A DNA stretch of 42,287 nucleotides. It comes from Calditrichota bacterium. Lineage in GTDB: Bacteria > Calditrichota > Calditrichia > JAJRVZ01. Below are positions 1-42,287 of this stretch, one piece after another. Positions within the stretch are counted from its first letter, which is position 1. Each line of letters begins with the position of its first letter. The position numbers and the translations under genes were made by a program. Below the pieces are notes generated by a model that searched no databases, was not told where the DNA came from, and saw nothing but the letters and a program-made list of their open reading frames with translations. The DNA lies in assembly GCA_024277055.1 (NCBI GenBank), contig JAJRVZ010000047.1, positions 1 through 42,287 of the forward strand. Direction: 5' to 3'.

Positions 1-1651
1 CCAGTTCCCGTATATTTCCCGGCCAAGAATATTTGCAGAGTTGCTGCATCACTTCATCTGAAATTGCGTTTATGGAGCGGTTGTGAATTTTGTTGAATTT
101 TTCAATAAAATGACGGCACAGGTATTCTATATCGCCGGCCCGCTCGCGCAACGCGGGTAAGTGAATATGTACGGTATTCAATCGATAGAACAGATCCGGT
201 CGAAATTTGCCTTCCTTGATCAGAGCATCCATTTTCCGGTTTGTGGCCGCCAGGATTCGAACATTCACGGAAATGGGATTTGGATTCCCCAGGCGCATTA
301 TTTCCCGTTCCTGCAATACCCGCAACAGTTTTACCTGAATGATGCCGGGTATATCGCCGACTTCGTCCAGAAACAGCGTCCCCCCGCTTGCCAGTTCGAT
401 TAAGCCCTTCTTTTTCACGGCCGCACCGGTGAACGCCCCCTTTTCGTAACCGAACAATTCTCCTTCGAGAAGCGTTTCCGGAATGGCGCTGCAATTTACG
501 GCAATAAAAGGCCCTTCGGCGCGGCGTGAATGCTCATGAATCGCCCGTGCTACCAGTTCTTTACCCGTACCCGTTTCCCCGGTAATCAGAACGCTGATAT
601 CGGTCGGGGCAACTCTGCGGGTCAATTCAAATATTTTTTGCATCACCCTGTCCCGGGCAATCATACCGCTGAACCTGAAACGCTCGGCGGAATACAGCCA
701 ATGGTAAAATCCGGCGACCAGTTGTTCAATATCTTTATATCTGCTTTGCAGGTACGAGCGTCTTCTTGACAAATTCAATTTGATGATACTGTTGATACTT
801 TCAACAGACTGGAAAAAGATATTGGGAAATTTGGCTGACGCGTATTGCGCTTTTACGTTTTCAGTCTGGAAAACAAGGTACAGGTTTTCTCTGTAATTTT
901 TCGCAACCTGCACAATATTCTGAATAATTCCATCATCATCATTTTGTGTGTTTATGATAAGCGCCGGCCTGGAAAGAATGTTTTCCAGTTGTGACAATTC
1001 GACAGGAATCAGACTATGTTTTACGGCAATATCATAGGCCTGTGAAAACTTGGAACTCAGCAATTGTGCCGGCTGATGTATTATTGATTTAAAATAACCG
1101 GCGAAACTTAAAACGGTATTTTTATCATGACCGATCAGAATCAGCTGGTGTCCGCTGATATCATCAACTATTTTGCAGGCAATATCCTTTATGGCATCGC
1201 CGGCATTTATGCCGTATTTTTTCATTTCATCACTCTGCAGAACCTGTTCCGTAAAATCGATCGCCAGGCGGTAGAGCTGGGTAAGAACCGGCCCGGAAAG
1301 TTCGAGATCGAGTGAGAGATTAAACGCTTCCTTGTACTGTGTAAGTTTTGCGGGGTCTGCCGCGACAGGATCATGAACTCCCATCATGATTTCAAAAAAG
1401 CGTTTTGCGGCTTCCTGCTGGTGTAATACTGTCGGGTTGGTTACCGAACGATTGAAAACTTCCGCACAGACTGACCGGAGAAAAGGAACCGTTTCGGTTC
1501 CGAAAATAAATATATCATATCTGCCGTTTGAGTTCAGTACAAGACATTCTTCGACACAATGTTCTTCCATTACCGGTTGGATTTTTTCCAGTATATCCGC
1601 TCCGACAGGATTTTTATTACTGTCCGCTATTTCAAAATGTGATAAATACAT
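1..1651 (-). CDS. Sigma54-dependent enhancer-binding protein with an N-terminal degenerate glutamyl-tRNA reductase (HemA)-like domain; 3' end runs off the window
   Basis: Hand translation from ATG 1651 gives 550 sense codons with no stop. Residues ~327-550 carry Walker A GETGTGKE, AVNCSAI, ELFGYEKGAFTGA, Walker B LFLDEV, LLRVLQE, RILAATN, FRPDLFYRL and YSWPGNIREL. Residues 1-321 follow HemA motif order: EECLVLNSNGRYDIF, EAAKRFFEIMMGVHDPVAADPAKLTQYKEAF, SGPVLTQLYRLA, IACKIVDDISGHQLILIG, FPNIFFQSVESINSIIKLNLSRR, LVAGFYHWLYS. The HTH would lie beyond the window. Confidence 0.9.
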   Translation of the reverse strand, partial: MYLSHFEIADSNKNPVGADILEKIQPVMEEHCVEECLVLNSNGRYDIFIFGTETVPFLRSVCAEVFNRSVTNPTVLHQQEAAKRFFEIMMGVHDPVAADPAKLTQYKEAFNLSLDLELSGPVLTQLYRLAIDFTEQVLQSDEMKKYGINAGDAIKDIACKIVDDISGHQLILIGHDKNTVLSFAGYFKSIIHQPAQLLSSKFSQAYDIAVKHSLIPVELSQLENILSRPALIINTQNDDDGIIQNIVQVAKNYRENLYLVFQTENVKAQYASAKFPNIFFQSVESINSIIKLNLSRRRSYLQSRYKDIEQLVAGFYHWLYSAERFRFSGMIARDRVMQKIFELTRRVAPTDISVLITGETGTGKELVARAIHEHSRRAEGPFIAVNCSAIPETLLEGELFGYEKGAFTGAAVKKKGLIELASGGTLFLDEVGDIPGIIQVKLLRVLQEREIMRLGNPNPISVNVRILAATNRKMDALIKEGKFRPDLFYRLNTVHIHLPALRERAGDIEYLCRHFIEKFNKIHNRSINAISDEVMQQLCKYSWPGNIREL

Positions 1652-1654
1652 GGT

Positions 1655-2470
1655 TTAATGAAATGAATGTAATTTCGAAAAATAATTGTTAATTACCAGC
1701 ATGGAAAAAATAATCCAGCTGTAGCCGATGATAGAAAAATAGGCCAAACGGTTTCCGGGCCAGTTCAGTTTCTTTTTCCCCAGAAGTGCAAGACCGAAAA
1801 TGAGCCAGGAAATCAGCACGGCGATTAATTTGGGGTCCCAGGACCAATAGGTGCCCCAGGCCGTTTTTCCTGTAATCGCTCCAAGCACAATTCCAAAACT
1901 GTTGAACACAAATCCAAGCGCCAGGCTCAGATGGATTTTTTTTTCAAGAAATGATAGAGAAGGAAGCCGCTCATAAAAATATCCCAGATGCGTGCTTTTT
2001 ATTTCATGAAAAAGAAGCACATACATTAACCCGGATAAAAATGAAAGTGAAAAGGCTGCATACGCCAGCAGATTGAAAATTACATGTACTTCAAAATACA
2101 GGTTTTTTAAAATTTCCGGTGTTGGTGCGGAAACTTCAATAAACAGCATTGCGATTGAATGCAGAATAAAAATAATGCCGGCATGAAAAACGCCCAGAGC
2201 ATAGGACCGTTCTTTAACTATCACTATCCTGTTTAAAACAGCAAAAAACCAGATAAATGTTGTAATTGCCTGAAATGGATCATTCAGCGGTAAATGGCCC
2301 TTTTCCACGCTGAGCATTACCAGAAAAACCGTATGCAAAATTAACCCGAAGACGAAACTTAATCTGGCCGGCCGTAATTCCTTTTCATTTTGAGACTTGA
2401 AATACTTAAAATAAAAATATGCTGAAATAGCATAGGAAACGGGACCGAGAACTCTTAAGAAAACTATCAT
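1655..2470 (-). CDS. CcsA/HemX-family (cytochrome c assembly, heme-handling) membrane protein
   Basis: 271 aa with about 8 hydrophobic segments. Has the Trp-rich WWD motif WGTYWSWDPK, His residues in GLILHT, FEVHV and the C-terminal LHSF, and the RLPSLSFLEK loop. Upstream of a HemA-like gene; no CcsB/ResB partner in the window. Confidence 0.88.
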   Translation of the reverse strand: MIVFLRVLGPVSYAISAYFYFKYFKSQNEKELRPARLSFVFGLILHTVFLVMLSVEKGHLPLNDPFQAITTFIWFFAVLNRIVIVKERSYALGVFHAGIIFILHSIAMLFIEVSAPTPEILKNLYFEVHVIFNLLAYAAFSLSFLSGLMYVLLFHEIKSTHLGYFYERLPSLSFLEKKIHLSLALGFVFNSFGIVLGAITGKTAWGTYWSWDPKLIAVLISWLIFGLALLGKKKLNWPGNRLAYFSIIGYSWIIFSMLVINNYFSKLHSFH

Positions 2471-2476
2471 TTTAAA

Positions 2477-2518
2477 TGTTTCAGTTTGGAATCATACATT
2501 TTGTTTCAAAATTAAACA
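2477..2518. promoter_or_regulatory. Pair of palindromic operator-like sites (TGTTTCA-N3-TGAAACA) between the putative promoter and the ccsA/hemX-like start codon
   Basis: 2477-2493 is TGTTTCA-GTT-TGGAATC (11/14 consensus positions) and 2502-2518 is TGTTTCA-AAA-TTAAACA (13/14). The same motif recurs at 2778-2814. Confidence 0.6.
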
Positions 2519-2548
2519 AGTATAATACAAAAAAGCCATGTAATGCAA
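2519..2548 (-). promoter_or_regulatory. Putative sigma70-type promoter for the ccsA/hemX-like and bEBP genes
   Basis: Minus strand reads TTGCAT (2548-2543), 18-nt spacer, TATACT (2524-2519). It lies just downstream of the terminator at 2566-2592, so the two genes probably need a promoter here. Confidence 0.4.
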
Positions 2549-2565
2549 GATAAAAAACTATCTAC

Positions 2566-2592
2566 AAAAACCCCCGGTATGTAAACCGGGGG
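2566..2592 (-). terminator. Rho-independent terminator
   Basis: Minus strand reads CCCCCGGT-TTACAT-ACCGGGGG followed by TTTTTG: an 8-bp GC-rich stem plus U-tract. Confidence 0.8.
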
Positions 2593-2655
2593 CTGATCAG
2601 CAAACAACAGGTATTGTTGTTTAGGGAGGAACTGTTGTGGGATAACATTAATAGG
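2566..2655 (-). ncRNA. Candidate sigma54-dependent small RNA (~90 nt) or terminated leader RNA
   Basis: Bounded by a -24/-12-like element (predicted +1 near 2655) and the terminator. Contains the C-rich stretch UUCCUCCCU, a perfect 8-bp hairpin AAACAACA-AUACC-UGUUGUUU (2602-2622) and the terminator hairpin. No RNA family recognised. Confidence 0.5.
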
Positions 2656-2665
2656 GATTTAATAC

Positions 2666-2681
2666 TACAAAATGAATGCCA
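2666..2681 (-). promoter_or_regulatory. Sigma54 (-24/-12)-like promoter
   Basis: Minus strand TGGCATTCATTTTGTA versus consensus TGGCACNNNNNTTGCW. Spacing is exact and the -24 GG is intact, but the -12 element is GT instead of GC. Adjacent to a sigma54 activator gene. Confidence 0.55.
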
Positions 2682-2777
2682 AAAATATATGTGCTTATGC
2701 GTATTGTACAAACTGTTAATTTTTAAGGGATTATCAATCAATACCACTTTTGAGGTTTCGCAGATTACCGGGTTCTT

Positions 2778-2814
2778 GATTTCAATCTGAAACACCGGGT
2801 TTATATTTGAAACA
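2778..2814. promoter_or_regulatory. Tandem palindromic upstream activator sequence candidates
   Basis: 2778-2794 is GATTTCA-ATC-TGAAACA and 2798-2814 is GGTTTAT-ATT-TGAAACA, repeated at 20 bp. They sit about 120-160 bp upstream of the predicted sigma54 start site. Confidence 0.6.
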
Positions 2815-2835
2815 AGAATACGGAGAATGATTTGT

Positions 2836-4290
2836 TCAGGGGGATAATAATCTCAGCAAAATGGAATTAACAATTTTAGGATTGGCCTTTCCTGCGGATT
2901 TACGCATTACCTGTCCCACGAAAAAACCTATTAACCCGGTTTTTCCGTTTTTGTATGCGTTCACTTCATCGGGATACTCAGCCAGTACTTCTTTTACCAT
3001 GGATTCTATGGCGGAGTCGTCCGAAACCTGAATAAGCCCCATTTCCTTCACGATTACATCTGCCGACTTATCGGAAGTCAGCAAAACATCAAACACCTTT
3101 TTTGCGGCACTGCTGCTTATTTTTCCTTCACGGATCAGTTTCAACAATTCCGCAAATCGTATTTCGGAAATGGGAAATTCTTTAATTTCAATTTTCTTAT
3201 CGTTCAATACCCGCAGTACATCACCGAGAACCCAGTTGCTCACCAGTTTTGCGTCATTGATAATTTTTACGGTTTGTTCATAATAATCCGCCAGTTCTCT
3301 TGAGGAAGTGAGAATTTCCGCATCATATTCCGGTAAACCGTATTGATCCATAAACCGTTGACGACGGACTGCCGGCAATTCCGGTAGCATCTTTTTCAAT
3401 TGCCGTACATAATCCTCTGCAATCTCCAGACGAACGAGATCGGGATCGGGAAAATAGCGATAATCGTGAGCCTCTTCTTTCACCCGCATAATCTGTGCAG
3501 TACCGGATGACGGATCCCACAAAAGTGTGGCCTGTTCAACCGTCCGACCGGATTCCAGCAGTGAAACCTGACGCTGGATTTCGTAGGTCAGTGCATTTTC
3601 TACATTGCGCAGAGAATTCATATTTTTAAGCTCTGTTTTCGTCCCCAGTTCCGTTTCGCCCTTTCTTCGCACCGAAACATTTGCATCGCAGCGCAGGCTG
3701 CCCTGTTCCATGTTTCCATCACATATCCGGAGGTAACGAACCAGTTGGCGGATTAAAGACAAATAGGCGTGGGCCTGTTGCGGCGTTCGCAAATCCGGCT
3801 CCGTGACGATTTCAATTAACGGCGTACCGCAACGATTTAAGTCCACCAGCGAACTTCCCGCGTCTACAAAATCTTCATCGTGCACACTCTTTCCGGCATC
3901 TTCTTCAAGGTGGATGCGATTAATGCGGATAGTGTGCTTTTCACCATCTGTTTCAACCTCAACCCGGCCGTTTTTACAGATGGGATGTTCAAATTGAGAT
4001 ATTTGGTAGCCTTTGGGCAAATCCGGATAGAAATAATTTTTCCTGGCAAAAACATTATGTTCGGATATGGTGCAATTGGTGGCAAGACCCATTTTTATTG
4101 CGAATTCCACCGCCTTTTCATTTAAAACCGGGAGAACGCCGGGCATTCCCAGGCAAACGGGACAGGTCTGTGAATTCGGTTCCGCGCCGAATCGTGCGCT
4201 GCAGCCGCAAAATATCTTGGTAATGGTGCTGAGCTGGGCATGAACTTCGAGCCCGATCACCGCTTCATATTTATCTTCTGAAATAGTCAT
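2836..4290 (-). CDS. gatB: Asp-tRNA(Asn)/Glu-tRNA(Gln) amidotransferase subunit B
   Basis: [54 protein letters not shown] and C-terminal [13 protein letters not shown]. Confidence 0.98.
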
Positions 4291-4293
4291 TGA

Positions 4294-5715
4294 TCACTTA
4301 AAATTTTTCTCTACAAAATCCGCTACCCGAAACAATTTTCCTTCCTCAAACGCATTCGCCATGAATTGCACACCGATGGGCAGACCGGAGGCATCCATAC
4401 CAACAGGAACATTTATTCCGCAGATGCCGGCGAGGTTGGCGGAAACCGTAAATATATCGGAAAGGTACATTTCGAGGGGATCACTGATTTTTTCCCCCAT
4501 GGCAAATGCCGTAGCCGGTGTAGTCGGGGTTAGAATCGTATCAACTTTTCCGAAAGCTTCATCGAATTCTTTTTTGATCAAATGCCTTACCTGCAGGGCT
4601 TTTTTATAATAGGCATCGTAATATCCCGAGGAGAGCACATAGGTTCCGAGCATGATACGGCGACGGACTTCTTCTCCGAAACCGTTTTGCCGGGTACTCC
4701 GGTACATTCCGGCCAGCGTTTCCTGCCGATCATCCCGGTAACCGTACCGTACGCCGTCAAATCGGGCCAGGTTGGAACTGGCCTCGGCCGTTGCGATGAT
4801 ATAGTAAGCGGCGATGCCGAATTCAAGTGTTTTTTCCAGTGAAATTTCAACGATTTCCGCCCCGCTTGCTTGCAGGTAATCGGTAAGTTTTTGCAGTCGG
4901 TCGCCGATCTCTGGCTGGATACCTTTTTCGAGCACCGCCCTGTTTACACCGATGCGTATTCCCCTGATATCACGATTGATGAACGAATGAAAATCCGGAA
5001 CAGGTTCACGACTCGATGTGGAATCCCTTTCATCATGGCCGGAAATTACCCCCAGGATTAACGCTGCATCATCCACGGTTCCGGTCAGTGGGCCGATCTG
5101 GTCCAGTGAAGAGGCAAAAGCGACCAGTCCGAAACGTGAAACCCGGCCGTACGTCGGCTTCAAACCGACGACACCGCTGAATGCAGCCGGTTGTCGAATC
5201 GAACCGCCCGTATCACTTCCCAGTGCGGCCTGTGCCATACCCGCCGCCACTGCAACAGCCGAACCGCCGCTCGACCCGCCCGGTACCCTGGATTCATCAA
5301 CAGAGTTTTTAACATTGCCGAAATATGAGTTTTCATTGGAAGAACCCATGGCAAATTCGTCCATATTGGTTTTACCGATAAAAACCGCTCCGGCATCCGT
5401 CAACTTTCTAATAACAGTGGCATCAAACGGTGAATTAAAGTTTTCGAGGATTCTTGAAGCGCACGATGTTCTGACACCGGCAATATTGATATTGTCCTTA
5501 ATGGCGAATATGGTGCCGGCGAGCGGCCCCGGGTCGGCTCCTCTGGAAATCTCTTCGTCAATCCAGCCTGCTCGTTGCATCGCCCGTTCATTCAGTAAAG
5601 TAATGAAAGCGTTGAGATGTGAATATTCATCACATTTTTTCTGAAAGGATTGAAGGGATTCCGCGGCCGAAAGCTTACCCCTTTTAATTTCCCGAACGTA
5701 TTCACGAAGAGTCAT
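4294..5715 (-). CDS. gatA: Asp-tRNA(Asn)/Glu-tRNA(Gln) amidotransferase subunit A
   Basis: Amidase signature: [73 protein letters not shown]. Confidence 0.98.
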
Positions 5716-5954
5716 TCAGGCTTTTTTTCCTTCATTTCTTCACCGGATTCGGCCGATTCGTTGTTTTGCACTTTCGGTTTTGATTGATCTGTGGTATTCA
5801 CGTTGAATTCATCCTGTATTTCACTGGTTGCCTTTTTGAATTCACGAATACCTTTTCCCAATCCCTGGGCCAGTTCAGGCAGTTTTTTGGCACCAAAGAT
5901 CAGCAGGATAATGAACATAATGATGATCAATTCGGTTGGGCCGATACCAAACAT
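5712..5954 (-). CDS. tatA: Twin-arginine translocase subunit TatA/E
   Basis: [38 protein letters not shown]. Overlaps the gatA start by 4 nt. Confidence 0.95.
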
Positions 5955-5972
5955 AGTATACCACCTTTCAAT

Positions 5973-6236
5973 TTAATCTATCCACCGTAGAGCATATGCG
6001 GCAATCAGAATGCCGATTATGCCTGTAATATTCAGTTTTATCGAAAATCCCAACGTAAGCGTCAGGATGATAATATTCAATGTACCCGGTCCGATACTGG
6101 CGGTAGCGGATTTCAAAAAGAAATCCTTGACCACGCCCGCCGGAACCAGGAAAGCAATAACTTCACCAAGGGCGCTTCCTATCATGGCCCCGACAAATAT
6201 TATAAATATAATGAATCCGAGACTTTTTCTGCGCAT
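5973..6236 (-). CDS. Small membrane protein, DUF4321-like
   Basis: 87 aa, hydrophobic. Pattern GAMIGSALGEVI...TLNIIILTLTLGFSIKLNITGIIG; tightly packed in the operon. Confidence 0.75.
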   Translation of the reverse strand: MRRKSLGFIIFIIFVGAMIGSALGEVIAFLVPAGVVKDFFLKSATASIGPGTLNIIILTLTLGFSIKLNITGIIGILIAAYALRWID

Positions 6237-6238
6237 AT

Positions 6239-6934
6239 TTAATTTCCTGATATACCGTTAACGAGCGATTTCAGGATTTTCAATCCATCGTCATGTTTCA
6301 GCAATGATTCCACGCGACGTTCCGGGTGGGGCATCATGCCGAGAACATTTCCCGACTTATTAATAACCCCGGCAATATTGGCAACAGACCCATTCGGATT
6401 AAACCGCCGGTCTGTTTCACCTTTTTCATTGCTGTACCGGAACAGAATCTGTGCATTTTCTTCCAGTTCCCGCAGGGTATCTTCATCACAATAATAATTG
6501 CCGTCGCCATGGGCAATCGGTATACTGAGCACTTCCCTTTCACGGCAAAGACCGGTGAAAACAGACCGATTGTTTTCAACCCGTAAATATACATCTCTGC
6601 ATACAAATTTGCGATGCACGTTTTTATGCAAGGCACCGGGCAACAGATGAGACTCCGTCAGAATCTGAAAACCGTTACAGATGCCGACGACATATCCGCC
6701 TTTTTCAGCATGTTTCACCACCTCTTTCATGACGGGTGAGAAACGGGCGATTGCTCCGCTGCGCAGGTAATCCCCGTACGAAAATCCGCCCGGAAGCACA
6801 ACAAGGTCATAACTGCTGAGATTGCTTTCTTTATGCCAGATAAAATCGGTTTGTGCACCCAAGACCTTTTTGAAAGCATAATAAATATCATGATCACAAT
6901 TGGACCCGGGAAATATTATCACTGCTGTTTTCAT
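6239..6934 (-). CDS. purQ: Phosphoribosylformylglycinamidine synthase subunit PurQ
   Basis: [51 protein letters not shown]. Start moved to ATG 6934, 1 nt after the purS stop. Confidence 0.97.
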
Positions 6935-6935
6935 A

Positions 6936-7178
6936 TTAATCCTCAATCGTGTAATCGTACACTTCCATGATCGGATTGGCCAGCAGTTTATCGCAAATCT
7001 TTCGGGTTTCCTCTTCCGCCTGTTCCCGATTATTATGATTGAACACCATTTCTACAAAACGTCCGATCCGCACTTCCTCTACGTCACCGAATTGCATGTC
7101 ACTCAATGCATGGTGAACCGCCTTGCCCTGCGGATCCAGGATATTTTTCTTCAGACGAATAATGATATTAGCTTTCAA
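6936..7178 (-). CDS. purS: Phosphoribosylformylglycinamidine synthase subunit PurS
   Basis: [27 protein letters not shown]. Likely TTG start at 7178 preceded by AGGA, giving 80 aa. Confidence 0.92.
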
Positions 7179-7905
7179 TTTTCTTTTCCTGTAAAGTGTC
7201 ATTTGTCTTGAACAGTTTGATAATCCACCCGAACAGCCCGGAAAGAACATAAATCGACATGAGAGGAAACAATATCTGTCTCGGGTAAATAACCAGCATA
7301 ATTGCTCCGACCAGCAGACAGAAAATCTTCAGTTTATCCAGCATTGATCCTTTCAGGGAAAGGTTCGGCATGGTTTCGTATCGCAATGTGCTGACCATTA
7401 AAACGGAAACAACAAAAATAAGTGCCAGCATTATTCGCGGCTCTGCATGGGGTGTACCGAAATAGTGAATCTGAAAAATCACAAAACTGGCAAGGGTAAG
7501 CGCCGCGGCCGGTATGGGCAATCCGCTGAAATAGCTTTTGTCAAATCCTTTCAGTTGTGCATTAAAACGCGCCAGGCGAATACTGCCGAACAGCAGCGGG
7601 AGAAAACTGACCATCACCCCGATCATTCCCATCGATTTAAAATACAATTCATACATCAGTGCGGAAGGTGCAAATCCGAACGAGACCACGTCTGCAAGCG
7701 AATCGTACTCCACCCCAAACTGGCTTGCGGATTTGGTGAATCTGGCCACTTTTCCGTCCATTGTATCGAGAAAAGCGGAAGCGAATATCAGCCACGCAGC
7801 TAAAGTATAGTTCGATTCGAATGCGTAAATAATGGAGAGAAATCCACAAAACATATTCCCGATGGTGAAGAAACTTGGAACAATGCTGCGGGAAACTTTT
7901 ACCAT
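7168..7905 (-). CDS. pssA: CDP-diacylglycerol--serine O-phosphatidyltransferase
   Basis: CDP-alcohol phosphotransferase motif DTMDGKVAR..SQFGVEYDSLADVVSFG, plus RLARFN and FSGLPIPAAA; adjacent to psd. Confidence 0.95.
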   Translation of the reverse strand: MVKVSRSIVPSFFTIGNMFCGFLSIIYAFESNYTLAAWLIFASAFLDTMDGKVARFTKSASQFGVEYDSLADVVSFGFAPSALMYELYFKSMGMIGVMVSFLPLLFGSIRLARFNAQLKGFDKSYFSGLPIPAAALTLASFVIFQIHYFGTPHAEPRIMLALIFVVSVLMVSTLRYETMPNLSLKGSMLDKLKIFCLLVGAIMLVIYPRQILFPLMSIYVLSGLFGWIIKLFKTNDTLQEKKIES

Positions 7906-7906
7906 A

Positions 7907-8551
7907 TTATTTGAACTCCCCGATAATGGTTTCTCCCCCGATCACCTTATCTTCCAACCCCACCTTCAGTTCCACATTTTCCGGAAAGAACATGTCCACC
8001 CTTGAACCATAACGAATAAGCCCGAATCGTTCTCCGGCCTCAACACTGTCCCCTTCCGCGGCGTGACACACGATTCGCCTCGCAATAATGCCTGCGATCT
8101 GCTTGAACAGCAGTTTCCCTTTCTCGTTGCGAACACCGATAACCGTCTGTTCGTTTTTTTCCGAAGCTTTTTCGGCAAATGCCACCAGAAATTCTCCGGG
8201 AATGTATTTAAAAAATTCCACTTTGCCGCTAACCGGCATGCGATTGACATGAACATTGAATACCGAAAGAAATATGCTCAGCCGCTTCACTTTTGATTTG
8301 AAATAATACGGCTCTTCCACCTCTTCAATGGCGATCACCGTACCGTCCGCAGGAGAAAGAATCAGATTCTCACCGACGGGAATATTGCGTTCAGGATCAC
8401 GAAAAAAGTAAAAATTGAACAGAAAAACAATTCCTATCAACACTGTAATAATTTTTAACCACAGTTGCGGATAATAAAACGTAATTACCAGGGAAATTAA
8501 AAACAGAATCGTCGTTATCCCGATAACCTTGTACCCGTCTGCTGCTATCAT
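7907..8551 (-). CDS. psd: Phosphatidylserine decarboxylase proenzyme
   Basis: FFRDPER, SPADG, IFLSVFNVHVNR, QIAGIIARRI and the self-cleavage motif RYGSRVD. Confidence 0.95.
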   Translation of the reverse strand: MIAADGYKVIGITTILFLISLVITFYYPQLWLKIITVLIGIVFLFNFYFFRDPERNIPVGENLILSPADGTVIAIEEVEEPYYFKSKVKRLSIFLSVFNVHVNRMPVSGKVEFFKYIPGEFLVAFAEKASEKNEQTVIGVRNEKGKLLFKQIAGIIARRIVCHAAEGDSVEAGERFGLIRYGSRVDMFFPENVELKVGLEDKVIGGETIIGEFK

Positions 8552-8646
8552 AATACTCCTGTTAAATGAAAATGTAGTTAATATATTCCGCTTTGCCGCA
8601 GGATAACACCCCTTCGTTCCGGACGATTTAATTTACTGAATTTTTA

Positions 8647-9942
8647 TTACAGCAAACCCGTTTTTTTAAAAATTGCATCGACTCGACTCAGGCGGTTTTT
8701 CAGGTTACAAATGGCTGAAATCTCATCCGGTGGCAATAGTGCCGTCAATTCTTCGTCACCGGTCAGCACCTCGGCGAAAGGCAGGTTCTTTTCCCAGACT
8801 TTCATGGCATTTCGCTGCACCATACGGTAGGCCTGTTCCCGGCTGACTCCTTTGCGGGTCAGCGCCAGCAATACGGCCTGTGAATAGTACAGTCCTTTGG
8901 TTTTTTCGAGGTTTGTCTGCATGTTTTCCGGATGCACGACTAAATTACCGATCAGATCGACTGCCTTTACGAGCATATAATACAATGCCATCGTACTGTC
9001 GGGAACGATGATCCGTTCAACCGACGAATGAGAAATATCCCTTTCGTGCCACAGGGCTATATTTTCCATCGCGGCATGGGCATTGGCACGCAGTATCCTG
9101 GCCATGCCGGTGATGCGTTCACAGACAATCGGGTTTTTTTTGTGCGGCATTGCCGAAGAGCCTTTTTGTCCACTGGAAAAATATTCCTCGGCCTCGAGCA
9201 CCTCCGTGCGCTGCAAATGTCTGATCTCCACCGCTATTTTTTCCAGGGTTGCCCCGATAAGCGCCAGCACCTGCATGTAGCAGGCGTGCCGGTCCCTTTG
9301 CAATATTTGTGTTGAAATATTTGCCGGTTTCAGGCCGAGGCGCCGGCAAACATGGGCCTCAACCGCCGGGTCGATATGATCATACGTTCCCACGGCACCC
9401 GAAACCTGCCCAACCGAAATGGTTTCAATTGCATCGTTCAAACGAACCAGTTGCCGGCGGCATTCGTCGTACCACAGGGCCATTTTCAATCCGAAAGTGG
9501 TAGGTTCGGCGTGCACACCGTGCGAACGCCCGATCATAACGAAATCTTTGGTTTCCAGGGCTCGTTTTTTCAAAACATCAATCAGGGCATTCAGTTTTTC
9601 CCTGATCAACTCTCCCGCCTGTTTCATTTGCACGGCCAGCGCAGTATCAAGTACATCGGAAGAGGTCATTCCATAGTGCACGTAGCGGCTGTTCTCGCCC
9701 ATATGCTCGGCAATATTTGTCAGAAAGGCGATAACATCGTGTTTAACTTCAGCTTCAATTTCGAGAATGCGCTTCACCTCAAACCGGCCTTTTTCCCGCA
9801 GATCAATTACAGCCTTTTCCGGCACGATACCCTGCTCAGCCAATGCCTCAAGGGCGTACAATTCAATTTCAAGCCAGATGGAAAACCGGTTCTCATCACT
9901 CCATATTCTCGAAATCTCCGGCAACGAATAACGGTCGATCAT
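8647..9942 (-). CDS. purB: Adenylosuccinate lyase
   Basis: MIDRYS, HDVIAF, HYGMTSSDVLDTA, GRSHGVHAEPTTFG, GSSAMPHKKNP, WHERDISHSSVER. Confidence 0.98.
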   Translation of the reverse strand: MIDRYSLPEISRIWSDENRFSIWLEIELYALEALAEQGIVPEKAVIDLREKGRFEVKRILEIEAEVKHDVIAFLTNIAEHMGENSRYVHYGMTSSDVLDTALAVQMKQAGELIREKLNALIDVLKKRALETKDFVMIGRSHGVHAEPTTFGLKMALWYDECRRQLVRLNDAIETISVGQVSGAVGTYDHIDPAVEAHVCRRLGLKPANISTQILQRDRHACYMQVLALIGATLEKIAVEIRHLQRTEVLEAEEYFSSGQKGSSAMPHKKNPIVCERITGMARILRANAHAAMENIALWHERDISHSSVERIIVPDSTMALYYMLVKAVDLIGNLVVHPENMQTNLEKTKGLYYSQAVLLALTRKGVSREQAYRMVQRNAMKVWEKNLPFAEVLTGDEELTALLPPDEISAICNLKNRLSRVDAIFKKTGLL

Positions 9943-9947
9943 AATAA

Positions 9948-11162
9948 TTAACCCTGCATGCTTTCAAGAAATAAAGTGGTTTTGACCGTTTCTCCATCCC
10001 GCCACAGTACCAAATCGAGATTATCACCAACCTTCAAGTCCGACCCATAAATAATTTCAAATACATCCCGGTCGGAATTTACCGGTGAATCCTGCATACG
10101 AATTATGATATCACCCAATTTCAAACCGGCTTTGTCCGCGGGACTCCCCCGGTCGATATGGGTTACCAGCACACCGTTGGTGGAAGAATATCCCAGTTTT
10201 CTGGCGATAACGGAGTTTAAATTCTGGACTTTGATGCCGATCCAGAAATCCCTGTCTACTTTATGGTATTTTTTAAGGTCATCGACGATGCGTAATATTC
10301 GCTTCATCGGAATGGCAAAACCGATACCAACCGAGCCTTCATCATTTTGACTGCCGGTATATATGAAAGTATTCATACCGATCACCTCTCCCAGTGCATT
10401 GCAAAGCGGTCCGCCGCTGTTGCCGTGGTTGATGGATGCATCGGTCTGTATCATGTCCTGATAAACCCGCTCATTGCCAAGCGGCCCGAAATCTCTGTCA
10501 ACCGCGCTGATAACACCAACGGTTACGGTAGGACGGTTGTTAATCTCAAAAAGCCCGAAAGGATTGCCGACGGCAATGGCCCATTCACCGATGATTACAT
10601 CATCCGAATTACCGGGAACCAGGTAAGGAAGCGGTTCATCCGCATCGATTTTCAATAAAGCAATATCAGACGTTTTATCCGTTCCGACAATACCGGCATC
10701 AAAATGCTTGCCCCCAAAAAGAGTAACTTTTATTTCCCTGGCATCTTCCACTACATGATCATTGGTTAAAATATAACCGTCCGAAGAAATAATAAATCCC
10801 GACCCCATGGATTTTACGTCATAGCGATAGGTTCTGTCCCTGAATAATTCCGGGAAAAACTGGCGCAGAATCGGGTCCCTGAACGGACTGCGACGGACAT
10901 ATTCCTTTACCTGCATGACATTGATACTCACAACCCCGGGGCTAATTTTCTCAACGGCCCTGGTTATAATATTTCGCCGGGACTGATTAATATCCTCATT
11001 GGCTTCATCCAGTTGTTGTGCGCCGGCGTAGGCTTTTTCAACAAATAAGGAATCGTTAATCGAACCGTTTTCTCCGGCCGGATGGCCGAAATACGCATAT
11101 AAAATAATCCCCGCAGTAACTCCCGCGAGGATCAGAACAATGTTTTTGATATTCGATCGCAA
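9948..11162 (-). CDS. HtrA/DegQ-family trypsin-like serine protease with one PDZ domain
   Basis: N-terminal TM segment; GSGFII, TNDHVV, SDIALL, IQTDASINHGNSGGPL; PDZ segment GSPADKAGLKLGDII. TTG start. Confidence 0.93.
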   Translation of the reverse strand: MRSNIKNIVLILAGVTAGIILYAYFGHPAGENGSINDSLFVEKAYAGAQQLDEANEDINQSRRNIITRAVEKISPGVVSINVMQVKEYVRRSPFRDPILRQFFPELFRDRTYRYDVKSMGSGFIISSDGYILTNDHVVEDAREIKVTLFGGKHFDAGIVGTDKTSDIALLKIDADEPLPYLVPGNSDDVIIGEWAIAVGNPFGLFEINNRPTVTVGVISAVDRDFGPLGNERVYQDMIQTDASINHGNSGGPLCNALGEVIGMNTFIYTGSQNDEGSVGIGFAIPMKRILRIVDDLKKYHKVDRDFWIGIKVQNLNSVIARKLGYSSTNGVLVTHIDRGSPADKAGLKLGDIIIRMQDSPVNSDRDVFEIIYGSDLKVGDNLDLVLWRDGETVKTTLFLESMQG

Positions 11163-11233
11163 TTGAATTTCCCTCTTAAAAGTTCCACATGCATTTGTCC
11201 GATATTACGTGCACGGGAAAAATTTGTTTTATA

Positions 11234-11884
11234 TCAGCGCTTGGATTTTACTTTTTCCCAATCGGCGAGAAATGCTTCTATTCCTCTTTCTGTGAGGGGA
11301 TGCTTTACGAGCTGTTCGATCACTTTGAACGGAATGGTTGCGATATCCGCTCCCATCATAGCCGATTCAAGAACATGGATCGGATTGCGGATACTGGCAA
11401 CGATAACCTCCGTTTCAATCGCATAATTCTGAAAAATCTGTACGATCTGCGCAATGGAATCCATTCCCGTAGAAGTAATGTCATCCAACCGGCCTACAAA
11501 AGGGCTTATAAATGAGGCGCCGGCACGAGCTGCCAGTAAAGCCTGAATCGGAGTAAAAATCAACGTCACGTTCGTGCTGATTCCTTCTGAGCTCAAGGCT
11601 TTCACTGCTTTCAGCCCGTCTTTTGTGATCGGTATCTTCACAACGATATTTTCATGAATTTTCGCCAGTTCTTTTCCCTCGCGAACCATGCCCTCCCAAT
11701 CCAGAGCCACAACCTCCGCACTAATCGGACCGTCAACGATTTCACAGATTTTACGCAGGATTTCATTGGGGTCCCCATCTTCACGGCTGATCAACGTAGG
11801 GTTTGTCGTCACACCGTCCAACACCCCGATGCTGGCGGCTTCACGAATCTGATCCAGATTGGCTGTATCTATAAAAAACTTCAT
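11234..11884 (-). CDS. tal: Transaldolase (small, FSA/TalC-type family)
   Basis: DTAN, GVTTNP, Schiff-base lysine in VVKIP, NVTLIF. Glu in SAEV and Phe in SPFVGR favour transaldolase over fructose-6-phosphate aldolase. Confidence 0.92.
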
Positions 11885-11901
11885 TTCAACTTTCTCCTTA
11901 C

Positions 11902-12633
11902 TTAGTCAGAATAATAAACTTTAATCAACGTCAAACCCCGGGCCGGAGCAGCCATTCCCGCCAGCCGCCTGTCCCCCGATTTGAAAATATCTTCTATTTT
12001 TTCTTTGGTTAACTTGCCCCGACCGACATCCATCAGTGTGCCGATAATCGCCCTGACCATCCCGTGCAGAAAGCGGTTGGCTTTAATTCGGAATTGTAAT
12101 TCATCAGCGGTCTCATTCAATTCCAGAAACTCAACATCGCATGTGTGATTTTCGACCTCGGAGATGGTCCGGCAGAAGCTTTTAAAATTGCGCTCTCCGG
12201 TAAACAGACTTGCTGCCGTTTGCATGGCCTTTAAATTTATCGGCGCAGAGTATTGCCATACAATATGCCGGTACAGCGCCGTCGGCCGGCGGGCAATTCT
12301 GTAAATGTATTCCCGCGCAGTTGCTGAAAACCTGGCGTGAAAGTCACTACCGGTTTCAAATATTTCTTTAATCCTTATCGTCGGCAGCAGAATACCGTTC
12401 AAAGAACGCATCAGACGCGCAGCCTGCAAATCATCGTCACAATCAAAATGGGCAACCTGCCCCGTAGCATGTACACCGGCGTCCGTGCGACCTGCACCTG
12501 TTACGCGTATGCTTTTTTTGAAGATAATCTGCAGGGCTTTTTCTATTTCTCCCTGAATGGTGTGCGCATTTCGCTGAATCTGCCAGCCGGCGTATCCTGT
12601 GCCGTCATAGGCAATATCCATGCGATATCTCAT
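11902..12633 (-). CDS. truA: tRNA pseudouridine(38-40) synthase
   Basis: [56 protein letters not shown]. Confidence 0.97.
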
Positions 12634-12849
12634 GCGCTTTTAAACCTCATTTTAAAACTTTAAAGTTACACAATCTTTATACTTATTGCAAATAAGCAAC
12701 AGGTGATAATCTTCACGCAAATAAATGAAAATACAGAAGTAACGACATACAAAAAGTTCCGGACCGCCGCAAATTTACATTTGTATTTATTGGCTTGTTT
12801 GCTTAATTTGCTCAGGTTTGTTCAGTTTGTTAATTAACCAGTCTCCGGA

Positions 12850-14109
12850 ATGAATTCCAGATATTTTAATACGTACAGGGTCTTTTTTTTCAGTCTGCCC
12901 GCGGTGGGCCTGTTATTGCTTTCATCGGTTTTTGTTGTTGCCGGAAGCGGGCATGCCGTCCTGCCCGGAATTACCGTTTTGATCGACAAACAGGTGAATA
13001 ATCTTGCCGGTAAGCGGGTCGCCCTTCTCACCAACCCCAGCGGTGTGGATGAAAACCTCGTATTGTCCGCCGACATCCTGTTTAATCATCCTCAGGTAAA
13101 TCTGGTTGCATTCTTCGCCCCGGAACACGGGATTCGCGGCATGGCGGACGCCGGAAAGCATGTTAAGACCTACACGGATCCGAAAACCGGTTTGCCGGTT
13201 TACAGCCTGTACGGTAAAACCAGAAAACCAACGGCTGAAATGCTCGAAAACATCGATGTTGTTTTGATAGATATTCAGGATGCGGGAGTTCGTTCATATA
13301 CCTTTATCTATTCGATGGCGATGGTAATGGAGGCGGCGGCTGAAAACAGCAAAAAAGTTATTATTCTCGACCGGCCGAACCCGATGGGAGGCATTCAGGT
13401 TGCCGGGAACATTTTAAAACCGGAGTTCGCTTCTTTCGTCGGAATGTACCCCATACCATATCTTCACGGAATGACCATCGGTGAACTTGCGCGATTATTC
13501 AACAACGAATTTGGTATAAACTGCGAACTGGAAATCATCCCCATGAGCGGCTGGAAGCGCAGCATGAACTGGGGCCGAACCGGCCTGGTGTGGGTGCCGA
13601 CTTCTCCACATGTACCGCACTGGCAAACCGCTTTTGCGATGGCCGCCACCGGAACATTCGGTGAGCTGCACACCCTTTCCGAGGGGGTCGGCTATACCGC
13701 ACCGTTCGAATTTATCGGAGCTCCCTGGATAGACGCCGAAGTATTCGCAGCGAAACTGAATTCGCTGGAATTGCCCGGAGTTTATTTCCGTCCGGTTCAT
13801 TTTATTCCGTATTACAAGAAATACAAGGGAAAACAATGCCACGGGGTGCAGATGCATATTCTTAATTATGATACCTTTCAACCCTATGAAACCGGACTAT
13901 ATATTCTGGAAACAGCTCAACAACTTTATCCCGAAATCGATCTTTTCGGAGATGAAGGACGCGTATCTTCATTTATCAGGGTAATCGGTGATGCACAAAT
14001 CGTCTCCGACCTGAGAACCGGTAAGCCCGTTAAGCAGATCATTACCGACTGGCAGGATGACCTGAACTCATTCAGGAAGGTGCGCGAAAAGTACTTGATA
14101 TATAAGTAA
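12850..14109 (+). CDS. namZ: Exo-beta-N-acetylmuramidase NamZ (DUF1343/YbbC family)
   Basis: Hydrophobic N-terminal segment; LLTNPSG, APEHGIRG, YSLYGKTRKPT, DIQDAGVRSYTF, LDRPNP, HGMTIGELA, WVPTSP. Confidence 0.9.
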   Translation: MNSRYFNTYRVFFFSLPAVGLLLLSSVFVVAGSGHAVLPGITVLIDKQVNNLAGKRVALLTNPSGVDENLVLSADILFNHPQVNLVAFFAPEHGIRGMADAGKHVKTYTDPKTGLPVYSLYGKTRKPTAEMLENIDVVLIDIQDAGVRSYTFIYSMAMVMEAAAENSKKVIILDRPNPMGGIQVAGNILKPEFASFVGMYPIPYLHGMTIGELARLFNNEFGINCELEIIPMSGWKRSMNWGRTGLVWVPTSPHVPHWQTAFAMAATGTFGELHTLSEGVGYTAPFEFIGAPWIDAEVFAAKLNSLELPGVYFRPVHFIPYYKKYKGKQCHGVQMHILNYDTFQPYETGLYILETAQQLYPEIDLFGDEGRVSSFIRVIGDAQIVSDLRTGKPVKQIITDWQDDLNSFRKVREKYLIYK

Positions 14110-14139
14110 TAGACAATTTTAGATTAAAAGGAGCACCAA

Positions 14140-15717
14140 ATGGCCGATGCCGCTACGAATGCACAGGTCAGTATCGTTTGCCACTACAACAACGATCTGC
14201 CCTACTCAAAAACTTCTTTTCTTAACATGATCCGCTCATTGCTACAGCAGTATGATATACGCCCTGAACTTATCATACTGAATCAGTCCGATGATACGGG
14301 AATCCACTCTGAAATATCGAAAATAAATACCGAAACCTGTCCGCTGCAATTCATCGAGGGTGATTATAAAACGAGTGGCGCCTGGCTGAATGCCGGTTTC
14401 AAAGCCGCCGCAGGACGGTATATTTTATATGTAAATAATCTTGCCGGAGAAATTCTTCTGCGTGAAAGTGCCTGTGCTGCCTGGCTGCTGGCCGCAGGAC
14501 GGAATCCCGCCGCAGGGTTATTCTACTCCGATTATGAACGCATGACCGACGGACAATTAACGGAAGTTCATTTGTTGAAACACCACACAGGTCGTGTTCG
14601 CGACAATCAGGATTTCGGCCCCGTATGGTTCATCAAAAAGGATTCACTTGAACAGTGCAATTATTGTGACGAATCGCTGCAATTCAACACTCTTTACGAT
14701 CTCAGGCTTAAGATGTCCGAAAAAGCGGAAGTAATTCATATTTCCAATCGGTATGCCGGCAGCCTCTACCGCCTCGTTTCCGAGGGTAAGGACCACAATG
14801 TATTCGATTACCTGCTGGCCTCGAAGGAAAGTCAGCTGGAAGCCGAACAGGTGTTGAGTGAACATTTAAAAAGAATAAATGCCTACCTGCAACCGGGAGA
14901 ACATTATAAAACGAGACCGGCTGACCGTTCCCCCCTCAAAGCTTCGGTTATCATTCCCGTAAATAACCGTGCGGCGTTCATCGGAACAGCCATCGAAAGT
15001 GTTCTCGGTCAATCCGTACAGGATATTGAAGTGATTGTGGTTGTCAACGGCGGTAATGACGATCCGACCATCGGCAAAGTAAAAGAGTACATGCCCGGTG
15101 GTTCGCGATTTGAAGCGTCCAAACCGGAAGTACGGCTTATCGTTCTGGATATCAACAATATCGGCTTATGCCTTAATCTCGGTGCCCTGGCCGCGCGCGG
15201 AACCTATTATGTTCAACTCGATTCCGATGACAGGCTCAAGCCCGATGCGGTGGAAAAGATTCTTGCGGTATTCGATTCCGACCCGAAAATCGGCATGGTT
15301 ATCGGAAGTTACGAAGTGTGGCAACTGGATGACGCCGGGGAAAAAATATCACGGGTAGAAGAAATACCGGTTGTAACACACGACGAATGGACGGAAGAAA
15401 ACGGACGCAACAATCTGTTACGCATAAACGGTGCCGGTGCACCCCGCTCCATTCCCATTCAGTTAATAAAGGACATCGGCTATTTCGGAATCAACGACGA
15501 ACCGTTCGCAAGAAACTACGGTGAAGATTACGAAATGGTGCTGAAGATCAGTGAACAATACCGAATCGGACGGGTGTGGGACCCGATTTATGATGTCGTC
15601 CGTCACAGCGGCGGTACCGATCACAGTATTGACCAGGCAACCATCGATCGTAACGATGAGGCCAAAGATTATATGCGCCTGCGGGCAATTGAACGAAGAA
15701 AACAACTGAACAAATAA
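14140..15717 (+). CDS. Family 2 glycosyltransferase-like protein (degenerate N-terminal GT-A domain plus intact C-terminal GT-A domain)
   Basis: RBS AAGGAG. ASVIIPVNNR, YYVQLDSDD and YGEDY in the C-terminal half; FYSDY, RDNQDFG and LYDLRL in the N-terminal half. Confidence 0.85.
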   Translation: MADAATNAQVSIVCHYNNDLPYSKTSFLNMIRSLLQQYDIRPELIILNQSDDTGIHSEISKINTETCPLQFIEGDYKTSGAWLNAGFKAAAGRYILYVNNLAGEILLRESACAAWLLAAGRNPAAGLFYSDYERMTDGQLTEVHLLKHHTGRVRDNQDFGPVWFIKKDSLEQCNYCDESLQFNTLYDLRLKMSEKAEVIHISNRYAGSLYRLVSEGKDHNVFDYLLASKESQLEAEQVLSEHLKRINAYLQPGEHYKTRPADRSPLKASVIIPVNNRAAFIGTAIESVLGQSVQDIEVIVVVNGGNDDPTIGKVKEYMPGGSRFEASKPEVRLIVLDINNIGLCLNLGALAARGTYYVQLDSDDRLKPDAVEKILAVFDSDPKIGMVIGSYEVWQLDDAGEKISRVEEIPVVTHDEWTEENGRNNLLRINGAGAPRSIPIQLIKDIGYFGINDEPFARNYGEDYEMVLKISEQYRIGRVWDPIYDVVRHSGGTDHSIDQATIDRNDEAKDYMRLRAIERRKQLNK

Positions 15718-15734
15718 TACGGAGACGAATTGCG

Positions 15735-16943
15735 ATGGCCCAAACCTTTACATTAATCGGAATTGACGGTGGTGCGACAAAAGCTAGTGGATTCGTCGCA
15801 AACATAAATGAATCAGGCGATTTTTCGTTAACGGACCTGTGTGCCGAAGCCAGCTATTCGGAAATGGAAGGCTTTAACCCCTCTTTTCAACCCGTACCGG
15901 TTACCGAGCAGCTGGAGCAACGCCGTAACAACAATATCCGCATTACTTCCGGGGAAGCACAGCAAGGGGCAACGTATACCGCAGCATGCGCTAAAATTAT
16001 AACCGAACTCGCCACTGCCGCCGGCAGGTCCATCCCTGTTCTTGTCGGGATTGGTATGCCGGGCCTGAAAACAGAATGCGGACGTGGAATATCCGCCATC
16101 GCCAACGGCCCCAGAATGTTGAACTACGCCGGGGATATCGAGCAGGCATTGCAAAAGAACGGAATTGAATTACTGGCTCCCATCGGCCACCTCGGTTCGG
16201 ATGCCGATTATTGCGGTATCGGAGAGGAGTATGCCGCTGAGGGCGGTTTTCGAAGTGTTTATGACGCCTATTATCTCGGTGGAGGTACCGGTACGGCGGA
16301 TGCACTTAAACTTGAGGGCAGGCTGGTACCTTTTGATCATGTCAAAGACTGGATCGCAAAGTCGTGGGAAATGAAAAACGACAAAGACCTTGCCCTCGAG
16401 CGATATGCATCCGCATCGGGACTGCAATTCCTTTATGCACAAAAATCGGGGCAAAGTGTGGAATCTCTCAATTCGCGCAACATTTATCCACCGCAAATTG
16501 CGGAAATGGCGCTGGGTGGAGATGAAGCCGCCGGCGAAACCTGGAAAGAAGCGGCATACTACCTTTCACTTCTTCTTTACGAGCGAATAACCACGCTGTT
16601 CTGCGGCTGGCAAAAACTGTTCGAATTTGTAAATCCCGCCCGCGAAAATCTTTCCGCTAAACATGCCTACCGGGATAAATGTTTCGATCGTCTTATCATC
16701 GGTCAGCGCTTGGGTGAATTGATGCAAATGCGTACCGGAGAGGCCGTCCTCACCCGTCCTTTATTGAAAAACCTGGCCGATCTCATCGCCGGTTCCGAAT
16801 GCCTCGACGAAACCGCCAAATCCTTTTACCTGCATGGCAGCCGGCTGCGCAGCGAACGATTCGTGCTTTCCAGACTAAGGGAAGCCCCCGCTCTCGGTGC
16901 GGCCGTTGACGCCTGGATGACCTGGAATTCTCAAAAGAAATAA
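15735..16943 (+). CDS. Divergent ROK/ASKHA-fold sugar kinase-like protein
   Basis: Phosphate-1 motif LIGIDGGATK, VGIGMPG, SDADYCGIGE (ROK NDANxAALGE-like), YLGGGTG, LERYASASGL, C-terminal APALGAA. No ROK CxCGxxGC zinc motif. Confidence 0.75.
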   Translation: MAQTFTLIGIDGGATKASGFVANINESGDFSLTDLCAEASYSEMEGFNPSFQPVPVTEQLEQRRNNNIRITSGEAQQGATYTAACAKIITELATAAGRSIPVLVGIGMPGLKTECGRGISAIANGPRMLNYAGDIEQALQKNGIELLAPIGHLGSDADYCGIGEEYAAEGGFRSVYDAYYLGGGTGTADALKLEGRLVPFDHVKDWIAKSWEMKNDKDLALERYASASGLQFLYAQKSGQSVESLNSRNIYPPQIAEMALGGDEAAGETWKEAAYYLSLLLYERITTLFCGWQKLFEFVNPARENLSAKHAYRDKCFDRLIIGQRLGELMQMRTGEAVLTRPLLKNLADLIAGSECLDETAKSFYLHGSRLRSERFVLSRLREAPALGAAVDAWMTWNSQKK

Positions 16944-16958
16944 TCGGAGGTTGCCAAA

Positions 16959-18284
16959 ATGCTCAGGCCCGGTGAAATTCCGCAGACGGAACCGTTGCTG
17001 CGCGTCGGCATTGTATTGCCGCAAGATCAATTCGACCGTATCGATATTACCATTCCTGCATCGATCGGTGAATATGAAATGCTTGATGATTCCGGCGGTA
17101 AAATATCGCCACCTGAAAAAATTGGTTTTAAACTTAACGAAGACGGCTCGGTAATTTGTCTCGGCAATTCAAGCTACCGTTGGCGGCTGCAACCGGTGCA
17201 AAGGCAAGCGGCTGAACCGGGATACGGTGTGCGTGTACACGGCGTGGTTGCCGGTCGTGGCTTCCACTGGGAAAAACGCATCGATGTTCTGCTGCCGGGA
17301 ACCGTTGAAATTTTTTCACACATGGAGCGGTTGGTTCTGATAAATGAACTACCGCTGGAAGAATACCTCATGTGCGTGGCTACTTCCGAGATGGGGTCTG
17401 CCTGCCCTCCGGCTCTTATTGAGGCACAGACCATCACTGCCCGCAGCTGGATGCTGGCAAATGTGGAACAGAAACACGTTTCACTCGGCATGGATGTCTG
17501 CAACGACGATTGTTGTCAGCGTTACCAGGGCAGCGCTAATCTTACCGAACATTCCATCAAAGGCGCCAAGGATACTTTCGGGAAAGTTTTGATATTCGAC
17601 AACCGTATATGTGATGCACGCTATTCTAAAAGCTGCGGCGGAATGATGGAGAGATTCTCCGCTATCTGGGCGGGAGAAGACCCTCCCTACCTGCAGGCCA
17701 TTCCGGATGCTCCTGCCGGTTTCAAATCTCCACCGGAGCTCAGTGATGAAGTAAACCTGCGTAACTGGATCGGTTTCGTTCCGGAAACCTTTTGCAGCCC
17801 GCATACGGTTCCGGAAAACGAGCTGAAAAAATATCTCGGCAGTATAGACGAACAGAGCCGCTATTTTCGCTGGCAATTCTCGATAACTCAGGAAGAAATC
17901 CGCCGCTTACTGCTTGATAAACAACGGGTACGGGCGGAAACCGTGCGCTATTGCAAACCGCTGCAGCGCGGCGCATCCGGTCGAATTACTACTCTGGAGA
18001 TCGGATATATTGACGGTAACGGTAATCCGGAGAAACTGTTGGTGGAAAGCGAATACGAAGTCCGGCGTACAATGCACGCAGGTTTTTTATACAGCGGTTG
18101 TTTTTTTATAGAAACCATCGGTAATCCGGAAAAACCGGAACGGTTCATCCTGCACGGCGGAGGTTGGGGGCATGGGGTTGGTCTGTGCCAGATCGGTGCG
18201 CTCGGAATGGCGCTTGAAGGATATACCTCCGAACAAATTGTATATCATTATTTTCCCGGAAGCAAACTCAAAAAAATTTACTGA
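16959..18284 (+). CDS. SpoIID/LytB domain protein (lytic transglycosylase family)
   Basis: RBS GGAGG. INELPLEEYL..VATSEM, AQTITARS, DDCCQRYQG, YSKSCGG, GGGWGHGVGLCQIGA, IVYHYFPG. No signal peptide. Confidence 0.9.
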   Translation: MLRPGEIPQTEPLLRVGIVLPQDQFDRIDITIPASIGEYEMLDDSGGKISPPEKIGFKLNEDGSVICLGNSSYRWRLQPVQRQAAEPGYGVRVHGVVAGRGFHWEKRIDVLLPGTVEIFSHMERLVLINELPLEEYLMCVATSEMGSACPPALIEAQTITARSWMLANVEQKHVSLGMDVCNDDCCQRYQGSANLTEHSIKGAKDTFGKVLIFDNRICDARYSKSCGGMMERFSAIWAGEDPPYLQAIPDAPAGFKSPPELSDEVNLRNWIGFVPETFCSPHTVPENELKKYLGSIDEQSRYFRWQFSITQEEIRRLLLDKQRVRAETVRYCKPLQRGASGRITTLEIGYIDGNGNPEKLLVESEYEVRRTMHAGFLYSGCFFIETIGNPEKPERFILHGGGWGHGVGLCQIGALGMALEGYTSEQIVYHYFPGSKLKKIY

Positions 18285-18326
18285 TCTGATAGTGAAAATC
18301 TTTTTTACAGATTGTGTGAGGTTTTA

Positions 18327-20186
18327 ATGAAAAAAGAACGATCTGCCTGGTGGTGGGTACCCAGCCTGTACTACGCAGAAGGTATTCCTTATATCGTCGT
18401 GATGATGGTATCCGTAATTATGTACAAACGCATGGGTGTTTCGAATTCGGATATAGCCCTTTATACATCCTGGTTGTACCTGCCGTGGGTTATAAAGCCC
18501 CTGTGGAGCCCGGTGGTTGATATTTTTCGCACCAAGCGATGGTGGATTGTTATTACACAGCTGATCGTCGGCGCCGGCCTCGGTGGCGTCGCGTTGACTA
18601 TTCCTCTGCCTGATTTCTTTAAATTTACTTTGGCCTTTTTCTGGTTGCTGGCCTTCAGTTCCGCAACGCACGATATCGCCGCCGACGGATTCTATATGCT
18701 CGGGTTGAATACCCACGCCCAGGCATGGTTTGTAGGCGTTCGCAGTACTTTTTACCGCCTGGCCATGATCACCGGACAGGGTCTGCTTATTATTCTTGCC
18801 GGTTATATTGAAAGCAACAGCGGCCTGCCGACGGTTGAATTTGAAGTGCATGCCGTAAAAGAACCGCTTCAGGTTTCCGCACCGGAGGTAACTTTACTGG
18901 AGCAACAGGAGTTTGAAGGAGATATGTGCGTTGTTCTTGACCCCGGCAATATGCAAATCAGTATTTCACCCCGGAACCAAACCGAAGTGGATTCTGTTCT
19001 TGCGCTGATTCGTGCCAGAAACAGCGAACTGGGTCACCTGCAAATGAAAATGAATTCAGGTCAGAAGAACAGTGGTTTTGAAGAGCAACCGTCCTGGTGG
19101 CAGGAAAAAGTGGTATTACCCCTCGAAAGCTTTCTTAAAGACCATTTCGGTGAGCATCGTGATATGCCGGCGGCCAATCGTGCCGGTAATTTCGGAGTGT
19201 TTGCAGTTCGATTATCTCACCCTCCGGCGACCGGCGATGAAGTGGTCGTGAACCTGGGTCGTGAATACGGAGATAAAAGCATATCTCTTGTTGAAGGGGC
19301 GCGCTTTGTGTTTAATGAAAACAACTGGAACCGGCCTGCATTGGGAATGATCCAGCTGGATCACCGAATGAAATATGCAGCCGATGCGCATTTCCGGGCG
19401 ACCGCCGGTAATATTCCTCTGGCATGGTCAATAACTTTCAGTTCGATTGCGATCCTGTTTGTTCTTTTCTTCGTTTATCACAAATTTATGCTGCCCAGAC
19501 CTGATTCAGACCGGGGAGGCGTAATTGAAAGCGCGGCAGGTTTTTTCAGTGAATATTTCAAAACGTTCGCATCCTTTTTCAGAAAGGAACAGATCGGTAT
19601 CGCCATTGCTTTTCTTTTGCTTTATCGTTTGGGTGAGGCCCAGCTGGTTAAACTTGCATCACCGTTCCTGCTGGATGCGCAGGAGGTCGGCGGTCTTGCA
19701 CTTACAACCGGACAGGTCGGGTTTGTTTACGGTACGGTCGGCATTGTAATGCTCAGCATCGGCGGTTTGCTGGGCGGATTTCTGGCGGCAAGAAACGGAT
19801 TGAAATACTGGCTGTGGTGGATGTGTATCGGTATACAATTGCCGGATGCTGTTTATGTCTATCTTTCCTATGCCCAGCCGGATAATTTTTTCATCATTAA
19901 TCTGATGGTTGGCATCGAACAGTTCGGCTACGGCTTCGGATTTACTGCTTATATGTTGTACATGATCTATATTTCCGAGGGCGAGCATAAAACCGCCCAT
20001 TTTGCCATCACAACCGGCTTTATGGCTTTGGGAATGATGATTCCGGGAATGTTCAGCGGGTGGCTACAGGAGGTAATCGGTTATAAAAGTTTTTTCATCT
20101 GGGTGTTGATCGCAACCCTTCCGGCGTTCATTACGTTAAAGTTCCTGCCCGTTGATGAAAACTTCGGGAAGAAAGTCCGGTCATGA
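18327..20186 (+). CDS. ampG: AmpG-family muropeptide MFS permease with a large inserted soluble domain
   Basis: WVPSLYYAEGIPY, LPWVIKPLWSPVVD, SATHDIAADGFY, EQFGYGFGFTA, KTAHFAITTGFMALGMM. Start set at ATG 18327 after GAGG. Confidence 0.88.
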   Translation: MKKERSAWWWVPSLYYAEGIPYIVVMMVSVIMYKRMGVSNSDIALYTSWLYLPWVIKPLWSPVVDIFRTKRWWIVITQLIVGAGLGGVALTIPLPDFFKFTLAFFWLLAFSSATHDIAADGFYMLGLNTHAQAWFVGVRSTFYRLAMITGQGLLIILAGYIESNSGLPTVEFEVHAVKEPLQVSAPEVTLLEQQEFEGDMCVVLDPGNMQISISPRNQTEVDSVLALIRARNSELGHLQMKMNSGQKNSGFEEQPSWWQEKVVLPLESFLKDHFGEHRDMPAANRAGNFGVFAVRLSHPPATGDEVVVNLGREYGDKSISLVEGARFVFNENNWNRPALGMIQLDHRMKYAADAHFRATAGNIPLAWSITFSSIAILFVLFFVYHKFMLPRPDSDRGGVIESAAGFFSEYFKTFASFFRKEQIGIAIAFLLLYRLGEAQLVKLASPFLLDAQEVGGLALTTGQVGFVYGTVGIVMLSIGGLLGGFLAARNGLKYWLWWMCIGIQLPDAVYVYLSYAQPDNFFIINLMVGIEQFGYGFGFTAYMLYMIYISEGEHKTAHFAITTGFMALGMMIPGMFSGWLQEVIGYKSFFIWVLIATLPAFITLKFLPVDENFGKKVRS

Positions 20187-20287
20187 ATCCAGTACAGGAA
20201 ATCCGGGTGTCCGTGCAGTCCCGACCCTGTGATTCGTCATAATAAAATTTAATTGAATTTTGAAATCTGCGCGGGAAAACGAAAGCA

Positions 20288-20677
20288 TTATTCGTCCGGG
20301 CTGTATTTTATACCAAGCCAGGCCATTGCTTCATTCATATCCCTGAAAATACCCACCGGCACGTTCAATTCGGTCCTGACCCCATACATTCGCGCCAGAC
20401 CGAATCCAAGATCATCGGGTACGACTATAGCCAACCGGTAACCTTCCAGTTTGGGATGTTTTTGCCGGTCCGCGCTGACCAGGTCGTCAATCGCCGCTGT
20501 GGAAAGATTGAAATGCGTAACGGCACGAACGTCGGAAAGCTCCACCATTCCTTTTTCAAATTCCGGATCGGCCATCAGTATATTTTTGTGTTCCAGTAAT
20601 TCTTCATCTGATAACGAATCCCTTGCAACCGTAAGCACAATTTTCCGTTTTTTATCTATACGGTATTCAATCGGCAT
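20288..20677 (-). CDS. Hypothetical protein, SpoIIAA/STAS-like
   Basis: 129 aa with the pattern LSDVR...RLAIVVPDDLGFGLARMY...IFRDMNEAMAWL typical of small SpoIIAA-like proteins. Confidence 0.7.
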   Translation of the reverse strand: MPIEYRIDKKRKIVLTVARDSLSDEELLEHKNILMADPEFEKGMVELSDVRAVTHFNLSTAAIDDLVSADRQKHPKLEGYRLAIVVPDDLGFGLARMYGVRTELNVPVGIFRDMNEAMAWLGIKYSPDE

Positions 20678-20710
20678 TTCACACTATTCTCCGGTCTGAT
20701 CTCCAGAGTA

Positions 20711-22063
20711 TTATTTTTCGATATCGGTTCTGGTTTCTTTAAAGATAATTCCATGTTTTTCGAGTTCCGGAAGAACCCGGGTATAAATCGCCTGATGCGT
20801 AGGGATATGGCAACCGCAAATCGGCAGCTCACCCGTCAGTAAAAGTTTGGTGGCAATGGCAGCGGGAAGCCCGACCGTTTTGGCAATAGCCGTGAATCCT
20901 CCGGGCTTACCATATTCAATCATAGTCGATCTTATTTTTGTTCGCTGTCTTCCGTTGCCGGGATATTTAACCGTAAGTTCATGAACGATGGCCACCATAT
21001 CTTTTTGATTTTCCGTTAGCTGCAATTTCCGGCTGAGAAGATCCGCCAGCACTTCGGCGCTGGTATTGCCGGCCGTTCGAATTTTTTCATCGGAAAACAG
21101 CCCGAGCCACTGCAGTTTTTCCATTATGTTGCCTGTGGGGCTGATATTCAAGAAATTTGCCACGCGCTGCTCCAGGCTGGGGCCGGGATCGTGTAACGGC
21201 AGAAACATCTCCACCAGTTCTCTATAGGTTTTTCTTCTGAGGCCGGAAATTCTGATCGATTCATTCGGCAACCCCAGTCGTACCACCTGCAGCCAGGTTT
21301 CGCTCCAGCCGGGATATCTTAATGTACCGCGAATCATGGTGTGTACCTTTTCAAGCCCGAATAATTTCATGTACAGCATGGAATCCCGGTTGGGATACGC
21401 TTCAAGTGTTCCGATACCCTCCAGCTCTATCCGCCATGTACGCTGAAAAACTTCATGCCACGGAAGAATTTTGATTTTTCCTTTGTACAAATACTGTGCT
21501 CCCGTTTCACCGGCCATTACTACGTTTCTCGGATTCCAGGTGATGGCATATTTCAGGGGATTGTCGATAGAGTCCGGTGCCGGCAGGCCACTGCCATAGG
21601 AGCGAAATGCTTCAATTTCAGCACCTTCTTTTTTGACCTGTTGAATAACAGACATAGCCGACATATGATCGATCCCTGGGTCCAGTCCCATTTCATTTAA
21701 AACGAGGACGCCGTGTCGCTGGGCATCGGCATTGATATCCGCCATACGAATATCCTGATAGGAAGCCGTTATCATGTGCTTGCGCTGTTTTATACAATCA
21801 AGGGCAAGGATATACTGGAAAGTCGGCGGCAAAAAGTTGACCACCACATCCGCTTTGGCGATTTGTGCTTCGCGCATTTCGGTATCATTTACGTCAAACA
21901 TGATTGAACTGCTTCGGGGATGTCGTCCCACCGCCTTTCGGGTAAGTTCTTTGTTCACATCACCAACGGTAATGAACCAATCATATTTTTCGGCTCTTTC
22001 CAGCAAATAATTGATCAAATAGGGTGTGCTTTTCCCTGCACCTAAAACCAGTATGTGTTTCAT
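20711..22063 (-). CDS. Saccharopine dehydrogenase family protein
   Basis: ILVLGAGKS, ITASY, NEMGLDPGIDHMSA, YAITWNPRNV, EAYPNRDS, RGTLRYPG, AKTVGLPAAI. Confidence 0.92.
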   Translation of the reverse strand: MKHILVLGAGKSTPYLINYLLERAEKYDWFITVGDVNKELTRKAVGRHPRSSSIMFDVNDTEMREAQIAKADVVVNFLPPTFQYILALDCIKQRKHMITASYQDIRMADINADAQRHGVLVLNEMGLDPGIDHMSAMSVIQQVKKEGAEIEAFRSYGSGLPAPDSIDNPLKYAITWNPRNVVMAGETGAQYLYKGKIKILPWHEVFQRTWRIELEGIGTLEAYPNRDSMLYMKLFGLEKVHTMIRGTLRYPGWSETWLQVVRLGLPNESIRISGLRRKTYRELVEMFLPLHDPGPSLEQRVANFLNISPTGNIMEKLQWLGLFSDEKIRTAGNTSAEVLADLLSRKLQLTENQKDMVAIVHELTVKYPGNGRQRTKIRSTMIEYGKPGGFTAIAKTVGLPAAIATKLLLTGELPICGCHIPTHQAIYTRVLPELEKHGIIFKETRTDIEK

Positions 22064-22175
22064 GAAATCCTCAGATGGTTAGATAGATCGATAAGTCCTT
22101 TTGTTGTTGATTTGAAGAGCTTAAAATTAGCAATGATTTTACAAAAAGAAAAGCGGAAAAAAACGGATTCTCATA

Positions 22176-22218
22176 AAAAAAATAAAAAGCCCTTTCGTTC
22201 TCTTCGCGAAAGGGCTTT
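22176..22218 (-). terminator. Rho-independent terminator after the M16 peptidase genes
   Basis: Inverted repeat AAAGCCCTTTCG (22186-22197) / CGAAAGGGCTTT (22207-22218) followed on the minus strand by a long T-tract; 16 nt after the stop codon. Confidence 0.85.
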
Positions 22219-22234
22219 CCGGAATTATAAACCG

Positions 22235-23518
22235 TTACATTAAAAATGCAGCGGTATTTAATTTCGGCGGATTACCGATCAGTACAAATTGCAAATTATG
22301 AATATATTTTTTGCAAACCTTCTGTACCTCTTTAGCGGAAACTTTTCGCAGATTTCCGATGAATTTTTCTGCGGTTTCATAACCGGCTCCGCTTAATTCG
22401 TAACGCGCCAGCAGAGAGGCCTGGGATTGGTTTGTTTCATTACCGAGATAATAGCGGGTAATGAATACCGATATTTTATCCTTGAGTTCTTTTTCGCTGA
22501 TCATTTCATCCTGCAGCCGTTTCAGTTCGGCCTGCATTACCTTAATCGTCGTATCCGGCTCCACTGCCGTTACATAAATATAGCCGTAATTCGAAAATGA
22601 ACCACCGTAACCGCCACTCGGTGCATAGGATAGATTCCGCTTTGTGCGAACTTCTTCAAACAACCGATCCCGTAAAATGGAACCTGCAATGCTCATGGCA
22701 TAGCTTTCCTCACTCCCAAATGCGGGAGCCGGGAAATATCCCTGGATATAGTTCGTCGGCAGTTCCCGTTTCACGATCTTCAGACTCGGTACATCGTGCT
22801 GCACTGCAGGCGGTAATACCGGCCTGTAATTTCCTTTCGGCAATTCACCAAAACTTTTCTCCACCAGTTCCCGTAATTCGGCTACTGTCGTGTTTCCGAC
22901 AACCACCAGCAGCATATCCGAAGCGGTAACCCTTCCCTTCAAATAGGATTTTAATTCCCCGCCCGAAAAACCGGAAACCGATTCCATAGTGCCGGTTACA
23001 TCAATTTCATAGGGATGGTCCAGGTAGAAGGCCTTGCGGATAAGATTTCTGAGATAGGCGTCGGGATTATCTTTGCTCTGCTTGATATTGGCCAGAATCT
23101 GTTCTCTCACCAATTCCACATCATCGCTTTCGAAGGAGGGATTTAACAGTATATCGGAAAAAATATCCCATGATCTTTCGAAATTGTCTTTCACACACAA
23201 CATGGACAAATTAGAATAGTCCATGGTACTGGAAGAACTGATGCGTGTATTCATGCTCTCCAGCGCGGCGTTCATTTTTTCTTTCGGAAAATTGGTTGTA
23301 GCTTTGCGCGCTACCTGCAGCGCAAATCCTTCAATACCGGCCAGCCGGTTATTCAGAACAGTTGTGCCGCCTCTGAAATACATTTGAGCAGCAATAATAT
23401 CCGTTGCGGAATTTTGCTTGAAAATTATTTTCAGCCCGTTCACGTCAAATGACTGCGCCTCACCGGCTGTGGCAGCAACAGAAAAAACGGCAAGTAAAAC
23501 AATTATTATCTTTTTCAT
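22235..23518 (-). CDS. M16 (pitrilysin-family) peptidase, non-catalytic subunit
   Basis: Signal peptide; no HxxEH; RLFEEVRTKRNLSY (R/Y pair) and MLLVVVGN; adjacent to the catalytic partner. Confidence 0.88.
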   Translation of the reverse strand: MKKIIIVLLAVFSVAATAGEAQSFDVNGLKIIFKQNSATDIIAAQMYFRGGTTVLNNRLAGIEGFALQVARKATTNFPKEKMNAALESMNTRISSSSTMDYSNLSMLCVKDNFERSWDIFSDILLNPSFESDDVELVREQILANIKQSKDNPDAYLRNLIRKAFYLDHPYEIDVTGTMESVSGFSGGELKSYLKGRVTASDMLLVVVGNTTVAELRELVEKSFGELPKGNYRPVLPPAVQHDVPSLKIVKRELPTNYIQGYFPAPAFGSEESYAMSIAGSILRDRLFEEVRTKRNLSYAPSGGYGGSFSNYGYIYVTAVEPDTTIKVMQAELKRLQDEMISEKELKDKISVFITRYYLGNETNQSQASLLARYELSGAGYETAEKFIGNLRKVSAKEVQKVCKKYIHNLQFVLIGNPPKLNTAAFLM

Positions 23519-23529
23519 GATGTGCCCTC

Positions 23530-24870
23530 CTATAGTCCCAGCGTCTGGCGGTCTTTTGGAGACACCAGCACACCGATGACGTGTTTTTTATCTTTTACGT
23601 ATGTGTCAATATACCTTTTGATATCTTTGCGGGTAACTTTATTGAGATTGTCGACATAGTTCAGATAGTAATCCAGACCGGCGACCGCCCACCAGAAACC
23701 AACGGAGTGAACAAACTGCGAAGGACGTTCGCGGCCGTATTTTTCATCAATGGACAAAATGGTTTTGGCATTTTGCAATTGTTCGTCGGTAAAATAATCT
23801 TCGGAGCTCATGGCATCCAGCTCGGCGAAAACGGCTTTTTTACAGCCCTCGAATTTATCGGCGGAAGTTTGAACGGTCAGTGTTATCGGACCGGTATGAT
23901 TCAGCGTGTAATAGCCGAAATTGACAAAATATGCCAGTCCGCTTTCCACCAGGTTTTTGTGAAATTTCGAAGTTTTTTGCCCTAGAATGAAGGAAAGTAC
24001 ATCAGCGGCATAGGTTGCCTGCGGATCTTTACTAACGCTCGGCCCTTGCCACGCTACCTGCATTACTACAGCATTTACGGGTTTTTCAACAATAACAGTT
24101 TCCGTTTTTTGAATCGGAGGATGCTCCGGTATTTTGTATTTTTTAAACGGATCATCACCCCGCTTCCAGGAACTGAATACCTTTTCCGCCAACTGAAAAC
24201 CCTGCTCCGGAGTTATATCACCGGCCAGCAATAATGCGGAATTATTCGGGATATAGTAACGGTCCTGAATGGTCTGCATTTTTTCCGTAGTTGTATTCAG
24301 GATAACTTCACGGTCTCCGATTACATTTTTGCGGCTGAAGTATTTCCACCAAACCTTTTTATCTACCGCCCTGCTGAGATGAAAGAACGGGTTTGATTCA
24401 TTACGGTCATATTCTCCGGTTACAACAGGACGTTCACGCACCAGTTCCTCCTGTTGGAATAATGGACCTGTTATTGCGTCGTACATGAACACCATAGCCG
24501 CTTCCGTGTTTTCCTTGGGAACGGTGAAAAAGTAGTTAACCCGCTCATGACTTGTTGTACCGTTCCAGGAAGCTCCCAACTCACGCAGCCGTTCCATATA
24601 CCGTTCCTGGTTCGGAATCTTTTTGTTTGCCTTGAAAAACATGTGCTCATAAAGATGGGACAGACCATCGAATTCCGGTGACTCGGTATAGGCGCCGTTT
24701 TTTACATCGATTTCCACCGTGACCAGCGGTACCTGGTGGTTTTCGATAACTATTACGTCGAGTCCGTTGTCAAGCGTTTTTCTGAAAATGTTGTATTTTT
24801 GCGCTGAGGCTGAAATGCTGAATAGCGCGATCAACGCAATCAGTACAACTAACCGTGGTTTACCTGTCAT
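23530..24870 (-). CDS. M16 (pitrilysin-family) zinc peptidase, catalytic subunit
   Basis: Signal peptide; TLDNGL, inverted zinc motif GLSHLYEHMFF, ERPVVTGE, YYIPNN..LLLAGD. Confidence 0.92.
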   Translation of the reverse strand: MTGKPRLVVLIALIALFSISASAQKYNIFRKTLDNGLDVIVIENHQVPLVTVEIDVKNGAYTESPEFDGLSHLYEHMFFKANKKIPNQERYMERLRELGASWNGTTSHERVNYFFTVPKENTEAAMVFMYDAITGPLFQQEELVRERPVVTGEYDRNESNPFFHLSRAVDKKVWWKYFSRKNVIGDREVILNTTTEKMQTIQDRYYIPNNSALLLAGDITPEQGFQLAEKVFSSWKRGDDPFKKYKIPEHPPIQKTETVIVEKPVNAVVMQVAWQGPSVSKDPQATYAADVLSFILGQKTSKFHKNLVESGLAYFVNFGYYTLNHTGPITLTVQTSADKFEGCKKAVFAELDAMSSEDYFTDEQLQNAKTILSIDEKYGRERPSQFVHSVGFWWAVAGLDYYLNYVDNLNKVTRKDIKRYIDTYVKDKKHVIGVLVSPKDRQTLGL

Positions 24871-26744
24871 GACTCCTCCCTTTGTTTAATGTGCGTGTTA
24901 CGTTTCTCATGAATTTTCCTTTTTCCGGAAGTTCTTTTCATTTTACCATAAAGTCGTTCGATTAAATCCTCCCGTCCCATTTGACGCAATTTTTGCTCCA
25001 GCTGTTTACGATTCTCAGATTTATACCAGAAAAAAAATTGTCTTTGGCTTAATTTTTCCGACCGTGTTCGAGCCACCGGTACTTTTTTTAATGAATAAGG
25101 GTGATAGCCGGAATAATAGACCACGGTTGCCACGGTCATCGGCGTCGGAGTAAAATCCTGAATCTGCTCAAGTTTATAGCCCAGCTCTTTGGTTTTTACA
25201 GCCAGGTCGGCCATTTCCCGGTTTCCGCAACCCGGATGACTGGAAATGAAGTACGGAATTATTTGCTGATTCAGTCCATTCTTTTTGCAGAGGGAATCGA
25301 ATTGATCTTTAAACCGGTAGAATGTATCGAATTTCGGCTTGCGCATTTGTTTGAGCACACCCGGATCGGTATGTTCGGGCGCCACTTTCAACCGACCTGA
25401 AACATGGTGTGTAACCAGCTGCTCAATATATTCCGGCTGGTTAAGGGAAATATCGTAGCGGATACCGCTGGATACAATTGCCTTTTTTATCTTCGGATGA
25501 TCATTAACTTTACGGTAAATTTCCAGCATTGCTTCATGCGAAGTATCCAGATTCTGGCAAACGGTCGGGTGGATGCAGGAAGGTGCTACACAGCGTTCAC
25601 AAACGGACAGGTCTTTACCCTGCATTTTATACATATTTCCCGAGGGACCTCCCAGGTCGGAAAGGTAGCCTTTGAAATCGGGCATTCGGGTTATTTTATC
25701 CACTTCTTTCAGAATCGAATCCTGCGAACGGCTGGCGATAAATTTTCCCTGGTGTGCCGAAATAGTGCAAAAACTGCAACCGCCGAAGCAGCCGCGGTGC
25801 ATATTCACTGAAAATTTTATCATTTCAAAGGCGGGAATCGGTCCGCGTTTCTGATAACGGGGATGCGGCAAGCGCGTGTAGGGTAGGTCGAAAGCGGCGT
25901 CTATCTGTTTTTCGGTCATTGGAGGGTACGGCGGGTTGATAACCAGTCGCTGATTGCCAACGGCCTGCACCAGGCGCCTGGCATGGATTTTATTGGACTC
26001 CTGTTCAATATACTTGAAATTGCGCGCAAATTGTTTTTTATCTTTCAAACAGGTTTCATGTGCCGTCAGCTCAAAAGTTTCCCATCGGCGGTTTTTTGGT
26101 AACCCGGATTGTAAATCCTGCAAAAAGGCCGTTTGCGGTATCGTACTGAGTGATCGGAACGGTACACCCTTTTTCATCAGGTGAACGATTTCAAGCAGGG
26201 GCAATTCGCCCATACCATAAACCAGCAAATCGGCGTTGCTGTCGGCAAGAATGGGAGGTTTCAGGCAATCCGACCAGTAATCGTAATGCGTTACCCGGCG
26301 AAGGCTTGCTTCAATCCCGCCAAGTACTATCGGGACATCAGGGTAAAGAGCTTTCAGAATTTGACAATAGACGATTGAAGCATAATCCGGGCGAAATCCG
26401 GCTTTGCCGCCGGGCGTATAGGCATCGTTGGAGCGCAGGCGGCGGTTGGCGGTATAGTGATTAACCATCGAGTCCATGTTTCCGGCGGTTACCCCAAAAA
26501 ACAGTTCCGGTTTTCCCAGTTTTTTAAAGTCACGCAAATCATCGCGCCAGTTCGGCTGGGCAAGGATTGCCACGCGTAAACCTTCTTTTTCCAGCAATCG
26601 TCCAATAACCGCAGAACCAAACGCAGGGTGGTCAACATAAGCATCCCCGCTGACGATGATTACATCAACGCTCTCCCACCCGCGTTTATCCATATCGGAC
26701 CGTGTTACCGGCAACCAGTTTTCTATGGGTATATTGTTTTGCAA
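24867..26744 (-). CDS. YgiQ/UPF0313 family radical SAM protein
   Basis: GDAYVDHPAFG, GNMDSMVNHYT, GGIEASLRR, CxxxCxxC as GCFGGCSFC, VAPEH, YFISSHPG, FTPTPMT. Confidence 0.95.
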   Translation of the reverse strand: MQNNIPIENWLPVTRSDMDKRGWESVDVIIVSGDAYVDHPAFGSAVIGRLLEKEGLRVAILAQPNWRDDLRDFKKLGKPELFFGVTAGNMDSMVNHYTANRRLRSNDAYTPGGKAGFRPDYASIVYCQILKALYPDVPIVLGGIEASLRRVTHYDYWSDCLKPPILADSNADLLVYGMGELPLLEIVHLMKKGVPFRSLSTIPQTAFLQDLQSGLPKNRRWETFELTAHETCLKDKKQFARNFKYIEQESNKIHARRLVQAVGNQRLVINPPYPPMTEKQIDAAFDLPYTRLPHPRYQKRGPIPAFEMIKFSVNMHRGCFGGCSFCTISAHQGKFIASRSQDSILKEVDKITRMPDFKGYLSDLGGPSGNMYKMQGKDLSVCERCVAPSCIHPTVCQNLDTSHEAMLEIYRKVNDHPKIKKAIVSSGIRYDISLNQPEYIEQLVTHHVSGRLKVAPEHTDPGVLKQMRKPKFDTFYRFKDQFDSLCKKNGLNQQIIPYFISSHPGCGNREMADLAVKTKELGYKLEQIQDFTPTPMTVATVVYYSGYHPYSLKKVPVARTRSEKLSQRQFFFWYKSENRKQLEQKLRQMGREDLIERLYGKMKRTSGKRKIHEKRNTHIKQREES

Positions 26745-27019
26745 CGGTGCTTTCGTTTTTGTGGCATCTGAAACCGCAATTACAACTGCGCCCGTGTTAA
26801 CTTAATTTCAGGCGATCTATAATAATTTGCGGATTTTTTTTTAAAGGAACAATCGTAATACGAACCAATCACCGTCAGGTTTCAGTAAACAAGCGTAAAG
26901 TTCAGAATTTTTTAAGTTTCAAAAGTGCTTTTCTGAAAACATAACTTTTTCAGACCAAGTTTAGGATTTGAAGATTTTAATTTGTATACTTAACGCTTTA
27001 TTAATTAACGGAGAAAGAA

Positions 27020-28033
27020 ATGAAGTATTTAATTTCTGCGATGGCTTTCCTGCTGTTGTTGGCAGCTTGTGACAGCGGCAAGCAGACTGCGCAACTGGAA
27101 AAGGAATCTTCCGCATATAAGCTGGCTCAGGATTTGTCTGCAAAACTGGCGGATATCGATCCGGATAAAGGTAAAACCATCGTTACAACCAATGACTTCG
27201 TCGTTTCAACCAATGATGTGGTTCTCGAAATTGACACCAAATACAAACGCCAAATTCCGAGATTCATTTCACTGGACGAAGCCAGGTTGCGGCGGGTATT
27301 CGGTCAGATAGCCGAAAATATTGCCATTAACCGCTTGCTGCTCGGTGAGGCCGCCGCCAAAGGGGTTACCCTTTCCGAGGCAAAAATAGACAGTTTTTTG
27401 ACGCAAGAATATGAGCGTGCCGGCGGTGAAGAAAAATACAAAGAAATGCTGGCCGCCAGCAACGTATCCATGGATATTGTCAGAAAAGATGTCCATGACG
27501 GAATGTTGATAAAAAAGTTTGTCGATTCACAGATTGTAGAGAAGGCAACGGTCAGCGAAGAAGATATTAAAAAGGCTTACAATGAGGACAAAACTGCATC
27601 TGTACGACATATTCTCATGATGACCACCGGTAAAAGCGATGAAGAGAAAGCCCTGATCCGTGAAAAAATGCAGGGTGTACTTGATCGCGCCCGCAAAGGT
27701 GAGGATTTTGCCAAATTAGCCAAAGAATTCAGTGAAGACCCCGGTTCCAAAAACAAAGGCGGACTTTATGAAAATTTTCCCCGTGGCCAGATGGTAAAAC
27801 CCTTTGAAGATGCCGCGTTCAATATTCCCGTCGGCGAACTCAGCGATATTGTCGAAACACAGTACGGTTATCATATTCTGAAAATTGAGGGACGGCAGAA
27901 GGAAACCCGCCCCTTTGCAGAGGTTCATGATGAAATCGAAAAAAAGTTGCTGAGTACCCGTTACAATGAAGCCTACAAAGATTTTATCAGCAAACTGAAA
28001 GATGCAAACGGTTTTAAAAATGATTTTCTATAA
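27020..28033 (+). CDS. Parvulin-type peptidyl-prolyl isomerase lipoprotein (PrsA/SurA-like)
   Basis: Lipobox LLAAC; VRHIL, GEDFAKLAKEFSEDPGS, GQMVKPFEDAAF, VETQYGYHILK. Confidence 0.92.
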   Translation: MKYLISAMAFLLLLAACDSGKQTAQLEKESSAYKLAQDLSAKLADIDPDKGKTIVTTNDFVVSTNDVVLEIDTKYKRQIPRFISLDEARLRRVFGQIAENIAINRLLLGEAAAKGVTLSEAKIDSFLTQEYERAGGEEKYKEMLAASNVSMDIVRKDVHDGMLIKKFVDSQIVEKATVSEEDIKKAYNEDKTASVRHILMMTTGKSDEEKALIREKMQGVLDRARKGEDFAKLAKEFSEDPGSKNKGGLYENFPRGQMVKPFEDAAFNIPVGELSDIVETQYGYHILKIEGRQKETRPFAEVHDEIEKKLLSTRYNEAYKDFISKLKDANGFKNDFL

Positions 28034-28063
28034 TAAAACGGTTTGATTAACGGTGACTTTTCT

Positions 28064-28100
28064 AAAGCCATGGCGGGTTCTTCCTGTCATGGCTTTTTTT
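28064..28100 (+). terminator. Rho-independent terminator between convergent genes
   Basis: AAAGCCATGGCGGG-TTCTT-CCTGTCATGGCTTTTTTT: a stem with G-U pairs followed by a U-tract. Confidence 0.85.
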
Positions 28101-28152
28101 GAAGGCCGGATGAATTGACTAAACAACCGCCGATTTAACGGTTGTCTCCGGG

Positions 28153-29904
28153 TTAGCCGGTTACTTTCCTCAACAGTGCCCTGCCGACGAATCGGAACTT
28201 GTCTCCGACCGGGAATCGTTTCAGAACGGTTTCCACTACTCCTTTCGTAAACCGTGTGCGCTTAGAATAATCGACAGCCACATCAACGATGACCGGTTGC
28301 CCGTTTTCACTGATTTTAAGAGACTCGCTGATTATCGGTGCAATTTCATCCTGCCTGTTCATGGTCAGAAATGCCGCACCGGTCGCTTTTGCCACACCGC
28401 CGATATCGATCGTGCCGAGAATGCTGCAGGTTTTTCGGTTGTAGGGAATTTCCTGCCCCTGCGAAATCTGGGACAATTCCCCGTCATGGAATACAAAATA
28501 AATAACGCCGAGATTATTGATTGCCGCCGTAAGGATTTCCATGCAGGTCATCAGGAAGGCCCCGTCACCCACAATACCGACCACCTGTTTCCCGGGGTTG
28601 GCAAGTTTAACACCGATTGCCGCCGGGATGCAGTACCCCATGCAATTGAAATCAGTCGGTGAAATGAAATGGCCGGAACGGAAAACCGGAAAAAGTTCAG
28701 CGGCCAGAAACGTATGGTTTCCGTCATCTACAACCATATAAGCGTCATCTTCCAACTGTGTCCTCAGCTCCCCGAAGAATAAAGCGGGATTAACGCGATC
28801 GGTTTTCAATCCCATCCACTCATCTCTGTAAGCTGCCTTGTCATTCGCTATTTTGTCAGCCAGACCCGGATTTTTTGGTGGAAATTGTCTGGTTTGTAAA
28901 AGGCGGTTCATTTTTTCTAAAATCAAACCCGCATCCCCGGCCAGTGCAATTCTTGCCGGATAATTTTTATCGAACACCTTCGGGTTAATATCAATATGAA
29001 TCAAATCGTCCGGTACCCGCACTCCGAAACTACCGGTCGGTATTTCAGCAAAACGAACACCGACAGCCAGCAGCACATCACAATCCCTGAATGCATTTTC
29101 AGCGGCGGGTACCGCACTGGCTCCGAACCCCATCCCCGTGTGCAAAGGATGATCAGCGGGGAAAACGCTTAAACCCTGTAACGTGGTAGCCACCGGCGCG
29201 TTGAGTGTCTCTGCAAGTTCAACCAGTTCTTTCGTACAATTGCGACAACCCCAGCCCACGAACAACCCGGGTTTTTCTCCCTGAAGTAAAAGTTCAACCG
29301 CCTGTTCTATCAATTTTATCTTCGGCAAATCGGCTGTGCCCGCCGGAACATAATTCGGCAATTCTCCGACTTCACCTTTAAACAGCTGAATATTAACCGG
29401 TATTTCGATGAAGACGGGACCCGGTTCGCCTTCAACAGCAATCCGAAAGGCTTCAAAAACGGTTGGAACAATCTCTCTGTGCTTTTTGATTAAAAAGGTT
29501 GCTTTGGTTGTTTCAGCCAAAACCGAATGCTGATCCCACTGGTGCAGCTGATAGTGCATGCCTGAATCGCGACGTATGCCGCCGGAAATAATCAGCATGG
29601 GCACACCGTCAAGAAAGGCTTCGGCAATTCCGCTCATGGCGTGGGTTACCCCTGCTGCCGGAACAATTAAAAGCGTACCGACCCCTTCGCTTGTGCGGCT
29701 TACGCCGTCGGCCATAAATGATGCTCCACCTTCATGCGTAACCAGCACCGGAGTGATTTTTTCGGATTTATTCAATTCATCGTATATTTCGGTATTTTGC
29801 AAGCCGGGTATGCCGAAGGTAAATTTGACCGGCAGATGTTCGAGTGCATATCTCAGCAGCCATGCCCCGGTCGCAGCTTTTGGAATCGAAACAGACATTG
29901 TCAT
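28153..29904 (-). CDS. Thiamine pyrophosphate-dependent enzyme (acetolactate synthase large subunit-like)
   Basis: FGIPG, THEGGASFMADG, PGPVFIEIP and the TPP-binding motif GDGAFLM. No small subunit or ilvC nearby. Confidence 0.88.
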   Translation of the reverse strand: MTMSVSIPKAATGAWLLRYALEHLPVKFTFGIPGLQNTEIYDELNKSEKITPVLVTHEGGASFMADGVSRTSEGVGTLLIVPAAGVTHAMSGIAEAFLDGVPMLIISGGIRRDSGMHYQLHQWDQHSVLAETTKATFLIKKHREIVPTVFEAFRIAVEGEPGPVFIEIPVNIQLFKGEVGELPNYVPAGTADLPKIKLIEQAVELLLQGEKPGLFVGWGCRNCTKELVELAETLNAPVATTLQGLSVFPADHPLHTGMGFGASAVPAAENAFRDCDVLLAVGVRFAEIPTGSFGVRVPDDLIHIDINPKVFDKNYPARIALAGDAGLILEKMNRLLQTRQFPPKNPGLADKIANDKAAYRDEWMGLKTDRVNPALFFGELRTQLEDDAYMVVDDGNHTFLAAELFPVFRSGHFISPTDFNCMGYCIPAAIGVKLANPGKQVVGIVGDGAFLMTCMEILTAAINNLGVIYFVFHDGELSQISQGQEIPYNRKTCSILGTIDIGGVAKATGAAFLTMNRQDEIAPIISESLKISENGQPVIVDVAVDYSKRTRFTKGVVETVLKRFPVGDKFRFVGRALLRKVTG

Positions 29905-29980
29905 TTCCAGCAGAGCTGCATAAATTGATTTTTCATTTTAGTCCTCGATCTTTTCATCTTCAGTATCTTATTTTTGTTCA

Positions 29981-31585
29981 TCAGGCTTTAATACTCCTCG
30001 CGGCTACCTGCCCGGTAATGATACAGCTGCCGAGAAAAGTACCTTCAAGCGACCGCTTGCCGTGAATACCTCCACCGCCGAATCCGGCAGCCTCACCTAC
30101 GGCAAACAAACCGGATATCGCTTCACCTTTTGCATCTAAAACACGACACTCCAAATCGGTCTGAATGCCTCCGAGGCTTTTGCGTGTCAAAATGAACTGC
30201 CGAACGGCGATTAACGGCCGTGCCCCGGGATCATCGATAGCCTGAAACCGGCACAAACGCATACGGTCTCCCCGATACTGCCGGAAAAGGGACAGTTTTT
30301 TCAACTGGTCATCGCTGAAATCCGGTGAATCCTTTTTTGTTTCTTCATCATAGGCTGCAATATCCCTTTTGAATCGATCGGCATCAAAACTGTACCCCAG
30401 ATTGGACATATTTATTTTAGCCGCCAGTTCATCCGGAGAATCAGCAATGATAAAATCATCCGACTCGTTAATCAGTCGCCTGACCAGTTGTTTGTTTCCG
30501 AACAACACTCCTTTTATCAATCCAAACTTGCTTTTATTTCGAAAAGCAGTCATATAGTCACTACCGGAGACAGCCAGTTCACGGGCGGCAATTTTCATAT
30601 TCATGATATGCCAGGAGAACTGCCCCGGTAATTCACAGATTGTCCGCACCAGAAAACGTGTGTCCGTATAACCAATCAGGGGAGGCGGTCCAATGCGTGA
30701 ACCACTGGCGCTGAACCACAAAGCCGACCTTGGCGGCACCAGACTCAGTCCATGATTTGCCCTGTCGGGACGGGGATGCTTTATCCCTGCTGCATAATGC
30801 CATTGCAGATCGAGATGGGTAAGATTACCCCCAATTTTACGCACAGCTTCATGAAGCATTCCATCGGCAAACCGGTGAGAACCGTTTAGCAAATGCTCCG
30901 GTACCGTTGAAAAATCTTTGTGCCAGTGTTCTTTAACCTTGCTTAAATCACCGCCGCAAATCCCGCCGACGGCAATAACGATTACATCTGCTTTCGCTTC
31001 AAAGGGCCGACCGTTTCCTTCAAGCACACCCCGGCAACCGTACGCCCGCTTGTTTGAAAACAGAATTTCTTCAACCCGGTGTTCAAAGCGTATTTCCAGA
31101 TTGTTACGATTTGGATGCCGCCTCAGGAAATTCAGAACCGATTCAACCAGTCCGTATCCCGTCCCCCAGACAATGTGCCAACGCGGAAGACTGTTTCCGG
31201 GAATATCCATCCCTCTTTCCGGCCAGTTGACGACGGGAAGAAAGCTAACCTTCTTCGGCGAAAGCCAGTCCCAGATTAATTCTTTTGAATTATGCACATA
31301 GAATTCCGCCCATTTCCGCGGCCATTCATCGCCATTTTCAAATTCAGCATAACTCAGCCAGTCCTTCAGGGCCGTCTCCGGGGAATCCATAATTTTCGAC
31401 TTGCGCTGATGTGGAGTATCGACCATCATGATACCCCCAAATGATTCCCGCGCCAACCCGCCGATACGTTCCGGGGAATCACGGTCAAGCAGCAGAACCC
31501 TTTTATCGGATTCCAGTAATTCGATTGCGGTTACCAGCCCGGCAAGACCCGCACCGATTATGATTACATCAAAATCATATTTCAT
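29981..31585 (-). CDS. FAD-binding oxidoreductase (KsdD-like family, function unknown)
   Basis: IIGAGLAGL, GGLARESFGG, RWHIVWGTG, RKSLGGIQTD, GEAAGFGGGGIHG..SLEGTFLG. Confidence 0.88.
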   Translation of the reverse strand: MKYDFDVIIIGAGLAGLVTAIELLESDKRVLLLDRDSPERIGGLARESFGGIMMVDTPHQRKSKIMDSPETALKDWLSYAEFENGDEWPRKWAEFYVHNSKELIWDWLSPKKVSFLPVVNWPERGMDIPGNSLPRWHIVWGTGYGLVESVLNFLRRHPNRNNLEIRFEHRVEEILFSNKRAYGCRGVLEGNGRPFEAKADVIVIAVGGICGGDLSKVKEHWHKDFSTVPEHLLNGSHRFADGMLHEAVRKIGGNLTHLDLQWHYAAGIKHPRPDRANHGLSLVPPRSALWFSASGSRIGPPPLIGYTDTRFLVRTICELPGQFSWHIMNMKIAARELAVSGSDYMTAFRNKSKFGLIKGVLFGNKQLVRRLINESDDFIIADSPDELAAKINMSNLGYSFDADRFKRDIAAYDEETKKDSPDFSDDQLKKLSLFRQYRGDRMRLCRFQAIDDPGARPLIAVRQFILTRKSLGGIQTDLECRVLDAKGEAISGLFAVGEAAGFGGGGIHGKRSLEGTFLGSCIITGQVAARSIKA

Positions 31586-31700
31586 ATTAATTTCCCGGAG
31601 AATATTCGGAAAAATATGAAATTATAAATTTAAATCAAACTTCGGAAAAGACTAAAATCTGGACCATCAACAATCATAAAAATCAAAGAGGAGTATTTTT

Positions 31701-32180
31701 TCAATAGGTTTCCTGCTCATCGAGCATGACTACCAGCTCAACACCGGCCTGCTCAAAAAGCTGACGGGTATCCTGTGCGGCATGATAACGCTTTTTCGCC
31801 ACGACTTTTCTTATTCCGACACTGATTATCAGCATTGCACATACCCTGCAGGGTTCCATGGTACAATACAGCGTTGTTTCTTCAAGGGAAATACCCCATC
31901 TTGCCGCCTGGCAGATTGCATTCTGTTCTGCATGAATGGTGCGCATGCAATGTTGTCGCTCGGTACCGTCATCATCAATAACTTTTTTGAAAAGATGGCC
32001 GGCCTCGTCACAATGAGGAAATCCCGGAGGGGAGCCGACATAACCGGTGCAGAGAATCCGCTTGTCTTTAACGATTACACAACCGCTGCGGCCCCGATCA
32101 CAGGTGGCACGCAGAGAAACTTCGTCCACAAGTTTGATAAAATATTCGTCCCAGGTCGGACGACGGGGTGTTTCGGACAT
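31701..32180 (-). CDS. dCMP deaminase (ComEB-like) family protein
   Basis: RPTWDEYF, RATCDR, HAEQNAI and PCRVC zinc motifs. Confidence 0.92.
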   Translation of the reverse strand: MSETPRRPTWDEYFIKLVDEVSLRATCDRGRSGCVIVKDKRILCTGYVGSPPGFPHCDEAGHLFKKVIDDDGTERQHCMRTIHAEQNAICQAARWGISLEETTLYCTMEPCRVCAMLIISVGIRKVVAKKRYHAAQDTRQLFEQAGVELVVMLDEQETY

Positions 32181-32189
32181 AATACCTTC

Positions 32190-33659
32190 CTAATTTGAAC
32201 GTAACCGGTTTAGTTTCGCCAGGGCGTTCTTCTTAAGTTGTTCTTTAAATTCCCGGTTCAAATTAGTGTCATTCGGAATTTTTTGCAAGGAAAGATTATA
32301 ATACATAATGGCCAGATCGCTATATCCGGCAACCATGTAGGCCTCTCCCAGGCTATCGTAGGTATTGGCGGAATTCGGAAAGGCCAGAACGTTTATCTTA
32401 AAAATCTCAATTGCTTCATCAAATTTATTCATGTTCAGCAACAGATAGCCGACCCGGTTAAAATCCGCCTCGGCAAATGTATATTCCGCAGAGTCGGCCA
32501 CTTTTAATTGTTCATATTTTTTAAGGCCGGCTTTCGTACTTTTGGTGATCATTTCTGCGGCAACTTCTTCTGCCGCGCTTCTACTGGGTATTTGGTAGGG
32601 CTGATCATACAAAATGGCCATGATCTTATCACCGATCTCTGTAATTCCTCTACCGGAACTATTGCGCAACAGAATTATTACCGTTTCATCCTTGGGAATA
32701 CGCACGATCCTGGATGTAAAACCCTTCAGACCGCCGTTGTGGGTAATCACCTTTAAGGTATCGGAATAGGCGCCGACTACCGCCTTAACGACGGACCATC
32801 CGTAGCCGTATCCGAAATTATTCATGCTGAACATTTTATCACGGGATTCCGATGAAAGCAGTTTATCGGTCTGCAATGCCCTGTCCCACTTGAACAAATC
32901 TTCAACGGTAGAATACAAGCCGGCCGCCGCATACATGCTCGATAGATCCATATAATCCGCTTCCTGAAAACCCAACAGGGTCCGGTTATAGCCGATCGCC
33001 TGATTCGGACGGCGGTTACCCGGTAAATCATAACCCGTATTGCTCATTTGCAGGGGCTCAAGAATTTTTTCCTTTAATACCTGACCGTAACTTTTTCCGG
33101 TAATCTTTTCGATGATCATTCCAAGCAGGATGAAATTTGAATTGTTGTAATTGAAGGTTTTACCCGGTTCAGCCAGAACAGGCAGATCAATGATCAAATC
33201 AACCAGCTGTTGCGGGGTATAGCTTTCGGCCGTGCGGTTCTTGTAAAATCCGGGTATATTGGTGTAGTCCTGCAAACCCGAGGTATTGTTCATTAAATGA
33301 TGAAGCGTGATGTGTTCCCCTTTTTCTGCGGGAAATTCAGGAAGATACTCGCACAGGGAAGCATGGATATCAAGCCTGCCCTCCTCGGCCAGTTTTAAAA
33401 TCAAAGCAGAAGTAAAGGCCTTGGTCATGGAAGCTATTCTGAAACGTGTCGATGTTTCGTTTCTTATACCTTGCTTTCTGTCCGCCAAACCTATCCCCCG
33501 TGCATAGATTATCTTGCCATGCTCGGCAACCAGCACGGAGCCTTCGAATCTTCCCAGTTTATGATATTTGTTCAGTAAAAAATCAATGTGGTCTGCATGA
33601 AGATTGGCCAAAACGGGAAAAGCCCCTATGACCAGCAACAAAAGGATTTTTTTTAGCAT
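32190..33659 (-). CDS. Serine hydrolase (beta-lactamase class C-like) with C-terminal TPR
   Basis: Signal peptide; SxxK in IASMTK, YNN, AAAGLYSTVEDL, HNGG; TPR segment FPNSANTYDSLGEAY. Confidence 0.9.
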   Translation of the reverse strand: MLKKILLLLVIGAFPVLANLHADHIDFLLNKYHKLGRFEGSVLVAEHGKIIYARGIGLADRKQGIRNETSTRFRIASMTKAFTSALILKLAEEGRLDIHASLCEYLPEFPAEKGEHITLHHLMNNTSGLQDYTNIPGFYKNRTAESYTPQQLVDLIIDLPVLAEPGKTFNYNNSNFILLGMIIEKITGKSYGQVLKEKILEPLQMSNTGYDLPGNRRPNQAIGYNRTLLGFQEADYMDLSSMYAAAGLYSTVEDLFKWDRALQTDKLLSSESRDKMFSMNNFGYGYGWSVVKAVVGAYSDTLKVITHNGGLKGFTSRIVRIPKDETVIILLRNSSGRGITEIGDKIMAILYDQPYQIPSRSAAEEVAAEMITKSTKAGLKKYEQLKVADSAEYTFAEADFNRVGYLLLNMNKFDEAIEIFKINVLAFPNSANTYDSLGEAYMVAGYSDLAIMYYNLSLQKIPNDTNLNREFKEQLKKNALAKLNRLRSN

Positions 33660-33729
33660 GTTATCTCCGAAAAATTCCTGCGGATATTTTCCCTACGTTT
33701 AAAAAAATAAAAGGTTACCGCATTTTGAT

Positions 33730-34158
33730 TTATTCCGATGCAGTTTTAAGTGCGTGATAAGCCTGCAGATATCGATCCAGACGTTGCAAAGAGTCATCGC
33801 TAATTTTGTCGATACGACTCAGCTCCATATTATCCAGCAAATCCGCCAGCTTCACCCGCACCGCGAGGGGATTACGCTTGACTCTTTCAATATAGGAATT
33901 CCAGTGCTCCCCTTCTCTCCTGCTGAGGGCAACCACTGCATCGATTACCCTTTCGGAGAATCCGGCCTTGCGGATATCCTGTTCGGTCATTGAAGAATCT
34001 TCGATCACATCATGTAATACCGCCACAAGTCTCTCTTCATCAGTATTAACCCGGCTCATGACCCGCAGGACATGCAAAATATACGGTTTGCCGTAACGGT
34101 CCTTTTGACCGAAATGAACTTTAACGGCTATTTTGAGTGCCGTATCCAAATCAAACAT
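33730..34158 (-). CDS. Stand-alone HD-domain protein (RelA/SpoT hydrolase-like, small alarmone hydrolase type)
   Basis: HFGQKDRYGKPYILH, AVLHDVIEDS, VKLADLLDN. Start at ATG 34158, or TTG 34173. Confidence 0.82.
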   Translation of the reverse strand: MFDLDTALKIAVKVHFGQKDRYGKPYILHVLRVMSRVNTDEERLVAVLHDVIEDSSMTEQDIRKAGFSERVIDAVVALSRREGEHWNSYIERVKRNPLAVRVKLADLLDNMELSRIDKISDDSLQRLDRYLQAYHALKTASE

Positions 34159-34262
34159 AGTCTTCGATTTCAATTTCCAAAATAAAACTCATAAATGCCT
34201 GATACGATTTATTCCGAAACAGTAAGTTGCGCCAATTCTCAATTATTATAAAAAACAGTTGG

Positions 34263-35099
34263 TTATTGCATGCTGAAACGGTTTCCGACCTGGAGTAATT
34301 GAACCCGTTCTCTGAATATATCAAACATTCGCCGAATCATTTTGAATCCCGTACAGTGCAGCGGAACCAGGTATTCGGGATTCAATTCTTCCAGCGCATG
34401 CGCTACACGATCGATTTTTTGTTGATCTGCCTGGTAGAGATGCATGCCGCCGATGACTGCAAATATCGTCTTATTGCCGGTTATGCGCATCGCATGTTTC
34501 AGGGTGTTGATCGTTCCGGCGTGTCCGCACCCCATTAAGACGATCAATCCCTTTTTCGTATTTAAAATAAGGGCCATATCATCGTGTAATTCGTCGGTGA
34601 TATAACTTTCACGTACCCTTTGCTGGTAAGATTCATCAATCTGCTCAAACTCGGCTTTTCTCGGGATTTCTCCGCTGATCCATACATCGGGCAGCAATTC
34701 CTGTTTATGGGCCGTAAAATTGAATTCCGCACCCATATTCTCGATATTTGGTGGTTCCCATGGCACGCCGATGTCCAGCCTGCCCTCCGGGTAAACACGG
34801 TACTTCTTATTGATCAGAACCGGATGGCAATAAACGGAAATTTTTCCGTGGCGATGCAACAAGGCGGGTAACCCTCCGCAATGATCGTAATGACCATGAC
34901 TCAGGAACAGGCAGCGGGTGTTTTGCAACTCAACCCCGCATTCGGATGCATTGCCCACAAGGGCATCCGTTTGACCGCAATCGAACAGGATATTACCGTT
35001 TTCGGTTTCAACAAACAACGACAGCCCCTGTTCCGCTACCAGCCGGGGATTATTTACGCGATTTTCACAGAGAATTGTAATGCGAACCGAGGTTAACAT
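34263..35099 (-). CDS. Metallo-beta-lactamase-fold hydrolase
   Basis: EQGLS, LFDCG, SHGHYDHCGG, GCGHAG, GGMHL, PLHCTG. Confidence 0.88.
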   Translation of the reverse strand: MLTSVRITILCENRVNNPRLVAEQGLSLFVETENGNILFDCGQTDALVGNASECGVELQNTRCLFLSHGHYDHCGGLPALLHRHGKISVYCHPVLINKKYRVYPEGRLDIGVPWEPPNIENMGAEFNFTAHKQELLPDVWISGEIPRKAEFEQIDESYQQRVRESYITDELHDDMALILNTKKGLIVLMGCGHAGTINTLKHAMRITGNKTIFAVIGGMHLYQADQQKIDRVAHALEELNPEYLVPLHCTGFKMIRRMFDIFRERVQLLQVGNRFSMQ

Positions 35100-35203
35100 G
35101 GCATACTCCTTATATTTGTACGACCATGTTCCTTCCGATGGAATTAGATCCTTTTCTCGATTTAACCTGTATTCGAAGAAATAGTTGCTTTAAAATGATA
35201 AAA

Positions 35204-36298
35204 TCAGTCGAGTTCCGTATTCAGACGAAACAGTAATATTCTGTTATTTCCGCTGTCACAGATATACACGGTGGGGTCGACACCGCCGAGGGTTACGGCA
35301 ATACCGGAAGGATTATTCAGCGGTTTTAAATCAGAATCATTTCCGAACAGTTCCTCACCGCCGAAGGATTGCAGCAGTTTCCCGGCCGGATTGTATCGAT
35401 AGACATTGTAGGGATGCCCGGTATCGCTTCTTTGATCCAGTACGAAGATGAAACCGCTGTTATCAACTTCGATATCTATCGGATGCAAAAAACCACCGAC
35501 GGTATACAGATCATTATTAATATAAGCGGTATTCGGTCCGAGGGTCAATTCCTGCCCCGACCCGAAAGCTGCGACTCCCTGTACTTTAAAATTATTTTCC
35601 CCCACGTGACCAAAAAGAAAATCCAGCCGGCCGTAGCGTTGGCTTTGTACCGTAGTCGGTTGCTTCACGACAAAAAGTCCCTGACCTTCCCGAAAAAGAG
35701 GAAGCGGCCCGCGTCTTATCAGCTGGTTTTCCACGGCATTTTTTTCAAAAAACTCGAAATCTATGATATCGCCGTAAGTCGAATCGTCCGCATCCACTGC
35801 GGCGGCATAGGCTCGGTGCCTGCCTTCGTAAAAGTAGGCGGTAATTCCCCTGTAAACCAGGCTGCTGTTCTGGCTGTATTCGTGCACAACCTCCACCGGC
35901 GCCTGCCCGATCCGGTGATTATGACTGACGAGATCAATCTTATAAACCTTGTTGGTGCCGTTGACGATCAGCAGGTTCAGCAGGTTGTCCTGTGTGATGG
36001 CCAGCGGGTTTTCAACGGGTTGTGAAACACCCTGTACGGCCCCAAGAATATCGAGCATGATGATGCGGTTATTTCCGGTATCACACACATAAATCAGGTT
36101 ATCCAGACCAAGTATGATATCCGACGGCTGATTCATAACAACACCGAATTCCGCATCCCACACCGGAAGCAATTGCACATAAACTTCTTTCCCGACATTG
36201 CCAAGCCCGGTATTCGGTACCGTCGGAAGGCCGATTTTTACATTTTTACAACCGGTGATGATCAGTACGATCAAAACGATCTTCATCCAATAGCGCAT
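35204..36298 (-). CDS. NHL-repeat/beta-propeller lipoprotein
   Basis: Lipobox IITGC; NHL-type repeats QPSDI..IYVCDTGNNRI, HPIDIEVD..IFVLD and NPSGIAV..VYICDSGNNRI. Confidence 0.8.
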   Translation of the reverse strand: MRYWMKIVLIVLIITGCKNVKIGLPTVPNTGLGNVGKEVYVQLLPVWDAEFGVVMNQPSDIILGLDNLIYVCDTGNNRIIMLDILGAVQGVSQPVENPLAITQDNLLNLLIVNGTNKVYKIDLVSHNHRIGQAPVEVVHEYSQNSSLVYRGITAYFYEGRHRAYAAAVDADDSTYGDIIDFEFFEKNAVENQLIRRGPLPLFREGQGLFVVKQPTTVQSQRYGRLDFLFGHVGENNFKVQGVAAFGSGQELTLGPNTAYINNDLYTVGGFLHPIDIEVDNSGFIFVLDQRSDTGHPYNVYRYNPAGKLLQSFGGEELFGNDSDLKPLNNPSGIAVTLGGVDPTVYICDSGNNRILLFRLNTELD

Positions 36299-36299
36299 T

Positions 36300-37292
36300 T
36301 CAGAATTCCAGTAAAAAATTGAATCGGTTCACCGTTCCCAGGCGACCAAAATTGGTGAATGCATAATCCACCCGAACCGTTGCAATGTTCAGTGATTGTC
36401 TTAATCCGAATCCGGCTGAAAAATCCTCTTCGACCTGTGCCGTTTTAAAACCGGCGCGCAATGCCAGAAAACCGTTCCACATATACTCTACACCGAAATT
36501 AATGTTTTCCGAATTGTCATTGGGATGATTGAGTTGTATCGCCGCGGTCAGGCGGTTGTTTTCATCGAATTCAAAATCGTTGGCAATACCGAATCGAAAC
36601 ATCGTGGGCGGTGCGAACGATTGAAAACTGTTTACCGTGTGCGTCCGGTTGTTCAAATCCTTCTGCCGGAAAGAGCCGGTCGGTGTAATGTCCGTTCCGA
36701 AATTGGACAGACTGACAGCAAAGCGGGTATTGGCGAACCCGGTACGGTAGTAAGTACCCAGATCGAACAGCAAAGAGGACATTGAAACTTCGGCAATATC
36801 CTCCCGAGAAGACTTCAGAGTCACTCCGAAGCTGAACTGATCCGTCATTCGTCGTGCATAGGAAACACCGAATAACGCATCGGAAAAGGTGAAATACTGG
36901 CCGGTTCCTAACGGCTGAAAAACAGTGGTTTCTTCCATATCGGCCATGTGCAGATAAGTAAGAGAAAAGCCAATGGTGTTCAGGGCGTCCAGGTGATACA
37001 CAATTCCCGCATTTTCGATTTTTACATCCACCACCCATTGGGTATGGTCGAAATAGACCTGGTTTTCGGTGAATTGCGCCAGTCCGGCAGGATTCCAGTA
37101 CAAGGCGCTGGCATCGTTTGCAACGGCGATGAAGGCCTGCCCGAAAGCTTCGGCCCGGGCACCGACGCCGATTTTCAGAAACTGTGCACTTGAAGTGCCG
37201 ACACGCTGCGCGCCCAAAGTGGGCAACAGCTGCGCCTGCAGCAAAAAAGGCAACAGAAAAAAAGCCAGTATGTAGGATGTGCGTTTCATCAT
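36300..37292 (-). CDS. PorV/PorQ-family outer-membrane beta-barrel protein
   Basis: Signal peptide from MMKRTSY (ATG overlaps the upstream TGA); AQFLKIGVGARA..ANDASALYWNPAGLA, INFGVEY..LALRAG, VDYAF, C-terminal Phe. Confidence 0.85.
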   Translation of the reverse strand: MMKRTSYILAFFLLPFLLQAQLLPTLGAQRVGTSSAQFLKIGVGARAEAFGQAFIAVANDASALYWNPAGLAQFTENQVYFDHTQWVVDVKIENAGIVYHLDALNTIGFSLTYLHMADMEETTVFQPLGTGQYFTFSDALFGVSYARRMTDQFSFGVTLKSSREDIAEVSMSSLLFDLGTYYRTGFANTRFAVSLSNFGTDITPTGSFRQKDLNNRTHTVNSFQSFAPPTMFRFGIANDFEFDENNRLTAAIQLNHPNDNSENINFGVEYMWNGFLALRAGFKTAQVEEDFSAGFGLRQSLNIATVRVDYAFTNFGRLGTVNRFNFLLEF

Positions 37293-40102
37293 CAAAACTC
37301 TACCGATAAGCCGGCTCTGATATTCCGGGGATTCTTGTAACGTGCCGGGTTGTAGGGAAACGGACTGCTGATCGGCCATGAAACATCCGGAAAAAGCGGG
37401 TCATTCCAGCTGGAAGGTACGGGATCGCCGTATTCATAGGCGCGTCCGGTTACCGGATTTACAATATTTGTGTTTTTAAAATTAAACAGGTTCAGTATTT
37501 CAAAATACAGTGTTAATCTTGTATTCAAAAAAACATTATAATATTTTTCAAATTTCAGGTCGGCCCAGCTCCAGATTCCGGCAATTTTGCTGAACTGATC
37601 CCCTTCGTCACGGGAAGTTGAATATAACGGTTGTCCGGTCAGCGGATCATTCTGATCGAAAACCGCCGGGGTGTAACGCTTGCCGGCCATGGCCAGCCAG
37701 TAAAAATTTATATTCCAGCCGGTGGGCATATCAATGCCGAAAAGCTGCCATTTGTCATTTTCCGGATTAAAATAATTCAGGCTCAGATTAGCCTGCCAGG
37801 GACGATCCCACACCGCGAAGGTTTCGCGGATCGGTTCTTCTTCAATCACCCCGAGATAGATCAGGTCCTGAACATTCGGAGACGAATTTTTGGTTGTGAT
37901 AATTGAATAGGAGCCGCCGACGCCGGCACTGAAATTTCGCCCGATTCGAGTGCGGTAATCCACCTCTATTCCCCGTGAGCGCGCATAATCCAGATTCAGA
38001 TAAAATACGGCCGAACCGATACGCGGAATGCCGCGGATCGTCGTGGTTTGGATATAGTCGAATATATCTTTGTAATACGCGGTTATACTGAGCACATCAT
38101 TTTCGGTAAATTTATTTCGGATACCCAGTTCGTAAGCCACCGTTGTTTCCGGATTCAAATTGGGATTGCCGAATTTCTGAAACGAGCCGCTGGCGCTGGT
38201 CGGGCCAAGTTTTGCGTAAACGAACTGCGGCTTCGGCCATTTCGAAAAGTGGCCGTAGTTGAAGAACAACATCATATTGTTGGAGACAGGATGGCTGACT
38301 CCGATCCGCGGACTGATTCGCATTTTATAATGGCGGTCAAACAGGGTAAAAGTCTCGTTGCGGTATTGCCGGCGCATGGCAGGCGTGAGAATGAACAGCG
38401 AAGTATCTTTTATCGCATCGTCCACATATTTCCCGGGAAACCAGTAGTCGAGCCGAACGCCTGCATTCAGAATCATGCCGCTGAAGGTAATATCGTCCTG
38501 CACGTAGGCGCCTCCGATCGCCGGAAAAACACGGTAGATATCCTGGCTGCTGCCCCAGCCGTTATTAAGATAGGGGGCAACGATATCGATCAGTTGCATT
38601 TCCTGCACACGCGATTCGAAACCTATTTTAATCTGGTGGTCTTCCAGTGCATGACTGGTAAAGGTACCTTTCAAGGTCCATTCGTCAACAAAATGATCAT
38701 GCCAGAAACTTGCTTTCCCGCCGTCATAGAATCCGTCCCCGGGTACGACACGAACCCGATTGCTGTCCGGATACCAGTACTGTACCGGCAGGCGGGTGAC
38801 ATCCTGGGCCCGCGAGTAGCTCGTCCAGTGCCCATTGTCGCTGCGCAGGTTGGTAAAATAGCGGCTTAACTTCAGATCGAAAAAATTTGCCTTGTCCAGG
38901 GTATGCGTCCAGCTGAAGGACAGCTGATCGTTGTTGTGGGTAATGGTGTTAAAATTATCCAGAATCTGCGAATACTGATACGGAAAGCCGGGATTCGGGG
39001 GTTCGTAACTCTGCCGCGTTTGCAGTGATTGTGTATTTTGATTTATTGAAACCGACTTGTTATAGGTAAGAACGAATTTATTTATAGGGTTCAGTTTCCA
39101 GGTGAGTTTGAACAAACCGGACCAATTATTGTTCTGCCGCGGCGCAAAACGGGTTCCGTAAAAAATGGAAGAATTCAGTTGTTTCGCTGCGGTACGGGTA
39201 TAATCATCCGATATAAACATGTACAAATTGGTAAAAATGTAAAACTCACCCGGAAGGTCAAGCCCAAGAAAAGGAAACAGTTTGGCGCTTATCGGTTCCG
39301 GACCGCCGAATGTCATTTCAACAATATCCGAATTGAAACTGAAGGATTGATCACGAAACATACCCAGGTGATCCGATTTATAGGAAAAGGAACCGGAATA
39401 GGTGTCACCACCCGATTTGGTTCGTACATTGATCACACCGGAAGTCGCCTGTCCGTATTCTGCGCGGTAACCGCCGGTCATTACTTCGACTTCTTCGATG
39501 GCATTTTTACTGAGATTCAATCCAAAACCGGTACCGGCCAGGGGGTCCTGTACGGAAATATCATCCAGCAGGTAGGCCGTCTCGTGTGTGCGGCTGCCGC
39601 GAATATGAATCTCGTTATCCGTTTCAACCACACCGGTTTGCTGGGCGATCAGTCCCTGAACGTTTTCAATGGCCTTCCCTGCTATCTCCGCCCCGCTGAT
39701 TGTCTTTGAGCTGGCTGTTTCCTTTATATCAAAAAGCGGTTTTTCACCAATAACCACAATTTCCTGTCCCAGGGCCAGAATGGTCGGTTGCAAAGAAATA
39801 TTCACTACCGAGTTCTTTCCGGCTTCAACCTTTACGCCGGTGCGTTTGGTCACTTTATACCCGACAAACTGGATTTCCAGCGAATATTCCCCCGATTTTA
39901 CATTTTCAATAAGATAAAACCCCTCCAGATCGGTAGAAGCGCCGAGATAGGTACCCTCTACTGAAATATTGACCCCGATCAGCGGTTCACCGGTTTCGGC
40001 GTCGCTGATTACGCCGGATATTTTACCGGGTTGGTTTTGTGCGAAAAGATAAACGGACAGAATCATGAACAGGTATAATCGTGAAAATTTCATAGGCATC
40101 AC
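37292..40102 (-). CDS. TonB-dependent receptor with N-terminal carboxypeptidase-regulatory-like domain
   Basis: GKISGVISDAETGEPLIGVNI, plug IHIRGSR and GGYRAEYGQATSGVIN, ISPRIG, GNPNLNPETTVAYELG, C-terminal PRNIRAGLSVEF. Confidence 0.92.
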   Translation of the reverse strand: MMPMKFSRLYLFMILSVYLFAQNQPGKISGVISDAETGEPLIGVNISVEGTYLGASTDLEGFYLIENVKSGEYSLEIQFVGYKVTKRTGVKVEAGKNSVVNISLQPTILALGQEIVVIGEKPLFDIKETASSKTISGAEIAGKAIENVQGLIAQQTGVVETDNEIHIRGSRTHETAYLLDDISVQDPLAGTGFGLNLSKNAIEEVEVMTGGYRAEYGQATSGVINVRTKSGGDTYSGSFSYKSDHLGMFRDQSFSFNSDIVEMTFGGPEPISAKLFPFLGLDLPGEFYIFTNLYMFISDDYTRTAAKQLNSSIFYGTRFAPRQNNNWSGLFKLTWKLNPINKFVLTYNKSVSINQNTQSLQTRQSYEPPNPGFPYQYSQILDNFNTITHNNDQLSFSWTHTLDKANFFDLKLSRYFTNLRSDNGHWTSYSRAQDVTRLPVQYWYPDSNRVRVVPGDGFYDGGKASFWHDHFVDEWTLKGTFTSHALEDHQIKIGFESRVQEMQLIDIVAPYLNNGWGSSQDIYRVFPAIGGAYVQDDITFSGMILNAGVRLDYWFPGKYVDDAIKDTSLFILTPAMRRQYRNETFTLFDRHYKMRISPRIGVSHPVSNNMMLFFNYGHFSKWPKPQFVYAKLGPTSASGSFQKFGNPNLNPETTVAYELGIRNKFTENDVLSITAYYKDIFDYIQTTTIRGIPRIGSAVFYLNLDYARSRGIEVDYRTRIGRNFSAGVGGSYSIITTKNSSPNVQDLIYLGVIEEEPIRETFAVWDRPWQANLSLNYFNPENDKWQLFGIDMPTGWNINFYWLAMAGKRYTPAVFDQNDPLTGQPLYSTSRDEGDQFSKIAGIWSWADLKFEKYYNVFLNTRLTLYFEILNLFNFKNTNIVNPVTGRAYEYGDPVPSSWNDPLFPDVSWPISSPFPYNPARYKNPRNIRAGLSVEF

Positions 40103-41490
40103 CGCTGTAATCCAAAAACGTTTCTGAAAATCCGGCTCATAAACAGGGGCGCATTACCATTGCTGTTCAGACTCTGCACCGGAAACCCGATAAAAACAAA
40201 ATCATTTTCACCGGTATTGTCATTTTCTCCCAGCACAGCCATCACCGGATCGTTTTCACCCTGCCCTGTATCATATCGATATAATACATGGGCATTGTCT
40301 TTCGGCACCAGTGAGAACACGCCGAATTCGGTCTTGCTTACGTTCAGTTGCGGAAGCCTCAGTGAAGCGGTAAAACCATCACTGCTGTCGGGATAAAACA
40401 CTTTATTCAGACTGATGCGGTTAAAAAAAGTGCCCAGATCGGCGATGGGAGAAAATTCCAGTGGATTGCCCTGCCCGGCTTCAAAGCCGGTATTGAATTG
40501 CATGGTAAAAAATATTTTGCGGGCAATGTACGACGGATCGTTTGAAAATTTCCGCAGTTCGGGTATAGCCGCTTGGGCTTCAGCCAGGTGCGGCGTCAGG
40601 TCGGCATACCAGATGATATATTTGAACAGTTTCAGGGTTTCGGTAAACGGAATATTGGACGGCGGCAGGTTCTCCCTGATGTTCCAGTAGGAATAGTCGC
40701 CGAACATCGTATCCATTACCGCCCGGTAAAATACATCGGCTTCACTGCGCAGAAAATCATCAATCAGGATCGCCTCCCCGACCGGTTGTTTGATGAAGAA
40801 GAAATTATTTTCATTCTCAGGCATGCGGATGGTTTTGCTGCGCGCACCGGCCTGATCCACAGCACGGATAAAAAAAGCATGTTCACCCGGCGTAAGTCCG
40901 TCCGCTTCCCGCAAAGTCAGAAACGGCGGATTATCACCCGGATAGCTGTTCCAGCCGGAAGATGTATCATCGAGTGCCCACTCATAGGTGGATATGGTTG
41001 AATCGCCGTCGATATCGGAAATGGTCCAGAAAAAAGTTACCACCGTGAAAGAGGTATCGGGAACGGCAAGATTGCCGATCCATTCAATTACCGGTACGGA
41101 ATTTTTTACCGGAAACATCTGTCTGGCCGGCGTCGGGTCTTCAGCGCCGTCATCATCGATCGCTTTTACCTGAAAGGTGTAAATCGTATCCAGCCCGGTT
41201 ATTTTCAACGGAAACGTTTCCTGCCTTTCTTCCGTAAAAATCCAGTCACTGTCGGAAGGATTTACCGCCCACGTATAATAGTAGCCGGTAACGAAGCCAT
41301 CGGCATCATCCCCGAACCAGCTTATGGTACGCACGCTGCTGGTATAATTCAGTGTATCCTGATGCTGGATAAAAATATGCGTTTCCGGTGGACTGTTAAT
41401 TTCGGAAGCACCGGGATTATTATCATCGCAGGACCAAAACCAGACCAGGATAATTAACAGGATGATATTTAAATTCCGTACGTTTCTCAT
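40099..41490 (-). CDS. Lipoprotein with two Ig/FN3-like modules, function unknown
   Basis: Start at ATG 41490 gives MRNVRN, a hydrophobic stretch and WFWSC lipobox. Two related modules: ISWFGDDADG..YTFQVKAIDDDG and FFWTISDIDG..HAFFIRAVDQAG. Confidence 0.75.
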   Translation of the reverse strand: MRNVRNLNIILLIILVWFWSCDDNNPGASEINSPPETHIFIQHQDTLNYTSSVRTISWFGDDADGFVTGYYYTWAVNPSDSDWIFTEERQETFPLKITGLDTIYTFQVKAIDDDGAEDPTPARQMFPVKNSVPVIEWIGNLAVPDTSFTVVTFFWTISDIDGDSTISTYEWALDDTSSGWNSYPGDNPPFLTLREADGLTPGEHAFFIRAVDQAGARSKTIRMPENENNFFFIKQPVGEAILIDDFLRSEADVFYRAVMDTMFGDYSYWNIRENLPPSNIPFTETLKLFKYIIWYADLTPHLAEAQAAIPELRKFSNDPSYIARKIFFTMQFNTGFEAGQGNPLEFSPIADLGTFFNRISLNKVFYPDSSDGFTASLRLPQLNVSKTEFGVFSLVPKDNAHVLYRYDTGQGENDPVMAVLGENDNTGENDFVFIGFPVQSLNSNGNAPLFMSRIFRNVFGLQR

Positions 41491-41596
41491 AGTGATTTCA
41501 TAATAACCATTAAAGCACCACAGCTGGTTTCCGTTCAATTGAAATGCAACCAATCGGACTCGGGTAGATTACCGATAATCTTTCATGCTGTTAACA

Positions 41597-41618
41597 GCCC
41601 CGGCCGTGGGGCCGGGGC
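41597..41618 (-). other. GC-rich intergenic hairpin (weak terminator or mRNA-stabilising stem)
   Basis: Perfect 9-bp stem GCCCCGGCC / GGCCGGGGC about 40 nt after the upstream stop; no proper U-tract. Confidence 0.55.
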
Positions 41619-41657
41619 CTGATTGCAACAAAATTTTAAAGTATTTCAACCCTGCCG

Positions 41658-42287
41658 CTATCTGATTAAAACCATTTTTTTCAAGGATTGATTTTTCCCC
41701 GCCTGAATTCGATACAGGTACACACCACTCGAAACCTGTACCCCGCCTGCATTCAAACCGTTCCATTTCACTTCGTAATTGCCGGCCGGGATATCCGCAT
41801 CCATTATCCGGGCTATCTCCTGTCCGAGGACGTTGTACACCGACAACACCACATGCTCTGCGGACGGTATACTGAATCGGATCGAGGTTGACGGGTTGAA
41901 CGGATTCGGATAATTCTGTTCCAGAACGAAATTTTCAGGAACGGTTTCATCGATCGTACGAATGGTTGTGCTCAACCCGAAGACATCATAATCTCCGCGC
42001 GGAATCACTTTCGGGAAATTGAAACTGAAATAGCCGAAACCGTACAGCGAGTCGATGGTCGCGTTCAATGCGTATATCGAATCGCGCTGGCCGTTGAAAT
42101 TAAAGAACCAGTCATCAACACGTATATCGCCGGTGCCGTCATTCACTACAAATTCGCCATGATTGCTGGGCCAGTCCGGCCAGGGATCCGACACCGTCAG
42201 ATCGCTTAATTTCAGGAAAACGCTTTCCATGGCCTCTTCCAGCGGTGCCCCGCTGTTTATCTCGTTCACCGCCGTCGGCCTCGGCGC
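41658..42287 (-). CDS. C-terminal part of a secreted protein with a T9SS type A/FlgD-Ig-like sorting domain; 5' end outside the window
   Basis: Frame open to the window edge. C-terminal LEQNYPNPFNPSTSIRF..VYNVLGQEI..WNG..VSSGVYLYRI..KKMVLIR, preceded by an OB-fold-like segment (ESVFLKLSDLTV..GEFVVNDGTG..RVDD). Confidence 0.85.
   Translation of the reverse strand, partial: APRPTAVNEINSGAPLEEAMESVFLKLSDLTVSDPWPDWPSNHGEFVVNDGTGDIRVDDWFFNFNGQRDSIYALNATIDSLYGFGYFSFNFPKVIPRGDYDVFGLSTTIRTIDETVPENFVLEQNYPNPFNPSTSIRFSIPSAEHVVLSVYNVLGQEIARIMDADIPAGNYEVKWNGLNAGGVQVSSGVYLYRIQAGKNQSLKKMVLIR

Follow-up and report, generated by a model that had tools for sequence, protein, structure and literature searches.

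A HemX-like membrane protein and a pseudo-GluTR sigma54 activator as a probable heme-homeostasis switch in Calditrichota

Why does a sigma54 activator carry a domain that resembles GluTR (HemA), and what does it govern together with the HemX/CcsA-like gene in front of it? The question is raised by one end of the window, by which we mean the whole 42,287-nt stretch of Calditrichota DNA analysed here (contig JAJRVZ010000047.1). On the minus strand the order is gatB, a distal palindrome pair, a -24/-12 element, a unit of about 93 nt, a proximal palindrome pair, the membrane gene and, after a gap of 3 nt, the activator ORF. A previous description made from the letters alone (the sequence-only reading) had listed these features, and all of them are present apart from the "second promoter", since a simple sigma70/terminator consensus scan found no sigma70-type promoter ahead of the membrane gene.

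2836 to 4290, minus strand: gatB, a housekeeping neighbour outside the system, with its 3' end at 2836
2780 to 2812, no strand: distal enhancer (UAS) pair, sites 2800-2812 and 2780-2792, 111 nt ahead of the -24 element
2666 to 2681, minus strand: sigma54-type -24/-12 promoter TGGCATTCATTTTGTA, a pattern match
2564 to 2656, minus strand: candidate sigma54-dependent transcript of 93 nt, its start at about 2656 placed from the promoter
2566 to 2594, minus strand: intrinsic terminator, by folding a 10-bp hairpin with UUUUU
2479 to 2516, no strand: proximal palindrome pair, two one-mismatch TTTCA-N3-TGAAA sites, candidate operator
1655 to 2470, minus strand: HemX/CcsA-like membrane protein, presumed partner of the N-domain (271 aa; PF01578, Cytochrom_C_asm, E 1e-26)
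2 to 1651, minus strand: sigma54 activator (bEBP) with pseudo-GluTR N-domain, 550 aa up to the contig start
677 to 1651, minus strand: GluTR (HemA)-like pseudo-enzyme N-domain, presumed sensor (aa 1-325)
161 to 661, minus strand: AAA+ sigma54-interaction domain (aa 331-497; PF00158, E 4.7e-70; GAFTGA loop)

The sensor domain of the activator appears to be a catalytically dead copy of GluTR, judging from profiles and alignments. The GlutR_N model matches the window activator slightly below the Pfam cut-off (E 1.2e-5; 25.6 bits against 27 bits), and a profile of the family N-domain matches the M. kandleri GluTR 1GPJ (E 3.5e-26), 4N7R (E 2e-12) and true HemA ORFs of 423-467 aa (E 1e-28 to 1e-41). 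The catalytic Cys, which the true HemA of this genome carries in a TCNR motif, is missing from 10/10 aligned fused proteins, and the window protein reads NSNGR at this position. The NADPH motif GxGxxA is degenerate as well (GAGETA of the true enzyme is GHDKNT in the window protein), the substrate- and NADPH-binding residues of the true enzyme are not retained in the alignment of the fused N-domains, and the AAA+ domain replaces the GluTR dimerisation domain after a helix around Arg297. In a quick tree, a 99% branch splits 39 true GluTRs from all 23 fused N-domains; only M1, F85, K160 and I161 are invariant in an alignment of 15 N-domains. No conserved Cys or His was found in the N-domain alignments of the fused proteins, so direct heme ligation by this domain is not indicated. 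NCBIfam has no specific model for a GluTR-like sigma54 activator. Public records label members of the family "AAA family ATPase" or "sigma 54-interacting transcriptional regulator".

With regard to the activator part, the translation contains EKGAFTGA, and rpoN is encoded in the same genome (contig C378, E 5.3e-60). The contig start falls within the gene and cuts off the C-terminal DNA-binding part, which was not found at the other contig ends of the genome. Relatives with the complete protein have 614-666 aa by our gene calls, with a Fis-type HTH at the C-terminal end that the alignment shows in nine of them. Thus, binding of the window activator to the palindromes rests on these relatives.

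The membrane protein is not a typical CcsB, since the CcsB model gives 124.5 bits against a cut-off of 187.6 bits. It has the tryptophan-rich motif WGTYWSWDPK; among the 36 module and canonical homologues, all 36 share its His129 and His268, and 35 share its His46. A ccsA/hemX-like gene lies immediately upstream of true hemA in 22/22 hemA loci of the relatives, and a tblastn match on contig C16 places a ccsA-like gene upstream of true hemA in this genome too, consistent with the adjacency cited in the sequence-only reading. Moreover, 13 module membrane proteins split from 23 canonical ones with 100/100 support. The module pair therefore appears, from these comparisons, to descend from the ccsA-like and hemA genes at the head of the phylum's heme-synthesis operon; given the gene adjoining hemA, the separate membrane clade and the GluTR homologue without the Cys, the earlier proposal of a duplicated hemX-hemA pair turned into a regulator is a fair reading. 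The fused activator was found in 26/86 genomes of the phylum and the membrane gene stands directly upstream of it in 18/26, so the neighbour is usually kept, as that proposal had required, though related genomes are not independent and such co-occurrence counts overstate. The remaining 8/26 activators have no adjoining membrane gene, and the genomes tested among them carry a canonical one elsewhere. Five family relatives keep the module with no match above the hemA family cut-off (0/5).

That the membrane protein controls the pseudo-GluTR domain by contact had been proposed before any modelling. Complex prediction for the two gave ipSAE values of 0.62, 0.62 and 0.63 vs 0.00 for the best of three controls; the runs share at least 88% of their contacts, and the pLDDT of the partner is at least 78. 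The ipSAE mark is met by 58/80 solved complexes and 2/110 mismatched pairs, counts that are only approximate here because our own alignments were used. The predicted interface has K160/I161 of the N-domain at its centre and a conserved loop of the membrane protein (residues 153-174) on the other side. K160/I161 are conserved in true GluTR as well, and their conservation could be structural. The modelling supports the view that the membrane protein and the N-domain touch each other.

What the activator may act on was traced by the cassette of the family, in which two TTTCA-N3-TGAAA palindromes spaced by 19-22 bp lie some 90-150 bp ahead of a -24/-12 element; its geometry is constant over 19 distinct cassettes (listed in 20 rows, one locus contributing two promoter rows). 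In the window, the distal sites are TTTCAAATATAAA at 2800-2812, with two mismatches, and the perfect TTTCAGATTGAAA at 2780-2792, 20 nt away. The promoter TGGCATTCATTTTGTA is the sole TGGCAY-N5-TTGYW match in the window, where 0.23 is expected, and scores 7/8; its -12 element is TTGT where the textbook has TTGC, and it is nearly identical to the hmuR promoter TGGCATAACATTTGTA of one relative (L038). The distance from UAS to promoter is 111 nt in the window, 113 in the genome's own hem operon and 112, 112 and 107 at hmuR promoters of relatives. The distal pair is repeated by the proximal sites (2504-2516 and 2479-2491, one mismatch each, 25 nt apart), which sit 8-45 nt ahead of the membrane-gene start, and family relatives have a site pair at the equivalent position; this pair could mediate autorepression. 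The exact paired pattern occurs in 12/86 genomes, all 12 with the activator; it has 0 matches in the 60 activator-free genomes, and the reversed-pattern control gave 0 matches. Of 33 perfect palindromes in the genome, two have a second site and a -24/-12 element within 300 nt, namely those of the window and of the hem operon on C16. Comparison across the phylum thus shows that the palindromes and -24/-12 element noted earlier form a conserved putative regulatory cassette that follows the activator, and the palindrome pair is likely the DNA site of the activator.

The cassette leads to heme genes. In relatives it stands before heme-uptake operons for a TonB receptor and HmuY, and before the heme-synthesis operon headed by ccsA-like-hemA. 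A TonB receptor (Plug and barrel domains) with HmuY (Pfam) adjoins the module in eight loci and a receptor without HmuY in four further ones, and the cassette is also present at two receptor operons away from the module. It stands upstream of ccsA-like-hemA in 5/23 true-hemA loci, exactly the five from activator-carrying genomes, and in 0/18 loci from genomes without the activator; genomes G034 and G026 have two more cassette-bearing hem operons. The own hem operon on C16 reads ccsA-like-hemA-hemC-hemD-hemE-hemN-like, with content confirmed by Pfam/NCBIfam, and its ORF begins 31 nt past the promoter 16-mer. These neighbourhoods show heme-uptake and heme-synthesis genes to be the predicted main conserved outputs of the module. 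Such outputs had not been anticipated by the sequence-only reading, whose interpretation the present analysis supports in part.

In the window the cassette is followed by the 93-nt unit, which occupies the position of hmuR-hmuY in family relatives. It consists of an open C/U-rich 5' part including UUCCUCCCU and two hairpins, one of 8 bp and a G+C-rich one of 10 bp with U5, and folds with an MFE of -28.0 kcal/mol (z = -4.23), equalled by 0/200 shuffles. The main terminator at 2566-2594 is absent from the output of the simple scan, probably because extension of the stem by A-U/G-U pairs takes two of the five U; gatB transcripts may also stop there. The only ORF that crosses the unit (77 aa) has its stop codon beyond the U-tract and gave no homologue. 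For the unit itself, searches of this genome, of loci from relatives and of two public contig collections gave no homologue, Rfam returned only anti-hemB (19.3 bits against a gathering score of 49.5 bits, E 0.5), and target prediction gave nothing robust. A look for sequencing runs containing this DNA found none. In addition, three species of the genus g16 have the same cassette ahead of a terminated unit of 80-130 nt, whose hairpin-plus-T-tract (50 nt, a single occurrence per genome) is 92% identical between species, the flanking coding DNA being 74-76% identical. The g16 unit is analogous but unrelated, sharing no sequence conservation with the window unit; in both lineages the unit lies exactly where relatives have the receptor operon. 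Small RNAs under sigma54 control, with genes next to that of their activator, are known from Qrr-LuxO, GlmY-GlrR and CrcZ-CbrB. The window unit resembles these in its enhancer sites, -24/-12 element, structured RNA of about 90 nt, intrinsic terminator and adjoining activator gene, but differs in being a candidate RNA without homologues found and in standing at the position of a protein-coding operon of relatives. Of the earlier proposal of a sigma54-dependent sRNA, the promoter, the enhancer sites and the terminator about 90 nt downstream stand, while the conserved outputs are heme genes and the missing homologue leaves the sRNA a candidate. Most likely, the 93-nt unit does give a short sigma54-dependent transcript; a role in trans, as an sRNA, is conceivable, though we lean somewhat against it.

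Two other explanations of this unit have to be weighed. It may be what remained after hmuR-hmuY was lost, that is, enhancer, promoter, short leader and a shielding terminator with a functionless 93-nt product. The receptor operon at the corresponding promoter of relatives fits this idea, as do the lack of a HmuY match in this genome (88.8% complete assembly), the same replacement between the same flanking genes in g16, the absence of sequence conservation between the units of the two lineages, and a target prediction that gave nothing robust. However, no remnant of the receptor gene was found, so the loss is not recent, and yet the perfect palindrome, the promoter score and the 111-nt spacing persist; the g16 cassette and hairpin are kept in three species with the hairpin conserved above coding DNA, and the 3' ends of relatives' hmuY have no hairpin resembling the window terminator. 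We consider this explanation rather unlikely, if worth keeping in mind. Alternatively, the sigma54 promoter may drive the membrane-gene-activator operon in positive autoregulation, with the unit as a 5' leader whose conditional terminator is read through. The own hem operon, in which the cassette is followed by the ccsA-like gene and hemA, has the gene order that the window repeats, and the scan showed no sigma70-type promoter ahead of the membrane gene. But the fold of the whole 216-nt leader retains the terminator with no competing anti-terminator, a strong 10-bp hairpin with its U-tract stands 100 nt ahead of the membrane gene, an activator wholly dependent on its own product could not start, and the promoter in family relatives is directed away from the operon, all of which makes a leader improbable.

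We regard the window as probably encoding a heme-homeostasis switch, in which the HemX-like protein and the pseudo-GluTR sigma54 activator work on heme-gene cassettes. When heme is scarce, the free activator would bind the palindromes and open the sigma54 promoters, and more heme synthesis or uptake would follow. With heme in sufficient supply, the membrane protein would be loaded with heme, contact the pseudo-GluTR domain via its conserved cytoplasmic loop and silence or destabilise the activator, comparable to the action of HemX on real GluTR. That heme is the signal, and in which direction the module responds, we infer only from gene content. The module might govern the same heme genes and sense another cue through the pseudo-GluTR domain (a porphyrin intermediate, glutamyl-tRNA, NADPH or redox state), the membrane gene being merely a co-regulated heme-handling protein. 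Such a role would suit the eight activators without the adjoining gene and the kept substrate/NADPH-binding fold, but the substrate/NADPH residues of the true enzyme are gone, the module has a membrane-protein clade of its own, the complex prediction stands up to its controls and the five relatives without a hemA match still keep the module; we think it quite unlikely. As for chance matches in the A+T-rich spacer at 2471-2835, at least one loose -24/-12 match arises in 21/100 shuffles of the window and palindromes with at most one mismatch are common (10 found, 3.9 expected), but the full combination is rare in the genome, its spacing equals that of orthologous cassettes and a phylum-wide link to the activator is not expected by chance. 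Chance is hardly credible as an explanation.

The proposed switch can be set beside known sigma54 systems. PspF-PspA, NifA-NifL and DhaR with DhaK/DhaL are sigma54 activators that are silenced by a partner or have enzyme-related sensor domains. The module resembles them as an AAA+ activator set by protein contact, with palindromes about 100 bp from -24/-12, and differs in its GluTR-derived sensor domain and CcsA/HemX-type membrane partner. Our literature search found no sigma54 activator with this combination, and heme, hemA and porphyrin have 0 occurrences in a 2025 comparison of sigma54 regulons (PMC12316311). Among heme-responsive systems, HrrSA/ChrSA and HssRS link the heme level to transcription of heme synthesis and handling genes, according to a 2024 review (PMC10991733). 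These are two-component systems with sigma70 promoters, whereas the window module has no kinase or receiver and uses a pseudo-enzyme sensor with a membrane partner. In Porphyromonas gingivalis, HmuY hands heme to HmuR (PMC8911585); the target operons of the relatives likewise pair a TonB-dependent receptor with a HmuY-family protein, but in this phylum the operon has a sigma54 promoter with the enhancer of the module, and the present genome has no HmuY match and, elsewhere, only receptors of 25-28% identity.

The closest parallel is HemX of Bacillus subtilis and Staphylococcus aureus, described in PMC5801465 and PMC10991733 as a PF01578-family membrane protein encoded beside GluTR (GtrR/HemA) and acting on it in response to heme. 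As of 2018, the former source states that no HemX-interacting partner was identified and the mechanism was unknown; the latter, the 2024 review, still terms the mechanism undiscovered, a question open since 1994. The module likewise sets a PF01578 gene beside a GluTR-type gene, and the 271 aa and conserved histidines fit. It differs in that the membrane gene comes first and in its GluTR-type partner, a dead enzyme joined to a sigma54 activator, which would make transcription the output in place of enzyme abundance. A bolder extension, which we offer as speculation and think doubtful as a whole, is that the HemX family works by contact, its loop (here 153-174) gripping the Lys-Ile strand that opens the NADPH domain of GluTR; the phylum would have copied the pair and wired it to sigma54, the sensor being a decoy of the regulated enzyme, and freed promoters would twice independently have become small heme-status RNA genes.

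Finally, the module offers a natural, co-evolving pair of HemX-like and GluTR-like proteins, its interface predicted and transcription its read-out, so contact and heme dependence can be tested by a reporter. Control by a pseudo-enzyme sensor would extend what is known of sigma54 activator regulation. In a phylum that has received little study, the cassette would define a compact and predictable heme regulon of both synthesis and uptake, in which the promoter of an uptake operon may be re-used for a short RNA.

The genes and spacer elements at the start of the window are as follows.

Genes and spacer elements at the start of the window, with the basis of each assignment
gatB end at 2836, minus strand: gatA, then gatB (ORF reading)
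365 nt, minus strand: spacer between gatB and the membrane gene (ORF reading)
2800-2812 (two mismatches) and 2780-2792 (perfect): distal pair of TTTCA-N3-TGAAA-type palindromes (motif search)
2666-2681, minus strand: -24/-12 element, the sole TGGCAY-N5-TTGYW match in the whole window
2564-2656, minus strand: 93-nt unit, in which an open 5' part comes first, then a hairpin of 8 bp, and last a terminator with a 10-bp stem and U5 (folding)
2504-2516 and 2479-2491 (one mismatch each): proximal palindrome pair just ahead of the membrane gene (motif search)
1655-2470, minus strand: membrane protein of 271 aa (Pfam Cytochrom_C_asm, E 1e-26)
3 nt, minus strand: gap between membrane gene and activator gene (ORF reading)
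2-1651, minus strand: sigma54 activator running off the contig start (Pfam Sigma54_activat, E 4.7e-70)

Since both genes and the spacer elements were located as the sequence-only reading had described them, its description of the sequence features is correct; a "second promoter" that it had placed ahead of the membrane gene was not confirmed by a consensus scan. The distal palindrome pair recurs as the proximal one: over 17-18 nt the two are 88-89% identical (2777-2815 and 2477-2517), and together they bracket the segment with the promoter, the unit and its terminator. In family relatives the promoter is oriented opposite to that of the window. One can conceive of an old inversion between these repeats, even of a flip-flop segment; no recombinase gene was seen near them.

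The N-terminal domain of the activator (aa 1-325) appears to be a GluTR that has lost its catalytic function. In the window's activator the Pfam GlutR_N match is sub-threshold (aa 26-137, E 1.2e-5). A profile built from the N-terminal domains of ten family members matched two solved GluTR structures, 1GPJ from M. kandleri (E 3.5e-26) and 4N7R from Arabidopsis (E 2e-12), and recovered the phylum's true HemA genes with E values of 1e-28 to 1e-41, and it is on such sequence profiles that the GluTR likeness rests. When the fused proteins were aligned with the HemA of the same genome, the catalytic cysteine (TCNR) was absent from all ten, the glycine-rich NADPH motif was degenerate, and beyond the helix around Arg297 the AAA+ domain stood in place of the dimerisation domain. 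Judged by these residues the domain is a pseudo-enzyme, and the activator, lacking the catalytic features tested, is not a GluTR. NCBIfam holds no model specific to it, and in public records its members, which come from MAGs carrying the label Calditrichota or candidate division KSB1, are called only "AAA family ATPase" or "sigma 54-interacting transcriptional regulator". The window's activator lacks its C-terminus, and a search of the other contig ends did not recover it. In another observation on such activators, 34 places in genome G000 matched the activator, about 30 of them via the sigma54 AAA+ domain, an unusually large set for a 4-Mb genome.

The fused gene is present in 26 of 86 genomes, an identical set being returned by the phylum search and the class search, and the membrane gene lies directly upstream of it in 18 of the 26. 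The other eight loci (L047, L052-L058) have no adjacent membrane gene; each of five genomes tested from this group carries one canonical HemX-like gene elsewhere. Frameshifts or stop codons interrupt the fused gene in G004, G005 and G074 (loci L042, L043 and L064), and in G004 the membrane gene as well; the neighbouring receptor genes look intact. These interruptions could be decay or assembly error. In a library of 1.84 billion representatives about 20 of the best 150 matches have the fused length and the remainder are ordinary GluTRs of 410-460 aa, and because the latter make up most of these matches, the fused family is small. No close relative was confirmed in metagenome and genome contig collections searched with the N-terminal domain. 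Behind the activator of G020 (L048:6949-10132) and G022 (L049:6923-10106) are ORFs of 702 and 331 aa, which have no match in Pfam or NCBIfam and no enhancer pair next to them; the 702-aa ORF has a 26% identical relative on contig C2 of the window's genome.

With regard to the origin of the module, as we call the membrane gene and the fused activator, all 22 hemA loci of relatives have a ccsA-like gene ahead of the true hemA, and so, by a tblastn match, does the window's own genome (contig C16). The 13 membrane proteins of the module were split from 23 canonical ones with 100/100 support, and a quick tree with many long branches separated 39 true GluTRs from all 23 fused N-terminal domains at 99%. 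The duplication of a hemX-hemA pair that the sequence-only reading proposed is thereby supported, in that these patterns fit one old duplication of a ccsA-like/hemA pair, although the tree is unrooted and gives no date for it. Of the 36 homologues compared, module and canonical, 35 keep His46 of the membrane protein and all 36 keep His129 and His268. The complete tryptophan-rich motif (WGxxWxWD) is intact in the window's own family only; besides the three histidines, module proteins of other families keep only its Asp, Lys and Pro, and canonical hemA-adjacent proteins only its Asp and Lys.

Structure modelling supports binding of the membrane protein to the N-terminal domain. Complex prediction with the membrane protein (13-row alignment) and activator aa 1-325 (15-row alignment) returned scores of 0.62, 0.62 and 0.63, whereas the highest of three controls scored 0.00; at least 88% of contacts were shared between runs, and the partner pLDDT was at least 78. 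Of 80 solved complexes 58 reach this mark, and of 110 mismatched pairs 2 do so, a calibration that is only rough with custom alignments. In the predicted interface, loop 153-174 of the membrane protein and its residues 236-241 meet residues 157-163, 254-255 and 272-292 of the N-terminal domain, and the tightest pairs involve K160/I161. Only K160, I161, M1 and F85 are invariant among the 15 aligned N-terminal domains. Since K160/I161 are kept also in 22 of the 23 true GluTRs of the phylum, the predicted interface fits inheritance from a canonical HemX-GluTR contact, though their conservation could equally be structural. We know of no solved HemX-type complex for comparison. This is because, as of 2018, no HemX-interacting partner had been identified, according to a passage of one paper (PMC5801465).

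The cassette, that is, the enhancer-like palindrome pair with its -24/-12 promoter, connects the module to heme genes across the phylum. The shared motif is a TTTCA-N3-TGAAA pair, 19-22 bp apart and 88-147 bp before the -24 element. In relatives the -24/-12 element lies in the same spacer, oriented away from the module, and faces a TonB-dependent receptor of 694-708 aa and an HmuY-family protein. In other families the activator gene is followed by the cassette, which points towards a lone receptor gene, a receptor with HmuY, or a small ORF with a receptor, and in two genomes whose activator has no membrane-gene neighbour it precedes receptor operons elsewhere. The exact paired pattern occurred in 12 of 86 genomes, all 12 carrying the activator, and neither in the reversed-pattern control nor in 60 activator-free genomes; the cassette also precedes the heme-synthesis operon in 5 of 23 true-hemA loci, exactly those of activator-carrying genomes, and in 0 of 18 such loci in genomes without activator, although all these co-occurrence counts are overstated because related genomes are not independent. 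Two additional hem operons with the cassette were found in G034 and G026, and three genomes of the genus g16 have perfect palindrome pairs within about 1.3 kb of the hemA match, followed in G029 by a weaker -24/-12-like site 244 nt downstream. The pattern of cassette and activator is consistent in four of the eight families sampled. Several cassette-driven operons carry an ORF of 158-162 aa ahead of the TonB receptor (L065:5028-5516; L066:4671-5159, minus strand; L063:8094-8570); that of L065 has no family in a Pfam scan, and the ORF may be a hemophore-like partner replacing HmuY.

The 3.96-Mb assembly of the window's genome contains 33 perfect palindromes, only two of which have both a -24/-12 element and a further site within 300 nt. 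One of these complete cassettes is the window's and the other precedes the hem operon on contig C16 (ccsA-like, hemA, hemC, hemD, hemE and a HemN-like radical-SAM gene). The enhancer lies 111 nt from the promoter in the window and 113 nt from it at the hem operon; for hmuR in family relatives the values are 112, 112 and 107 nt. The window's promoter TGGCATTCATTTTGTA is almost identical to that of locus L038 in a relative, TGGCATAACATTTGTA. The heme-uptake operon hmuR-hmuY adjoins the module in all five family relatives searched (G001, G004, G006, G007 and G009). In none of the five did any match exceed the hemA family cut-off, the best matches being the fused activators themselves, and these relatives may be heme auxotrophs that retain a pseudo-GluTR regulator. 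In the window's genome, whose assembly is 88.8% complete, the hem operon is present and HmuY has no match. From the spacing, the likeness of the promoters and the hmuR-hmuY of relatives versus none here, we infer that the window's cassette is the counterpart of the hmuR cassette, but facing the module and followed only by the 93-nt unit.

A comparable arrangement was found in three g16 species (G029, G037 and G073), where the activator and a hybrid histidine kinase of 974-981 aa are separated by a cassette followed by a unit of 80-130 nt (L060:4640-4942, minus strand; L061:3903-4180; L062:7361-7637). These units end in a conserved 42-nt hairpin and T-tract, unique in each genome; the hairpin region is identical at 46 of 50 positions between species, against 74-76% for the coding flanks and 37-66% for other parts of the spacer. 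The fourth g16 species examined (G019) has, between the same flanking genes, a three-gene receptor operon (small ORF, TonB receptor and 241-aa ORF) with no hairpin like that of the g16 units behind it. The sequences of the window unit and the g16 units are unrelated.

Is the 93-nt unit then a small RNA? It is probably a real sigma54-dependent short transcript; that it acts in trans as an sRNA, as the sequence-only reading had it, is a tentative view and somewhat less likely than not to hold. In favour of an sRNA, the cassette is intact and correctly spaced though the receptor gene left no trace, and the architecture of the unit is sRNA-like and non-coding, with a fold that none of 200 shuffles equalled in stability (z = -4.23). 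The g16 units, whose hairpin is better conserved than their coding flanks, count in its favour as well. Two ORFs were rejected as coding: one of 77 aa across the spacer has no homologue, and one of 28 aa within the unit has its stop codon beyond the U-tract of the terminator. A scar left where the operon was lost would also explain the units of both lineages, and both do occupy the place of a lost operon; on the other side, the spacer retains nothing of a receptor gene (best tblastn E 0.11), and no hairpin resembling the window's terminator lies behind the hmuY of relatives, so that a deletion scar was rejected at the level of sequence. The unit could instead be a leader or attenuator of the operon of membrane gene and activator, but the full-leader fold retains the terminator, and we consider this reading improbable.

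Searches for kin and targets of the candidate sRNA were negative, which, like the lack of sequence kinship with the g16 units, counts against the sRNA reading. No homologue of the unit was found in Rfam, its own genome, the loci of relatives or two contig collections, and copies elsewhere in the genome or in the relatives' loci amounted to promoter and enhancer motifs only. The only match in the Rfam scan (positions 1-6000, E up to 1) was anti-hemB of Burkholderia at 2563-2640 on the minus strand, which at 19.3 bits against a gathering score of 49.5 (E 0.5) is at chance level. RNAduplex gave no robust target: the start of the hemN-like gene came second of 3305 with a 58-nt seed and dropped to place 86 of 3334 when the 36-nt open part was used. 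Because the top lists are mostly strong Shine-Dalgarno sites, no target is claimed.

Sequence comparison establishes a conserved pair with a dead enzyme domain, and a cassette that stands ahead of genes of heme uptake and synthesis. On this basis we propose the following regulatory role for the module, whose activator gene is truncated in the window's assembly. Under heme shortage the activator would switch on the heme uptake and synthesis genes, and the heme-loaded membrane protein would contact it and turn it off, a copy of the action of HemX on GluTR abundance. Autorepression may follow from the proximal site pair, which overlaps the start region of the module's operon. If the unit is functional, heme shortage would induce it as a third output. 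Sections of two papers report that HemX affects GluTR abundance in Bacillus and Staphylococcus (PMC5801465, PMC10991733). The module would thus work like HemX-GluTR and like partner-controlled sigma54 activators, yet it is a member of neither as they are defined, and a pair of pseudo-GluTR sensor and HemX-type partner was not found in the literature searched. As such, the module may offer both a handle on the unresolved mechanism of HemX and a clean regulon.

Follow-up and report, generated by a model that had tools for sequence, protein, structure and literature searches.

The window, that is, the whole 42,287-nt stretch of Calditrichota DNA analysed here, begins with the gene of a sigma54 activator whose input domain appears to be a pseudoenzyme of glutamyl-tRNA reductase (GluTR, HemA) and which probably works together with a co-transcribed HemX-like, heme-handling membrane protein. 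We assign this reading a probability of about 0.6. The features discussed below are collected in Table 1.

Table 1. Features of the fusion locus; nucleotide positions are those of the window, aa positions those of the encoded protein.
Feature	Position	Strand	Remarks
GluTR-like sigma54 enhancer-binding protein gene	2..1651	-	550 codons, 3' end lost at contig end
Sigma54-interaction AAA+ core and lid, aa 331-550	2..661	-	Walker A, Walker B and GAFTGA intact
Putatively inactive GluTR/HemA-like input domain, aa 1-325	677..1651	-	Catalytic-domain fold, Rossmann part without Gly loop, spinal helix to Trp318
LVLNSNGRYDIF	aa 37-48		Asn42 at Cys position, Arg44 retained
RFF	aa 84-86
GVHD	aa 91-94
ADPAKLTQYK	aa 98-107
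GHDKN	aa 174-178		Nucleotide-binding loop position
FYHWLYS	aa 315-321
Walker A, GETGTGKE	aa 358-365
GAFTGA	aa 405-410
Walker B, LFLDE	aa 426-430
HemX-like gene, CcsA family, 271 aa	1655..2470	-	8 hydrophobic segments, WWD motif aa 205-212
TGTTTCA heptamer pair	2477..2508	+	Directly upstream of hemX-like ATG, reading away
G+C-rich hairpin then T run, terminator-like	2566..2593	-	RNA fold z -3.58
Sigma54-type -24/-12 promoter TGGCATTCATTTTGT	2667..2681	-	Reads toward hemX-like/activator genes
Candidate enhancer (UAS), TGTTTCA-N14-TGTTTCA	2780..2814	-	Second copy inside palindrome TTTCA-N3-TGAAA

An earlier note, made from the sequence alone, had described one uninterrupted 550-codon frame ending in a complete AAA+ core of a bacterial enhancer-binding protein. 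The frame is present without internal stop; it begins with an ATG at position 1651 and runs past position 1, which is the start of contig C366. It had been missed by the ORF track, as the note remarked, because the listing shows the frame only if open-ended ORFs are requested. The GAFTGA motif lies where it had been read, and in Pfam the window protein matched Sigma54_activat (PF00158, aa 331-497, 235 bits) followed by AAA_lid_14 (aa 502-550). Walker A, Walker B and the GAFTGA loop, which characterise the AAA+ domain of NtrC-type activators, are thus all present, and the same genome encodes rpoN (contig C378, 203 bits). The C-terminal DNA-binding domain is missing from the window copy, presumably because the contig ends there; judged by full-length relatives of 615-681 aa, about 90-130 codons including HTH_8 are lacking. 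These relatives terminate in HTH_8 (PF02954 precomputed for four of them, P0151-P0154), seen as a conserved C-terminal helix in the alignment. No continuation past aa 550 was found elsewhere in the assembly. Contig C358, which starts with an activator C-terminus, was considered as the missing 3' end, but its AAA+ part differs and it belongs to another paralogue.

Residues 1 to about 320 are a homologue of GluTR/HemA, with a similarity far beyond chance. The note had recognised the catalytic, NADPH-binding and spinal parts of the enzyme in the first ~321 aa by eye, and sequence, profile and structure comparisons agree. In BLASTP, aa 1-325 matched the genome's own HemA with E 1e-13 and 20% identity, collinear across 294 aa. 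A profile-profile comparison (hhalign) of 15 fusion N-domains with 15 canonical HemA gave a probability of 99.96% and E 4.6e-39 over 305 columns. The Pfam family GlutR_N (cut-off 27 bits), at aa 26-137, scored 25.6 bits when the entire protein was searched, 27.0 bits for the fragment aa 1-325 and 28.5 bits in a six-frame genome search, and it matched nine of 15 family members at E <= 0.01. An AlphaFold (AF2) model, built with fusion-family sequences as the only input, reached pLDDT 88.7 and pTM 0.79. Its best seven PDB matches in Foldseek were all GluTR chains, with 1gpj on top (E 3e-15, TMq 0.66) and Arabidopsis GluTR entries at E about 1e-11; the matches following the GluTR chains covered the Rossmann part alone (E >= 5e-5). 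None of the NCBIfam models covers the N-terminal 320 aa of the window protein. The NCBI name of one family member reads only 'sigma 54-interacting transcriptional regulator'.

Compared with GluTR structures (1gpj, 4n7r, 5che, 5yjl), the domain shares the three-part fold up to the spinal helix and conserves the Lys-Ile pair in the helix that precedes the Rossmann strand, together with Gly174, Arg297 and Trp318, but it lacks the nucleophilic Cys, the substrate-site (glutamate) residues, the GxGxxG loop for NADPH and the dimerisation domain. Each substitution that the note had read, from Asn42 for Cys through RFF, GVHD and ADPAKLTQYK to GHDKN, was found in its place, and its claim of a catalytically dead GluTR is supported for the family. 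None of 21 members kept the nucleophilic Cys or the PR of the DxAxPRD motif. The other residues of the STCNRTE motif are hardly better preserved (Thr 1/21, Asn 2/21, Arg 1/21), nor are the glutamate-site residues Glu114 (0/21) and Gln116 (2/21). In the GxGxxG loop the first Gly (Gly174) is kept in 20 members, the Ala in two and the second Gly in one. Trp318, like Gly174 a structural residue, is kept in all 21, and the residues invariant in the family are E35, F48, F85, G120, K160 and W318. The alignment to GluTR stops at this Trp, with no GlutR_dimer match in Pfam, and the AAA+ core follows directly, in agreement with the proposal that it replaced the dimerisation bundle after FYHWLYS. Heterodimerisation with true HemA was considered, but a protein that lacks the dimerisation domain is unlikely to form such a pair. 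As far as sequence can tell, these data support a catalytically dead GluTR serving as the input domain of a sigma54 activator, a domain that would presumably sense a signal. Among the signals that the note had offered, Glu-tRNA was rejected for want of conservation at the substrate site; the data point rather to a partner protein, namely the HemX paralogue encoded next to the activator, in a heme context.

The fusion recurs in many genomes. By our reading of a genome scan, fusion-type frames occur in 27 of the 86 genomes of the phylum, and in a phylogenetic tree one branch (SH-aLRT 99) splits 21 fusion domains from 17 HemA. Related loci were sought by a scan with an alignment of the HemX-like protein. 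The window copy is cut at the contig end and the frames of two relatives (G004 and G005) are broken, as would be expected if the fusion were a pseudogene in decay or a chimera created by the assembly. However, every AAA+ motif is intact, and other genomes contain 22 intact frames (615-681 aa) with the same junction, which was also found in metagenome proteins. Because the junction recurs in this way, the fusion cannot be put down to an assembly artefact, a danger that the note had itself named, and this explanation, refuted for the family, retains a negligible probability.

The HemX-like gene precedes the activator, with its stop codon 3 nt ahead of the activator ATG, and the two are probably co-transcribed. 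Its product matched Cytochrome_C_asm (PF01578) with 94.3 bits and contains three family-invariant histidines (His46, His129 and His268). The profile of the HemX-like protein matched the CcsA structures 25vk (E 8.7e-15) and 7s9y (E 1.8e-8), with WWD and two His aligned. The same genome also contains a canonical hemX-hemA-hemC operon, on contig C16, so that both the hemA and the rpoN that the note had looked to find elsewhere are present. The HemX-like protein is 27% identical (E 4e-22) to the product of the hemX upstream of this true hemA, and is thus its paralogue; separate, larger Cytochrom_C_asm proteins are encoded elsewhere in the genome. The locus has the arrangement that defines HemX, a Cytochrome_C_asm membrane protein adjoining a hemA-type gene. 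A hemX-like gene lies directly upstream of the activator in 12 of 15 loci, is absent from two (L022 and L026), and in one the contig ends.

In Bacillus and Staphylococcus, HemX lowers the abundance of GluTR in heme-replete cells, according to excerpts of PMC5801465 and PMC10991733, and in the same excerpts the 2018 primary paper and the 2024 review call its mode of action on GluTR unknown. Even for the HemX proteins that have been studied, heme binding has never been shown, as far as the excerpt of PMC5801465 tells. To judge from these excerpts (PMC5801465, PMC10991733), the Calditrichota locus resembles the HemX-GluTR (GtrR/HemA) system of Bacillus subtilis and Staphylococcus aureus in that the gene of a CcsA-like membrane protein adjoins a GluTR-fold gene, in the context of heme homeostasis. 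There, on the other hand, the abundance of an active enzyme is lowered post-transcriptionally, whereas here the copy is inactive and the output would be transcription via AAA+. The gene order also differs, hemA-hemX in Firmicutes and hemX-like before GluTR-like here.

A complex of the HemX-like protein and the GluTR-like domain was predicted with ipSAE 0.62 (runs 0.63, 0.62 and 0.62; best control 0.00). Of 80 solved complexes, 58 reach this level, compared with 2 of 110 mismatched pairs. At least 97% of the contacts agree among the three runs, and the partner pLDDT is at least 79. The predicted contacts join the HemX-like loops aa 153-174 and 236-241 to aa 157-164 and 273-292 of the GluTR-like domain. 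These loops are rich in Lys and Arg and therefore cytoplasmic by the positive-inside rule, with the WWD motif on the opposite face. On the GluTR side, I161 is invariant and K160 is conserved to at least 90% across GluTR enzymes and pseudoenzymes alike. The prediction supports binding of the HemX-like protein to the GluTR-like domain, albeit the conservation of the interface above the rest of the protein was not significant (permutation p 0.08 and 0.19).

This lack of significance would also suit another arrangement, in which heme or another tetrapyrrole intermediate is bound by the GluTR-like domain, which then gates the AAA+ domain directly, the HemX-like protein being a co-expressed accessory, e.g. 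for heme handling in the membrane. The two loci whose activator has no adjacent hemX-like gene point the same way, as does the heme binding by GluTR of several organisms (Salmonella Cys170, S. aureus GtrR) that is cited in the excerpts of PMC5801465 and PMC10991733. In the fusion-family alignment, however, none of the invariant positions of the GluTR-like domain is a His, Cys, Met or Tyr, leaving it without an invariant potential axial ligand; the hemX-like gene is tightly coupled to the activator, and the complex prediction passes its controls. We therefore regard direct sensing by the domain as unlikely, and favour control through the HemX-like partner.

Neither the rest of the genome nor the related loci retrieved contain a sequence similar to the 366-nt intergenic region. 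Its candidate UAS lies 111 nt upstream of the sigma54-type promoter, a geometry also found at the receptor promoters of relatives, and the heptamer pair next to the hemX-like gene matches the enhancer of same-family relatives in position and orientation. About 65-90 nt downstream of the promoter lies the terminator-like hairpin, which RNAfold supports, though it was not listed by a consensus terminator scan; no Rfam family reached its gathering score within the window. Another TGTTTCA pair, on contig C23, seemingly falls inside a coding frame, judging from sequence, and was taken as chance. The whole assembly contains a single palindrome plus strict-promoter pair, which reads toward the regulator's own operon. 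Such autoregulation would fit an activator that is controlled via its own expression, with the dead GluTR domain as a signal-less oligomerisation or spacer module. The part that was discarded, however, is the dimerisation domain, the very part that makes GluTR dimeric, and the GluTR-like domain has been retained at deep divergence (16-28% identity) along with its membrane partner. A mere spacer is thus very unlikely, and an input domain with a HemX-like partner accounts for the locus better.

Evidence for the targets comes from the relatives. The palindrome TTTCA-N3-TGAAA together with a sigma54-type promoter is common to TonB-receptor/HmuY operons and canonical hemX-hemA(-hemC) operons. Of the 15 loci, nine have a TonB receptor next to the regulator and seven have an HmuY-family gene (Pfam scores after the receptor: 92.5, 49.3 and 34.1 bits). 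A scan of both strands of 22 loci (676 kb) gave 16 occurrences of the strict motif TGGYAY-N5-TTGY, whose -12 element is mostly TTGT and differs from the textbook TTGC; 11 of them are at the regulator/receptor junction. In 8 of these 11 cases an exact palindrome lies no more than 300 nt upstream of the promoter, and in 10 if one mismatch is allowed; the spacing between palindrome and promoter was 107-112 nt in seven of the 11 junction promoters. A genome-wide search for the pattern in five genomes gave six matches (none for the reversed control), five ahead of TonB receptors and one ahead of canonical hemX. Upstream of canonical hemX, the palindrome was present in 9 of 11 fusion-bearing and 0 of 6 fusion-less genomes, and the promoter (at most one mismatch) in 7 of 11 versus 0 of 6; both comparisons are confounded by kinship, as the families differ. 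The signature of sigma54 control is thus found, in that rpoN is present and the presumed target genes have -24/-12 promoters preceded by an enhancer. In the window's own genome the promoter faces the regulator's own operon and is not followed by a receptor, and no HmuY-family gene was found in its assembly (88.8% complete). The link to heme uptake therefore rests on the relatives.

All NCBIfam scores of the receptors are below cut-off; for one receptor the best model was a B12 receptor (227.6 bits, versus 196.6 bits for a heme receptor), and for the other the sub-cut-off B12 and heme scores were nearly equal. These scores would suit a system that senses and imports another tetrapyrrole, e.g. 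a corrinoid, with the control of hemA serving tetrapyrrole synthesis in general, in line with the fact that hemA supplies all tetrapyrroles. The HmuY-family genes that follow the receptor in seven of 15 loci argue against it, as does a partner of the CcsA-type, heme-handling kind with its WWD motif, and we consider a non-heme ligand improbable.

For the preferred reading, a GluTR-pseudoenzyme activator working with its HemX-like partner, we propose the following mechanism. Duplication of a hemX-hemA pair would have given rise to the HemX-like/GluTR-like pair. The HemX-like protein would read the heme status through the WWD/His site on its outward face, and its cytoplasmic loops (153-174 and 236-241) would bind aa 157-164 and 273-292 of the GluTR-like domain. 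With plentiful heme, this binding would keep the activator inactive, either because it is sequestered at the membrane or because it is destabilised. Under heme scarcity, the freed activator would assemble on the palindromic enhancer and open sigma54 promoters in front of genes for heme uptake and heme synthesis. That the activator works at low heme is presumed solely because synthesis and uptake would logically be regulated together. The most far-reaching version is a tentative one that we hold to be less probable than its negation: the whole HemX-GluTR post-translational feedback pair would have been duplicated into a transmembrane pathway in which the HemX copy reads heme outside and, through a loop-to-helix contact, controls a dead GluTR/sigma54 motor transcribing the parental hemX-hemA and heme import genes.

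PspF-PspA and NifA-NifL are examples of NtrC-family enhancer-binding proteins under the control of a partner protein. Our system resembles them in its AAA+ domain with GAFTGA, in the HTH_8 of full-length relatives, in a palindromic enhancer about 110 nt upstream of a -24/-12 promoter, and in an activity that is presumably restrained by a second protein. Unlike in NtrC-family activators, the input is a GluTR pseudoenzyme instead of REC, GAF, PAS, V4R or none, and the presumed partner, unlike PspA or NifL, is an eight-helix CcsA-family membrane protein. Other heme-responsive regulators include Irr, HssRS, HrrSA and Has ECF signalling, and heme is taken up by HmuY/HmuR in Bacteroidota. The Calditrichota system shares with these a TonB-dependent receptor with an HmuY-family protein as the controlled target, and uptake and synthesis coordinated with heme. 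To our knowledge, none of Irr, HssRS, HrrSA and Has ECF is a sigma54 activator or contains a GluTR-like domain. The note knew of no described regulator with such an architecture, and we found no published description of one. A literature search for GluTR joined with sigma54 in a fused regulator found none, and in a search for HmuY with sigma54 or RpoN there was no HmuY among the matches listed.

The fusion would represent an unreported input module of sigma54 activators, a pseudoenzyme paralogous to the enzyme whose operon it apparently controls. As a case of regulatory evolution, it would mean that an existing contact between regulator and target was reused instead of a new ligand pocket being invented. 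The question of how HemX acts on GluTR becomes testable, since both folds occur in a conserved gene pair and the predicted interface names the residues. If the predicted contact is ancestral, it would for the first time offer a concrete model of the engagement of GluTR by HemX in Bacillus and Staphylococcus, with HemX loop 153-174 against the K160-I161 helix. For Calditrichota, the locus and its relatives would define the first regulon for heme homeostasis, with a defined predicted promoter and enhancer.

The window covers bases 1-42,287 of contig C366, from an assembly of 3.96 Mb in 386 contigs (88.8% complete). The uninterrupted 550-codon frame that the earlier note described as missed by the ORF track is present on the reverse strand, running stop-free from the ATG at 1651 to the contig start, and it appears among the ORFs only when open-ended ORFs are included. 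All motifs quoted in that note were found at the residues it gave. Pfam matches comprised a complete sigma54-interaction domain (aa 331-497, 235 bits) plus the lid, and a borderline GlutR_N match (aa 26-137) that scored 25.6 bits in the whole fusion protein, 27.0 bits when aa 1-325 were run separately, and 28.5 bits in a six-frame search (cut-off 27). NCBIfam matches fell in the AAA+ part only, every one far under cut-off.

Five lines of evidence agree that the N-terminal part of the fusion is glutamyl-tRNA reductase (GluTR, HemA) by fold. A BLASTP alignment of aa 1-325 with the genome's own HemA (a 456-aa ORF on contig C16 with STCNRTEIY and GAGETA) was collinear over 294 residues (20% identity, E 1e-13) and stopped at the spinal-helix Trp. 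HMMER returned 262 matches to the N-domain at E <= 1e-3 among 1.84 billion representatives; the best 150 of these were mostly HemA proteins of ~420-450 aa, and 9 among the 150 matches listed were 529-675 aa long and aligned from their own N-terminus. When 11 of the 150 were retrieved and inspected, all nine of these proteins continued from the GluTR-like part into a sigma54 AAA+ core; a further long match, P0095, proved to be an ordinary HemA with a different N-terminal domain. Comparison of 15 fusion N-domains with 15 canonical HemA in hhalign gave a probability of 99.96% (E 4.6e-39, 305 columns). Structure prediction agreed: for a confident AlphaFold2 model built from 15 fusion-family sequences and nothing else (pLDDT 88.7, pTM 0.79), the top seven Foldseek matches in the PDB were GluTR chains (1gpj, E 3e-15, TMq 0.66; 5yjl, 5che and 4n7r, E ~1e-11), and the next ranks (dipicolinate synthase A, shikimate dehydrogenase) were Rossmann-only at E >= 5e-5. 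An ESM Atlas feature search returned GluTR clusters exclusively (0.92).

Positions conserved in at least 14 of 15 canonical HemA were then surveyed in 21 aligned fusion N-domains. The nucleophilic Cys is kept in none of the 21, and the Thr, Asn and Arg beside it in 1, 2 and 1, respectively, the window protein being the one that retains the Arg. Within the GE.QI motif Glu114 is kept in 0/21 and Gln116 in 2/21, the second Gly of the nucleotide loop survives in 1/21, and the P and R of DxAxPRD in 0/21 each. The fold-keeping residues Gly174, Arg297 and Trp318 are kept in 20, 18 and 21 of the proteins. No GluTR dimerisation domain was found in the fusion alignment, which leads from Trp318 directly into the activator linker and Walker A. 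Loss of the catalytic residues and exchange of the dimerisation bundle for an AAA+ domain, both claimed earlier, are borne out in the fusion proteins aligned. Judged by this alignment, the N-domain fails three defining tests of a GluTR enzyme, yet is GluTR as a fold. The position of Glu135 in the window protein shows a family-specific charge reversal, with Glu in 16/21 fusion proteins versus Lys in 15/15 canonical HemA.

The nearest loci are in MAGs labelled Calditrichia or Calditrichota. Profile matches occurred in 58 of 86 genomes of the phylum and were classed by the surrounding open frame: frames of 615-681 aa in 22 genomes, high-scoring matches whose frame is cut or broken in five more (the window's own genome, G000, at the contig end; G074, G077, G004 and G005), and HemA of about 425-467 aa for the remainder. 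By this reading the fusion is present in 27/86 Calditrichota genomes, and hence no assembly artefact; it occurs in families f1 (7/10), f3 (8/10) and f6 (12/16), and the profile search found none in f5 (26 genomes), f2 (17), f4 (4), f7 (2) or f8 (1). The frame is split into two or three in two relatives of the same family, G004 (locus L016) and G005 (L012/L029), with 379 + 233 aa in one and several stops in the other, which could reflect pseudogenes or sequencing errors. A tree built from 21 fusion domains and 17 HemA gives far longer branches to the fusion domains, which may be of single origin, since one branch (SH-aLRT 99) parts the two sets. Similar gene pairs occur in MAGs recorded as Cytophagia, Ignavibacteria, KSB1 and Bacteroidetes (L034-L037, L039, L040), labels to be read with the fact that two near-identical loci bear differing phylum labels.

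The gene adjoining the fusion, which ends 3 bases before its ATG, encodes 271 aa and scores 94.3 bits as a member of the Cytochrom_C_asm family. Its paralogue on C16 (27% identity, E 4e-22) precedes the true hemA in a ccsA-like, hemA, hemC arrangement; both are of the hemX type. Four other proteins of the family (three of ~750 aa, one of 257 aa) are encoded in this genome, and hemX-type genes are therefore not its sole members there. In a survey of 15 loci (the window and 14 other contexts) the hemX-like gene lies directly 5' of the fusion in 12; one further locus (L025) begins at a contig start, and no such gene was found beside the fusion in two (L022, L026). A crude hydropathy profile gave eight hydrophobic segments, with K/R-rich loops at aa 18-33, around 86-88, 158-178 and 234-241, and the WWD motif (aa 205-212) in a loop facing the other way. 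Three His (His46, His129, His268) are shared by all members of the family. The HemX-like profile matches solved CcsA chains (25vk, E 8.7e-15; 7s9y, E 1.8e-8), aligning the WWD motif and two of the invariant His, taken here as equivalent to CcsBA's outer heme ligands.

A TonB-dependent receptor of ~700 aa (Plug, barrel, CarboxypepD_reg) adjoins the pair in 9/15 loci, either divergent from hemX-like (L015-L019) or downstream of the activator (L020, L021, L022, L027), and in seven loci an HmuY-family gene follows (Pfam scores of 92.5 bits for L018 and 49.3 for L021); both are also present in the Ignavibacteria-labelled L037 (34.1 bits). The nearest NCBIfam families of the receptors, under both cut-offs, are B12 and heme/hemoglobin receptors. 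A -24/-12 element precedes the receptor start. Its strict form, TGGYAY-N5-TTGY, has 16 matches across the two strands (676 kb in total) of 22 loci, a set that leaves out copies of loci already included (L030-L033, L038, L041) and ordinary hemX-hemA loci (L042, L043); 11 of the 16 lie exactly at the regulator/receptor junction, one per locus. Within 300 nt upstream of these junction promoters the palindrome TTTCA-N3-TGAAA is found in 8/11 cases exactly and in 10/11 with one mismatch (exact background across these loci, 0.07 per kb), at a distance of 107-112 nt in 7 loci; L017 has repeats of the heptamer TGTTTCA alone. Five whole genomes searched for palindrome, 90-120 nt gap and promoter gave 6 matches versus 0 for the reversed control pattern: four junctions known already, one site elsewhere in G020 before a small gene and a TonB receptor, and one before the canonical hemX of G001. 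Two further kinds of protein are candidate parts of the uptake system: one of 702 aa after the activator in some genomes (L023/L024, 11,4xx-13,6xx) and, in others, a small family of 163-189 aa between promoter and TonB receptor (L022/L027/L065), neither with a Pfam or NCBIfam match.

The region upstream of canonical hemX was compared in 11 fusion genomes (C16 of this genome and 10 others) and 6 fusion-free genomes. The palindrome is present in 9/11, in many cases doubled at a spacing of 20-21 nt, and the promoter (<=1 mismatch) in 7/11, versus 0/6 and 0/6 without the fusion, a contrast that overstates independence because several genomes are close kin and the two groups come from different families. 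Of the two misses among fusion genomes, L050 has no site and L051 no hemX in the stretch examined; L053 and L054 have palindromes and, by eye, a promoter candidate with two mismatches. On C16 a one-mismatch sigma54-type promoter ~120 nt downstream of the palindrome falls inside the called 5' end of hemX (a mechanical ORF call), and the true start is probably a later Met. Going by these sites, the parental hemX-hemA operon is probably also a target of the fusion.

Features of the regulator locus and of the canonical operon in the window's genome.
Feature	Position	Strand	Remark
Fusion gene	2-1651	-	aa 1-550
hemX-like gene	1655-2470	-
Second heptamer pair	2508-2477	opposite orientation	ancestral place beside hemX-like ATG
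Strong hairpin + T run, terminator-like	2593-2566	-	RNAfold z -3.58
Small hairpin	within ~75 nt after promoter	-	between promoter and strong hairpin
Promoter TGGCATTCATTTTGT	2681-2667	-	111 nt after heptamer pair/palindrome
Heptamer pair with palindrome	2814-2780	-	gatB/hemX-like spacer
gatB + gatA	2836-5715	-	directly upstream of hemX-like
TonB-dependent receptor, CarboxypepD_reg, 936 aa	37292-40102	-	far from regulator
Palindrome as TGTTTCAGACTGAAACA + third heptamer, then one-mismatch promoter	C16 about 42,390-42,520 (L001 2870-3010)	-	before hemX-hemA-hemC

In this genome only, gatB and gatA stand where relatives have three genes, the receptor and HmuY among them. The two encode Glu-tRNA(Gln) amidotransferase subunits, a second Glu-tRNA-using function beside the GluTR relic, which is probably coincidence. 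Farther upstream, tatA, purQ, purS and others follow the relatives' order. The assembly has 88 matches to the strict promoter motif and 33 to the exact palindrome, and the 365-nt gatB/hemX-like spacer holds its sole example of a strict promoter with a palindrome 40-300 nt before it, the C16 promoter falling outside this count because of its mismatch. The ~90 nt after the window promoter (2566-2681) fold into two hairpins and no gene directly follows; the region matches no Rfam family, and nothing similar to it was found elsewhere in this genome or in the relatives' loci compared. It could be an attenuating leader through which the promoter autoregulates the hemX-like/activator operon, could yield a short RNA, or could be a promoter and terminator left behind when a receptor operon was lost. 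A consensus terminator scan of 1600-2900 missed the hairpin at 2566-2593 (8-10 bp G+C + T run), which appears to meet the scan's stated criteria. The assembly yielded no HmuY gene, and the receptor could be located past the end of the contig; the genome-wide scan found no palindrome-promoter pair near the 936-aa receptor.

One complex prediction, with alignments of 15 fusion N-domains and 10 HemX-like proteins as input, supports binding of the HemX-like protein to the GluTR-like domain. The ipSAE was 0.62 (runs 0.63, 0.62, 0.62; best of three controls 0.00), a mark attained by 58/80 solved complexes and 2/110 mismatched pairs, and the runs agreed in at least 97% of contacts with partner pLDDT of at least 79. 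Predicted contacts join HemX-like 153-174 and 236-241 with GluTR-like 157-164, 254-255 and 273-292; as the HemX-like stretches are largely within K/R-rich loops, the model sets the soluble domain on the cytoplasmic face, unprompted. When enzymes and pseudoenzymes are aligned together, Ile161 never varies and Lys160 is at least 90% conserved; conservation of the interface set was not significantly higher than that of other residues (p 0.08 and 0.19). We know of no solved HemX-GluTR complex, and consider direct contact, as modeled, somewhat favored. As of 2018 no HemX partner was known, according to PMC5801465.

No published description linking GluTR to sigma54/enhancer-binding regulators was found in the literature covered, outside which most subscription journals lie, in line with the earlier remark that no described regulator of this architecture was known to its author. 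Judged by title, queries joining GluTR and sigma-54/sigma54 gave gene lists only, GlutR_N nothing on regulators, and pseudoenzyme plus enhancer-binding protein nothing relevant; HmuY with sigma54 or RpoN gave no HmuY among the matches listed.

Anatomy, conservation, cis-elements and their distribution are read from the genomes, and to architecture and regulon jointly we assign a probability of about 0.85. According to PMC5801465 and PMC10991733, HemX holds GluTR down when Bacillus and Staphylococcus are heme-replete, in a way that is still unexplained. In the scheme we propose, a hemX-hemA pair would have been duplicated, and the enzyme copy, no longer catalytic and without its dimerisation domain, would have acquired a sigma54 motor while staying subject to the HemX copy. 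Heme is a reasonably probable signal. The direction of control is more tentative, at slightly under even odds: the heme-loaded HemX-like protein would hold the activator off, and scarce heme would turn it on, a logic that would be coherent because the targets are both heme supply routes.

Follow-up and report, generated by a model that had tools for sequence, protein, structure and literature searches.

The enteric activator NtrC (NRI) recognizes 17-bp dyads of the 7-N3-7 type, a tandem pair of which, located more than 100 bp upstream of glnAp2, constitutes its enhancer; the same motif, when it lies over the sigma-70 promoters glnAp1 and glnLp, represses them, one of these being the promoter of the operon that encodes NtrC itself. 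The motif of the Vibrio activator LuxO is likewise a dyad, TTGCA-N3-TGCAA. According to passages of PMC8043402, one fragment with sites for LuxO-P and sigma-54 serves as the qrr1 promoter when read one way and as the luxO promoter when read the other way, and passages of PMC3130561 state that LuxO represses its own transcription. As described in parts of PMC6296734, the sites of sigma-54 activators (bEBPs) are usually palindromes duplicated in tandem upstream of the promoter; the sigma-54 activator CbrB of Pseudomonas drives the small RNAs crcZ and crcY from sites that lie ahead of a GG-N10-GC promoter, an IHF site being located between these sites and the promoter; and the upstream activator sequence of NifA is TGT-N10-ACA. 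From a different field, HemX, a protein of family PF01578, controls the abundance of glutamyl-tRNA reductase (GluTR) in S. aureus and B. subtilis, by a mechanism that the corresponding passages of PMC5801465 call undefined.

The window analysed here is the whole 42,287-nt stretch of a contig from Calditrichota, a lineage for which PMC12316311 contains nothing on promoters, small RNAs or heme. Four dyads are found in a 365-bp spacer (positions 2471–2835; 33% GC) that is bordered on both sides by minus-strand genes. Read along the minus strand, which defines upstream and downstream in what follows, gene gatA (4294–5715) and gene gatB (2836–4290), the latter bordering the spacer, are followed by the spacer itself, by a gene for a HemX/CcsA-family membrane protein of 271 aa (1655–2470) and, after 3 bases, by a gene for a sigma-54 activator (2–1651) that is cut by the contig end. 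Genes for PorV and for proteins with Por_Secre_tail are also present in the window, which suggests an organism of the FCB group.

A sequence-only reading of this DNA had reported four 17-mers resembling TGTTTCA-N3-TGAAACA, and we found all four where they had been placed: site 1 (TGTTTCAGTTTGGAATC, 2477–2493), site 2 (TGTTTCAAAATTAAACA, 2502–2518), site 3 (GATTTCAATCTGAAACA, 2778–2794; TGTTTCAGATTGAAATC on the minus strand) and site 4 (GGTTTATATTTGAAACA, 2798–2814; TGTTTCAAATATAAACC on the minus strand), which depart from the palindrome at 3, 1, 2, and 3 of its 14 specified positions, respectively. It had also reported that sites 1 and 2, once reverse-complemented, are identical to site 3 at 15 of 17 positions and to site 4 at 14 of 17, respectively; both counts are correct, and a repeat search recovered the same couples as pairs I3 (18 nt, 89%) and I4 (17 nt, 88%), site 1 resembling site 3 and site 2 resembling site 4. 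In every dyad, one 7-mer half is exact and the other is degenerate (TGTTTCA-GTT-TGGAATC, TGTTTCA-AAA-TTAAACA, TGTTTCA-GAT-TGAAATC, and TGTTTCA-AAT-ATAAACC, with the exact half first), in the 17-bp geometry that is usual for Fis-type HTH activators. The exact halves of all four point away from the RNA gene predicted between the two pairs, and the array is mirror-symmetric about positions 2646–2648, near the predicted start of that RNA at 2655. Centre-to-centre distances are 20 bp in the upstream pair (sites 3 and 4) and 25 bp in the downstream pair (sites 1 and 2), so the two pairs cannot present dimers alike. An 8-nt direct repeat, ACCGGGTT, occurs at 2767–2774 and 2794–2801 and flanks site 3 only; a longer repeat unit or a mobile element extending across the dyads was considered and discarded, as none appeared in the repeat search. 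Among the literature matches listed for the dyad motif, all were unrelated primer sequences.

The occurrence of the dyads in this spacer is not random. Allowing up to three mismatches, the window contains nine matches to the consensus; 100 shuffles averaged 3.41 and never reached nine. Four of these nine matches fall within 338 bp; the other five are single, have three mismatches each and lie within or at the end of a coding region, and there is no further paired site in the window besides the two spacer pairs. With the consensus fixed and only the spacer shuffled (n = 2000), the mean number of matches was 0.08 and the maximum 2. Because this consensus had been read off the data, we also ran a motif-blind test, counting every non-overlapping 7-N3-7 dyad, whatever its 7-mer, in which one half was exact and the other had at most three mismatches: the real spacer contains four, which none of 3000 dinucleotide shuffles of the spacer reached, and 16 of the 3000 reached three. 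A looser palindrome count, with overlapping windows, was not significant, with 57 of 300 shuffles reaching four. Exact TGTTTCA/TGAAACA heptamers number 17 in the window, four of them within the 338 bp. GTTTCA/TGAAAC hexamers, for their part, number 55 in the window and form a second group of four in a coding region (22374–22768), a group that led us to reject hexamer clustering alone as a hallmark of the spacer. The dyads therefore exceed, in the motif-blind test, what AT-rich DNA yields by chance, which is the objection that the sequence-only reading had raised against itself, and we consider it highly probable that they are protein-binding sites.

The position of the upstream pair is defined relative to TGGCATTCATTTTGT (2667–2681, minus strand), a sigma-54 −24/−12-like element that fits TGGCAY-N5-TTGY exactly and lies 97–147 bp downstream of sites 3 and 4. 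From this location a transcription start is predicted near 2655, which puts the upstream dyads at −123 to −159, with centres at about −131 (site 3) and −151 (site 4). The pair thus occupies a typical enhancer position, as tandem dyads within 80–200 bp upstream of a −24/−12-like element, and the distance of about 120–160 bp proposed in the sequence-only reading is borne out. The element is the only exact TGGCAY-N5-TTGY in the 42 kb, where 0.55 were expected, and one or more turned up in 43 of 100 shuffles; its orientation is right, and its −12 part reads TTGT, not TTGC (GT vs. the GC of GG-N10-GC). Taken alone, TGGCATTCATTTTGT is weak evidence of a promoter. Between enhancer and promoter the same reading had placed an IHF-like site, AATTAACAGTTTG (2709–2721, minus strand), which is indeed there with one mismatch to WATCAANNNNTTR, but is no better than chance: the window holds 28 such one-mismatch matches, vs. 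58 expected, and 100 of 100 shuffles had at least 28, so that the match carries no weight. We regard the upstream pair as probably an enhancer.

The predicted transcript is a small RNA of some 90–103 nt (2553–2655, minus strand) that would start about 12 nt downstream of TGGCATTCATTTTGT and folds at −29.3 kcal/mol (z −3.5). In the predicted fold, the 5′ part of this RNA is unpaired, rich in C and includes CCUCCC (2629–2624); it is followed by a hairpin (2622–2602), by a 10-bp GC-rich terminator hairpin (2594–2569) and by runs of U (U5); the terminator hairpin was not called by the promoter/terminator scan. No Rfam family matched the predicted RNA at its gathering score, and the eight sub-threshold matches were mostly on the terminator. 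The best of them, the Burkholderia anti-hemB RNA (RF02837; 19.3 bits vs. a gathering score of 49.5, E = 0.042), aligns through the UCCUCCCU stretch and the terminator; with a score below the gathering value we rejected membership in RF02837, and the resemblance is one of design only. Among 35 start regions in the window, the best duplex with the RNA reached −24.6 kcal/mol, a value equalled by 52 of 100 shuffled RNAs, so we do not propose any target.

At the other side of the predicted RNA, sites 1 and 2 cover the 5′ end of the operon for the HemX-like protein and the activator. A putative weak sigma-70 promoter (2519–2548, minus strand), formed by TTGCAT (2548–2543), an 18-nt spacer and TATACT (2524–2519), agrees with the consensus in 8 of its 12 positions, and the promoter scan did not call it. 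As had been noticed from the letters alone, the downstream pair lies directly 3′ of this TATACT box: site 2 abuts it and extends from about −6 to +11 relative to the putative start of the operon, with its centre 40 bp upstream of the ATG, and site 1, which is 7–23 nt before the ATG at 2470, would be at about +20 to +36 if the TATACT promoter is used. No second −24/−12 element that could serve the operon was found between 2560 and 2471. A Bacteroidetes-type promoter (TAnnTTTG) was also tried and rejected, with one match inside site 2, an unfit spacing of the upstream TTTG and the presence of Shine-Dalgarno-like motifs at about half of the genes in the window. That the downstream pair works as an autorepressing operator is a tentative assignment, which we put somewhat short of an even chance.

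The activator contains an AAA+ domain (Sigma54_activat, 235 bits) with GAFTGA in its translation, preceded by a GluTR-like sensor (residues 1–325). Its HTH would lie beyond the contig end, and its presence is thus deduced from the relatives, since all seven full-length fused members scanned carry a Fis-type HTH_8 together with Sigma54_activat. The 325-aa sensor matches GluTRs over its full length (262 HMMER matches at E ≤ 1e-3, most of about 420 aa), and its AlphaFold model (pLDDT 85.9) retrieved GluTR structures as its top seven PDB matches, the best being 1GPJ (E = 8e-15, TMq 0.65). The STCNR motif carries the catalytic cysteine of GluTR; it is absent from all 11 fused members and present in all nine HemA controls, and the GlutR_dimer domain, found in 6 of 6 HemA controls, occurs in 0 of 7 fused members. 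With STCNR lost, the sensor would be a pseudo-enzyme, and from its sequence we assign it as a catalytically dead glutamyl-tRNA reductase. Fused forms are rare: the 150 best matches among 1.84 billion cluster representatives included about ten (P0003–P0010 are fused activators of this kind), of 530–675 aa and at most 33% identical. Scans of genome contigs, with a single N-terminal domain and with a four-sequence alignment, yielded no relatives of the activator; neither did tblastn against plasmids, and a word-based search returned no homologues of the sensor domain. In a limited literature search we found no paper on a family of GluTR-like sigma-54 activators. It is likely, and somewhat more so than the enhancer role of the upstream pair, that this adjacent activator is the protein that binds the dyads.

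The protein encoded just before the activator belongs to PF01578 (94.3 bits vs. a cutoff of 29.9), has the tryptophan-rich motif WGTYWSWDPK and falls below the CcsB equivalog (124.5 vs. a cutoff of 187.6). Its relatives P0153–P0170 share 45–59% identity with it. In two of its relatives, P0193 and P0198, the gene calls continue into a true hemA, and from these fusion calls the order hemX-hemA looks ancestral, with hemA having turned into a regulator in the locus described here. Co-folding of the HemX-like protein with the sensor gave ipSAE values of 0.61, 0.59, and 0.61, vs. 0.00 for the best of three controls; the contacts agree between runs to 97% or more, and the pLDDT of the partner is at least 78. 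The predicted interface joins residues 153–174 and 236–241 of the HemX-like protein to residues 157–163 and 254–292 of the activator. Of the solved complexes, 58 of 80 scored as high as 0.61 or higher, compared with 2 of 110 among mismatched pairs; both counts hold only roughly because the alignments used in the co-fold were self-made. These models lend support to binding of the sensor by the HemX-like protein.

Together, these observations can be read as follows, with a probability of roughly 50%: dimers of the sigma-54 activator, whose gene lies 0.8 kb downstream, would bind the four 17-bp dyads, with the upstream pair as the enhancer of the small RNA gene and the downstream pair as an operator that limits expression of the activator operon. 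Two dimers on the pair at 2778–2814, about 130 and 150 bp upstream of the start, would nucleate the ATPase ring and open the promoter at 2681–2667, and the resulting small RNA, of about 100 nt, would have an exposed CCUCCC able to pair with ribosome-binding sites. Occupancy of the pair at 2477–2518, on the operon start, would limit synthesis of the activator itself, in the manner of NtrC at glnAp1/glnLp and of LuxO at luxO-qrr1. The input is probably heme or tetrapyrrole status, perceived through the contact of the dead GluTR domain with the co-encoded HemX-type protein. An arrangement of enhancer and operator had already been proposed in the sequence-only reading, and it is favored here by the geometry of the dyads, the tandem pair and the adjacent bEBP gene; it gains nothing from the IHF-like match, which is at chance, and is weakened by the poor sigma-70 promoter and by the TTGT in the −12 part.

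A different distribution of roles, in which all four dyads serve the sigma-54 promoter and the operon has no separate promoter, would make the downstream pair a second enhancer or a roadblock in a 185-nt leader, and the operon would be expressed by terminator read-through under positive autoregulation. NtrC enhancers act from either side of their promoter, and this two-sided design suits the outward orientation of all the exact halves, the mirror symmetry about 2646–2648, near the start at 2655, and the weakness of a sigma-70 promoter that the scan did not call; additionally, the 185 nt from the predicted start to the ATG, with the terminator some 85–100 nt before the ATG, is a layout typical of a leader with an attenuator. 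We nevertheless consider it unlikely, as the 10-bp GC-rich stem followed by U5 has no competing antiterminator in the fold, the exact abutment of site 2 and TATACT is explained by the operator reading, and the distance between sites 1 and 2 is 25 bp, vs. 20 bp in the enhancer pair. It is similarly doubtful that the dyads are operators of another dimeric regulator encoded elsewhere (e.g., an iron-, heme- or redox-responsive repressor) that would shut down the RNA region and the operon, with the activator binding at other places or acting from solution. The 7-N3-7 geometry is used by many families of regulators, and the HTH of the activator is absent from the contig; on the other hand, a tandem pair at −131/−151 is where an enhancer is expected and would suit a repressor of the sigma-54 promoter poorly, the activator gene, 0.8 kb downstream, is the regulator gene closest to the dyads, and none of the remaining annotated ORFs of the window that were scanned matched a Pfam DNA-binding domain.

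The possibility that the dyads have no function at all, being a product of AT-rich chance, a relic of local duplication or RNA hairpins, draws on the 33% GC of the spacer, on the unexceptional result of the loose palindrome count and on the presence of one degenerate half in each dyad. We hold it to be very improbable in view of the 0 of 3000 shuffles with four non-overlapping exact-half dyads, of the concentration of 4 of the 17 heptamers of the window inside 338 bp and of the lack of a longer repeat unit across the sites. Likewise, we rejected the dyads as RNA hairpins, with folding energies of 0 to −2 kcal/mol that do not improve on those of shuffled sequences (equalled or surpassed by 25, 31, 62, and 200 of 200 shuffles).

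If the reading of an enhancer for the small RNA and an operator for the activator operon is extended to physiology, the locus could represent an undescribed heme-status pathway, a proposal that we put forward as a speculation with rather low odds. The HemX-type protein would hold or release the activator, the mirror-image pairs on either side of the promoter would work as a two-sided looped enhancer for the freed activator, an anti-Shine-Dalgarno small RNA would retune the synthesis of heme or iron proteins, and the same occupancy would throttle the activator's operon. Should the dyads be the sites of the activator, they would provide a 17-bp handle for a regulon search in complete genomes of the lineage, and the locus would give a tractable system for the action of HemX on GluTR, with a transcriptional read-out.

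Among the described systems, NtrC shares with this locus the geometry of the dyads and the tandem pair more than 100 bp upstream, as well as an operator on the regulator's own operon, which is putative here. The differences are the TGTTTCA half-site, a small RNA as product instead of glnA, an activator without receiver domain and with a dead-GluTR sensor, and the 20-bp spacing of the pair. As in Vibrio LuxO-qrr1, a sigma-54-type gene for a small RNA, predicted in our case, adjoins the gene of the activator, and a single spacer would serve both promoters. However, LuxO is a phosphorylated response regulator, and the reporter design in passages of PMC8043402 implies that qrr1 and luxO are transcribed divergently, whereas the RNA and the operon are here co-directional and separated by a terminator. 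CbrB, as presented in parts of PMC6296734, depends on IHF and uses non-palindromic subsites (TGTTAC/GTAACA) with variable spacing, in contrast to the dyads and the chance-level IHF-like match of this spacer. The NifA sequence given in the same source has an outer TGT…ACA dyad in common with our sites, which are TGT-N11-ACA (17 bp), have a longer half-site and come in tandem pairs.

The closest parallel to the protein pair is HemX-GluTR (GtrR/HemA) of Bacillus and Staphylococcus, where, from the passages of PMC5801465, a PF01578 protein is also encoded beside a protein of GluTR fold and acts on GluTR. Unlike there, the GluTR fold of the Calditrichota activator lacks STCNR, and an AAA+ module with a predicted HTH takes the place of the dimerisation domain, so the output would be transcription and not the abundance of an enzyme. 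The architecture of the dyads is textbook for sigma-54 activators, and what is unusual in this locus is the pairing of a dead-GluTR regulator with a HemX-type protein.

The sensor (residues 1–325) of the sigma-54 activator encoded at 2–1651 (minus strand) corresponds, judging from its sequence, to glutamyl-tRNA reductase (GluTR) over its full length but is catalytically dead: the catalytic motif STCNR has been lost from all the family members that join such a sensor to a sigma-54 activator module (11/11). This fused family is rare: of the 150 best matches listed, approximately 10 are fused representatives. Co-folding of the GluTR-like sensor with the HemX-like membrane protein encoded next to it (1655–2470, minus strand) predicted a complex with an ipSAE of 0.61, as compared to 0.00 for the best of three controls, and the modeled pairing therefore passed its controls. 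The predicted interface involves K160 and I161 on the sensor side, both family-invariant, and, on the HemX-like side, the family-invariant residues P170 and W237 together with L172, which is nearly so. Additionally, in the metagenomic gene calls P0193 and P0198 a relative of the HemX-like protein is joined to the beginning of a true HemA, implying from these sequences that hemX and hemA are adjacent genes in relatives.

The exact half-sites of the four TGTTTCA-N3-TGAAACA-like dyads (2477–2814) all point away from the gene for the predicted small RNA (2553–2655, minus strand), and the array shows mirror symmetry about 2646–2648, close to the predicted transcription start. An 8-nt direct repeat, ACCGGGTT, occurs at 2767–2774 and 2794–2801, flanking site 3 (2778–2794) and preceding site 4 (2798–2814), and is not present at the downstream dyad pair. 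Elsewhere in the window, three copies of the GTTTCA/TGAAAC hexamer occur in the 275-bp spacer (26745–27019) that separates the divergently oriented radical-SAM and PPIase genes. This spacer also has an imperfect palindrome at around 26916–26940; it contains neither a 7-N3-7 dyad nor a −24/−12 element.

The PorV-like ORF (36300–37379) and the TonB-dependent receptor ORF (37292–40102, minus strand) overlap, as listed, by 88 nt; the GTG start of the latter was probably set too far upstream.

A 28-codon ORF (2562–2648, minus strand; ATG at 2648–2646) lies within the predicted small RNA and runs through its terminator. No Shine-Dalgarno-like motif was found for this ORF, which, from its sequence, is probably non-coding. 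Two copies of ACAACAG/ACAACAA, on the minus strand within 2609–2638, give rise to two competing hairpins, and CCUCCC stays unpaired with either of them. The region 2563–2640 (minus strand) matches the Burkholderia anti-hemB RNA from Rfam below threshold (19.3 bits versus 49.5), and both RNAs have in common the stretch UCCUCCCU upstream of the terminator. Since the neighboring genes are heme-related, the likeness to anti-hemB makes for a curious parallel.

What the first reader, a model, noticed from the sequence alone, without database searches (positions are those of the whole stretch)
2566..2681. Unannotated ~90-nt RNA with anti-Shine-Dalgarno-like seed behind a sigma54-like promoter
Seen: TGGCATTCATTTTGTA at 2681-2666, then CCCACAACAGUUCCUCCCU, a perfect 8-bp hairpin, and an 8-bp GC terminator with U-tract. 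The terminator is ~245 nt from the gatB stop, farther than the other terminators in this window are from theirs (roughly 15-30 nt). Established: many trans-acting sRNAs use unpaired C-rich seeds to block ribosome-binding sites. Inference: a trans-acting sRNA that is the output of the adjacent activator. Alternatives are a terminated leader controlling read-through into ccsA/hemX, or simply the gatB 3' UTR. The -12 GT instead of GC weakens the promoter call.
Basis: partly seen in the sequence, partly recalled or inferred. Interest (0 to 1): 0.72.

Follow-up and report, generated by a model that had tools for sequence, protein, structure and literature searches.

The report
Candidate small RNA near sigma-54 activator
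The gap between two genes holds what looks like a complete gene for a regulatory RNA of about 90 to 110 bases, framed by four copies of a protein-binding DNA box, but with only this one sequence to go on it is a well-formed candidate and not yet a proven RNA.

Summary
The 101-nt stretch folds better than all 200 shuffles (z -3.79). New here: four related 17-18-bp dyad boxes (TGTTTCA-N3/4-TGAAACA) cluster only in this 365-nt gap. Two are centred 130 and 151 bp upstream of the predicted start, like a sigma-54 enhancer; two overlap the promoter region of the next operon. The -12 'GT' also occurs in the confirmed E. coli pspA and pspG promoters. An FCB-type housekeeping promoter overlaps the sigma-54-like element. 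The operon's activator carries a glutamyl-tRNA-reductase-like pseudoenzyme domain and follows a HemX/CcsA-family gene; a complex prediction supports contact between the two proteins. Against: the sigma-54 pattern occurs at chance frequency; no Rfam family matches; no relative close enough for covariation was reachable (best gatB identity 62%); a target scan was uninformative; the terminator could simply be gatB's. Verdict: a plausible activator-linked small RNA gene; transcription start, trans action and targets are unproven.

The parts
2798..2814 (.). dyad box 4 (GGTTTATATTTGAAACA on the + strand), centred 151 bp upstream of the predicted start
2777..2794 (.). dyad box 3 (TGATTTCAATCTGAAACA), centred 130 bp upstream of the predicted start and 106 bp (10.1 helical turns) from the -24 GG
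2709..2712 (-). TTTG, a possible -33 element of an FCB-type RpoD promoter, 21 nt upstream of the -7 box
   Evidence: sequence; motif TTG-N17-23-TAnnTTTG from a passage of preprint 10.1101/172254
2680..2687 (-). TATTTTTG, a match to the FCB-type -7 box TAnnTTTG; it overlaps the sigma-54-like -24 element
2666..2682 (-). sigma-54-like -24/-12 element TTGGCATTCATTTTGTA (GG at 2680-2679, TTGT at 2670-2667)
   Evidence: same core letters as the confirmed E. coli pspG promoter TTGGCATGATTCTTGTA
2563..2655 (-). predicted RNA body, 93 nt if started by sigma-54 (19 bp downstream of the motif centre). About 113 nt if started near 2675 from the FCB-type promoter
   Evidence: start rule from PMC4591121; inference, no transcript data
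2623..2641 (-). C/U-rich single-stranded stretch CCCACAACAGUUCCUCCCU. UCCUCCCU (2630-2623) is the complement of AGGGAGGA. UCCC motifs start at 2657, 2642 and 2627, 15 nt apart
   Evidence: unpaired probability 0.88-0.89; 3 or more UCCC within 40 nt in 49 of 5000 shuffles
2601..2623 (-). hairpin 1: 8 Watson-Crick pairs plus a closing U-G pair, loop AUACC
   Evidence: I19
2592..2601 (-). linker GCUGAUCAGC, a perfect 10-nt self-complementary sequence
   Evidence: sequence; not followed up
2563..2592 (-). intrinsic terminator: 8-bp G+C-rich stem, 6-nt loop, UUUUUGUA tail
   Evidence: I20
2507..2514 (-). TAATTTTG, a second -7-box match, 37 nt upstream of the HemX/CcsA-like start codon. It would give the downstream operon its own promoter
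   Evidence: no -33 element at a fitting spacing (read)
2502..2518 (.). dyad box 2 (TGTTTCAAAATTAAACA; 1 mismatch to the palindrome); it overlaps the TAATTTTG box
2477..2494 (.). dyad box 1 (TGTTTCAGTTTGGAATCA), 7-24 nt upstream of the HemX/CcsA-like start codon
1655..2470 (-). HemX/CcsA-family membrane protein, 271 aa (PF01578; W-rich WGTYWSWDPK motif)
2..1651 (-). sigma-54 activator (bEBP), cut by the window end. Residues 1-325 are a GluTR-like pseudoenzyme domain, followed by an AAA+ domain with GAFTGA. The HTH lies off the window
2836..4290 (-). gatB, last gene of a tatA-gatA-gatB run, with no terminator of its own before 2592

Best explanation
The gatB-to-hemX-like gap holds a separate small RNA gene on the minus strand. 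Transcription would start near 2655 from a sigma-54-type promoter (TTGGCAT-N5-TTGTA, 2682-2666). It could also start near 2675 from an overlapping FCB-type housekeeping promoter (TTTG-N21-TATTTTTG). It ends at the intrinsic terminator 2592-2563, giving an RNA of about 93 to 113 nt. Two tandem dyad boxes centred 130 and 151 bp upstream act as the enhancer for a dimeric activator. The most likely activator is the GluTR-like sigma-54 activator encoded two genes downstream. Two further boxes overlap the promoter and 5' region of the hemX-like/activator operon and would let the same protein regulate its own operon. The RNA keeps UCCUCCCU and further UCCC motifs unpaired ahead of a hairpin and the terminator. 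It would pair with purine-rich ribosome-binding sites (AGGGAGGA-like) to block translation initiation. Shown: the sequence elements, the fold, the clustering of the boxes, the domain make-up of the activator. Inferred: the start site, which sigma factor is used, which protein binds the boxes, action in trans, and the targets.
For: Fold: -28.1 kcal/mol, z -3.79, 0 of 200 shuffles as good. The terminator is the strongest intergenic one in the neighbourhood (-16.6 kcal/mol). The RNA segment has 44% G+C against flanks of 23% and 32%. Boxes: 4 of the 9 (N3) and 4 of the 10 (N4) window matches with up to 3 mismatches lie in this 365-nt gap; the whole 42-kb window is expected to hold 3.4 and 3.0. In a motif-free test, 2 independent inverted-repeat pairs of at least 15/17 were seen. 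One or more arose in 2.1% of 2000 dinucleotide shuffles of the gap, and two or more in 0.05%. Boxes 3 and 4 sit 106 and 126.5 bp from the -24 GG (10.1 and 12.05 turns). Published passages say sigma-54 activators bind palindromes far upstream and that tandem duplication is frequent (PMC6296734). They also describe two cooperative sites about 100 bp upstream (PMC11407668). The GlrR enhancer for glmY/glmZ is TGTC-N10-GACA, a comparable 18-bp dyad (PMC4987338). Promoter: the core letters equal those of confirmed pspG, and pspA also ends in TTGTA. The activator has GAFTGA and Walker motifs. [quoted passage not shown] Seed: unpaired probability 0.88-0.89 in both start models. Three UCCC motifs fall within 40 nt, matched in 49 of 5000 shuffles. 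About 20 of 34 gene starts carry a purine-rich 4-mer at -22 to -4, so Shine-Dalgarno pairing is in use here (no control run).
Against: No transcript evidence of any kind. The sigma-54 pattern is no commoner than chance (14 against 19.9 expected; 2 against 1.98). Its -12 C is replaced by T at a position said to deviate rarely (PMC4591121). No Rfam family reaches its threshold; the best is 25.9 bits against a gathering score of 52. There is no homologue in the 80 fetched loci or elsewhere in the window by blastn-short. A single-sequence covariance model found only itself at 132.4 bits, with the next match at E of 3 or more. Conservation and covariation are therefore untested. Duplex energies against 34 translation-start regions (mean -10.7) are no better than against 1000 coding windows (mean -12.4). 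gatB has no terminator of its own, so read-through from gatB must also end here. The activator's HTH is off the window, so nothing ties the boxes to it. The box motif was defined after seeing the data, although one search is motif-free.
Confidence: 0.4

Rival explanations
1. It is simply the 3' untranslated end of the tatA-gatA-gatB transcript. The terminator is gatB's, and the hairpin and C/U-rich stretch have no function of their own. The boxes regulate the downstream operon only.
For: gatB has no other terminator-like hairpin of -9 kcal/mol or better between its stop and 2592. The sigma-54-like pattern is at chance frequency. No conservation is shown.
Against: The two other strong terminators in the window sit 16 and 34 nt after their stops, against 244 nt here. 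The stretch folds better than 200 of 200 shuffles and is a G+C island. Boxes 3 and 4 lie upstream of the RNA and not next to the downstream gene. Two promoter-like elements sit just ahead of the structured part.
Confidence: 0.25
2. It is a terminated leader. The same promoter drives the hemX-like/activator operon, and the terminator is an attenuator that sets how much read-through reaches the operon, as positive autoregulation with a brake. A short RNA would then be a by-product, possibly with a function of its own.
For: It lies on the same strand as the operon, 95 nt upstream of the start codon. Activators often control their own operons. The downstream -7-box match has no -33 partner at a fitting spacing (read).
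Against: The MFE and centroid structures both keep the terminator. By reading, the only competitor found is a 5-bp CCUCC:GGGGG pairing, and nothing upstream complements the 5' arm. A separate TAATTTTG box lies between the terminator and the start codon and is overlapped by box 2. No riboswitch or leader family matches.
Confidence: 0.2
3. It is a small RNA made from the FCB-type housekeeping promoter alone. The four boxes bind a looping repressor unrelated to the sigma-54 activator, and the TGGCA...TTGT match is a coincidence.
For: TTTG-N21-TATTTTTG fits the published TTG-N17-23-TAnnTTTG form. TAnnTTTG occurs 4 times in 2988 nt of promoter-direction intergenic DNA (1.34 per kb) against 0.34 per kb over both strands of the window. 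The two box pairs lie roughly mirror-symmetric about position 2647, as in repression loops. The sigma-54 pattern is at chance frequency.
Against: An activator with an intact GAFTGA needs at least one sigma-54 promoter, and this is the only intergenic match near its gene. The distances of boxes 3 and 4 fit an enhancer. The TAnnTTTG counts are small, and A+T-rich intergenic DNA favours the motif.
Confidence: 0.12
4. It encodes a small protein: a 28-aa frame from ATG 2648 to TAG 2562, or the 77-aa GTG frame 2795-2562.
For: Both frames are open (read).
Against: There is no Pfam match for the 77-aa frame. No purine-rich ribosome-binding site precedes either start. The frame runs through both hairpins and the terminator stem. 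The 32.6% G+C of the gap differs from the 46.7% of the window.
Confidence: 0.02
5. It is a mobile or invertible DNA segment bounded by inverted repeats.
For: Two inverted-repeat pairs 281-282 bp apart flank the segment (I3 and I4).
Against: The pairs are not nested (order A B ... A' B'), so they do not form terminal inverted repeats. Each box is itself a dyad. No recombinase gene is nearby. No copy exists elsewhere in the window, in plasmids or in phages.
Confidence: 0.01

Closest known systems
GlmY/GlmZ small RNAs under the sigma-54 activator GlrR (Enterobacteriaceae)
   Same: [quoted passage not shown]
   Different: No sequence or structure likeness (no Rfam match). GlmY acts by protein sequestration and not by an anti-Shine-Dalgarno seed (recalled). 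GlrR is a two-component response regulator, whereas this activator has a GluTR-like sensor domain.
CrcZ/CrcY under CbrB (Pseudomonas) and Qrr under LuxO (Vibrio)
   Same: Small RNAs are the direct sigma-54-dependent output of one activator (PMC6296734 passages). LuxO-type activators use two cooperative sites about 100 bp upstream (PMC11407668 passage). That crcZ and qrr1 lie next to their activator genes is recalled.
   Different: CbrB sites are non-palindromic, while the boxes here are dyads. CrcZ sequesters a protein. Here the RNA lies upstream of the operon, with a membrane-protein gene between it and the activator gene.
RoxS/RsaE C-rich small RNAs of Firmicutes
   Same: The proposed mode of action: unpaired C-rich (UCCC) motifs that pair with G-rich ribosome-binding regions (search listing and abstract starts only).
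   Different: Not a member: no Rfam hit to that family. Different phylum, different regulator, and no conservation shown.
Small RNAs with their own promoter that share the terminator of the upstream gene (for example MicL, DapZ; recalled)
   Same: The RNA sits just downstream of an ORF that has no terminator of its own, so the mRNA and the small RNA would share a 3' end.
   Different: In those cases the promoter lies inside the coding region. Here it lies in the gap, about 155 nt past the stop.
HemX control of glutamyl-tRNA reductase (Staphylococcus aureus, Bacillus subtilis)
   Same: A HemX/CcsA-family membrane protein is encoded next to a GluTR-type protein. hemX and gtrR are adjacent in 106 of 113 hemX-carrying genomes (PMC5801465, section 12).
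   Different: Here the GluTR-type partner has lost the catalytic Cys motif and the glycine-rich nucleotide loop and is fused to a sigma-54 AAA+ domain. The output would be transcription and not enzyme abundance.

Membership tests
sigma-54 (RpoN) dependent promoter | GG at -24 and TGC at -12, ten bases apart | tested here: inconclusive
   GG and TTG are present at the right spacing, but the -12 C is a T. The same TTGTA ending occurs in confirmed E. coli pspA and pspG. PMC4591121 says these positions rarely deviate. The pattern occurs at chance frequency.
sigma-54 (RpoN) dependent promoter | upstream enhancer: dyad sites, often in tandem, about 100-150 bp upstream | tested here: met
   Boxes 3 and 4 lie 130 and 151 bp upstream of the predicted start. 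The expectation comes from passages. Which protein binds them is unknown.
sigma-54 (RpoN) dependent promoter | an activator with GAFTGA encoded in the genome | tested here: met
   Sigma54_activat E 4.7e-70; GAFTGA is visible in the translation.
sigma-54 (RpoN) dependent promoter | rpoN in the genome, and a start site about 12 nt after the -12 element | not testable with these tools
   Only 42 kb of the genome is held, and there are no transcript data.
trans-acting base-pairing small RNA with an anti-Shine-Dalgarno seed | discrete transcript with its own 5' end | not testable with these tools
   No expression data; promoter-like elements only.
trans-acting base-pairing small RNA with an anti-Shine-Dalgarno seed | intrinsic terminator at the 3' end and an accessible seed | tested here: met
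   seed unpaired probability 0.88-0.89.
trans-acting base-pairing small RNA with an anti-Shine-Dalgarno seed | complementarity enriched at the start regions of target mRNAs | tested here: inconclusive
   34 start regions are no better than 1000 coding windows. One perfect 8-mer complement lies at the ribosome-binding site of the gene starting at 24870, with 0.7 occurrences expected by chance. Only 34 genes were available.
trans-acting base-pairing small RNA with an anti-Shine-Dalgarno seed | seed and structure conserved in relatives | not testable with these tools
   Best gatB identity in genome contigs is 62%; none of the 80 loci keeps the gap or the neighbouring genes.
any Rfam 15 family (including RsaE, PsrR1, anti-hemB) | score at or above the family's gathering threshold | tested here: not met
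   0 matches at gathering scores in the whole window. The best sub-threshold match is 25.9 bits against 52, and these matches rest largely on the terminator hairpin.
transcription attenuator or riboswitch leader | an alternative structure that competes with the terminator | tested here: inconclusive
   The MFE and centroid keep the terminator. By reading, only a 5-bp alternative was found. No systematic search of suboptimal structures was run.
glutamyl-tRNA reductase (for the activator's N-terminal domain) | GluTR fold | tested here: met
   Model pLDDT 87, pTM 0.78. The top PDB match is 1gpj (E 7.5e-16, TM 0.68), followed by Arabidopsis GluTR. Sequence matches.
glutamyl-tRNA reductase (for the activator's N-terminal domain) | catalytic Cys motif (LSTCNR) and glycine-rich nucleotide loop | tested here: not met
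   In alignment A1 the 5 true GluTRs keep both, while all 9 fusion proteins, the window's included, have lost both. It is therefore a pseudoenzyme domain and not an enzyme.
HemX | PF01578 membrane protein encoded next to a GluTR-type gene | tested here: met
   PF01578 E 1e-26; 3-nt gap to the GluTR-like activator gene; the adjacency rule comes. The eight-helix topology was not tested, and no HemX sequence was compared directly.

The most novel reading that the evidence does not exclude
The locus is a self-contained tetrapyrrole- or heme-sensing circuit of a kind not described. A HemX-family membrane protein holds or releases a sigma-54 activator through the activator's GluTR-derived pseudoenzyme domain. 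The freed activator binds the four dyad boxes, switches on an anti-Shine-Dalgarno small RNA and adjusts its own operon. The small RNA then retunes translation of heme-related or other mRNAs. Support beyond gene order comes from a complex prediction for the HemX-like protein and the GluTR-like domain. It scored 0.67 against a best control of 0.01, a mark reached by 116 of 157 solved complexes and 2 of 215 mismatched pairs. The three runs agreed in at least 92% of contacts and the partner's pLDDT was at least 80; my own alignment was used, so the counts hold only roughly. The model supports binding and does not show it.
Probability: 0.15. Interest if true: 0.8.

Novelty: new member of a known kind. 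Interest (0 to 1): 0.55.

Why it matters
If real, this would be a sigma-54-driven regulatory RNA in a poorly sampled FCB-group lineage. My one search for RpoN, sRNA, Bacteroidetes and enhancer-binding together found no paper. It would also tie a small RNA to an unusual sensor, a glutamyl-tRNA-reductase-like pseudoenzyme fused to a sigma-54 activator and paired with a HemX-family membrane protein. How HemX acts on glutamyl-tRNA reductase is not settled in the parts of the 2018 S. aureus paper that I read (abstract and sections 12-13). A natural fusion in which the reductase scaffold has become a regulatory domain, and for which a direct contact with the HemX-like protein is predicted, would give a simple read-out for that interaction. 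No paper combining 'glutamyl-tRNA reductase', 'sigma-54' and 'enhancer-binding' was found. If the RNA proves to be only the gatB 3' end, the dyad boxes and the activator pair remain worth a look on their own.

Tried and rejected
1. Rfam: 0 matches at gathering scores over the whole window. A permissive scan of 2300-3000 gave 10 sub-threshold matches that rest largely on the terminator.
- None holds the RNA by blastn-short, and none holds a HemX/CcsA-like homologue.
- 4 of 80 hold only an AAA+ match to the activator.
- Covariation was therefore impossible.
3. A covariance model built from the single sequence found only itself over the window plus 80 loci, 785,750 bases in all.
4. Terminators after gatB in relatives: 5 of 74 loci with at least 450 nt downstream have a strong one (6 of the 80 loci were dropped for short flanks or no stop found). 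This was uninformative. L002 was read and is unrelated.
5. There are no paralogues in the window and no plasmid or phage match.
6. Target scan against 34 start regions: no enrichment over the coding background.
7. A word-index protein search with activator residues 1-325 gave no hit; the exhaustive search was needed.
Using predicted ORFs across the gap as a stand-in for conservation was dropped, because the nearest relative of the activator's N-terminal domain is only 33% identical.
9. The small-protein reading, the mobile or invertible-element reading and a type I toxin reading were rejected for the reasons given under rivals.
10. An RNA-level reading of the boxes (long-range pairing in a gatB read-through transcript) was judged less likely. 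The two pairs are not nested, and each box is itself a dyad.
Full report
**Setting**

All genes around the finding are on the minus strand: tatA (5954-5712), gatA (5715-4294) and gatB (4290-2836). A 365-nt gap follows (2835-2471). Next come a 271-aa PF01578 'cytochrome c assembly' family membrane protein (2470-1655) and, 3 nt later, a sigma-54 activator that runs off the window end (1651-2). The window has 46.7% G+C. It carries a T9SS sorting domain and a SusC-like receptor. Its gatB is at most 62% identical to any species representative; the best matches are titled Melioribacter, KSB1 and Ignavibacteriales. It therefore comes from a poorly sampled FCB-group lineage.

**The observation**

- TGGCATTCATTTTGTA lies at 2681-2666.
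- CCCACAACAGUUCCUCCCU lies at 2641-2623.
- A perfect 8-bp hairpin has arms 2622-2615 and 2609-2602, plus a closing U-G pair.
- An 8-bp G+C-rich stem has arms 2592-2585 and 2578-2571, followed by UUUUUGU.

The 101-nt stretch folds at -28.1 kcal/mol against -17.0 +/- 2.9 for shuffles (z -3.79; 0 of 200 shuffles as good). My terminator scan gives -16.6 kcal/mol for the stem, 244 nt after the gatB stop. The two other strong intergenic terminators in the window lie 16 and 34 nt after their stops. The tool's own scanner misses this terminator. The likely reason is that stem extension uses up part of the T tract. The RNA segment is a G+C island (44%) between flanks of 23% and 32%.

**What is not above chance**

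The sigma-54-like pattern alone is not above chance. With up to 2 mismatches to the consensus there are 14 matches against 19.9 expected. The core TGGCA-N6-TTG occurs twice against 1.98 expected.

**New: four dyad boxes**

A repeat search of the gap found two inverted-repeat pairs. One is 2477-2494 with 2777-2794 (89% complementary over 18 nt). The other is 2501-2517 with 2799-2815 (88% over 17 nt). They are 282 and 281 bp apart and are not nested.

All four arms are variants of one dyad, TGTTTCA-N3/4-TGAAACA. Of the 9 (N3) and 10 (N4) window matches with up to 3 mismatches, 4 lie in this gap, against 3.4 and 3.0 expected for the whole 42 kb. A motif-free test gives the same answer. Two independent pairs of at least 15/17 were seen here. 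In 2000 dinucleotide shuffles of the gap, one or more arose in 2.1% and two or more in 0.05%.

Because the pairs are not nested and each box is itself a dyad, I read them as sites for a dimeric DNA-binding protein. I do not read them as an RNA stem or as transposon ends.

Boxes 3 and 4 are centred 130 and 151 bp upstream of the predicted start. They lie 106 and 126.5 bp from the -24 GG, about 10 and 12 helical turns. Boxes 1 and 2 lie between the terminator and the next start codon. Box 2 overlaps a TAATTTTG promoter-box match.

Passages in two papers describe this layout as usual for sigma-54 activators:
- Dimers bind palindromes far upstream, and tandem duplication is frequent (PMC6296734).
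- Two cooperative sites lie about 100 bp upstream (PMC11407668).

The GlrR enhancer of the glmY and glmZ small RNA genes is an 18-bp dyad of similar form (PMC4987338, Table 1).

**The promoter**

Table 1 of PMC4591121 lists the confirmed E. coli promoters pspA (TTGGCACGCAAATTGTA) and pspG (TTGGCATGATTCTTGTA). The window has TTGGCATTCATTTTGTA. The same paper says these positions rarely deviate, so the match is acceptable but not strong.

A second reading overlaps the first. TTTG (2712-2709), 21 nt, then TATTTTTG (2687-2680) fits the Bacteroidetes/Chlorobi RpoD form TTG-N17-23-TAnnTTTG (passage of preprint 10.1101/172254). That would start the RNA near 2675. [quoted passage not shown] I cannot tell which element is used.

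**The RNA**

In both start models UCCUCCCU (2630-2623) is predicted unpaired (mean 0.88-0.89). It sits in an internal loop or single strand ahead of hairpin 1. UCCC occurs three times, 15 nt apart (2657, 2642, 2627). Three or more within 40 nt arose in 49 of 5000 shuffles, a test chosen after seeing the pattern.

About 20 of 34 gene starts carry a purine-rich 4-mer at -22 to -4, so Shine-Dalgarno pairing is used here (no control run). The only other AGGGAGGA in the window is the ribosome-binding site of the gene starting at 24870, with 0.7 occurrences expected by chance. A duplex scan of 34 start regions was no better than the coding background. The window therefore says nothing about targets.

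**Conservation**

Conservation could not be tested.
- No Rfam family matches.
- The 80 fetched loci lack the gap, the HemX-like gene and the RNA.
- The window holds no second copy.
- Plasmids and phages hold nothing similar.

**The activator and its neighbour**

Activator residues 1-325 match glutamyl-tRNA reductase (GluTR):
- weakly by sequence (Pfam GlutR_N E 1.2e-5, below its cut-off; PDB 1gpj E 0.041, collinear);
- clearly by fold (model pLDDT 87, pTM 0.78; Foldseek 1gpj E 7.5e-16, TM 0.68, then Arabidopsis GluTR).

An exhaustive search found 262 relatives at E up to 0.001. I scanned 12 of them against Pfam.
- 7 are full fusions of 626-675 aa (P0005-P0008, P0010, P0019, P0151), each with the sigma-54 AAA+ domain and a Fis-type HTH.
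- Only P0008 and P0010 match both GlutR_N and Shikimate_DH. P0151 matches GlutR_N alone, and P0007 and P0019 match Shikimate_DH alone. P0005 and P0006 match neither Pfam model and count as fusions through the match.
- P0004 and P0086 carry the AAA+ domain without an HTH match, P0003 matches GlutR_N only, and P0011 and P0097 carry full GluTR domains.

The window's copy therefore lacks about 100 C-terminal residues, including its HTH.

In alignment A1 the 5 true reductases keep the LSTCNR Cys motif and the glycine-rich loop. All 9 fusions have lost both. The domain is thus a pseudoenzyme used as a sensor. The AAA+ domain keeps GAFTGA.

The upstream gene is of the HemX/CcsA family. In S. aureus, HemX keeps GluTR abundance low, and hemX is adjacent to the reductase gene in 106 of 113 hemX-carrying genomes (PMC5801465: abstract, sections 12 and 13).

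A complex prediction of the HemX-like protein with the GluTR-like domain gave these results:
- Score 0.67 against a best control of 0.01.
- The mark was reached by 116 of 157 solved complexes and 2 of 215 mismatched pairs.
- The three runs agreed in at least 92% of contacts, and the partner's pLDDT was at least 80.
- My own alignment was used, so the counts hold only roughly.
- The model supports binding; it does not show it.

The interface uses two loops of the membrane protein (153-174, 236-241). They flank the two helices on either side of the W-rich motif, so they would face the cytoplasm if that motif faces outward as in CcsA-type proteins (recalled).

**Weighing**

The best reading (0.40) is a separate small RNA gene whose promoter is served by the dyad boxes, most likely through the adjacent activator, and which acts through its exposed C/U-rich stretch.

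The rivals are:
- the plain gatB 3' end (0.25);
- a terminated leader of the downstream operon (0.20), which could coexist with a functional short RNA;
- a housekeeping-promoter small RNA under an unrelated looping repressor (0.12);
- a small protein (0.02);
- a mobile or invertible segment (0.01).

The sequence elements, the fold, the box clustering and the protein domains are shown. Transcription, the sigma factor used, the protein that binds the boxes, trans action and the targets are inferred.

**Novelty and score**

As a kind, a small RNA that is the sigma-54 output of a nearby activator is known (GlmY/GlrR, CrcZ/CbrB, Qrr/LuxO). This would be a new member with no sequence relative in Rfam, in a lineage and with a sensor not described in the papers I could search. 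Interest is 0.55. The candidate is well formed and the locus has unexpected features, but everything rests on one sequence.

Noticed in passing
window 2-1651 (minus): The sigma-54 activator's first 325 residues are a glutamyl-tRNA-reductase-like pseudoenzyme: the fold is kept, while the Cys motif and the glycine-rich loop are lost. A small family of such fusions, 626-675 aa long, exists at 19-27% identity in the alignment (27-33% over locally matched stretches). One search for papers combining the three terms found none.
   Followed up: yes
window 1655-2470 (minus) with 677-1651 (minus): The HemX/CcsA-family membrane protein and the GluTR-like domain are predicted to bind. Score 0.67, best control 0.01; the mark was reached by 116 of 157 solved and 2 of 215 mismatched pairs; runs agreed in at least 92% of contacts; partner pLDDT at least 80; my own alignment was used. 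The model supports binding and does not show it.
   Followed up: partly
window 2592-2601 (minus): The linker between hairpin 1 and the terminator, GCUGAUCAGC, is a perfect 10-nt self-complementary sequence. It could pair between two RNA molecules or be a DNA site.
   Followed up: no
window 24874-24881 (minus): The ribosome-binding site of the M16-type peptidase gene starting at 24870 is AGGGAGGA, the exact complement of the RNA's UCCUCCCU. It is the only other copy in the window, with 0.7 expected by chance.
   Followed up: partly
window 12634-12849: The divergent gap between truA and the gene at 12850 holds TACATTTG on one strand and TAAATTTG on the other, inside one short palindrome. These two face-to-face matches to the FCB-type -7 box suggest this organism uses that promoter type.
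   Followed up: no
window 36299-36570 and 37039-37291: These two 'gaps' in my crude gene map look coding, with the G+C of the genes. The second opens with a signal-peptide-like frame on the minus strand. The starts of the genes at 36298 and 37038 are probably called too late.
   Followed up: no
window 4290-5954 (minus): tatA sits directly upstream of gatA-gatB, overlapping gatA by 4 nt. The 80-aa frame there is TatA (PF02416) and not gatC, and no gatC was seen in the window.
   Followed up: no
window 2571-2592: The tool's terminator scanner does not report this clear terminator, whereas RNAfold and my own scan do. Scans that rely on that tool alone would miss it.
   Followed up: partly
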